A stretch of 63,785 nt of DNA, filler included, from Hyphochytrium catenoides (GCA_900088475.1; 9 parts of 9 records of this genome joined end to end with filler, not necessarily neighbours in it); one strand, 5' to 3'; positions 1 through 63,785 are shown, numbered from the whole stretch's first letter. Notes: generated by a model not told the origin, from the sequence alone. Made by a program: numbers and translations.

Positions 1-13905: not shown

Positions 13906-14340
13906 TTAGAGATGTGGAGAGACGGAGGTACACAAGTATTGAGGGAGAGAGAACAAACAAAGAGGAGAAGGAGTGCAGAGCCCTGATGGAGACATGAGAA
14001 ACATGAGGCAAAAACGAAGCCGACAGCCCAGACGACGGGGGAGGGAGAAGAGAGAGAGACACACACACACAAACTGGGCAGCTCACCTTTCCCTTGAACA
14101 TCATCGACCGAACGTTATTCTTCTTCTTCTTCGGTACGAGAGGCTCCATGGGTTCTGCCTTGAGAGACAGAGTCTCTTCTCGGGAGAGAGAGGAGTGTCA
14201 ATGCGCCGCACAAGGAGCAGCAATAGTAAGAGAAAAGCTGCGTCTCTCTTCTGTTGGCATAGCAAGGTAAGGAAGGGTACCCTTCGTGGAGGAGAGACAG
14301 CAGACAGAGGAGAGAGACACTGGGAGGACAAGAATCAGGG
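10577..14340 (-). CDS. Probable upstream exons of the same gene (basic, Ser-rich and acidic low-complexity N-terminal region)
   Basis: Non-microsatellite islands with splice signals at ~14086-14330, 13543-13745, 12870-13234, 12445-12690, 11336-11445, 10931-10978 and 10577-10633. The last two join in phase into the PH exon (VNGDVPAEKIDSCFDQ|ALEKLTGSFESFTESREH|SIMWNKMQ). A scaffold gap at 11936-12098 interrupts the chain. Confidence 0.55.
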
Positions 14341-14768
14341 TCTTGGGCTCAATGATCTTCAGCTATGCGTGTGATCCCTCCCCTGGCCCGGGCTTGATGT
14401 CTTATCTGCTACAGTGTCCTCTCTCTCTCTCTTTCTTTCTGTCTGTCTCTCTCTTTCTCTCTCTCGTTTCTCTGACTAACCCTCACTGAAGGCCTTGTCT
14501 GGACCCGGGTGGTGGTGCTGCACCTTTTTGGTGGGCCTTTCTATCTAAACTGTCGAGATCTATGTCTCATTCTTCTGCCTAATTTTGTCTCTCTCTCTCT
14601 TTCTGTCTTCTTTGCTCTCATAGAGCAAAAGGACACTTTCAGTCGTTCTCGTCTGGTTCTCTCTCTTCCTCGGAGTGGTGATATCTCAACGCTCTCTCGT
14701 ATCTATAGATCCGTACTATACACCTTGAGGTTCGATACTGTGTATAATACGGTATAAATACAGTATTA

Positions 14769-14868
14769 NNNNNNNNNNNNNNNNNNNNNNNNNNNNNNNN
14801 NNNNNNNNNNNNTTAATTAATTAANNNNNNNNNNNNNNNNNNNNNNNNNNNNNNNNNNNNNNNNNNNN
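14769..14868. other. Synthetic contig spacer N44-TTAATTAATTAA-N44
   Basis: Identical 100-bp cassette with stops in all six frames, repeated at 40350-40449, 49366-49465, 53780-53879, 54948-55047, 56800-56899, 61290-61389 and 62559-62658. Plain N gaps occur at 5110-5160, 11936-12098, 47418-47466, 47963-48003 and 61917-61977. Confidence 0.98.
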
Positions 14869-16020
14869 AATGCCTGTTGATATCCAATCCCCCACGGCCC
14901 AAAAATAGCAAGACATGCGGCAACATAGGATGGTAGTGCGACGTGCTCTAGCCTTGCTAACTACCAGAAAAGTCACTGATTGAGCCTAAACCTTAGCTAT
15001 TAGCTCCTTATAATAATAAAATGAGGAGAGAAGCTCATGATCGTCAAGAGAGAAAAGGGGCTACCCACGATAACATTTGAGGTAGAGTGCTTCAGCCGGA
15101 GCGCTCTAGAGTAAGAGAATGTATTCGTGAGAGAGCCGGTGTTCGTTTGAAAGAGGATACGGAAGAAAGGAATGGAGAAAGAGAGAACCGTAATAGTATA
15201 CGGCAAGAAGGTTAAGCTAGTGAGAAGTAGAACTATGAGAGGATATTTGAGATGAGAGAGAACCCATGCCTCGGAGAAAGAGAGAGAAGTGATTAGAGAA
15301 GAAGACAGACAGATAAGAAGATGAGATGGACAAGACTCTGGACACAAAGAGCACGTGTGAGGGAAAAAAAAAAGAAAAGATTTGAGAAAAGGAGAGTGTA
15401 TGTGATGAGGATAGAGGAAGGGAAAGAGAGGATTAGATGACTATAGAGGACGGAGTAGTAGTATTGTCAGTAGAGAGGCAGAGAGAGGGTTTGTTGTCTT
15501 GATGAAGGAGGTAAAAAGAACAAGAGGTCCTCCGTCGTTCTGAATATTAGGTGGACGATTGATGAGAGCGACGAGAAGAATTCTTCAACAAGGGGCCAAA
15601 CTGCAGGCCAAACTGCAGCAGGGAGATGGAGGAAGGGCCCAAGGACCGATCCAGACAAACTCAATCACCTTCCAATACCATCTTCACCCACGAAGAGCTG
15701 AGCAGGCTGATAATCTTCCTTTGGAATGAATGCATGCTTCAATCTCATCGTTTAGCAGCGGTAGGCTGCCCTTACTTCCCTGCGGCGACCATTCCAAACG
15801 CTGGGTCGAGGCCATAGGATAGCACAAGACGGTGAAGGGATGTATGATAAGGGTGATGATCAAGCCGCAACGATAAGGGTGATGATGGTTCCTAGATCCA
15901 GTAGGAACTAGTGCTCCGCCAACAAGTGCAAGTCTTCTCAACTTCTCAACTTCTGGCAAGGACAGAACGGAAAGGAGACTGCAGACGCAGACTGCAGATT
16001 CTCTTGGGAAGTACAGAATA

Positions 16021-16195
16021 AGTAACCAAAAACTGGTTACTAGACCTACAAATGCCTGACATGTCAGGCGTCGAACAGTACCCATCTTCAGACCTGGGCT
16101 CGACCCAGATACCCTAAAACTTTTCACAAAAATGATTTTTTGGGGTGCCTGACATGTCAGGCCCAACAATGACATGTCCGACGCCTGACACCTAG
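16021..16195. repeat. Palindrome/inverted-repeat cluster, possible MITE or transposon end
   Basis: Hairpin AGTAACCA-N5-TGGTTACT at 16021-16041. Perfect 16-bp palindrome GCCTGACATGTCAGGC at 16054-16069 and 16147-16162. TGTCAGGCGTCGAACA (16062-16077) is inverted against TGTCCGACGCCTGACA (16175-16190) with one mismatch. Confidence 0.8.
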
Positions 16196-16724
16196 TCCCT
16201 CTCGTAGTATTGTACAACGAGATAATTATAGTTTAGGATAATCACTTAGGCCCGCCACAAAGATCAGAGGACAGGTCGCTACTGTTTTGCATTTTTAGCT
16301 TATTAGACAGCACAACTTTTTGTACCAAAATAAACAAAAAAATCATCACACTGTTTTATAAAAATTATAGCATCCTTGTTTCTTTTCTTCTTCCTCTTCT
16401 TCTACTTCCTCCTCTTCTTCTTTTTTGTCTTCCTCCTCTTCTTCTTCTTCTTTCGTCATCTTTTACTTCTTCCTTTACTTCTCAGTAGTTATTAGTAGTA
16501 GCTATAAAAAAATGAAAAAGAATTCAAAAAGGTTGGCCATCGTAACAGTCTCCACAGCTCTCTCTGTCTCCACTGCCCTTCCCTCCCTCCATTTCTCCCT
16601 CGCTGTTTTCCTTTCCCAACAGGTAGAATAACTAGGTCTTCTTACGTGGAGTCGACAGCAGTGGTTGCGTCTCCCCTGGACAAGCCTTTTCATAGACAAA
16701 GAAAAACCGTTGATGATATCTCAG

Positions 16725-19700
16725 GCGTAACGTTAGAGATGTCCTGTCTCTCCCTTCTCTGTTATGTCACTCATCTGTCTCTGTCTTCTGTAACGATGAT
16801 AACATCTATGCAGGCACTGACTGGCCCAGTCCATGACCCTATCTCCTTGTCCCACTGTCTTTCCCTTTCTGGCCGCCTCTGGTCGAACCTTCTCTTCTCT
16901 TTTCCTACTCATTCTCTTGCCTTGTTCTCCCTGACGTTTCTTAAATAATAACCTCACCCACTACTAGAACTACTACTATTGTTTTTGGCGAGTGAACTCC
17001 TTCTACTGTTTTGTCTCTCCCTGGGATGCCTGCTTGTTCTTTCTTTTCCTCTACCTTTTGCTGTCCTCTTATGAGGCTCCTCGCCCTTCTGACTCACAAT
17101 CAACTAGTTGTTCTACCGTAGTACCAGGTGGCACGAAGTAGGAGACGAATAAGCCTTTCCTCTCTTTCCTCTCCTCGTGCTCTCTCCCTTGTTCTCACAC
17201 GCACTCTCTGTCTCTCGACTTTTCTCTTTCTGTCTGTCTTTCTGTCCTCTCTCTCTTTTTGTCAAACGCCTCGGACTAGGCCAAACGAGGATCTTCATGC
17301 TCGTTGCTAGCTACAAATCGTAATGGCTGGGAAGGAGAGCAGCAGCTTCCTTAGAGCCTCCCCAACAGCCGAAAAGAGAGACATGGGCTGGTCGATGATG
17401 GGAGAAAGGCTTGTCAGAGACGTTACTCAACGTGCGGTTGTGACTTCAAAAATAGATCTGCAAAAAGTAACGGAAGGGGCGGGCGGGCCGTGGTTACAGG
17501 GGATGGTGCTCTCGCCCTGGCCCATCAGTAACGTCCTGCAGCCGACCGCTGCTTCATTCCCTTGCTGAATGAATTCCATCTGCTATCTCCAAGTGCGTAC
17601 ACCTCTAAGATGAGGAGGACCTACTAGGAGCCCGTAGGAGGGTTCGATGGTTCTGAGGGAAGAGAGGGCGAGGAGAGAAGAAAAGAAGGGCATGGTTCTT
17701 TGAACTCAGATAAAGCAAAGAACCCTCGATCTCTTCTTGGACATCCTGAGTAGTGTTTAGGACTTATGGTACCTTCTACACGTTTGACAGGTCTCTCAGC
17801 ACGGGCCAATTAATATCATCGTGTAGTTCGCCCATCATAAACCCTGACTGATTGCTACAGAACGACATGCCTTGCCGCCACAGCTCCGCCTTAGGTCGAC
17901 TGATCACCTATTAGCTTCCTAGCTCTTCTTATATCTGAGTGTCCAAGCAGCGGGTAGATTCACTCATTTCATTTCTCTGCTGGTTTCTCACCTTTCTCTT
18001 GGTCTGTCTACCTCCTGCGCTCTGTGTTCAATATGTCGTCGCTCCAGCTATTCTTTACTCTAATCTCTCCAATACATTGGGTATTGCTAGCCTTCAGACC
18101 GTCAAAGTCTTCTCTCTCTCTCTCTCTCTTTCTCTGCTTCTCTCTCTCTCCTCTCTCTGTCCCTTTGTGCCTCTCTCTCTTCTTTATGTCTTGAATATGC
18201 ACTTCCTGTGACGTCTAGCGCTGTGACGTCTAGCAGTGCCAAAAATAAGTCAGTCTAGATTGCAACTTTCTTTATCGCTCCAACAGCTGCTGAAACCATT
18301 TCTGCGCCACTCGCGTGCTCAGCAAAAAGCATGAGCGCAAGCGGCAAGCTTTCGATACGGAAAGATGAATCGCTAAATGGCACGGGCGTGGCCCAGTTAA
18401 GCAAGGAGGACCAACAATCGGATCCTAAGGCGTACAGCCCGGGCCGCGCTGATATTTGGATGCTAGGTCTCACCATCGTAATCGGCGGTCAATATTTCAG
18501 CTGGAATGCAGGCCTGGCCGCGGGTGTCTATAGCTATCTCTTCTGTTACTTGCTCACGTCGGCTGGCTATATCATCCTTTGCTTCTGCGCTGCCGAGCTC
18601 AGTGGCAATCTTCCTTTTGCTGGAGGCTCCTATGGTCTCTGCAGATGTACGCTAGGGTTCCTACCGGCTTTCCTGATCGGAGGCGCTGAGGCGCTAGAGT
18701 ACATCGCCTACGTCGCAACTTCAGTCGTGACCTTCATTCGCATGATAGTCATGACTGTTCCTAGTCTAGAAGGCTATGAGCCATTGCTCTGGCTGCTCTT
18801 CTATCTCAGCGCCTGCCCATACACATCCTTGGCGGCAGGACCTTTTGGTACTTTAACTGGATCATTGGCGTCCCATCCACGATCATCCTGTTGATCTACT
18901 GCTTCGGCTCGCTTCCCTATGCGGACTTTGCCACAAACGTGGCTGCTCACGGTATCGGTGAGTTTGAGGGCGGCATGGATCGCTTTATGAAGATGTTGCC
19001 CATTGCTCCGTGGTTCTATGTTGGTGTCGAGGCGTTGCCGATGGTCTGCGATCAGGTTCGTCAGCCAAAGAAGGTTGTTCCGTTCGCGCAGGCTCTCTGT
19101 GTGCTGACTCTGTTTGTGACGGGCACCATGACGTACTTTGTCACGGTTTCCTTGCCTCCTCCCGAAGAGTTTGACGACGAAGGCAATAGGATCCCTGTCT
19201 CTAGCGTCCTGCTTCCCTTCGACAACGGCTTCTCGCGCATGTTTGACATGAGCATAAACACCTCAACTATTCTTTCTCTACCCGCGACATATGCTACGGC
19301 TTTCGGGTTTATGTGGTGCTACGGCAAGCTGATCTTGGCTATGGCAAACTCACGGCTGCTGCCTCCTAAGCTAGGAGAGATGTCTAGGTTCAATACTCCT
19401 GCTCTCGGAATCACCGCTGGCACTCTTCTGAGCTATCTGATGTGCTTACTGGTTGCCTTCATCCCCGTGGTCGAGCAGTATCTCTTCAACATTTGCATTA
19501 CGAGTGGCTTTGCCGCGTACATCGGTCGACTGGTCGGATACATTGCCATGAAGAAGAACTATTTCAAGTCAAACAACGCCAGCACGTTCCGTAGCCCTTT
19601 TGGCATTCCTGGGGCACTCGTCGGGCTTGTTATCTGGACCATGTCACTGGTGGGCTCGCTTGGCTTCCAAGGGCGTGCCTTCTACGACGCTCTAATCTTT

Positions 19701-20140
19701 TTCTTGGTCTTCATTGGAATGGTGGTGTACTACTATGTTTATGCAAGGACCCGCCAGACGTTATCTGCAGAAGAGAACAAAGTGCTACTGGTTGCGCATG
19801 TGATGAGGTTCAACAAGAGTAACACGAAGACCAAGAGCAGCGACAAGAAGATTCATGCCTCCAACCACTCTCAGTCGACTCACAAGTCTAAAGGTTCTTC
19901 TAGTTAAGCCTTCCGTCGAGGTCGGCGCACGAGCGACATGAAAAGAAAAGAGAAGAAGGTAGTACGATCCAAGCAATCGGCGTCACAAAGGTCTTTGGAA
20001 AGATTGAGGAAGACAAGATCTTCAGGCGAAGAAGAAGCATCATAGAACCGTCTTCCAGGCTAAGCTTTCCGTATATAATCTCTGAATGATGATAATACTG
20101 GATAACAAGTAGTCACATCCCTCCTCTTGTTCGTTCTCCG
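16725..20140 (+). repeat. Segmental duplication copy A (~3.4 kb: 1.6 kb upstream + permease + 3' flank)
   Basis: Colinear with ~29931-33300; shared blocks include CGTAACGTTA.AGATG, CCGCCTCTGGTCGAACCTTCTCTTCTC, TCGTAATGGCTGGGAAGGAGAGCAGCAGCTTCCTTAGAGC and GAAGAAGAAGCATCATAGAACCGTCTTC. Confidence 0.92.
18331..19907 (+). pseudogene. APC-superfamily amino-acid permease copy 1 with a 1-nt frameshift
   Basis: Two ORFs (18331-18894, 18891-19907) together match the 525-aa copy 2. Copy 1 reads CTCAGCGCC-TGCCC at ~18812 versus CTCAGCGCCCTGCC in copies 2 and 3. No other lesion, so an assembly error is possible. Confidence 0.85.
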
Positions 20141-23100
20141 CAGCTATTGTTGTCCTTCTCTCCTCGCTGCTCTCCTACTGCTATTAGCTTCCGTCGAATG
20201 GCCGCCATACCTGCATACAGCAACATCAGGAAGTTCCAGGCTTCTTTAGTCCCTCACTCACGAGAGACGCAGAAGTCTTCTTATCTGCTGGCGGCTAGCG
20301 AGTCACTGCCATCTGTTCTCCTCTTCCTACACTATAGACAATGAATTACCTGGACCACAAAAATACGCAGGGACTGCCTGCTCAACATCTCATATGCGGG
20401 GAGTGCACATGGGTGCGCACAATACGCCTTCTCTTGGCATCACGGTGTCCTCTCCCACAGCGCTCGTTATTAACATGGCTCCCAGGGGTTCTCTCCTTCA
20501 ATTAGTTAGATGAAAGCCTTTCCCTAGGTCTGACAGTACAGTTTCCTCTGTCCCGCCAAAAACGATCTCATCATTGCCATTCAGCAGAGATAGCATGTAT
20601 CGATTATCTCTAGGGTCCTATGTTTGACTGGAATAGGATGGAAGCATACATTCTGTTGTTAGCCTTCTTTTGGTGCCGAGCACAGCAATAAGCGACGTGG
20701 CCGCCGCCATCGGTCTTCGGCTGATGATGAAAGCGATGAGAATGTATTTGTACCTCAACTATAGGGCCTGGTATAGAGAGAGCCACGAAATGCTTTGACA
20801 TCTCGCTAGCCACCGCGAGTGCTATCACCATAATAGCCATTCTTGAGCTTCCTAGTTGTGGCACGTGTACCCTGAATAGTAAAAAATCCCATGAGGAGGT
20901 CAGAGATGATATCAAAGACAATTGATGCACGCAAGACGTCTTATAAGCGCGATGCTTGTCCCTTATAATCTCTCTGAACTTTTTGCTCAGCTCTTTCATT
21001 GCCCTTCTTGTCTTGGGCCCCTTCTTGATGGCCATACCAAGCGAAGCACTCAGGTCGGCCAAAAACTGCTCGGACTCTGGTGCTGCTTGTGCAAGAGTTG
21101 TCGGAGAGTGATTTACAGAGGGTTTGTTGTTGATGAACGTCGAGATTTGGGTCCAACGACTGCTCTCGGAACTGCTGTAGTTCTGCGGAAACGGTGTCCC
21201 AAGGTTGCGTAGAGTTCATGGTACTGGCTAGGTACTAATGTCATTGACCTCCGATACAGGCAGCAGATGCCAAAGTTCTGCAGACAGATCCGTCGCAGCT
21301 CACGGTCAGTCACGCTTTCTAGCTTAATGGAAGCAAGTTGAGCTTTGAGATTGTCTGAGATCGGCAAGGGATCTATTACCTTCACTATCATGGGGAAGAT
21401 TCTCGTCTAAAACTGAAGAAGCTCGACTGAACCAGAGTGCGTTGCCCATGGCTGGCTGGTCGATGCTGGAAGCAATCTTGCTGGAGGTCTTGCTTGAACT
21501 GATGGAGTGCTTTTGGGAAAGATCAATCAATCCCGAAAGGCTGTTGCTGCTGTCGGCGGCAGCAGTACTTTGTTGCCATTAAGCATTAATATTTTGACTG
21601 TCAGATATGTAAGAACAGTAAGGTTCTTACGAAGCGAGTGCACAGAGTAAGCGAAGGTTCCTGCTAGTAAGGGAGAGGTTGTAGAATATCTTCTAAGGTC
21701 AATGGTGTGACACTGTTGTTGATGCCATTGAAAATAGTGGAGTGAGCAGTGAAGGAAAATGGTAACCTCACTGTCCCTATACCTAAGAGTCCTCTCATGG
21801 TACCTACTTCATAGAGAGTTCTTAGGAGTAAGAAAAATATGATAGAAGCAAGAAGATGAAGAAGGAGAAGAAGAGAAAAACTACGAATGTGGCAAATCTG
21901 TCCAGATTCACTGGCTTAGAGTGCCTCTGAGGCACGTGTAAGTGCCAGTGTACTGTGGTCATACGATGAGGCTTTATGGCATAAATCTTGTTACACGTAT
22001 AATACTGGCTGCCATCAGTCAACGCCTGTCAAGCTTGCCCCATTGATCATCGTATCTCAAGTGTGAGAGTCCCACATGTTCCAACAGATAGCGAGTTAAC
22101 TGGCAGGCTACAGGTTTACAGGCACTTTCTAGGTAATCACTGCATGTGAAACGGCTTATTCAGAGGCATCTCCAGGAGTGGTGGTGATAACGAAACACTA
22201 ATCTTTTGTGGGCTCGTAGATAGTGGTAGCAGTAAATGAACTTGAAGCTTGTTACTCATCAATGGCCTCGTGTCAGAATGAACCTCTATTCATATATAAT
22301 CCGAGACTCTTAGGGTTAGGGTTAAAAATGAAAAGTCCAGATGTTGTTGAACGTGCCGCACCTTTGTACTACCAGCACTTATATTGATGACTCTTCGTTC
22401 GTTGTTGGATGACGAAGACCAAGATGTTGCGGCGCTACACGAAGGCGGCGGTGGTGGTGGTGTCTGCTGTACGCCGCGGCGCCATCATGTTGTGCCGTTG
22501 TCATTCACTGCTTCCATGTTTGGTGCCTGGTAGGGTAGTTGTGGTGATGACGTTCTCGGTGTCGTGACCATTTTTAACATCGTGGACGCAGCAGCAACAT
22601 TATTGAAGAAGTAACAAGATATAGAGGATACTTTGACGCTCACTAGTAGTAGGTAGGGGCGGCGAGCTTCAGTAGCGGCGAGCTTCAGTAGTCAGCGTCG
22701 TCTTCTATCAGTACTAACTCTTCAGTCCTCACGTTTTTCAACAACAAGGTCGGGCTCGGCTTGTTGCACATCTGCCTCTTCTTGTCTTCTAAGCTAGTAA
22801 GTAGTGAACCTGCTCTTCTGTGAGACAGTTCATCATTCAATCAGATCTGGGGCCTTGTAGAAGGTGACGACGGACGTGGTAGTAGTAGTAAATAACAAAA
22901 AAAAACTTCCGGGCAACCAACTGGCTAATGCTCTCAAAGAGTATGCAGACAGTATTCTCCGTTCTCCAGAAAGAGCCAATAACGGTAAGCCTCACTTTTT
23001 ACCTCAAAAAGAGGTCTTTGCGGTCTTTGACCGTTGAGCTTTCTTACTCGAAATAGTTGTTATTCCGGTTGTGGAACACTAAATCCAGGATGGGCACAAG

Positions 23101-23196
23101 TACAAGTATTGTAGAACTAACTCGCAAATAATCTCCTGCTGTAAGGCTTAGCACAATCATTATCACATTTGAAACGTCCGGCCAACCAAGGTCACA

Positions 23197-23265
23197 CAGA
23201 AAAATCTGTCAGTTCTGACCAACGTAACTCGCAGAAAAATCTGTCAGTTCTGACCAACGTAACTC
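23197..23265 (+). repeat. Direct tandem repeat, 2 x 34 bp (period 35), ~120 bp upstream of the RING gene
   Basis: CAGAAAAATCTGTCAGTTCTGACCAACGTAACTC at 23197-23230 and 23232-23265; each unit contains the dyad GTCAG-TT-CTGAC. Confidence 0.9.
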
Positions 23266-23383
23266 TTCTTCTACCATTCTTTTTTTCCGGAGCCGACTTT
23301 CTTCCGAAGCTCAGTGTTCAGCTTTCCTGTCAACAGCAAAGTCATCTTGATACCCGCATACCACAGGAGAAGCCGTCACTATT

Positions 23384-25285
23384 ATGACTCGCGGAGGAGT
23401 TTCCACCAAGGATCTTCCTGCTGCTGTACCCAAAGAAGAGCAGCAGCCTCGTGGTGGTGGCTGTCAGCAGTCATCATCATCATCCATTGTCATTTACACA
23501 TACATGGATGATATTGACAAACTGGAGTCTGAACATTTGGTTTGCTCCATCTGCCACGAACCCATGATAAACCCTGTGTTGATACCGCACTGTGGCCACC
23601 TATTTTGTAGACATTGTATTGTGGACTGGATAAGTAGGCACTCCACGTGTCCAATGTGCAACGGCGATGCAGGAACTGTGGATAGCTTGGCACAAGCACC
23701 AGCTTTCTTCTCCGACCGTCTCAACAATTTGCCGGTACTCTGTCCCAGCAGCGGTTGCAGCGTTGTCAGAAAAGAGCTTGAATCCCATCTGGTGTCGTGT
23801 CCTACGACTTGTAGGGAGAACTGTGGGCGTAGGATGGTCCCGGCTGAGTTGGAGCAGCATTACTTGGTAGACTGCCCAAACTCTACGGTAGTATGCCCGA
23901 TGGTTAAGTTGTCCTGCTCTTGGCGAGGACCAAGGAAACGTCTCGAGGAGCATCTTCCTAAATGTCAACATACGCCTCCGGAGGTTCTTGTTTGTTTCCG
24001 ACAGTTAGAGGAGCTGTCCTTACGGTTGATGCAGCACGAGGAAAACACGAAGTCTCTCCAGGCAAAGTATGAAGCTGACCTTCAAGCTTTGGATATCTTC
24101 TGGCGGGAGAAAAGTGAGCGTGACGCACTGGCTCTCCAGCAGTTGCAAGGACAGGTGGCACTGTGTACCTTGGATCGCAGTCACCTCACCGATGTCCAGA
24201 ATAGCGTTTCTCAGATCACGCGCTGGACTACAGGGCTGGACCTCCTTCCTCGCACAAAGCAATTTGTGGGCACAGTTGGCAGCCAGTTTATGGGATTTGA
24301 TTCTACATCTGTCTATTACCTGAGTACTTATACTTCACAAAGAACTTCCGTTTCGAAGCAAGCATGCGTCCTTAGACGTGCAACTTTCACGGATCCTGTT
24401 GGCGCAAAGGTCGAGATGGACTTTCAAATCGAAAAACTATGGTGTCATGGCGGGAAACTGATTCTCTGGGGTAGACCTTCCAGAGATACCTCTGAATACT
24501 GTTTGCGTCTCTTAGACCCGTCCACCTTGGATCGGATTGGGAATGACTTTCAGCCTTGGTCAGCAATAAGGGAAGGTCTGCAACCCCAAGTCCCTCTGGG
24601 AGCAGACGGTTTTCTGTTTTTGCACAGTGCTCAAAGTAATAGCATGAAGCAGAATCGCTTTTACTATTGGAACTATACGGAGGACAAGTGGGAAGAAGTA
24701 CCTTTTACTTGCCTCGGAGAGCCGAAGATTGGGGTACTGGGATCAACGTACGCGATTGCGGATGAGAGCGCCATCAGACTATGGCATGGTCATCCTCACG
24801 CCAGTTGTCCAACTCTGACCCTGCCGCAACAAGGGCGGTCTTCCACAACAAAGCTCTTGCGGAGCAAACTTTTTGTAGAGAAGGTTGAGAAACACACTTT
24901 TGTTCTCTATGTGTCTTGCTACCAGGATTCTCAAGCTGCAGAACCGACGTGGTGGGAGTTTATCAGGTGGAACGTGGACACTGATGAATCTCTAATGCAT
25001 CGCACAACAAAAACCTGCTGTGGGGGTCCCTGTGATTGGTGCTTCCCATCCTTTGACTTGAAGTACCTTTTTCACCTGGACGCCTTGAAGGTAACCCGAT
25101 ATGACCTTACGACAGCAAATCGTGATAGCGTCTCAGTGGGATCAGTACCTCCTGGTGGCAACTTTCAAGTGTCGTTATCGGAGGACATGAACCTAGTATG
25201 CTACCGCGGCGATTACAGCCTGAATGTCTTCTCTCTAGAGAGCCTTAGAAAGGATAGTGCTCAATTTTTTGAGTTCCAAGGATAA
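23384..25285 (+). CDS. RING (C3HC4) + TRAF-type zinc-finger E3-ligase-like protein with coiled coil and beta-rich C-terminal domain; intronless
   Basis: RING CSICHEPMINPVLIPHCGHLFCRHCIVDWISRHSTCPMC; three TRAF-like fingers (CPSSGC..HLVSC, CRENC..HYLVDC, CPMVKLSCSWRGPR..HLPKC); heptad-like helical segment; 633-aa open frame. Confidence 0.9.
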   Translation: MTRGGVSTKDLPAAVPKEEQQPRGGGCQQSSSSSIVIYTYMDDIDKLESEHLVCSICHEPMINPVLIPHCGHLFCRHCIVDWISRHSTCPMCNGDAGTVDSLAQAPAFFSDRLNNLPVLCPSSGCSVVRKELESHLVSCPTTCRENCGRRMVPAELEQHYLVDCPNSTVVCPMVKLSCSWRGPRKRLEEHLPKCQHTPPEVLVCFRQLEELSLRLMQHEENTKSLQAKYEADLQALDIFWREKSERDALALQQLQGQVALCTLDRSHLTDVQNSVSQITRWTTGLDLLPRTKQFVGTVGSQFMGFDSTSVYYLSTYTSQRTSVSKQACVLRRATFTDPVGAKVEMDFQIEKLWCHGGKLILWGRPSRDTSEYCLRLLDPSTLDRIGNDFQPWSAIREGLQPQVPLGADGFLFLHSAQSNSMKQNRFYYWNYTEDKWEEVPFTCLGEPKIGVLGSTYAIADESAIRLWHGHPHASCPTLTLPQQGRSSTTKLLRSKLFVEKVEKHTFVLYVSCYQDSQAAEPTWWEFIRWNVDTDESLMHRTTKTCCGGPCDWCFPSFDLKYLFHLDALKVTRYDLTTANRDSVSVGSVPPGGNFQVSLSEDMNLVCYRGDYSLNVFSLESLRKDSAQFFEFQG

Positions 25286-25629
25286 CGAACCTACCTATAT
25301 AGTGCTGAGTTTCCGACATATGGAAGCAAAGTTAGTACTACCATGGGCGTACACTGCATGTGTACCACGTCTCTTAAAAAACAGCTATGGATGTAGCCCA
25401 ACTTCAAAAGTCCTATCAAATGGACCGAGCGTCGAATAGCCCTCTGATTCCACTTTCTATTTTCTCGTCTGTAACGCTGTCGCACAGGCCCAGATTCTGA
25501 TGATGCTTTCTGATACCGAGCATTTATGTTAGAAGATACCTGCATAGTGCAGCAAGATGAAGTAGGCATAGAGATACGTGTCAGACCTTTCGTCTTCTGG
25601 GCAATAGTCAGCCCCTCCTTTCATTTGTT

Positions 25630-28335
25630 TCTAACTAGTATTTTTTATGCTCCAGCCCAATGTGAATGAGCTCGGGTGGTTCAGGTGCTGTCCAAGCCTC
25701 CTCTCCTCAGCGCCTCCTATGCACGGAGGACAGCTCCCATAGCCTTGTCCAGCACCTCGTCCACTATCTCCTCTTCTCTCCTTTCCATCCCTATAGATAC
25801 TGTCCTGTAGGCTGCGGTGGTATCGTGCCATCATCCCATCCCTTCTCTCGTGGCAGGCCCCACAAATGCCTGGCACCCCTCTGCCCTCCTAGTGCGATTG
25901 CCTCTTCTTCTACTTCTTTTTGTTCTCCTCCCCCTACTACTATACCCTCTCTGCCCCTGCCAACCTCTCTCTTTCTTCTGCTCTCCCCGCCCCCTCCCGC
26001 TCCCCTTGTCCCTGGCTCAGCTCCCCCTGGCATTAGATTGACCCCTCTCACTCTTTTCCTCGTCCTTCTATCTCACCTGCTACCCCCACTACTACCAGTA
26101 TCCTTCCCTCGAGTGCCCTTACCAGCTCATCATCAGCCCCGCTACTGCCTCTCCTCCCTCCTGACCTTGCTTGTCCTCTCGCTACTTGTGCTCATCGTCT
26201 CAGCCGATCAAACGTTTTCCAGCACCTGCAAAACCTTCACCGCTCTGAATGCTCCCATCCTGCCCTTCTCTCCTTCCTGTCTTAACAGGGCCGCGCCTAC
26301 CATTAGTCGGGCACTTCGCCCGCTTTCCCGGACCCAGGCCTGATCTCTCTCCCCTAGCAGCTTCTTCCAGCCCTACTACCGACCCCTCCTCGACCTCTGT
26401 TCCCTCGGCATCACCTCCCTGGTTCCTCCTCGCTCTGTCCTCCCTTCTCCATCCCCCTCTTCCTCTATTGCCCTCATCTGCGCCTCCCGCCCGGGGCACC
26501 TCTCCTTCCTCTTCCCCACCCGGCGCTCCTCTCTCTGGATCTTTCTTCTTTCTCCTTCCCTGATCTGTCCCTGCGGCCTGAGCCTCACCTTCCTTCTCTA
26601 CTGGACATCTGCCAGCTCCCATGCCGGTCCGTCCAAAAGCCCCCTTCGCTGGTCCTGAATGAGTGCGCCGTATCGTTTGGCTCACTCCTGAGACCCTGTG
26701 TCACTCCTCGAAACTGTTCCTCCACTTCTCGGTCTCTGCTCTTCCTCTTCCCCAAAGCTGTGCTCCGATGGTCCCGCCCTGTCCGCGGAGGTCACAAGCG
26801 TCGTCGGGCTAGGAATGCTAGTCTGTCGCTGGTGAATCCCCACCGCCTCTCTCGGTGGCAAGCTGGTGATTTCTGGGGTCTACGGGACGACGAGGCGTGT
26901 GCCGCCTGCCCCCTGCCGTCACCGCCCTCTTCCCAGCAAGACGTTCACAATCTGACCGCCTTAGGTGGAATCTCCTCATCTATCCAGGCAAACGTCCGAC
27001 GAGCGCCCAAGCTTGCCGACGAAGAAGGTTTGTTGACGAAGCTGTCGCGGCCCTGGTGTCCAATGGTATCGCTGCTCCCTCGGAGGAAACTCTCTCGTCT
27101 ATCCTTAGGGCCAAGCACCCCGAGGGTGCCGCCCTAGCTAGACGTGTCTCCCTCGTCGTTTTCTCCCTTCTTAGTTCCCCTGATGATGCTTTCTCTTCTT
27201 CCTTCTCTGCTTCTTATGTCACTGCTAAGCTCTCTTCTTTCCCTCCTCCTGGCTCAGCGGCTGGCGCCTCTCAATTACGACCGTAACCTTGGTCTTGCTA
27301 CTGCCTCTTCCATCGCCATCCCTGCTTATCTTGGCTCTCTTGGTGCCTCTGCCACCCTAGTTGCTCAGTTCTTCCGTTTGCCGGACGTCAAGGCTTAGTC
27401 GCCTCCACTGGTCGCCCAGCTTCTCGATGCCTTCTGTACCGCCAACGATGTGCACGATGTGAAGCTGCGTCAGACCTTTCCCTGGTCTTTTGGCCCAGGA
27501 ACATCTGCAACGGTACCTGTCCCGCTTTGTGTGGGTGTCGGCTTCCAATGTTCTCCTCTCTTCTTCTGGCCTAGACTTGCGCTCACAAGCTCGCTTGCGG
27601 GCTGCTTCCCTCCCACACGCAGGGGCTTTCCTTCGGGCTGCCCCTATTCCTTGGCTGCAATTGAACGTCTCTTCTCCGCTGGTGTTCCGAGTGATGCTGT
27701 GCCAATTTCTAGGTATCCCTCTCGTGCGCACTCCAGCCTCTTGCCTGTCTTGTGCCCGTCCAATAATGGATGCCTTCGGCGATCTTGGCACAGTCTGTCG
27801 TTGAGGCGGTGGCGCTCAATAACGTCACCGCCGCGTCCAGGACCTTCTCTTTCATGCCTTCGGGATTCTGGTCTCAAAGTCTCCCGCGAACATCACCACC
27901 TCGTTCCGCGCTCCTATCAGAAGCCCGGAGATTTTTTGGTTTGTGGAGCTTCAGCTTCCTTTCAGTACTCGGCCTTTGATTAACCTTCACGGATTCGCTG
28001 CAATCCATAACCCTTCCCTATGCAGCAGTCCATGCCGGCTATCAAGGCCATTTGTCTGTGAAAGCGAAGGTGAGGAAGTATGAGGGTCCCTGGCAGGCTG
28101 TGGGGCTACTGCTTGTGCCGCTAGTCTGAGAATCTTTTGGTGGTGCTACCTGGACTCTGTGCAAAAGCTGGTCAAGCTTCAGTGTGATCGTGCCGCCGCT
28201 CTTAAGACGTCGCGTCCTCTTGGTCATTGGTCCCCGTTGGCCTAGGTTCTGACTCGTCACACTAGAATCTCTTTCGCCATCCATGAAGAGAATGCGCTAC
28301 AGATTCTGAAGCTCAACCGTCGGACCCCGCCCTAG
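25630..28335 (+). mobile_element. Degenerate CRE-clade-like non-LTR retrotransposon (RLE type) with RT core deleted
   Basis: Frameshifted motifs in expected order: LFPKAVLR..P.RGG...RLSRWQAG; AVAALVSNGIAAPSEETLSSILRAKHP; SFPPPGSAAGASQLRP; LGL..A..AYLGS; QARLRAASLPHAGAFLRAAPIP...FRVMLCQFLGIP..CLSC....DAFGD...C (zinc knuckle); KPGD, KVRKYE, LVPLV*ESFGG (restriction-like endonuclease); RISFAIHEENA. Ends approximate. Confidence 0.82.
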
Positions 28336-29930
28336 CTTGCATTATTGACCGCGATGATGATGAGGTCTACGCGCCGCGCCCCTTTCTTCTTCTCCTTCTC
28401 CGTCTCCTATCCTATCGCCGAAGAGATCAACTATGATTCTTCTTCCTTTTCCGACATTGATGGTGAAGAAGGAGGGAGAACGCGTTGTAGAGTCCAGGGC
28501 TTTGTCGCTCTCGTCTCCTCTTCTTTTCTCTTCTTCTTCTTCTCCTTCTTCATTCACTTCCTCTTAGTTGATCAAGATATAGCCATAGACGAATATAACA
28601 CCAGGTAATAGTATAATTCACTATTAGAGACTATAATATATGAGAACAGGAGATAATGGGGAGAGAAGGGAGAGGAAAGACTTGTTTCCTACTCCGTAAC
28701 ACCTGGTACTACGTTAGATCTACTAATAGATTGCGAGTCAGAAGCGCGAGGAGACTCATAAGAGAAAAAGCATAGACGCGGAGGGAAAGAAAGAAGCAAA
28801 GCAGACATTCCGGGGAGAGACAAAACAGTTGTTACGCCCATCGTAGCGGTTCTTGATAGTCACCACCAGTCAGCGTAACCGGAAACGTACGAAGCCAACG
28901 AGTCTCTCTAAGAACCGCCAACGCCTCCGCCTGGACCACGTGCCAGAGTTTCTACATAGAACGACATGCCACTCTGGACACACTACTTTCTCTCAAGACA
29001 AGATTCCCTTTAGCAGCTTCTTCTCTCTTCCTATCCTTCTTTCATCAATTGTTGTCCAAATCCTCATTCCTCCTGTGAGACTCTTCTTCTACTGATAGTA
29101 GTCTGAAAGTCTTCCTCAATTCTTCATCGTCTAGCTTAAGAACTAGGACTTGGCACTGTTAGCCACCGCATGCAGCAGTAGTAATAGGCACAGCACGATA
29201 GCAAGTACTTTTACATTCTCCATCTCTCCTATCGATCGAGGAGCTCGCGCTCTTCCAGTTCGGCAGACACTCTGCTATTTCCCCTCAACCACAGAGGTTA
29301 TGGTAGGAGTCACTCACCATCGCTTATAATAGAAGCTCTCATTCAAAATTCCCAGCTTCATCAAAAGCGGTAGACTAATCTACAAGGCGCGCACAGAGAG
29401 GGTTGTGCCACTATCTCTTGCCCTGCTACAGTTATGCCCACTGCTAACATAATGCTCTACGTGTAGGTTGGGAGGGAATCCGGTGTGCCTGACCACTCCA
29501 GCTATGAAGAGTTGAAAGATCACACTACTATCCTGTGGCTAATGTACTTCATGGGCGAATATAGTAACAGCTCTTTTGAGAGGAGAAACAGCTTTCGCCA
29601 TTTTCGACATAACTCCTCGACGGCTGGGAGTTAGAAGGTGCCCTTGAAATATGTTGCCCCTGAACTATATGGCTAGCAGAACTCACGACGGTTTGTCCAT
29701 GGAGTGTCCTGGGAACAGACGCCACTTGCTCTTGCTTAGGTTGGGCAAAATAGTGGCGCAACCCTTTAGATTATCATTGTAGGAATCCAGTACTTACAAC
29801 CGTTTGCGTTCAGAACAGTCCCTCTGAGCGTAACACAGTAGAAGTGAGCCAAAAAGCACTAATGCTACTATGGTTATTCGGTACTAGTAACCTACTAGTT
29901 TCTACCTTATCACCTTATTACCTCCAAGAT

Positions 29931-31298
29931 CCGTAACGTTAAAGATGTTCCTGTCTCTCCCTTCACTGTCATGCCACTCATCTATCTTCCTCTGTCTTCT
30001 GGGTAACCTAAGAGCTATGCAGGCACTCGTATCTCCTTCTCCCACTGTCTTTTACCTTTCTGACCGCCTCTGGTCGAACCTTCTCTTCTCCTAATTCACT
30101 CATTCTCTTGCATGACGTTTCCTATAACAACTGATATCTCACCACTACTAGAACTACTACTATGGCGTTTTGCTCTACTACTGACCGACTTCTACTGTTT
30201 TGTCTCTCCCTGGGATGCCTGCTTTGTTTTTTCCTCTGTCTTTTGCTTTCTCTTATGAGGCTCCTCGCCCTTGCTGACTCGCAATCAACTAGTAGTTCTT
30301 CCGTAGTACCAGGAGTTACGGAGTCGGAGACTAGGGCCTTTCCTTCTCTCCTCTTCCCATTTTCTCTCCCTTGTTCTCACGCACTCTCTCTCGGTCTCTC
30401 TCTCCCTCTCCCTCTCTTTTTTTCTCTCGACTTTTCTCTTTCTCTCCGTCTTTCTGTTCTGTCTCTCTCTTTGTCAAACGTCTCGGACTAGGCCAAACGA
30501 GGACCCCATGCTAGCTACAAGTCGTAATGGCTGGGAAGGAGAGCAGCAGCTTCCTTAGAGCGACCCCCGACAGGCCAAAAGAGAGACACGGGCTGGTAGT
30601 GATGGGCTGGTAGATGATGGGAGAAAGGCTTGTCAGAGACGTTACCCAGCGTGTGGCCGTGGCTCCAAATATAGATCTGCAAAAATAACGGAAGGGGCGG
30701 CCAGTGGTGGTTAAGGGCATGGTGGTCTCACCCTGGCCCATCAGTAACGTCCTGCAGCCGGCCGCTGCTTCACTTGTTTGATGAATGAGTTCCATCTGCT
30801 ATCTCCAAGTGTGTACACCTCCAAGGGAGGGCATGATGAATGGTTGAGCAGAAGAAGGGATGGGTTTTTTGAACTTAGATAAGCCAAAGAGCCTGGCTCT
30901 CGTGTCCTTTTTGAACATTCGGAGTGATGTTCAGGACTTCTGGTACCTTCTTAACCATGGATGGAGCACGAAGTACGGTACAATCTCATGGTAGTCGTCG
31001 CCTTTACAGCCTGACGGGCTGCTCAAGGACGATGTACTGTGCCACAGCTGCGCCTTAGGTCGACTCATCACCAAATAGCTTCCTAGCTGTTCTTTCGTTG
31101 TTTGAGTGCCCGAGCTCCCTGCATATTCACTCAGTTCTCTGGTTTCTTACTCTTCTCGTCCTCTGTCTCCCTCCTGCCCTCTGTCTTCAATATGCCGTCT
31201 CTCTATTCTACCTGCTCCATACATTGCGCATCGCTAGCCTTCAGGCCGCCAAAATCTCTCTCTCTCTTCTCTGTCTCTCTCTCCTCTCTCTGTGTCTT

Positions 31299-31340
<42 letters not shown>

Positions 31341-33300
31341 CCCCCCTATGTTCCCGCATCTGCACTTCCTTTGACGACTAGCAGCGCCAAAAATAAGTCG
31401 GTCTAGATTGCAACTTTCCTCTTTGCTCCAACAGCTGCTGAAAACATTTCTAACCACTGGCGTGCTCAGCAAACATGAGCGCTAGCGGCAAGCTTTCGAC
31501 AAGGAAAGATGAATCGCTAAATGGCACGGGCGTGGCCCAGTTAAGCAAGGAGGACCAGCAATCGGATCCTAAGGCGTACAGCCCAGGCCGCGCTGATGTT
31601 TGGATGCTAGGTCTCACCATCGTCATCGGTGGACAGTACTTCAGTTGGAATGCAGGCCTGGCCGCGGGTGTCTATAGCTATCTCTTCTGCTACATCCTCA
31701 CGTCGGCTGGCTATATCATTCTTTGCTTCTGCACGGCCGAGCTCAGTGGCAATCTTCCTTTTGCTGGAGGCTCCTATGGTCTCTGCAGATGTACGCTAGG
31801 GTTCCTACCAGCCTTCCTGATTGGTGGCGCTGAAGCGCTAGAGTATATCGCCTACGTCGCAATTTCTGTCGTGTCGTTCATTCGCATGATAGTCATGGCT
31901 GCACCTAGTCTTGAAGGTTATGAGCCATTGCTCTGGCTGCTATTCTATCTCAGCGCCCTGCCTATCCACATCCTGGGCGGCAGGACCTTCTGGTACTTTA
32001 ACTGGATCATCGGCGTCCCATCTACGATTATCCTGTTGATCTACTGCTTCGGCTCGCTTCCCTATGTGGACTATGCTGTGAACTTGGCTGCTCACGGTAT
32101 CGGTGAGTTTGAGGGCGGCATGGATCGCTTTATGAAGATGCTGCCCATTGCTCCGTGGTTCTATGTTGGTGTCGAGGCGTTGCCCATGGTCTGCGATCAG
32201 GTTCGTCAGCCAAAGAAGGTTGTTCCGTTCGCGCAGGCTCTCTGTGTGTTGACTCTGTTTGTGACGGGCACCATGACGTACTTCATCACGGTCTCTTTGC
32301 CTCCACCTGAGGAGTTTGACGATGAAGGCAATAGGATCCGTATCTCTAGCGTCCTGCTTCCCTTCGACAACGGCTTCACGCGCATGTTTGACATGAGGAA
32401 GACCTACGCGACGATTCTTTCTCTACCTGCGACATACGCTACGGCTTTCGGGTTTATGTGGTGCTACGGCAAGCTGATCTTGGCTATGGCAAACTCACGG
32501 CTGCTGCCTCCCAAGCTGGGAGAGATGTCTAGGTTTAATACTCCTGCTCTTGGCATCACCGCTGGCACTCTTCTGAGCTATCTGATGTGCTTACTGGTTG
32601 CCTTCATCCCCGTGGTCGAGCAGTATCTCTTTAACATTTGTATCATGAGTGGCTTTGCCGCGTACATCGGTCGACTGGTCGGATACATTGCCATGAAGAA
32701 GAACTATTTCAAGTCAAACAACGCCAGCACGTTCCGTAACCCTTTTGGCATTCCTGGGGCGCTCGTCGGGCTTGTTATCTGGACCATGTCACTGGTGGGC
32801 TCGCTTGGCTTCCAAGGGCGTGCCTTCTACGACGCTCTAATCTTTTTCTTGGTCTTCATTGGAATGGTGGTTTACTACTATGCTTATGCAAGGACCCGCC
32901 AGACATTATCTGCAGAAGAGAACAAAGTGCTACTGGTTGCGCATGTGATGAGGTTCAATAAGAGTAACACGAAGAACAGGAGTTCCGACAAGAAGATACA
33001 TGCCTCCAACCACTCTCAGTCGACTCACAAGTCTAAAGGTTCTTCTAGCTAAGCCTTCGGTCAAGGTAAGTGCTCGAGGGACAATCAGGAGAAGGTAGTA
33101 CGATCCAAGCAAGGGAGGAGGAGGAGCAAGAGAGGAGGACATTGCAAAGAGTGAAGTGCAACGAGTGAAGAAGACAAGCTCTACAGGCGAAGAAGAAGCA
33201 TCATAGAACCGTCTTCGTTCTAGGCTTAGCTTTCTTTGATATTCTCTTTATAATACTAGATGATGAGTCACATCCCCCTCTTCTTCGGTCTCCATTCCGC
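29931..33300 (+). repeat. Segmental duplication copy B
   Basis: Colinear with 16725-20140, same orientation. Confidence 0.92.
31475..33052 (+). CDS. APC-superfamily amino-acid permease (ethanolamine-permease-like) copy 2, intact, intronless
   Basis: 525 aa, about 12 hydrophobic segments, TM1 motif LGLTIVIGGQYFSWNAGL, AELSGNLPFAGGSY, TM6 WFYVGVEA. Confidence 0.93.
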   Translation: MSASGKLSTRKDESLNGTGVAQLSKEDQQSDPKAYSPGRADVWMLGLTIVIGGQYFSWNAGLAAGVYSYLFCYILTSAGYIILCFCTAELSGNLPFAGGSYGLCRCTLGFLPAFLIGGAEALEYIAYVAISVVSFIRMIVMAAPSLEGYEPLLWLLFYLSALPIHILGGRTFWYFNWIIGVPSTIILLIYCFGSLPYVDYAVNLAAHGIGEFEGGMDRFMKMLPIAPWFYVGVEALPMVCDQVRQPKKVVPFAQALCVLTLFVTGTMTYFITVSLPPPEEFDDEGNRIRISSVLLPFDNGFTRMFDMRKTYATILSLPATYATAFGFMWCYGKLILAMANSRLLPPKLGEMSRFNTPALGITAGTLLSYLMCLLVAFIPVVEQYLFNICIMSGFAAYIGRLVGYIAMKKNYFKSNNASTFRNPFGIPGALVGLVIWTMSLVGSLGFQGRAFYDALIFFLVFIGMVVYYYAYARTRQTLSAEENKVLLVAHVMRFNKSNTKNRSSDKKIHASNHSQSTHKSKGSSS

Positions 33301-34971
33301 CGCTGTTATTAGGGTTCTCCACTTATTCTTCTTCTCCCTATCTTCCCGTCAATATCTCTATCTTCCTCATCTGCAGTAACTACGTAAGGGCATTCCCTTG
33401 GCATATCTATTTATCAAGAAGCTTAACATTATGGGCACTGTGCTAGCGTGATGGTGGTGCAGCTACTGATCATACAAACAGCTGCGTGTTCTGCCTGTTT
33501 TTTCTACTAGAGCGCGGCGTGCCTACAAATCCGCCAGACAGTGAGGCAAGATAAACTACCTTGTCTTGAAGGAGATGGTCTGTCCAATGAACAAGAGCTC
33601 TACCTCATCCCAATAACATTCACTGATAGATAGCCTTATTTCTAGTGCCTTATGGCATTGATTGTTGACTCTTCAACCTTTCGTGGCTTCCCAAGGTAGT
33701 AGGTAGTAGCCAAGCACAGCTAGTTCTATACGTCAGAGTCTTACTATTATGACCCTGGCCATGTACCATCATCATCACGATCAGGTAGATTATCCATCAT
33801 ACTACTTAAACAGCTATGGAGTCAGTCCAGAAGGCAGTAGTACTAGCCCTTCCTCCTCATCGATGATCGCCACACTACTCGTCCCACCCTCCGGACTCGA
33901 ATAAGGCCAAAGCGGCACCAGGCGCTCTGCTGGCCTGTTAGAGCAGAGCCGCCTTACTCTATCGACCTCCTCTTCCTGGAGATAACTGCATCTTCTCTTC
34001 CATTACTGAGTGACCTCACGGACGCCGCCCATGAAGCTCAAGGGACGCGGCGGCGGCCGACGGAGGACTGACGACGGGCGCGCGGCGGCGGCGCTGTTGA
34101 CCTTTCAGTCGATGTAACAGCTCTTTTTCGAGGTTATTACCCTTTTATAGACAGCAGGAATCATCATCAATAAACCTGCTAATAAAATGTCTAAAATTGT
34201 ACTGTCAATAGAGCCTATCCTCATTTGCTGCATTTTCTTTCTTATTGCTTCCTACAAACAGCTCCATTTTTTTTGCCACCGCCAACATAATTATAAATAT
34301 TTATGATAACACCATAAAAAGGAACACCATGAAAAAGGTAAGGCTTTTTGAACATGTATAAACCTCAATAATAAAATGAGAAAAAAATATTGCGCACTCT
34401 ATTTAGTACTCATAGTCTCATCGTAGTATGCCTTTTGCATAGTTTCTTTTATACGATTTATTACACTTAATGTATTTACCCTCAACTAATGGAAAATAAA
34501 GTACATCTAAAGTTCGTGAATCTAAGAACAAGGCACTTTGGTGCAAAGGCCACACAAAGAAATTTTAACTGGGTTTTTATTTTCTCTGTACTGTAGCTTT
34601 CTATAGTTCTAAAAGACCTCATTTCTTTTATCCATTTTCGACAAAACATGGTTGTGAAGGAATTATCACTTTCCGTGAGAGCTTTATCTCAGGGTGGACA
34701 GAGAGACCAGGCCGCCGATGCTCTGAAGTCTCTGTGAAGATTTCTGGCCCGATGATGGAAACTCAAAGTGCAGATTTGCTGCAGACTGCAGACTGCAGAC
34801 CACAGCGGAGAGAGTACTGACAGGACGCTGCAGAGCACATCGAGGAGTGCGCTCGAAGGACCCGCCACCTTGCAGTTCCTTCACGTTGGTCCACGACGCC
34901 GTAGACAGCGCATCACGAAAGGATTAGATAGGACTAGCACCTTTGAGGACGGGGAGAGCATTGCAGACAGA

Positions 34972-35585
34972 ATGGGCAAGCAGAGTAGACGCAAGGCTTC
35001 AGCATCTGCGGTGGAGAATAAAGCTGCTACCAATGGTTCTGACCAAGTAGCTGGTGGAGATGCTGTGGTAAAGGAGGAGGTCCGTGTGCTGAGCCGTTCA
35101 ATAGATAACATGGAGGTAAGCTGACCCAACTTAACCAGCGTGGGCGAGACGAATGGATTATCCTAATGGGCCTCTATGCTGAACAGAACGCTGTTATCAA
35201 CTCTTCTCTGATGTTCACTATGGGTGATGGTATGAACATCATGAAGCATCACAACCTTGGCACCTCTCTCTTCTGTGGCTTGTCACTAGCAACGACTTGG
35301 TGCACGCTGCTCTGGGCCAAGCAATGGGTCACTGCTCCAGCTCTATATTATGCAGCCGCACTCCAGGCAGTCCTCGTTATTGCCGTCTGGTTTGCTTACC
35401 ATTACTTTCTAGTAGATCAGGATGTCCTGCCGGCGGAGTATCGGCTATTTCCTGGCGCACCGCCACTGGGAGGAATGATGTTTTTCCTTGCAAACGTAGT
35501 TACGCTAGTTTACCTGAAACCTAAGCGGAAGCAACTAGAGGAGGCTAGGCTCAAGGTCGGACAGGACAACGACAAGAGCAAATAG
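34972..35585 (+). CDS. Small two-exon membrane protein of unknown function (~3 TM)
   Basis: Exon 1 MGKQSRRKASAS...VKEE; in-phase donor at 35080 or 35116; branch-like GCTGAC; acceptor CAG at 35138; exon 2 RGRDEWIILMGLY... runs into ORF 35166-35585 with three hydrophobic stretches and a Lys-rich tail. Confidence 0.65.
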
Positions 35586-38500
35586 TAAAGTAGCTGACTC
35601 GAGGCATCATGCAAGGCGTCTCACCAGAGATTGGAAGAATGATGGATCCTCTTCGGCCCGCACCATTGGTGGTACAGACTGGCAGGTAATGGGGCTTCGC
35701 GAAGGGACTTAGCAAGAAGATATCCTATAGGAGTACTGTCTACTCCTCCTAGGAGCTTGGCTTCGCTGCCGACGCCGTTAATATGGTCTGCCGCATTCGT
35801 CCTGCCTAATCGGCCTACATAGTCTCGTCGCGCATGTTGAGCAGCAGTCACTCAGCATCGCTCTATTTAACATGATGAATGCTACGGCGGACACTTATCA
35901 GTAACGTTTCCTTACGCCATGCCGCAACTTCAGACTTCCTCCGGCTATAAGTGAGGCGAAAGCTCCTGGTCTTGGCATCTAGGCGGTTCATGATTCATGT
36001 GAGGTGTGGGGCAAGGTTAGTGGCGACTGGACTCCAGACTAAGTAGACAGACTCTACCGGACTAGCGTGATCGAATAGATTAGAGATGGGTAGAAGAGGG
36101 GCTTGTCCGGGAAGGTCCGTGTCCCGAACTCTCATGGCGGCTGGTGTATAAAGGTAAAGCATGCAAATGTTAATGTATCGGCTCGTCTTCACTGTCCGTT
36201 GCTAATCTCAGACGGAAGAACAAGTAGTTAGCAAGCGGAGCGTCAAGACGAAGGTCCAGCGGGTGGGCAACCGCGATTGAAGCTCTTCTGCCTGCGCAGT
36301 GGCCGCTCTCAACGCGGATCCTGAAGGGCAGTGACCGTCCTGGGTGGGATATAGGTGAGTGGAGTGCATGCATCAGTAGCTAATACGCTCAGGATCTCAG
36401 GCGAAAACGAAGATCGATAACGACTGAAGTACACGGAAGGGCAAGATTTGGCTACAGGCTGGTCAGGATAAGGAAGGTCATACGCTGGCCTTCTGCTACC
36501 CTCATGCTATCAAAGAGGTCTCAAAAAGGGAGGATGCATCGTCGAGGCACACCATAGCTAACACGGAGCAGCACGTGCGTCGCTCAATCGATGATCGTAC
36601 TTCTTGTAACCTCTATCACGGCGGAGCTGAGCTTGAAAGAGACTCCTTAACAGACTCGCTCCCGGACACAGAAGATTCCCAGTCACTTCTCTCTTGTGGA
36701 CCGGACGAAGGCTAAGCTCTTCCGTTACTATCATGCCACTAAGAACTAATAATAGCTCCTCAGCCCTAAGAAGAAAAATTCATGGACGAGGAGGAGGTGA
36801 CCGGGGAAGAAAGGGATAGCTATGATAGCTATGAAGAAATAGAAGACGACTTTGCTTCGGTTGTCGTCACCACAGCGTTCCAAGCTTTGCTTGAGGAGGA
36901 GGAACAGTAACCCACTGCGAGAAGGTTGTTCCTAAGGATGTGATCGGTTGCCTTTCTCTAGTCACGAAGAAGGGGTCTCCTCTGCCCATTCCTAATAACA
37001 GAGAAGAGAAGATGAGTGCCCATCATCGTCGCACTCTTCTCTTGAAGACTTGGCAAAAGTCCCTGCCTAGCGTTTATCTTCTGGCAAGAGCAGACCGCCA
37101 TGTCTCCAGAGACAACTTGATGATGATCTCTCCTTCGCCGCCCTGGTAACCGCTCCTATTCGTCGTCGCTCTTAGACCGAAACCGGTCAGGAGGAACATT
37201 GACAGAAGAAGAAGAGCCGACGACGAGCCTCCCCATCATCACTTCTTATCCTGTCTGCTACTACGACTCTACTAACTAAAGCCTGCTGCCTCTTCGTCGT
37301 TCTTCTGCTGCCTTGTCCTCTGTCTGGCGCCTTGTTAACCCAGACAAGCACCAGCTCTTAGCTCTCTCATCATAGAAGAAGAAGAAGAAGGCCTAGTAGG
37401 GCCAACAACGGAGGAAAGAAAGAACTGTTGTTATCATACGTTAGTGCATGTTGTCTGTTCTGCTCGAAGCCTTTGCTAGGAGGAGAAAAAGAAAGAGGAG
37501 ACGACGAGAAGAAACCAACAGAGCAGGCCCGGCAGTAGTAGTGGTAGGTGGTAGCTAACGCGGCGGGCAGGACCATGCTCGATCCTAGGGACGGACGACA
37601 GCGGTTACTTCCCAGCGTGCTAGCCTCCCGCTGGACTGTCCACTTGTCGAGCAACTGGGTGGTGGGCTAAGTTCGCCATGAGGGACAGCAGTAGCAGCAG
37701 TTGCAGTCCTTCTTCTTCTATAGGTGCTCGCTGATGACGACGACCTCCTCCTTCTTCCTCCTTGTGCTGCATGAGCTTGAGCTATTATTAGATCTATCAA
37801 CAAGCTGCCATCCATCCAACGAAAGCGAAACGACAGGATGGAGGCTTCTTCTTAGCAGCCGTAGCGTATTGAGAATAGATTGCTTGTGATCCTCCTCTAC
37901 AATGCTGTGAGACAATGAGGAGACACTTCGCCAGCACTGTCCACCTGGCTGCTAACGCCTACGCACTACCGCGTAACGGTAGTAGACTAACTCGCACTCG
38001 ACTGGTACCTTCCTGACCGGTACCGCCTCATTATTATAAGGAAGGAGCAGCGTCCTCGGCCTCGCACTGGCAGAGAGTGAGGTTGGTCTCTTTGTTTGTT
38101 TTTTCATTGTTGTTAATGTTGCTAGGAAAGTCCAAATATTTCTCTCCTATCTCTCTTTTTCTTCTCTGATGATGATGATGTGAGAGGAGAGGAGAGAGAG
38201 TCTGCTGATGAGCAGGTTGAGACTTTCCCGTTGTTGTTCTTATCTCTTCTTCTTCTCCATTATCGTTTCTTTCTTCGTCCTTCACTTCTTGCTCTTCTTC
38301 TTTGTTTCATCATCCTTCTTATAGCAGGGGATAGAGCTATAATAGCAGTGTCTCTAACAACCTGCTGCTGAGCTAACAGCCTGAGCTGAGGTCAGAAGAT
38401 GACATCGTCGATGCAGAAAGACCATTCATATCGAGATCATAGAGCTCGAAGGGTAACATTAATTGTGAACCGCGGTCAACATAAAAGAGTGAAGGCTATT

Positions 38501-39046
38501 AAGCTAAGGTAGCTCCTTCTTCTTATCTAGTCACGCACCAGCAGGAGGCTCAACCACCGGGCCCACTAATGATGATAGTTCATCATCATCCTGTTCATAT
38601 ATGATCATTGCCTAACGCGCGTATAATACTCCTGCCCCATGGTCGGGCCTGGTGATGATGATCGCGCTCTCTTAATCAACCTCTACACAGTAAGCGAGCG
38701 CCAGTATCATTCCCTTGGTCGTAGGCACGAGATGACGGATGATGGCTACTAGATCACAGGCAGAGCACCAGGAAGCAGGATGGTCACCTGGAGATGGCAG
38801 TAGTAAAGCAAGGGATAGCTGCAGCCCAACCAGGAGAAGAGAAGGGAGAAGAGAAAGCAAAAGAAGATGACGGAGGACGGAGCTGGAGGAAGCAGTGAGG
38901 CAGAGTCTCTCCTAGAGAAAGAAACATTATCATACAGCTTCCTCTCAATTCTTTGTGGAGCTGATCTATCTTTATTTCTCTTAGCTTTCCTTTGTTCTAT
39001 ATAGATCTCTTGATACATGTTTGTGCAGCACGATCTCTTCCAACCA

Positions 39047-40349
39047 CTAGGTGGAAGAGCCTTTCGACTTGTGAGTCGACTGAGAGTGGTTGGAGGCATG
39101 AACCTTCTTGTCGGTGCTCTTGTTCTTGGTGTTGCTTCTGTTGAACTTCATCACATGCGCAACCAGTAGCACTTTGTTCTCTTCGGCAGATAATGTCTGG
39201 CGGGTCCTTGCATAAGCATAGTAGTACACTACCATTCCAATGAGGATCAAGAAGAAGATAAGAGCGTCATAGAAGGCACGCCCTTGGAAGCCAAGCGAGC
39301 CCACCAGTGACATGGTCCAGATAACAAGCCCGACGAGCGCCCCAGGAATGCCAAAAGGGTTACGGAACGTGCTGGCGTTGTTTGACTTGAAATAGTTCTT
39401 CTTCATGGCAATGTATCCGACCAGTCGACCGATGTACGCGGCAAAGCCACTCATAATGCAAATGTTAAAGAGATACTGCTCTACCACGGGGATGAAGGCA
39501 ACCAGTAAGCACATCAGATAGCTCAGAAGAGTGCCAGCGGTGATGCCAAGAGCAGGCGTATTAAACCGCGACATCTCTCCCAGCTTGGGAGGCAGCAGCC
39601 GTGAGTTGGCCATAGCCAAGATCAGCTTGCCGTAGCACCACATAAACCCGAAAGCCGTAGCGTATGTCGCGGGTAGAGAAAGAATGGTCGCGTAGGTCTT
39701 CCTCATGTCAAACATGCGCGAGAAGCCGTTGTCGAAGGGAAGCAGGACGCTAGAGATAGGGATCCTATTGCCTTCATCGTCAAACTCTTCGGGAGGAGGC
39801 AAGGAGACCGTGACAAAGTACGTCATGGTGCCCGTCACAAACAGAGTCAGCACACAGAGAGCCTGCGCGAATGGAACAACCTTCTTTGGCTGCTGAACCT
39901 GATCGCAGACCATCGGCAACGCCTCGACGCCAACATAGAACCACGGAGCAATGGGCAACATCTTCATAAAGCGATCCATGCCGCCCTCAAACTCACCGAT
40001 ACCGTGAGCAGCCAAGTTTGTGGCAAAGTCCACATAGGGAAGGGAGCCGAAGCAATAGATCAACAGGATGATCGTGGATGGGACGCCAATGATCCAGTTA
40101 AAGTACCAAAAGGTTTTGCCTCCAATGATGTGAATGGGCAGGGCGCTGAGATAGAAGAGCAGCCAGAGCAATGGCTCATAGCCTGCCAGAGCTGGTGCAG
40201 CCAGGACTATCATGCGAATGAAGGACACGACTGAAGTTGCGACGTAGGCGATATACTCTAGCGCCTCAGCGCCTCCAATGAGGAATGCTGGTAGGAACCC
40301 TAGCGTACATCTGCAGAGACCATAGGAGCCTCCAGCAAACGGAAGATTG
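39047..40349 (-). CDS. APC amino-acid permease copy 3, 5'-truncated by the contig end
   Basis: Open frame from the contig edge (NLPFAGGSYGLC...) to TAG at 39047; near-identical protein to copy 2, opposite strand. Confidence 0.93.
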
Positions 40350-40449
40350 NNNNNNNNNNNNNNNNNNNNNNNNNNNNNNNNNNNNNNNNNNNNTTAATTA
40401 ATTAANNNNNNNNNNNNNNNNNNNNNNNNNNNNNNNNNNNNNNNNNNNN

Positions 40450-43400
40450 CCCCATGCGCTGGATCGGAAGTTGAGACTCGCACTTGCAATGAGGGAGCAT
40501 GCCAGACAGGTAGTACACGGCACCCCACTCATTCGTCGGTCGTCGGGTTCTAAATACTTTTTACCTTGATCTTTTACTTTGTTTAGCTTCTCCCTCTGTT
40601 TCCTTTCTTTCGTGCCTCATGTCTGATGTGTCCCATATGGGCATATAAACGGATTTCTCTCTCTCTCTATGGTCTCATTCCATCCCTGTGCTTACTTAAC
40701 GCCGTTCCTCGCCTTTTCCTAGTTGTGGATGGCGGTTATACGCCGTGGTTACCTTGGACAGAGTGCTCCTCGACCTGTCCCACCGATCGCGGAGGCTTTT
40801 TCATTGGCAACCAGACCCGCAGTCGGAGCTGCACGAGTCCAACCCCTTCCGCTAGCGGCAAGGACTGCTCATTATTGGGCAGCAGCACCGAGACGAGGCA
40901 ATGCAATGTCGCAGAGTGTCCGTGGCCCGCGCCACTATGTCCTCCATATCCCCGAGGTGAGGGATGAGGCAAACGAGTTAGTCTCGATGAAAACAGCCGT
41001 CCTTGGTCCTTTCGGCCCTTTGTTCTGTGTTGCCTCTTTCTCTTTCTCTGTAAACAACTTCTTCCATCCCTCACCCCCATGAAGGTCTTTCTGAAATTTC
41101 GGTTCCATGCTCTTCTACAATCAGGTACGCCTATTATCCGCTTCGAGAGGTCCCTACCGGAGTGCTCCGGACATGGTTCTTGCGTGCGTCCTCGCGGATG
41201 CACAATCAATAATGACTGCAGATATTCCTGTCAGTGCCAGACGAATTGGGCGGGAGAGGACTGCTCCATCACTTCTGAGCAATTCCTCGAGCGCCAGAAC
41301 ATTCGTCAGAGCCTCGTGGAAGCTGTTGCTAATGCCTCACAGCTGATTGTACGTGACTGAGCACCAAGTCTCCTCATTCATAGCCATAATATCTCTAGTC
41401 TCTCTCATCTGTTCCTCTTCTCGCACACTTACCCTGAAATTTAGCCTGAGAGGTCTGTTATCCAACTCAGTCCACCTCTGCTGACTGACAGTACCTCCCT
41501 GTGTTTGGTATAGTTTATTGCTCCAGAGTCCGTCAGCGCTGTAGCTTCATCTCTATCCACGATCACATCGGCCACGTCAGAACTGAATGCTGCGACAGTG
41601 GCGATGACTCTCAGCTTGACCAATTCTCTCATCGAAATGGCGACCCTGATTCCAAGCGGGCTTACTGCCAAGAGTTCCCAGGAGATCCTGTTAAGTCTTA
41701 GTAATGCGCTGGAGGCCAGTGCGAATCCCCTTCATAGTCTTTCTAAACAAGATGAGGACGGACCGCTTGATTTTGAACTCGCTGTTGCTCCTGCGGACGT
41801 CAGTAGCACTGTGGCAGCGGCAGCTGATGGGCTGGTGGACCTGTTTCTCGGCGAAGCTGCACCAGGGGAGGAGATGGTGACTCTGAATAGTCCCGGCCTA
41901 GTAGTGGGTGCAATGAGGACGGAGGCCAGGTCTTATTCTGCGCTGCAGCTGCTGGACGGGCCTAGCGTCACGATCCCCGAGGAGAGCATTGACAGCTCGG
42001 ACGTCGTAGATCTTAAGGTCGGCTCTATTGACTCTCTAAGCTGTGTTGCCCTCTTGATGGAACTCGCACCAAGCTGACTTTTCTCGGCTGTCCGCAGATG
42101 CTCCAATGGAATATCCCGCCATACAATGCTGATTCCGAACTGAGGACCCAAGTTGTGAGCATTCGCATGGCCTACTCTGGGAATCGAAGCGAGTACCGAG
42201 TGCACTACCTCTCCGCACCACTCATAATAGAGTTCCATCTGTCAAACTTCAATCTGTCTGAAGGTACATCTCCCCAGGATAATTTGAGAGACCTTCCTCT
42301 GTCTTGTCTCTGGTATCCATGCTTAATTCCACCCGAAGTTCACACCTCAAAGGCTATCGTTGGAACAGGCTTTTCCTTCGCTTACGCCTTTACGTTTGCT
42401 TCTTCATCGTTCGACCTCCTAACGAGGCCTCTTGATCCTCGACAGGGTCGCACCCGATCTGTCGCAGTTGGAACTATAACTTAGAAGAATGGGTCACCGA
42501 TGGCATTTTGCAGCGAGGACTTGTGCTCACCGAGATGGGAAGAGCCAAGCTTACCTGTGAGGTGACACACCTCACAGAATTCAGTGCGACTGGGGATGCC
42601 ATCACCCCCCAAATCAATCAGGTGCTTGCTCAAACGTCCTTGTTCTCTTTGCCCATCTTCAGCCTGTCTCTTTGAACAGACTCAAACTACCTACGACCCT
42701 GAGAGCTCAAACGTGCCCTTCTTTTCGTCTACTGTCCCTCAGATCGACCTCGTTGCCGATGCACGATATCTGGTAGACTTTGAGACAAACAAGGTTCCAG
42801 CGATGATAGTCATCGCCTTCTTAACCTGCTTTGGTCTGCTCGTGGTGATCTCCTATGCACTGGACAGGAAGGAAGCGGAACTATTGAAAGAGCAATTAGA
42901 AGACTCATATGTACGTCTAGGGGATCTGGCGGAAGTGCTGGATGACAGCGACGATGAGGACGACAACACTATACCGACCAACACCACCAGCGCTAAAACA
43001 GCCTCCACACGGAGTGCTGACGGAACTACCGAGGACCCTGAGACCCGGCCTAAGGATTCAGCAGTAGCTGGTGTATCTATCAAAAGCGCTGTACTGCAAG
43101 CTCCTTGGCAGATTCTATTAGTCACTTTCTCGGCTCTGCAGACAGAGGGAAAGGCTATCGGAGTGCTGAAGCCCGACCTTCGCTCCCACATCACACTGTC
43201 CAGGCCCCAGCGACTGGTTATCTTCTGTGCCACGGTGATGATTACACTCACAGTCAGCGCCGTTTTCCATGGAAAAAGACAGCCTAACTTTGCTAGCACT
43301 CTAGTCGTCTCCGTCCTGTCTATGATGGTCACACTGCCCGTGGACCTGGGGCTTCCGTCCGCTTTTAAGGCGCTCCAGATGCCGTTCAAATCATTCACCC

Positions 43401-45205
43401 GTTCTGAGTGGAAGGGCAAGGGTCTCGATTTGAGTATGGCGTATCGCGTAATCTGTTGCTGTTGCTGCAAGCGCAAACCAAAGAAAAAAGGTGTAGCTTC
43501 CGTGCTAGATAATGCCAAGCCGAGTAACAATGCACATCGCAAGATGGCTGTGGTACGGAACCCAGACGTCGGGCCTGCGCTCTTCCCTGTGAAACCTCTT
43601 GAGCCATCCGGCAGTGGTGTCTCCTACGGCGGGGTCCAGCAAGAGTTGGAGTCGATAGGACAGACTACCGAGAGCTTATGGAAGGTTGTTCGTGTACAGT
43701 CCCCCAGGGCCGTGAAAAGTGAAGCACTAGCTGAGACCCAATCTTCTAGCAGGGATCGTGCAAGACTGAGTGTAATATCTTTGACGCCAACAGCTTCTCC
43801 ACCCCCGAAAGCTTCCACATCTTCTTCTAGGCCCGAGAGTCCCACACTTAGGTCAAGCACTCCACTATCTCCTCAACCGACGGGACGGCTTCGTACCGCA
43901 TCGTTGGGTCACCAGCAGAGCTCCGAGCACCATCGCCCGCGATCGCCGCTCGACGTGTCGAATATTGGCCGATTGAAGGTTGGAGAGCTGCCACAACCAC
44001 AAAGTGCACCGCGTAAGATTGTCGTAAGTAAGACATCTTTCCAGTCGGCGGGCGTGTTGCAAAAAGGGGCCAACCATACGCTGGTAGAGGAAGACCTAGA
44101 GTTAGTGAAGCCGTACAATGCACTCCCTGGGGTGCTTGTTTTGGTCGGAGTTGGACTACTCATCATAGGCTTCCTCTTCCTTGTAGCAGCGGGTTACTTG
44201 GCGCTATATCCGGACAAAGCTTATGGCTACGGCGGCTTGCTAGCCTTCATTCCTGGCCTATTGGGCTTGCTGGGCATCTTAGTGAATGGTATCGCCATGT
44301 ACGGCCTCAGTAAGCGCCGACGTGGCACCACACGCACGAGCGGTGCTTATCTTTTCCTTCTGGGTTTGCTAATGGCCTCTATGGCGGTCGCTTTTAGCTC
44401 TTTGCCAGACTCTCCACGACTGAAGGCGTTTATTACCAACCCTTTGCGTGACACCTGGGACATGCATGTTAAAGCCCTTGATGACCCGGCAAAGGCAGGG
44501 CCATCCCGAACCTTCCTCCAGTCTGTTCAGCACGACCTCCAGTGCTGCGGGTTTGAAGATCTCCCGGTTGATTATTACCGCCGCAGTTGTCCTTATGCAC
44601 AAAACCTCTCAACTTGTAAGGAAAAGCTATTGGAAGCTCTGTTGACCGAGGGTCAACCTGTAGCAATGGGACTGTGTGCGATTGGAATGGTGCACGCCGT
44701 GTTTGGGGCGTTGCTAGTGTGGATCAGCCTCCAGCCTCCCTTCTACGCAACCAATCCGGTGACTGAGGAGCTGAAGATCCGCAAGCTATGCCTGGCTCTG
44801 CAAGTGCTTCTGGACGGACGGCCGATTGACAAAACCATGATTAAGGCGGCGACGACAATTCAAAAAGGATATCGGATCCATTTTTACCGTCTCAGGCAAA
44901 CGCGGATGCAGGAGATACGGGAATGGAGACAGAAAAGCAAGCTACGACGATTCCTCTTAGCTCTCCTCTATGTGGCGGCTATCTCCGTCATCCTCTTCTG
45001 TCTATATGTTAACCTCGTCTTCGCGATGAAGTTTGATGAGGAGAGACAGCGTTCCTGGCTCACAACCTCCATGATCGCAATCCTGGTAGATCTCTTCATC
45101 AGAGAGCCCACCACTGTCTTCTTCAAGGCGGTCAAGGAAGCGCTTCTCTACTTTATACCCAAGGATCTTAGAAAGAGTAAGAATAAGTTTAAGGGCAGGC
45201 GCTGA
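40450..45205 (+). CDS. Polycystin-1-like receptor, 5'-partial: TSP1 x>=2, EGF, GAIN/GPS, 5 PKD1-like TMs with an internal tetraspanin module and IQ motif
   Basis: Approximate exons 40450-40508, 40723-40956, 41124-41348, 41514-42017, 42099-42312, 42469-42621, 42743-45205. TSP1 VDGGYTPWLPWTECSSTC...TRSRSC; EGF CSGHGSC...CQCQTNWAGEDC; GPS W...EWVTDG...LTCEVTHL|TEFS (42568-42585); PKD1-like LSRPQRL...VSAVFHG and FAMKFD...SWL...DLFIREP; four TMs around LQCCG (44543); IQKGYR (44858). Confidence 0.85.
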
Positions 45206-47714
45206 CGGACTTTTGCCATTATATCGCTTTTGTTGGTTGTCTCAGTGTGTGCTTCTTAGAAGATGCCCTGATTTTCTCCTTTCTCCTTTCTTCGTGTGTT
45301 GCGATCATCTTTTAGGACGTTGCTAATATAAAACCTGCGGTATATTTTGCTAGATAGACATATGAATCTCATACCTTTGTCATGCCTGTCGCGCCTTCAT
45401 GCATGGTCAGGCCAAAGGCATTGGGCTAGTCTTGTCGGCACAAACTCTGAGTAACTCAATCGCCCTTCTGCCTCGACTATTTCCTCTCAGAGGCTCAGAA
45501 GTAGTCTCAACAATCAAGAGAACAGACAAGGAATTGGACAGTGCCCTAGTCATGGAGGAGGGAGAATGACCGGTAGAATTAGAGGAGACGAGAGATTTGG
45601 CAGGATTCTGACGTTTGACCGGCCTATCGGATGTCTTATTATCGGCTTGTTTCCCTCGCTGCCCCTCTCTTAATAGCAGATAGGCTATTGACGATGTAAG
45701 TGCTGCTGACGACCACACCGGCGACTCAGCATAACAAGAACCACGCTGACGACACGGTCAGTATGAGCAATCACCCAAGAACGCGGACGCATCATAGCAT
45801 TAGTTCAACGAAAGGAACTAAGAGGGCCTCGTCGACCTCCGGCTCCGGGTCTCCTGCCATGAAGACAAGGTTGAGATCATTCCAAAAGTTGCAAGAATGT
45901 GGATCCGAATGACCTGTCAATGGACAAAAACCTATCAATCCGCGCCACTGTCTCTCCTCCTTCAAATCATAGCCTACTTATTCAAAAGTTTCCCATCAGG
46001 AGGGAATTTCGCCAGGGCGTCAACTCTCTAGTCTCCAAGTCTTATGTGAATGTCTCCTGGCGGCAACAGAAATAGGATCGGCTCTACTTGAAGATCGCTC
46101 ATGACTAATAATAATACGATGCCCTCATGGGCCTCATGACATCTTGAACTGACTAGGAGCTATAGTGACAATGACTGAGTCAACCACCCGTTGTAGTATG
46201 TAACCTAAATATACTTAAGCGAGCACTGCTTCAAACTGCTGCGCCCCCACTGGAAGATGCAGGGCCGGATAAAGCTGGTTGCGAGCTGTTACCTGTCATC
46301 GGCGTGGGGACTCTCCTGCAGTAGGGTTTCTCTGTCATCAGTGTGGCGACTGTATTAGGGGTTCTCTGTATAGGGTCATGTTAGTATTCTCCAAGAACCA
46401 AGCAAAGGATGTTATTGACATACCTCTACTTGTACTAAGTGGTACATACCAAGGTCCCGTAGGTTTGCGTACCGGTGCTTTCATCGCTCTCCGTGTTCCA
46501 GATCAGTATACTAGATTCCACAAGGAGATGGCTGAGATAGCGGGACCGTAAATGAATCTGCAAGATTTTTAGCTTTATCCCGAAGATGAAGCTAATAACT
46601 ACCAAGACTCAAAGGAGAAAGAAAGGGAAGAAGGAGAAGAAGAAGATGAAGAAGAGACGAGCTACGGAGTCCAGGACTCTTCTTCAACACGCTTATTATC
46701 AATACCTCTACAGCCATCTCCACCTACAGTTTGCAGCCTCCCCTCTCCCCTCCCTTTTCGTTCTTCATCAATGAAAACAACCTTGTCTTCCCAAGGCCGG
46801 TAGTTCGTCTCTAGAAGTACCGATATTATGTATACAGCTGCAGTTGATAGAACTACTGTTCCATAGAAAACTTATGCCATATCGGGACTGTGGTGTAGTA
46901 GTAGTAGTGCTGTCCTTCCAGCGACATAGAGGCTTGTACCTTGCCAGTCTAATAATCTTTGACTAACGTGTAGGAAGAAGGAACTCTCTAGAACTACTCG
47001 AGCGGCTGTCTGGGGCCCAATAACCATGCAACCAACTATGGATGATGTCAGCCCTATGTACAATTTTCAGCAGTACCGTTACAGCAGGAGGTAGCGGAGA
47101 CCGGAGGCTGAAAGGGCATGGGAGTAGACGACACCGAAGCACCCTGTTTGAGCAAGACAAACGAACACGAAAGGCTTAGGGCTTCTATGTGGCCTCTCTT
47201 TCTCCTGATCTTCCTACAGCACTCTGTCTCTCACTTTTTTACCCTTAATAGGTGTTCAAGAGCCCATAAAGACACTTGCTCCCAAATGGCTTCTATCTTA
47301 TTTTACTAGTTCCCCATTTGCTCTATGGTCCCCTATTGAGAAGAGACACACAACCAAATACAAATCTCATTCTCTCTCTGTCCCTCTCTCTCCTTCTGAC
47401 CTCTCTCTCGGTCTCCTNNNNNNNNNNNNNNNNNNNNNNNNNNNNNNNNNNNNNNNNNNNNNNNNNCGCTGTGCAAGGGAACTGCGAAGCGGCAGAAGAC
47501 ATCACGCGCCGTCGCTCGTAACAGCTATTATGAAAAGGCAGATTCATCCAGCAGTTATACGGATTTTCAAGATGGCTTTGGAATGTGCAGGTCATAATAG
47601 CAGCAGCTACCGTTAGTATAAAGTGCTCTCGTGAGGAACGCATCCCACGTCTAGGATGAACATATTGAATCAAGGGTCAAAGAGGGCACATGCTAAAACT
47701 GAAGGGTATCTCCA

Positions 47715-49365
47715 ATGATGTCGAGCCTCGACATCCTGAGATTACTGTGCCATGTCTTGTTGCTGTTAGGTTGGAGCAAACTGCTCTTCGCGGTCTCAAC
47801 GCCGTATCTCATCCAGCCTGACCTGTCCACCTGGACGCCAATATCATGGTGCAACGGGACTACTCCAGCCTATCTCTACCATCTTGATCTGATAAAAATA
47901 CTGGCGGCTGACATCCAGAGGGTTGCTGTTCAGAGCCGACAAGATGAAGATTTTTGGTTTGTNNNNNNNNNNNNNNNNNNNNNNNNNNNNNNNNNNNNNN
48001 NNNCAACTTGTCCAGTTGTTTCAATGCTTTCCCAATGGAACCTGGACCGCCAAGCCACCACATGATGTGAAACTTCTAGCCAGCAGTCCAGAAGCTTCCG
48101 TCTTGATTGCCACGAAGGGCGCTTATGCAGCAGAGTAAGTGCACCTTCTCTTAAGCTATCTCCGTTTCTAACCTCCTGTCTGCAATGCAGATACCTGAAG
48201 GCAGCACGAGGCAGCAGAGCTGTCCGGAGACTTCAAGCAGGCTATCAGATGGGTGAGAGTTTCAGTCGGAGCTCATCTTCCTGGAGTGGAACAATGCTAT
48301 CATCCTTACACTCAGGAACGGATCCCGACGATTTGGCCTCATTCGCGAACGGAGACTTCTACGCCGCAGATGGCGGTCTCAGTACTGCCGCCTGCAAGTG
48401 GTCCCCTACCTCTCCCATTAAAGAGCTCGAGGTCTGGATATCAAAGGTAAAGTGTTCAATCCTGACAAGAAATGCAGACAGTTAACCTGTCTCACGATAC
48501 ATTCTGTGTACTGCATCTTGGCTCAACTATCTGGCAACTCGTTCTTAGCCACTGCACTCATCAAGCGTTCGCCTCGGGGACATTGAAATTCTGGGAAGCT
48601 CCGAGGATATCCCTGTACTGGTTGGGAACAGCGAGGACGGTGGGCCATTGGTGATGCTCACAAGGGATGGCGCACTTTTGTATCCAGAGTTCCGTGTTAG
48701 CGGCCGCCTGTTACAACCTACAGAAGCTACTGCCATCCCGTCACTGTTCAATGCCACCTATCGGTTCAGCGGCATCTTTGACAGAGAGCTCAGACCCCTA
48801 CAACTGGAGCTTGGAGAGGACAAAGACCTGGCGGAGAGTGTTCTCATTCCCTTCAAAGGCTTGGCCCATCAAACTGCATTTGAGCATTGGCTTACCTTGA
48901 ACATCTCCTACAAGGACGTCTGGCTTGAAGAGGATCAAGAGACGGTGATACCCCTCCGGTTCCGGAATATCTCGATGTCCTGGGTGGTTGGATCTATTCT
49001 AGAAGTGAATCCAGATGCTGTTCGTGCCTCGGTGCGCTTACGGAGGCCGCCTCCTTCACCTGGAGGGACAGTGTTCATTTCGACCGACTTCCCTTCCATA
49101 GTCGATGTAGAGGGGTCGCCACCCGGTACGGCGGAGATCACTTTCACCACGACAAACTGGAACGTTACGAGGAACTTCAGCATCACCCACATCTGGAATT
49201 CATCGTCCTTAGAGAGTGATCGAGAGGGCACCGTTCTCTTTACTTTCACTAGCCTCACCCCGAATATGTCACTCTCGTCTTTCCCTTGCCGAGATTCATC
49301 TACTAGTCCGCCAGTCGGCTTGCCCTCAAGTCCCTCGATGTGCCCATTCTATGAAGATCAGAGCC
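47715..49365 (+). CDS. Secreted or surface protein of unknown function, multi-exon, 3'-partial
   Basis: Signal-peptide-like N-terminus MMSSLDILRLLCHVLLLLGWSKLLFA; GT-AG introns ~48135-48190 and 48447-48548; long last exon with many N-x-S/T sequons and ITFTTTNWNVTRNFSI resembling Calx-beta/cadherin-like beta-sandwich motifs. Confidence 0.6.
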
Positions 49366-50223
49366 NNNNNNNNNNNNNNNNNNNNNNNNNNNNNNNNNNN
49401 NNNNNNNNNTTAATTAATTAANNNNNNNNNNNNNNNNNNNNNNNNNNNNNNNNNNNNNNNNNNNNGAGCCTCTGCGGTACAAAACTCGAAGGGAGGTTAA
49501 CGATTAGGATTGTCCGTCCTTGTCTTAGGGAGTGGAGTTGTGTTGATGATCGCTAGTTGAGACGACACAATGTGCCAACACCATTAGACAACTACACTGC
49601 GCCCATCCACCCTAACGGGGGCAATGGGCAATTTTTGACCCACCCACCTGAATATATTCCTCCTCCATTCTGGAGGCCTGCTGTTTGCTGCTGATGGATT
49701 TCCAGAGCTTGATGAGAGCTCGGAGCTCGGTCTTCGAGAGAGAAAAGAGAGACAATGATGAGAGAGATCAGCTGGCAGATCATGATGTGACCGTGTGATG
49801 AGGGTTCTGATTGACTGCTGTCGAGCGCCATAGAGAATGACGACAGTAAGCGGGCAGGAGGGCACTTGAAATGCAGAAAGAAGAGAGAAGAACCGGGTGC
49901 CACTGCGGCGGGATGAAAAAGGAAGCTGTAAATGGCAGCCGAGCAGCGATGCTCTGAAAACTTCTGGTATCAATGCATGAGAGAGTAAACGAGAGGAGAT
50001 GACTTCACGACTGCGTTACAATGGTCACGTAGCTCTGCGTTTGTCGTGCTGAAAAATATGTCGCGAGCGACAGCATGGGCCGCCGACTAAACTGGGAATA
50101 TGCTGAGAGGTCCTGACAGAGGTCCACAAGGTTATTTGTGTGGTGATTAGCCAGGCCTGGCTGAACCCAAGGGAGGTAGCGGTGAAGGTCGTTGGGAGAT
50201 CTGCGCCATTTCTGTGCATCAGG

Positions 50224-53200
50224 ATGTCAGGTCAGCCCTTAGACGGAAGGGATGGCCCTGGTCACCCTTCTCCACCCATCTCCGCCCTTGAAGCTGCTCT
50301 CGAGGTCAACCGCCAGTATCGTGAACTTCTAAGGGACATATTAGGGCGCATCGGTAATGCTCAGTTGCAGATCAGAGAGGGACTAAGAGAGCGAAGCGGC
50401 CAGTACCAACTCTTGGCACAACACCTGGAGCAGCAAGAAGATGAGTCCAACATGAGAGCCAGAGCAAAAGTAAGGGACTCTCATATGCTTATTGATTTAT
50501 TATCTTCTCTCAATGAATGTTTCTCCTCCCCTGCTATCTGTCTGGTGTCGCCCTCGTTCCAGTGTCTCTTTCCGTGTGTACTCTATCTTCCTCTTCGCGC
50601 AGCATGCTTTCCTCAATTGGCTGGCATGAACGAACCTTCGAGTCTTCTGTCTCCTGATCTTATTGAGGTTTCCTTACATGATGACCCTCCTGCCTGGGGT
50701 TCTGCTCTGGACAGGTCCTTGCCTTAGTATCTTCCGATTTAATTATGATACTCTTCGCGTGCCTCTGGTGCAAGGGTCCAACCTTTATGGGTCAAACAGA
50801 TGTCTCTACGGTCCTATCAATCAGCCCCTCTCTAACCTCGCTTTTCTCATCAGAAACCAGGAGAGCCATACTTTGGTACGCCTTTAGGTTCCACAGGAGC
50901 TATAGATCCTATCATGCAGAGGAAGATTGAGTATCTTCGGCCGTGTGACGTGAAAGTTTTGCAGAAGAAAGCTGCGCGATGGAACGCCACTGAAGTAAAC
51001 GTAAGTGCTTAGGACGCATCGAGAACGGGATGCCCAAGACTATGCTTGCCGATGGCAGTGAATGCGAAGACAGAGATGAAAATGGAGGGATGGATCCGCA
51101 AATGGTTTGCGAAAGAGGGGGCGGGAGAAAGAAAGAGACAATAGATGGTTGGACTCTGGTATGTAGTGCAAAGGGTATGATAGAGGCAACCTGGCCAAGG
51201 ATAATTCTCAAGCTTTCCATGGACTCAGACACACGCAGTAATGCGCTAGAGAGTTAGACCTTTAGTTTTTGCCCAGTTTCCCTAAAACTGAGACTGGTTC
51301 CGCGAGTGCCCTTTCTTCATGGCTTTTTAGCCTTCTGCCCGGTTCACCGCCTCTCCCCTCCCTAACCCCCTCCTTTCTCCCACAACTTAGCACTTAAGTG
51401 AGATACTTCAGGAGCAGGCTGAGAAAGAAGCTAACCATGGCCCAAGCGAGCATTCTGAACTTGTCAGTGTGAGATCTATCCACGTTGGCCGTGTTTGACG
51501 CTTTAATTTGGGGCGTTATTTCTCGTCTGTTCAGCACGATTATAGAGCCCATTAGTTTCTTACCTCATTTCTCTCCTTATCTAGTGGGAGAGCTTAGACC
51601 CGGACGTGTTTGACTGGCAGGAAGTCAGTGTACTGCTCGTTTCCAGGCTCTTGAAAGGGGTTCTACAGAAGGAGGGCAGAGACATGGAGAGTGGTACCAG
51701 GAGGAGTGAGCTCGAGGAACAGTACTCTTCTCGAGCTTGCCGTGCCTACTTTCGCCATCACATTTGGACAAAGATTAAGCACCAGGGATGGACCAAGCAA
51801 GAAGATGACAAACTGAGAGCGTTAGCAGATGAGTACAAGGTATTCACATTTGTGTGCTACCAGTTCTCGGTGTTCCCTGATTCTAGTTTCAAGCGGTAAA
51901 GCTCATTGCTCACTCGAGGTTTTCGCAGTGCCACCACTGGGATAAGATAGCGAGTAAGCTAGGTACCAATCGAACAGCCATCGCTTGCCTCAAAAGGTAG
52001 ACAGGGTCGAATGCAACACACATGTAGGGCTTTAGCAAGGAAGTGAAAAGCGAGGGGCTACTAGGAGAGTGCGATAAGCTCTTTGCCACCCGAGGGGGTG
52101 ACCTCCACATTACGGGGTAACAAAAGAGCAAGAGGGACCATTGATCCACAGTTAAGAGAGGGACGAGGATTGCGCTGATTGACGTTTCGCGATCCAGATA
52201 CCAGACGGCTTTGAACAAGAATCTGACTAAATCCAAGTGGGACCCTCAGGAAGATGCCATTCTTGGCGAAGCTGTGAAGGTGCTTTCTCTCCATCTATCG
52301 GCCTTCATTGGCAACAAGGTTATGAACTTTCCTTCATTCCCTCTTCTGCCTTCACTGCAGGAGCTTGGTGAAGGCTCGTGGGACCAGATAAGCGAGCGGC
52401 TAGAAGGACGAACGGGAGAGCAATGCCTTCACAGGTAAACTGCGTCGCCCCGTGTTCTGGAAGTTCTTCTGCTGCCACAGTCTCGCCTAATAATAGCCAC
52501 GCTTTAGGTGGAAGAAGGCGCTTGATCCTTCTATCAAACGCGGGCCGTGGTCACCTGGCGAGGACTATGCCCTGTCTCTTGCCGTCAAAATATACGGAGT
52601 GGAGGACATTGTTCCTTGGAGTCAGGTGCAGAGACATTTGCCAGGAAGAACAGACTCTCAGGTGTGGATGACAAGTGTATGGCGACGCTGGGAAGCCTGT
52701 TTCTTTGAGTCGCACCCTCCTCCCGCTGCTCGTGCAAGACATTCTGCTCTTTCGTCCTAAGATTGTTCTGCCTTCTCCCACCTCAATTGTGCAGTGTCGA
52801 GAACGTTGGATGAATGTGCTCAATCCCAGTTGGACTAAAAAGTAAGGGGAGGACTCTTCCTTTTAACCAAGTCGCTCTAATGCTATTCTCCATCTCTGTT
52901 AGCGCTTTTATTGCTCTTGTCGCGTGATCCCGTCTTCCTTCAACATCCACTCTTCTTCGCGCTCACCCAAATACTAGATTGGTGTCCTATAGCAACTAAT
53001 ACCTCGTTCCTCAGCACGTGGAGCCTTGACGAGGACGAGAGGCTGAAGGCTGCGGTGAAAGACATTGGTATTAGGAAGGTGAGAAAGGAAGAATCCGAAA
53101 GATGCGGAGATGGCTGACAGCAGAGGAGCCAGCAATAGTGACGCTAGGATAGACTAGACCGTACAATGGACTCTGGGGGACAGTCGACTTGGTTTCGAAG

Positions 53201-53566
53201 TCGGAAAGAACCCTCACACCAGCGGTTATCTAAATGATTCCAAACACTCCATAGTGGTCTGAGGTGGCCGCGAAGGTCATGACACGAAGTGACAACCAGT
53301 GCGCTCGGAGATGGAAGGTAAGCGATAACCTTTGCTTGCCATGCAGGTTTCCGTTTTGAACGATTGGCTCTAGCGAAGACACTGATCTTCTTGAGTTATG
53401 TTCCTTGAGTTGCCCGCTCTATTTTCTCCGTGTTTCTCTGTCCTAATGTGGACATTACGGATATACCTTTGCGTGGTGCTGATCTTGTCTTATTCCGTTC
53501 ATCCTGAGACAGAACATGTGCAAGAAGGCGAACAAGCGGAAGCGAAAGCGGCCGACGGTCACTGAG
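50224..53566 (+). CDS. SNAPC4: snRNA-activating protein complex subunit 4-like multi-Myb-repeat protein, 3'-partial
   Basis: N-terminal helix ALEAALEVNRQYRELL; spliced exons give a half repeat plus four Myb repeats: WTKQEDDKL...HHWDKIASKLGTNRTAIACLKRYQ; WDPQEDAIL...WDQISERLEGRTGEQCLHRW; RGPWSPGED...LPGRTDSQCRERWMNVLNP; WSLDEDERL...RSDNQCARRWK. Introns between these exons are GT-AG. Confidence 0.82.
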
Positions 53567-53926
53567 GTTTGAAACCTTTCGCACCTCGACCGTCCGCCTA
53601 CCTAGCAAGGCCGAGACGACAAGCCAGCGTCTTGACATATATCTATTCTGTGCTCTCCTCGTTTGGGGGCATACTAGGGATGGTCCCATCCCGCACTTTC
53701 CTTTGGGCGTTAGCCTCCTCTCTTTTCTCTTCCCGAACCTAACTCGGCAGGCTTCGGCTCGTGCTAGACCACCTTCTTCNNNNNNNNNNNNNNNNNNNNN
53801 NNNNNNNNNNNNNNNNNNNNNNNTTAATTAATTAANNNNNNNNNNNNNNNNNNNNNNNNNNNNNNNNNNNNNNNNNNNNAGAGAGAGAGAGAGAGAGAGA
53901 GAACAGGTTCGTCGTTTTCCTCTCAC

Positions 53927-54145
53927 ATTTGCAATAGAGTCGAGCACCATCTGAGGCTGAGAGGACTGCGACTGGGAGAGAAAGTGCGCTCCTGTTTGTG
54001 CGGGGCAGCAGGGGCAGGCGGCGGTGTGGAACCCTTGACGCTGCTTATGTTTAGGGTTTCGGGGGCAGATGATGTAGACGCGGCCCCGGCGGCGCACCAC
54101 GCGACAATGTTCGCACAATTTCTTCACACTTGTGCGCACCTTCAT
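53927..54145 (-). CDS. rpl36: Nuclear-encoded organellar (probably mitochondrial) ribosomal protein bL36 with C-terminal extension, 3'-partial
   Basis: [38 protein letters not shown] is the canonical bL36 zinc ribbon (C-x2-C...C...H); followed by 35 extra residues and a GTGAG donor at 53926. Confidence 0.93.
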
Positions 54146-55537
54146 GTTTCAATTTCTAGGGGAAAAGGGAGAGAAAGAGAGATGGACAGAAGAGAAAAGA
54201 AAGACAGAGAGAGAGACAGAGAGAGAAGACAGAGAGGTAGAGGACATATAGAAGGAAGAGAGGGGGAGAAATAGTCGAGAATGGGGGAGACACAGAGAAG
54301 AGAAAGAGAAAGGTGCAGGAGAGGGAGAGAAGAGAAAGCGTGAAAAGAGAAAGAGAGTAGAAGAGAGAGAAGAGGGAAGAGAAAGGGAGTGGAGTGGAGG
54401 GGAGCGAGAGAGAGAGAGAGAGAAGAACACAAAGAGAGGGAGACAGAGGGAAAGAGAGAGAGAGATCAACGGTATGGTAAGTCTCTGGCTATGGTGGTAA
54501 TCAAAGAGATAAAGATTCAACTCAAGGCTAGAGAGACAATAAAAAAAGAGACAGAGAGAGAGAGAGAGAGAAAGAGAGAGAAGATAAAGAGAGAGAGACG
54601 CGGAAGAGATGCTAATAGAGTCGAAGGAGCAGGAAGGAGAAAGAAAGAGGCCAGAAGCAATGGAAGGGAGAAGCCAGCTAGAGAGAAGAAAAGAGGGATA
54701 AAGACTGCCCTGGAGCAAGAAGAGACATCAAGCAAGGCAGAAGAAAGAGCAGGCGATAAAGAAGTCAACTGAAGAGCGAGTAACGAAGGACGAAAGAAGA
54801 GAGAGAGAAAGAGAGAGAGAGAGGGAGAGAGAGAGAGAGAGAATATCAAAGAGAAGAAAGATCTCAACAAGTCACAGGAAATATGCCCTAGAAAGAGACA
54901 GATAGTGGGAAGAGAGAGAAACATTCAGTGAGAGAGAGAGAGAGAGANNNNNNNNNNNNNNNNNNNNNNNNNNNNNNNNNNNNNNNNNNNNTTAATTAAT
55001 TAANNNNNNNNNNNNNNNNNNNNNNNNNNNNNNNNNNNNNNNNNNNNGGATCACAGCTTCCGAGGTGATGATGCATCATAGAACAGCTTCACACCTCCTT
55101 CCAGTTATGCAGGCAAGTAGCAGGAGGCACCACAAGCGAGAAGAAGAGAGTAGGACGATAACAGATCAATGAAAGACTCATCACTATCTATTTGCAGCAA
55201 CCATATCGAACCCACCTTTTCCTCACTTGGTATGCCTTCCTCACGTGTTATACTGCTGTATACAAAGTGATGCTCGACGACAACTTCTCCCCGCCTCTTA
55301 CTAACTTTCACCACTCGTCTCTCAAGCACCACAGGGATCTCCCCCCTGGTCCGTCCTCCTCATCTCATCACTCTCAAATCTACCTCTAGGACGACAAGCT
55401 GAATGATTGCCATACTTTTTGCACCGACATCAAGACATTTTATTGTCCTATCTGCAACGCCTATTGTCAAGCGGCCAGCTTGATTTGCTCACTGTAGAAG
55501 GACAACTACCATTTAACGACAAGAGCTGCCTAGAAGT

Positions 55538-56799
55538 CATGTCGGCCACCTGTGACGCATCAGCCCTTGAGAATAAGTGCCCATTGGCGGCTGTCCGCTT
55601 CGGCGCGACAACAGCACTAAAGCATGATGAAAGTGCCACTCCACTTCTTCCTGAGCGCGTGCCACCATCATCTAATGCCGTCGTCAGAGACGAAAGCAGA
55701 ACAATGATCAACTTAAAATTATGTGGAGATGAAGGCGAAAGTCAAAAAAGCAATCCTCTTGATTGCTTTGACGACTTCCCATCTACAGCCGATAGCACGC
55801 AGGGCGATACTGCACAAACATCTAGGACTACGAGAAGGATTCACAACAGACTAAGCACAAAGTTCTCCAACAAGCGGACTCCATTCGGAAAATACCCCGA
55901 ATTCTTCCTGCAGGACGGTCTGTTCACTGCTGGCGAGGAGGGAGGCAAAGTAGCGGTTACCGCATCGAGTCTTGTTGCTATTGGCAACTCCCAGCGACGT
56001 TTTATAGGGAATACTATGATGATCACTGAAGAGGACTTGATAGAGACCGTGACTGATCCTGAAGCAGAGACCTCTGACGCTGCTGTCATCATCTCTTCAG
56101 GTATGTTCCGTTGAACATTTGTATACTCTTTTTGCACGTTATCTCACGGCCGGCCCTTTCTCATTTTTCTCATAATAAACAGGTGATAGTAAGGAGCCCA
56201 TAGGATACTTCATTGCAGAGATCAATGTTAGGACAGGCCAGTGTTACTTATTCATCAGAGTTGACCCTGAGAAGAAAGGCTGGAAGGAGGTGTATGAGGC
56301 AGGACTATATGAGGGTATCGCGGCCATTAGGAGCCACTTAGAAGACATTGCCGGTGGGAAGCCAGTTGTTATTTCATGCAAGGAGAGCCCACAGATGCCC
56401 TACGCCATCAAACGCCTTAGAGATGAAGGCTTTCAGTACAACCGCAGTTGGTTCGTGATGAGTCTATGTCTGACTGAAAAGGACGACTTTCCTGACACGC
56501 CCCTTCCTGATGGACTGGAATTGAGGCCATTTCGTCACCAGGATCCGAAGCAATGTAGACAGATGTACGAGGCTGAGCAAGAAGCATTTAGAGATCATTC
56601 TGGTTACGCTGAAGACCTTCCATGGGAAGAATGGCTGGAGCACTGGGAAGAGAAAGACCTAGCCACCTACAAATTTTTCGTTGCTTGGGACGGGAACCAA
56701 ATAGCTGGCGCTGTCTGGGTCGAAGATGGGCGAAAGAGCGAGCCGGGCATGGCCTACATAGACATCGTATTCGTGCGCAGGCCTTATCGTGGAAGAGGT
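55538..56799 (+). CDS. Tandem-GNAT N-acetyltransferase (bacterial MshD-like type), one intron, 3'-partial; start uncertain
   Basis: Exon to 56100, GT-AG intron 56101-56182, then in-phase GDSKEPIGYF...IRVDPEKKG (degenerate GNAT1), LPDGLELRPF...EAFRDH...WEEW...FFVAWDGNQIAG...AYIDIVFVRRPYRGRG (acetyl-CoA motif A). Confidence 0.8.
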
Positions 56800-57124
56800 N
56801 NNNNNNNNNNNNNNNNNNNNNNNNNNNNNNNNNNNNNNNNNNNTTAATTAATTAANNNNNNNNNNNNNNNNNNNNNNNNNNNNNNNNNNNNNNNNNNNNG
56901 AGAGAGAGAGAGAGAAACAGAAGCCAGTAACACATAGAGAAAAGCAGGAGAAAGAGAACAACAGAGAACAAGTACAGAGAGAGAGAGAGAGACGGCCTTG
57001 ATTGTGACAGGGAGTCGAGATTGCGTGCAGCGGTCTCATCTGCGCGTCTCTCCCCTCTCTCTCTCTGTGTCTCCCTCTCTCTGTTACCAGCTCTCTCTCT
57101 ATCCGCCGACAAGCCAATCGTCTC

Positions 57125-57752
57125 TCTCTTTCCTCTTGGCCTCTTACTCTCTCAATGGGTCGTGGCTAGGCTTCTCAGACCTCAGATCGCAGTTCGTCTA
57201 CTGTCCCTTGGCCGATCTCTCTCTTGGTTCTTCTTCTTCTTCTCTCTCTTCCTCCTCCTCGTGGCTCCGCTATGGAAACTCCTATAAAAGCGCTTTCAAG
57301 TGTGACATCAAGGAGCTCAGCAAGTCCAGGGAGCCTCTGCTCTACGAGCTATTTATTGGTGAGAAGTGAAAGAGAGAGAGGGGGACTAAGAGAAAGAGGC
57401 ATAGTTCCAAGCATGCATGAGAGAGAGAGATAGGAAAGAGACAGAGAGAAAGTGAGAAAGAAGGAGAGAAAGAGAGAGGCCACTTTGCATGTTCTACTCT
57501 CGGCATTGCTCTCTCTTTCTATGTTGTGATTGCACCTCTCCTTTCTTTGTTTACTCGGCTTGCTCTTCCGCTCGATCTAACCGCCGCTCTCTTCCGTTGT
57601 CGTCTTTTGCCCTCTGCCGTCATCCACTCTCTCTCCCTCTCTCTCTCTCTCTCTCTCCCTCTCTCTTTTCCTACGTAAACTATCTATATGTATATATTCC
57701 CATCTCTCTCTTCTCTCTCTCTCGTTTTCTCTTTCGCCCTCTCTCTCTCTCA

Positions 57753-57794
<42 letters not shown>

Positions 57795-58147
57795 TTCTCT
57801 CTCTCTCTCTTTGTTCTCTTTCTCTCTCCCGCTCCTGTCTTTCATTGCAGTGGACAATACTTCTGCTCCGGCGGTTCGTTACCCTGTTCCCGTCCGGAAC
57901 CTGAACTATCGCGACTCCAGTGCCTCGGACCCTCAGCCTAACAGGAGCCCAGACAGAGCGCATCAGGTAGAGAGAGAAGGGAGAGGCCGAAGCGTGGAGA
58001 GAGAGAGTGTGAGCAATGAGAGAGACTTAGGAACATGTAAGAGAGAGAAAGAGAGAGAAAGAGAGAGAAAGAGAGAGAAGAGAGAGAAGAGAGAGAAGAG
58101 AGAGAGGATCCTGTCGGTAAAAAGGAAGAGGGAGAGGAAGTGTCGAT

Positions 58148-58229
<82 letters not shown>

Positions 58230-58536
58230 AAAGAGAGAGTGGGGCGCCACCGTAAGTGAGACTGCTAAGGCAACGTTATTTTTATCCGCTTCTCTTGTTT
58301 CTCTCTTTCACTCTCTCTTCTTTCTTTCTCTAGCAACTGACCCGACGGTTCTTTCTCTACGACACTGTGAGCGGCCAGACCTCCACTGAGCCCGAGACTG
58401 TTCCTTCTGTCATTCGCTATGCCAAGTCCATCAGCCTGCGGGTAGGAAAGAGAAAGGGCTTTCTCAAGGAGAAAGAGATGTCCTCGCAAGAGAGAGAGAG
58501 TGTGTGTGTGTGAGAGAGAGAGTATGTGTGTGTGTT

Positions 58537-58576
<40 letters not shown>

Positions 58577-58883
58577 GGCAGATTATTAAGTAGGAGGGAG
58601 AGTGAGAGAAGAGAGAAAGAGATGAGAGAGAGGGAGGAAGAAAGAGACTTTCTTCAGGTGTCCTTAGTTTACCTCTGCACTATTCCTACAGATCCGCAGC
58701 CAAGAAGGAGAGATGCAGAAGATCTATCCCCCTCTTCTGGTTATTGAGTACGAAGAGAGACAGGTGATCTGCGTTGACTGTTTCTCTTTTTTTTTTCCAT
58801 GAAGCCATGACCTCTGTTCCTTTATCTCCATCTCTTCTCCTGCCTCCTGCCACATACCTCTTGTTTCAGCATCCAGCTCTCTT

Positions 58884-58946
<63 letters not shown>

Positions 58947-59390
58947 GTGTGTGTGTGTGTCCCTTACACGTCTCTGTGTTTCTAAAGTTGTTTGCTTTGT
59001 TGGCTCTCCCCACCTCTCCTCCCCTCCGTCCGCCCTCTCTCTCTTTGCCTTCTTACTCTCTCTCTCTCTTCTCTCTCTTGCTCTCTTCCCGCTTTACACG
59101 GAACATAATTCCTGTCTGTCTATCAGCCCTCTTCCTTCTCGGCTACCCCGTCTCTCTCTCTGGACACTATTTCCTTCTCCGTCTCCTACTCTTCTTCCTC
59201 TTCCCCCACTTCAGGCTCCTCCTCTTTCTGGACGACGGCGGTGTCTCTCTTCTCTTGCGGTCTGGCCTTGGTTCTAGTTCTCTTCTTCTTCCAGCTTTAT
59301 AACTACCAGAGAAGAGCTGTCAGGACAATGAATGATTCCTTCTTTGATCCTGTGCGGCTAGGTACGTGAGATTAAAAGAGGAAGGAGAGG

Positions 59391-59432
<42 letters not shown>

Positions 59433-59827
59433 AAGAGAGAAAGTGGGGGGCGGGGAGTAAGATTAAAGAGGATGAGAGAGAAAGAGTTGAGGAGCCGAAT
59501 AACAGGATACGATATGGAAGAAGGGGAGAGAAGAGAGAGAGAGAGAGGCTCTGGTCATGAGTGGATATTTGCGGTAAGGTATGAACTTACCGCTCGTCCT
59601 TTCTCTTCCCGCTGCTTTGTTAACATTACCTATCAGCTGTCTTTCTGTTTAGTTCATTCGTGAAGGTGAATTATTGGTAAGTCTCTCTCTCTCTCTCTCT
59701 TTATCTCTCTCCCTCTCTCTCTCGCTCTGTGATAAATATGCTGCCTCTCTCTCTCTCTCTCAGTCACAGTCTCTCTTTGGACAAAACTGTTCCTTCTGGT
59801 GTCCTCTCTCTCTCGTGCGCGCGCTGG

Positions 59828-59874
<47 letters not shown>

Positions 59875-60241
59875 CGCTCGCTTTCTCTCTCTATTTCTTT
59901 TTCTTACCTATTGGATGTAGGGTGCTCTTCATTCTCTGCAGCTACTGGCTGGTCAACTTCAAGCTCCATTCCAGCGGGAAAGGCGTCTTGCTGCCGGAAG
60001 ACGAAGAGGGATCTTCCTCTCCCGAGTACTATGCCTTCAGAGTCATGATCAACATATGCTTCTCTTTCCAGGTAGAGAGAGAGGAAGAGAGAGAGAAAGA
60101 CAGACAGATCTTTTTTGAAGAGAAGCGGGAGAGAGACAGAGGGAGAGAAAGAGCTGCCAGAGAAGCAGCAGAGAGAGAGAGAGAGGAGAGAGAGATACCT
60201 GCCAGAGAAAGCAGCACAGAGAGAGAGAGCTGCCAGAGAAA

Positions 60242-60279
<38 letters not shown>

Positions 60280-61261
60280 TGACAAACTGGGATTGATCCA
60301 AAAGCAAAATAATAGTCAATTTGGGCCGAGGACGAAGATGGCGGAGTGCCTAAGGGAGAGAGAAGTACAAAGAGAGAGAGAGGACTATGGAGAGACTATA
60401 GGGAGATGTTAGAGGACACGAAAGGAAAAGAGAGAGAGAGAGAGACTGTATCAAGAAAATATCCAGAGTGCGAGCACTAATAACCCCGCTACTCTTATTA
60501 CCTCCTTGGGGGTATCCTTCGCTCCCCTCCCTCTCTCTCATACGCTCTCTCTCTCTTTCTCTCTCTTCTCTCCTCTCTCTGCCTGTCATCTCTCTCTCCT
60601 CTCAAAAAATATGTGCAGCTGGTCACGGTCCTCCTACTAGTCTATCTTCAAGTCTCGTGCGATGTCTTCTTCCTCGATTGGGAGAAGGCGAAGGGGAGAG
60701 TGAGAGAGGAAGAGGGAGACGGGGACGGAAAGACAGTGGACGGTCCCATCAGCGTCTGGCGGACCATCTTGGTGGCTAACGAGTTCAATGAGATTCAAAC
60801 GGTGCGGGGCTACTGCTCCTCTCGCTTTCTCTCTCCTCTCTCTCTCTTTCTCGCTCTCTCTCTGTCTTTGTGTGTGTCTCTGTCTCTCATCTCTTAAGTT
60901 CATTCTCTCTCTTGCGCGCACTCTCTCTCTTGCTCGATCCATAATCTCCTGCAGCTCCGTTCCCCGGTCTCCTTCACTTCATTTATCTTCATCAACACTC
61001 TTTCACTTGCTTATGTTCTCTCTCATCGGTAGGTTTCTCTCTCTCTCTCTCTCTCTGTTCTGATGCCTCTTCCCCTTTCCAGTCGCCTCTTATTCTCTGT
61101 CTCCGCCTTCCTTTCCGAGTGTTCCTTTATCTTTCTTTTTCGTCTGCTAAGAAATGGATCTCTCTCTCTTGTCACTCTGTCTTTGTTGCTCGGCTGTGTG
61201 TGCAGAAGCGGAAGATCTCAACTGTTTTCTCTCTTTTTCTTCTTCTGATGATCCTGAAAGG
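57125..61261 (+). CDS. TMEM67: Meckelin (ciliary transition-zone protein), internal fragment, multi-exon
   Basis: Exons encode LASYSLNGSWLG...LRYGNSY...PLLYELFI; YPVPVRNLNY; LTRRFFLYDTVSG...VIRYAKSISL; PPLLVIEYEE; YWLVNFK; QVSCDVFFLDWEKAKG; ISVWRTILVANEFNEIQT; KRKISTVF. These are hallmark meckelin motifs. Confidence 0.92.
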
Positions 61262-61389
61262 GTAAGACAAGTCTCTCGTGCCCTTATTTNNNNNNNNNNN
61301 NNNNNNNNNNNNNNNNNNNNNNNNNNNNNNNNNTTAATTAATTAANNNNNNNNNNNNNNNNNNNNNNNNNNNNNNNNNNNNNNNNNNNN

Positions 61390-62558
61390 CTGGCTCATTC
61401 CGGAGCGACGCAACAGCTCTTTTATGTTCTCAACATCTTCCCGCGACGGGACAAGTATAGCGTCGCGAAGAAGCCCAAGAAACATCCATTTTGCGCCATG
61501 GGCTGCTGGTAGAGATCTCTCCATTCTATTACATAAGTGTAACGAATCCAGCTTTATACGGTTAAACTCAGCTGCTGCGATGGGCTCTGGAATGTCATCA
61601 GTATCATTCTCATTGGGTCTAAACTCCTCTGGCAAGCTGTCAACGAAGAAGGCTGCGTCATTGCCAGGGCTTGCTTCATCCTCCGGTACAGCCTCTTGAA
61701 GCACCGTTACACCAGCGGGTACTTCTTGTCCATGCCCTCCTTGCACTTCGCTTGTCCTAATCCTTGAAGTTGGCCACCAAACTGCGGACCCGTCATTCGC
61801 AACTTCAGCCATAGACAGCTGTTGAGCGCCGTACAAAGGGAGAATTGCATTTCCTCTGTCGGATTTGGTGACCCTGACCAGAACCATGTCTCTGAATTCC
61901 GGAGCTAAGTTTCTTCNNNNNNNNNNNNNNNNNNNNNNNNNNNNNNNNNNNNNNNNNNNNNNNNNNNNNNNNNNNNNGGCTGAGCTCTCGGACATTGTCG
62001 AGAACGCCCTCTGCCTGTCCTCCCAATGGCCCAATCATCAGCCCCTCTCCAACCTTCTCATTCCCTAAAAGGCTATACAAATGTACAATAGAAGCTTTAT
62101 TCTGCATATTAGTTGCCCTTGGCTGAGGTATGGGAGTGCCTTCAGTCCGCTTTAGAGCCACATATAGGGACAATGCAGCGTAGCCGTCAAGGGCAAGGTA
62201 ATGAACCTGCTGTGGGCTCAAAGTCTCCTGACCCCAAGCGCTACAGATAACTTCTCCAGGCACTAGGTATGAGCATCCTAGACATGCCTGGAAAGCTTCC
62301 TCCAGGTTGTAGCCACGCGCTCTGGCCATAGTTGACAAGTCGAGCAAAGAGCGAACCTCAATTCCAAAGTCAGACCTAAGATAGTTTGAATGACGGTTAG
62401 CATCCAAGCCCAGTTTGACAATATCTGGGTTCTCCAGCACCGTAACGCGAAGATGGTCCATGAGGTGCTGACTCAAAGTGGGCAATCTGATAACTGCCGC
62501 TTTGTATCTATTGGCATCAGTCAGGTCCGGCCCAGGTATGAAGAAGCTGATGACCGCA
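61390..62558 (-). CDS. DnaQ/WRN-type 3'-5' exonuclease domain followed by a DxxH-containing transposase-like segment; partial at both ends
   Basis: LENPDIVKLG...LRSDFG...LLDLSTMA...SAWGQETLSPQQVHYLALDGYAALSLY (ExoII/ExoIII region). After an N gap: RIKLDSLHLCNRM...HG...FLGLLRDAILVPSRED. No introns seen. Confidence 0.65.
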
Positions 62559-62768
62559 NNNNNNNNNNNNNNNNNNNNNNNNNNNNNNNNNNNNNNNNNN
62601 NNTTAATTAATTAANNNNNNNNNNNNNNNNNNNNNNNNNNNNNNNNNNNNNNNNNNNNGCAAGGTAAGAGGACAAGAAAGAAGGGGTAATGTAGATAATC
62701 CCTGGCTAGGAATGTTGACGTTACACAAAGAAAACTTCGTCCGCGACATTCTGAGAAGAGCTGCCATA

Positions 62769-63310
62769 CCTGAGCAGGAGGCAACTTCAAACTTTAGCTT
62801 GCTCATGTGAGGAGGATGTGACTGGGAGCACCTCGCCTAGTAAGACGAGGGCAGCTGAAGGACCTGTGCCATGCTGAGGAAGCGAGCTTCGAACTCTGGG
62901 CTCGCTTGAGCACTTTAGCACGTATCTAGGAGTCTCTTACGCTATATATACTCGACGACAACAGCTAGGCGCTTAGGTACTCCTTCTGGCTTGTGGTCCC
63001 TCAATAATGTAGTCTACCTCTCCAAACGTAATACGATAGAGCAAGTAGGAGTAGCTGCTAACCCGTCGAGGGAAGAAAGACTGGAAACAGCCATATACAG
63101 TGTGATTAGCAGGAAGCTCAGCAGGAGGAGTAGTCTTAACAACGTTCTAACCCTTGCACGACCGCTGCGAACTCTGGCTGATCCTGGCACCAAGCAGGAG
63201 CTAGCGGCAAACAGTGCGAACCGACGGCTGCTGCCTGTCAACTCTTTAGAAGGGGGAAAGAATGCATTGCCAAGCGCTGACAAGACCTTTTCTTTTTTGA
63301 GAGAGGCTGG
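62769..63310 (-). CDS. Possible multi-exon type II membrane protein fragment
   Basis: RVRTLLRLLLLLSFLLITLYMAV (basic residues + one TM) followed by GT donors and short downstream exon-like segments; no recognisable family. Confidence 0.3.
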
Positions 63311-63785
63311 GCAATAGCAAAGAGTTTTATAAAAGACAGGAAGACCTCTACCATGCCCGCAGCGGAGAGACAGAGGTCGAGACTGAGAGACAGAGGCCGG
63401 GAAGGAGAGACAGAGTGATACATTGGGGCGGGATACGAAGCTCGAGAGCTTGAGAGAGACACATCAACGCGCAGGGATCGCGACTGATGAGAAGTCAAAG
63501 CGAAAACAAAAGGAGCAACGCTTTGTCATTTTGCTGCATTACAGTACTGTATGGCCAGATTGCTGATCAGCCACTAGGATCGCCAATATACACAGCCTAA
63601 ATCCTTGATGTGAATGAGTTGATTTAAACACATGGTTTATCTGGTTACTATATTGCGGTAACTAGAATTGCTCGAGTGCCGTCGATCTTCAAGGACATTT
63701 CTTCCTTTGTGCCCAGTGGTAGGCCTCACAGCTTCTTCACCCTTGTCACCTGAGTACTACCTCGAAATACATATATATATATATA

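Follow-up and report, generated by a model that had tools for sequence, protein, structure and literature searches.

What protein is encoded by a Hyphochytrium catenoides locus (GCA_900088475.1) in which a polycystin-1-like receptor and a whole tetraspanin appear to share one reading frame? The locus lies at positions 40,450 to 45,205 of the window, the whole 63,785-nucleotide stretch of DNA analysed, in which nine records of this genome are joined with filler. It is probably the 3' end of a single, real gene with several exons that encodes a polycystin-1/REJ-type receptor with nine transmembrane (TM) helices and a tetraspanin scaffold, working as proposed below. In the ectodomain, TSP1 repeats and an EGF-like module would be followed by a GAIN region that closes with a GPS carrying an HL|T site. 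The membrane part would be the N-terminal five-TM domain of polycystin-1 (TM1; TM2-3; TM4-5), with the tetraspanin placed whole in the cytoplasmic TM3-TM4 loop and an IQ helix just before the last TM hairpin.

Gene layout and ectodomain

Amino acids are numbered from 42584, the first codon of an 873-codon open reading frame (ORF; 42584-45205, + strand), the coding part of which begins at 42743 once spliced. L001, a locus of a related organism, has the same layout of EGF, GAIN, GPS exon, intron, and terminal exon and encodes P0001, which shares 40% identity with the query. The features are as follows.

40452-40505, +, C-terminal end of a TSP1-like repeat (PCAGSEVETRTCNEGACQ), from the frame translation; too short for a Pfam match
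40737-40922, +, thrombospondin type 1 repeat (Pfam TSP_1 24.6 bits, cut-off 21.6)
41154-41267, +, EGF-like module with six Cys (Pfam EGF families 16-18 bits, below cut-offs; equivalent position in L001)
41268-42380, +, presumed GAIN region, about three exons (position before the GPS; colinear ORFs in L001)
42448-42621, +, GPS motif, exon end (Pfam GPS 23.2 bits, cut-off 22.5)
42622-42742, +, intron of 121 nt, CAG|GTGCTT ... TCCCTCAG|ATC, frame 1 to frame 2, read from the sequence
42743-42850, +, second half of the stalk (IDLVADARYLVDFETNK) and TM1 (hydrophobicity, stalk alignment)
42794-42850, +, TM1 (hydrophobic segment)
42851-43081, +, acidic, disordered cytoplasmic loop at the site of PLAT in PKD1 (pLDDT <50; no PLAT match)
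43082-43380, +, PKD1-like module: pre-TM2 helices, LSRPQRL, TM2, and TM3 (alignment A1 profile)
43214-43270, +, TM2 (hydrophobic segment, with LSRPQRL in front)
43298-43354, +, TM3 (hydrophobic segment)
43454-43489, +, CCCCC-KRKPKKK cluster CCCCCKRKPKKK
43490-44077, +, Ser/Pro-rich disordered cytoplasmic linker (pLDDT 27-45)
44132-44716, +, embedded tetraspanin with four TMs, short EC1, basic inner loop, and large EC2 (Pfam PF00335; fold matches)
44132-44188, 44237-44293, 44348-44404, and 44660-44716, +, the four tetraspanin TMs (hydrophobic segments)
44846-44890, +, IQ-like motif AATTIQKGYRIHFYR on a helix running into TM8 (Pfam IQ 11.2-14.8 bits, cut-off 20.3)
44954-45109, +, hairpin like TM4-TM5 of PKD1, here TM8 and TM9 (alignment A2 profile)
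44954-45010, +, TM8 (hydrophobic segment)
about 45053-45100, +, TM9 (weaker hydrophobic segment)
45110-45205, +, basic, short cytoplasmic tail and stop codon (relatives end at the equivalent point)

The earlier note placed the GPS and the membrane helices in one uninterrupted terminal exon. All nine TM helices are indeed encoded by the terminal exon (42743-45205, + strand, 820 codons), but the GPS is not: since its exon is read in frame 1 and the TM exon in frame 2, with a GT..AG intron between them, the GPS and the TMs do not belong to one exon. Two acceptors, 42679 and 42742, keep the frame. With the acceptor at 42742 the stalk aligns without gaps to transcript-derived relatives; homology of P0001 to the query begins at 42746, and a SNP cluster is found at 42685-42699. 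The stalk alignment, the related locus, and the SNP cluster favour an intron at 42622-42742, with acceptor 42679 as the alternative.

The GPS and the TSP1 repeat named in the earlier note both pass their Pfam cut-offs, but the EGF-like module stays below its own. No Pfam match was obtained for the presumed GAIN region. The GPS contains CEVTHLTEFSA at 42556-42588, and autoproteolysis is predicted at HL|T, between 42573 and 42574. After the GPS, the same exon encodes the first half of the stalk, TEFSATGDAITPQINQ, and about 37 residues of stalk precede TM1. As in the polycystin-1 (human PKD1; PDB 6A70, 8Z6B), PKD1-like, and REJ family, a GAIN/GPS with a predicted HL|T cleavage site stands directly before TM1. 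The 5' part of the gene is outside this piece of the window, the edge of which cuts the exon that holds 40452-40505. REJ domains were found in seven relatives (P0002, P0007, P0013, P0040, P0059, P0075, and P0086; 56-239 bits) and the ectodomains of relatives also hold PKD domains, again as in polycystin-1; those of the query would sit past the edge of the piece.

The ORF is open over 873 codons up to a stop codon at 45203-45205, and the 3.4 kb downstream is without any long ORF. The terminal exon is bridged by contigs from three DNA runs with no indel within the ORF (X1 contigs at 41572-42970 and 43443-45070; X2 contigs at 42583-43174, 43145-43943, and 44097-44817), which argues against the misassembly considered in the earlier note. 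The possibility that chance has put an independent tetraspanin gene, or a contig joined in error, into the frame of a PKD1-like gene is largely refuted and has almost no weight left, as the ORF is continuous, all junctions are bridged, and the matching order is found on single transcripts of three other genera as well as at L001. The open frame, the bridging contigs, the L001 layout, the single transcripts of relatives, and the SNP pattern argue for one gene.

Could this gene be a decaying paralogue or pseudogene that has lost its function? Many of the differences between samples that are non-synonymous lie in the disordered linker (43490-44077), and the IQ motif is degenerate. Among the SNPs listed, those of the terminal exon are mostly non-synonymous changes in this linker, while the tetraspanin and TM parts hold a single listed SNP, which is synonymous. 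With 873 stop-free codons, ORF indels absent in every run, and neither the HL|T site nor any of the four EC2 Cys lost, decay is very improbable.

The polycystin-1-like scaffold

The nine TM helices follow the pattern 1+2+4+2. Inner loops contain 13, 38, 5, and 16 Lys plus Arg and the tail 10, while the three short outer loops contain 1, 1, and 2 and the 81-residue EC2 contains 10. This distribution fits a nine-TM topology with the N-terminus outside, in agreement with the hydrophobic segments and with what the earlier note expected.

TM2-3 and the last hairpin were said there to be PKD1-like, and both profile and fold comparisons bear this out. The A1 profile (TM2-3) has polycystin-1 (6a70_B, residues 233-333, E=0.0014) as its top PDB match, and the A2 profile (IQ plus TM8-9) matches residues 537-604 of the same chain (E=8.5e-4); both matches are modest, with E about 1e-3 each. 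They are independent of each other and colinear in PKD1, and are the best non-IQ matches among 177,635 sequences. In VIA-align, the whole-protein AlphaFold model aligned to PKD1 (8z6b_A, residues 3063-3610) with Z=18.0 and an rmsd of 3.5 over 193 residues, the next-best match having Z 11.8, although AlphaFold may have met PKD1 structures in training. The structural alignment starts at the end of the stalk and reaches model residue 816. A 'PKD1-like 2' (PKD1L2) cluster also appears in a fold search of the ESM Atlas. Motifs common to the query flanks and PKD1 are H-W-S, TRxQR, NA-F/YG, and WL-S...EP. LSRPQRL before TM2 and FAMKF, SWL, and DLFIREP (45020-45109) are present where the earlier note had seen them, as are the CCCCC-KRKPKKK cluster and the Ser/Pro loop. 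Judged by profile and predicted fold, the five flanking TMs are homologous to TM1-5 of polycystin-1.

Profile E-values of only about 1e-3, together with middling structural Z-scores, which are common for helical bundles, would also be expected if the five flanking TMs were an unrelated bundle that merely accompanies REJ/GPS ectodomains. This is quite unlikely, given that two modules match the correct PKD1 segments in order, that PKD1 motifs are held in common, that the structural Z-score of 18 is 6 units above the next match, and that REJ and GPS occur together in the relatives. An adhesion GPCR (class B2) was also considered and rejected: no secretin-like 7-TM domain (7tm_2) was matched in the query, and its membrane part is structurally closest to PKD1 and not to a GPCR.

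The homologous scaffold differs from animal polycystin-1 in several respects. No PLAT was matched in the query or in any of 18 relatives scanned; its site between TM1 and TM2 is taken by an acidic, mostly disordered loop of 118 residues. No PKD_channel match was found in the query, which stops 33 residues after TM9 and lacks a 6-TM channel-like or TOP domain. The earlier note's claim of neither PLAT nor channel domain thus holds for the query and the relatives scanned. Other differences are the tetraspanin within the TM3-TM4 loop (itself long, disordered, and cytoplasmic, as in polycystin-1), the IQ helix before TM4, and the TSP1 and EGF modules of the ectodomain. In this family, the PKD1 five-TM domain stands alone, without PLAT or channel domain, far outside animals.

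The embedded tetraspanin and its flanking segments

The earlier note's claim of a tetraspanin is backed by both domain score and fold. The four helices (residues 517-535, 552-570, 589-607, and 693-711) are separated by loops of about 12, 14, and 81 residues, of which EC1 and the inner loop are short and EC2 is large. PF00335 scores 42.2 and 44.3 bits in the query (gathering cut-off 32.1) and matches 20/20 relatives in alignment A4. EC2 contains CCG at 44543-44551 (residues 654-656) and further Cys at 44588 and 44615 (Cys 669 and Cys 678), so that all four Cys are intact. Conserved positions in EC2 of the 20 relatives are W, Q, CCG, C, and GC, with no variation at all in CCG and a later Cys. 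The domain-only model has a pLDDT of 85. In Foldseek, tetraspanins make up all of the top 12 matches of the domain model and all of the top 9 of the whole-protein model, the best being CD53 (E=2.2e-3, TM-score on query 0.56), with E-values that do not reach 1e-3. Other fold matches are CD9, CD81, PRPH2/ROM1, uroplakin, and Tspan15. The CD81 LEL superposes on the model with TM-scores of 0.54-0.64 (rmsd 3.7-4.0), and VIA-align gives Z 10.6 over 216 residues for PRPH2 and Z 10.1 over 195 for CD53.

On these domain and model comparisons, the middle four TMs are a true tetraspanin, sharing with CD81, CD9, CD53, uroplakins, and PRPH2/ROM1 the four TMs, short EC1, basic inner loop, helical EC2 with CCG plus two Cys, and fold. 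While those are free-standing proteins of 200-350 residues, this one is nested between PKD1-like TM3 and TM4 of another multi-pass membrane domain. About 250 disordered residues link it to the host on one side and about 75 helical ones, including the IQ motif, on the other; it also differs in having no Cys beside its membrane helices. A multi-pass membrane domain nested whole within another is an uncommon architecture.

The Ser/Pro-rich stretch of about 210 residues is disordered in the AlphaFold model. The CCCCC-KRKPKKK cluster in front of it is likely a palmitoylation site combined with a polybasic membrane anchor; P0001, P0005, and P0013 have Cys-plus-basic stretches at matching columns. 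The IQ core on the other side reads IQKGYRIHFYR, in which the Gly of the consensus IQxxxRGxxxR is missing. The motif claimed in the earlier note is present and conserved in the family, but the query copy is below the Pfam cut-off. Corresponding columns match IQ in 29/60 relatives (best E=1e-5), and the A2 profile matches the IQ motifs of RSP23 (5e-6), Sp17, myosin-5A, and Nav1.4. The calmodulin site is thus putative.

Relatives and proposed mechanism

An exhaustive protein search gave 99 relatives, ending 10-70 residues beyond the last TM. REJ, TSP1, GPS, tetraspanin, and IQ are found together on single transcripts of Cantina marsupialis, Platysulcus tardus, and Bicosoecida sp. CB-2014, with the domain order and end point of the query. 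Going by these sequences, the architecture belongs to a family that is conserved across several lineages of stramenopiles (flagellates) and is not unique to the query gene. Its unfamiliarity, noted earlier, holds for the literature, where our search found no description of a polycystin-1-like receptor with an embedded tetraspanin, but not for the databases, in which it recurs. The relatives are named there 'hypothetical protein' or 'PKD/REJ-like domain-containing protein', with no family name in the sources checked; consistent annotation of all 99 is now possible.

Both flanking modules occur without the 4-TM block in P0099, P0069, P0023, P0030, and P0070, which supports the view of the tetraspanin as an insertion. 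An insert of four TMs leaves the host topology unchanged, as the earlier note had proposed. Relatives with the five-TM scaffold but no insert occur, for example, in a protein cluster including Rhodomonas. The TM3-TM4 loop of the PKD1 five-TM domain tolerates a four-TM insert. Ectocarpus Esi0130_0068, a REJ plus GPS membrane protein specific to male gametes (PMC4700764), is likewise a REJ-GPS receptor of a stramenopile, in which the short C-terminal part has several TMs and no channel is recognised; unlike for the query, no tetraspanin is reported for it (PMC4700764). Relative P0059 is similar to it in size and layout and, unlike the query, has at the corresponding place four TMs that lie close together and lack CCG.

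In the proposed mechanism, the ectodomain would bind matrix or cell-surface ligands, and the GAIN region would cleave itself at HL|T, the conserved stalk keeping the fragments together. The in-built tetraspanin may serve as the receptor's own cis scaffold, as CD81 does for GPR56, and may bring the receptor into membrane domains of the tetraspanin type or cluster it there. The loop could be tethered to the membrane by its Cys5-polybasic patch, and the IQ helix, with calmodulin or a related EF-hand protein, could couple the receptor to Ca2+. GPR56/ADGRG1 forms complexes with CD81 (PMC6092491), so that a GPS-cleaved adhesion receptor and a tetraspanin meet in one membrane. The analogy is functional: GPR56 and CD81 are separate proteins and GPR56 is a 7-TM GPCR, whereas the query is one polypeptide with a PKD1-type five-TM receptor part.

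Animal polycystin-1 is a non-pore auxiliary subunit of a PKD2/TRPP-type channel. Given the homologous scaffold (profiles, fold) and a membrane-adjacent IQ, which is typical of Ca2+-regulated channels (the A2 profile matches the IQ of Nav1.4), the protein might instead be such a subunit of a separately encoded channel, its tetraspanin and IQ tuning trafficking or Ca2+ feedback and not adhesion signalling. This is rather improbable. In the PKD1-PKD2 complex, the 6-TM channel-like domain positions PKD1 among the PKD2 subunits; the query lacks this domain, and no channel gene is seen within the piece.

If the protein is the adhesion receptor preferred here, the family is a natural system for the role of a tetraspanin in a GPS-cleaved receptor and for that of the polycystin-1 N-terminal membrane domain. 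The fusion unites polycystin-1, the main protein of polycystic kidney disease, with tetraspanins, both heavily studied in animals. Fusions often mark proteins that cooperate elsewhere as separate chains. As a speculative and on balance doubtful extension, the fusion could be a 'Rosetta stone' for an ancient physical partnership between polycystin-1-type GPS receptors and tetraspanins. The tetraspanin would then dock at the PKD1 five-TM domain on its TM3/TM4 side, and its EC2 might touch the GAIN/stalk and so gate how far the tethered stalk is exposed. In that case, free tetraspanins should be used at the corresponding surface by animal polycystin-1 and by other GPS receptors, and the little-studied N-terminal membrane domain of PKD1 would gain a testable function.

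Gene structure and the intron after the GPS

The + strand of the piece 40450-49365 (FLMG01004326.1) contains a eukaryotic gene of several exons, as read from frame translations and Pfam, and the 5' end of the gene lies outside the piece. The encoded protein is a polycystin-1/REJ receptor that has been cut down to the 5-TM domain, in which a tetraspanin is nested, and that also has an IQ helix. Splicing upstream (40450-42448) is partly read, with some plausible sites. All motifs that the earlier note had named are found in the sequence where it placed them.

Features of the gene
40452-40505, +, end of a TSP1-like repeat, truncated at the piece edge (frame translation)
40737-40922, +, TSP_1 repeat (Pfam 24.6 bits, cut-off 21.6)
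41154-41267, +, EGF-like module (Pfam scores under the cut-offs)
Between EGF-like module and GPS, +, putative exons at the GAIN position, ~1.1 kb (by position; no Pfam hit)
42448-42621, +, GPS motif ...CEVTHL|TEFSATGDAITPQINQ (Pfam 23.2 bits, cut-off 22.5)
Before TM2, +, LSRPQRL (sequence)
43454-43489, +, CCCCCKRKPKKK (sequence)
After CCCCCKRKPKKK, +, Ser/Pro-rich linker, ~210 aa (sequence)
44543-44551, +, CCG of the large outer tetraspanin loop (EC2), which has two further Cys (sequence)
44846-44890, +, IQ-like motif AATTIQKGYRIHFYR (sequence)
After AATTIQKGYRIHFYR and before the stop, +, FAMKF...SWL...DLFIREP (sequence)
From 45203, +, stop codon (sequence)

The GPS and the TM segments had been placed in one uninterrupted exon. 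This is ruled out by the reading frames: frame 1 for the GPS, frame 2 for the long ORF (42584-45205, 873 codons). A GT donor at 42622 immediately follows PQINQ, and the frame is restored by either of two AG acceptors, 42679 or 42742. From sequence comparison, an intron at 42622-42742 (121 nt) is favoured over the use of acceptor 42679, since it leaves the stalk free of gaps against transcript-derived relatives (Cantina HLTDFSATLDLSVPEINVVDPVGDADLLLQYN vs HLTEFSATGDAITPQINQ/IDLVADARYLVDFE in the H. catenoides gene), homology to the closest relative begins at 42746, and four SNPs cluster at 42685-42699. With this intron removed, the terminal exon codes from 42743 onwards. Residue numbers (aa) begin at 42584, where the 873-codon ORF opens, and query positions (q) at 42680, where the 841-aa search query starts, so that q = aa - 32. 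Protein searches were made with the exons taken separately.

The stalk from HL|T to TM1 (42574-42621 + 42743-42793) is conserved throughout the family (F-S-A ... V-P-x-x-N-x-V-D-P-x-x-D-A-x-L-L ... N in the stalk alignment, A3). Such conservation would be the pattern expected of a functional tethered stalk, as in PKD1 and adhesion GPCRs. The GPS (42448-42588) has only two Cys (C...W...W...C-x-x-x-HLT), whereas that of adhesion GPCRs has four. The same reduced two-Cys pattern is found at 1460-1741 of L001, the Logan contig locus that encodes the closest relative, and Cantina proteins have the same single Cys ahead of HLT (C-x-x-x-HLT).

A misassembly within the exon was also considered, using contigs from three DNA runs, all of one study; the runs found for this organism are DNA only. 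Contigs of run X1 cover 41572-42970 and 43443-45070 of the gene, and those of run X2 cover 42583-43174, 43145-43943, and 44097-44817. Every part is bridged by such contigs, and the ORF is free of indels. Among the SNPs listed (21 more lie outside the list), most in the disordered linker change the amino acid, and the sole one within the tetraspanin and TM parts is synonymous. This pattern is compatible with a coding gene under constraint in its folded parts. X2 seems to be a second haplotype or strain, because it differs from the window by ~1% single bases over 40450-45600 and its 1-nt indels (42387, 45475) are outside coding exons only.

A tetraspanin within a polycystin-1 scaffold

By hydropathy, the terminal exon has nine TM segments in the pattern 1+2+4+2, eight of them clear and the other weaker. 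The four inner loops contain 13, 38, 5, and 16 K+R and the tail 10, while the three short outer loops contain 1, 1, and 2, a charge distribution compatible with an N-terminus-outside topology. In EC2 there are four Cys and a single N-glycosylation sequon. Two known receptor types were rejected: a full 11-TM polycystin, since PLAT and channel domains are both missing, and an adhesion GPCR, since there is no 7-TM domain.

The middle four TMs (44132-44716) had been taken for a tetraspanin, and Pfam and fold matches bear this out. The whole ORF reaches 42.2 bits against PF00335, and the isolated domain 44.3 (cut-off 32.1). With 20 family sequences in the alignment, AlphaFold models the domain at a mean pLDDT of 85.3 and a pTM of 0.77. 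In a Foldseek search of the PDB with this model, each of the best 12 matches is either a tetraspanin or a CD81 large loop, the first being CD53 (E=2.2e-3, probability 1.00, query TM-score 0.56); others include CD9, CD81, PRPH2/ROM1, uroplakins, and Tspan15. The E-values never come down to 1e-3, and no competing fold appears. EC2 residues kept across the family are W, Q, CCG, a Cys, and GC, and a single-sequence PDB search finds weak similarity to CD9 in this loop (E=0.2). A word-index protein search returned no match for the whole ORF, the tetraspanin part alone, or the family alignment of the embedded tetraspanin (A4), so that it gave no free tetraspanins, and an ESM Atlas feature search returned no usable match.

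The five flanking TMs had been described as PKD1-like. As single sequences they have no match in Pfam or the PDB, and in sequence searches of the PDB, PKD1 is found only through family profiles. Alignment A1 (30 sequences; pre-TM2 helices, TM2, and TM3) has the consensus R..H.W.S....P.......TRPQR...L.A..L..MAV.A.F.G..P, and its top PDB match is polycystin-1 6a70_B 233-333 (E=0.0014), the segment immediately after PLAT. Alignment A2 (60 sequences; IQ helix, TM8, and TM9) has the consensus AA..IQ...RG...R ... LLFGVKF...Q..AW...S..S...D.....P and matches 6a70_B 537-604 (E=8.5e-4); its N-terminal part also matches IQ motifs of RSP23, Sp17, and myosin-5A. The two matches are colinear and flank PKD1's own long cytoplasmic loop.

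Structure supports the PKD1 identity independently of the profiles. A whole-exon AlphaFold model (24-sequence alignment), with helical parts at pLDDT 75-95 and disordered loops, was compared by VIA-align with 48,161 PDB representatives. Polycystin-1 8z6b_A ranks first (Z=18.0, rmsd 3.5 over 193 residues), aligning model residues 20-816 with PKD1 3063-3610. The runner-up (Z 11.8) is a generic four-helix bundle placed on the tetraspanin. Foldseek of the whole model against the PDB, unlike VIA-align, did not find PKD1. An ESM Atlas fold search has 'Tetraspanin' and 'Polycystic kidney disease protein 1-like 2' clusters within its first three rows. Judged by profiles and model together, the flanks are the polycystin-1 5-TM domain, and the earlier description holds.

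Relatives and history of the insert

The same architecture was sought in other protists and found there, single transcripts among the sources. HMMER, run exhaustively over 1.84 billion representative proteins (E<=1e-3), found 99 relatives (P0001-P0099).

Sources of the relatives
Cantina marsupialis: transcripts, at least four paralogues
Platysulcus tardus: transcripts
Bicosoecida sp. CB-2014: transcripts, UniRef name 'PKD/REJ-like domain-containing protein'
Cafeteria roenbergensis: genome proteins
A protein cluster including Rhodomonas salina
Remaining relatives: metagenomes or Logan assemblies

By Pfam, their ectodomains contain PKD, REJ (up to 239 bits), EGF, TSP_1, and GPS, and their membrane part has the same layout, with Tetraspanin (24-54 bits) and IQ. 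The 1+2+4+2 arrangement with CCG recurs among them. All members stop 10-70 aa past the last TM, and none of those scanned has a PLAT or channel domain. The closest, P0001, is 40% identical, and L001 has the same order of EGF, GAIN, GPS exon, intron, and terminal exon.

Five relatives (P0099, P0069, P0023, P0030, and P0070) have both flanking modules without a 4-TM block between them. TMs of P0099 are at 2512; 2621, 2649; 2932, 2956, and in P0070 ~20 aa separate the two modules. Pfam IQ is matched at the same columns by 29 of the 60 A2 members, P0023 without the insert among them, which argues that the IQ helix is part of the scaffold and not of the insert. An unrooted tree built on the TM2-3 and TM8-9 modules is mostly unresolved. 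It nevertheless rejects monophyly of the members with a tetraspanin (AU p=1.4e-6), and one well-supported clade mixes P0031, which has a tetraspanin, with the Cafeteria-type P0011, P0023, and P0058, which have no clear one. Going by this tree, more than one event of gain, loss, or degradation has therefore affected the tetraspanin, and a single acquisition with later losses or decay fits the unrooted tree as well as several acquisitions do.

Eight members (P0012, P0013, P0025, P0059, P0020, P0029, P0034, and P0049) have four TMs ~30-40 aa apart at the tetraspanin position, closely spaced, with no CCG and no large loop. The embedded-tetraspanin HMM does not match this block in P0012, P0013, P0025, P0029, or P0059, nor does Pfam in P0012, P0013, P0025, P0059, P0020, or P0034, the six that were scanned. 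The block could be a tetraspanin in reduced form or another kind of insert.

Possible mode of action and neighbouring sequence

The 6-TM domain is what places PKD1 within the PKD2 tetramer. A role as channel subunit is ranked lower because this domain is missing from the H. catenoides protein. HL|T and the EC2 cysteines are intact. As a receptor, the protein would bind ligand through its TSP1/EGF ectodomain (in relatives, REJ too), and the GAIN domain would cleave itself, with the stalk holding the fragments together. The patch of five Cys and basic residues could anchor to the membrane, and an EF-hand protein at the IQ helix could provide Ca2+ coupling. The tetraspanin may serve as a scaffold in cis, by analogy with CD81, which acts on GPR56 (PMC6092491).

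The brown-algal REJ+GPS protein Ectocarpus Esi0130_0068 is expressed in male gametes only (PMC4700764), which points to recognition of gametes or cells as a possible setting for the superfamily in stramenopiles. P0059 (1478 aa, JGI metagenome; REJ, GPS at 949-987, then 9 TMs) resembles Esi0130_0068 (1427 aa; PMC4700764) in size and layout. Just as the earlier note knew of no such protein, no paper on a polycystin-1-like receptor with a tetraspanin inside was found in full-text searches of the literature. The family's sequences are already in public databases, where they have no specific name.

The ~3.4 kb after the stop (45206-48600) contains two assembly gaps (N runs 47418-47466 and 47963-48003) and no long ORF, tRNA, or tandem repeat. 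Beyond it, an ORF at 48648-49365 (+, at least 239 aa) continues into the piece end. It has many N-glycosylation sequons (NAT, NIS, NVT, NFS, NSS, NMS) and no Pfam match, and may be the start of another gene for a secreted or surface protein.
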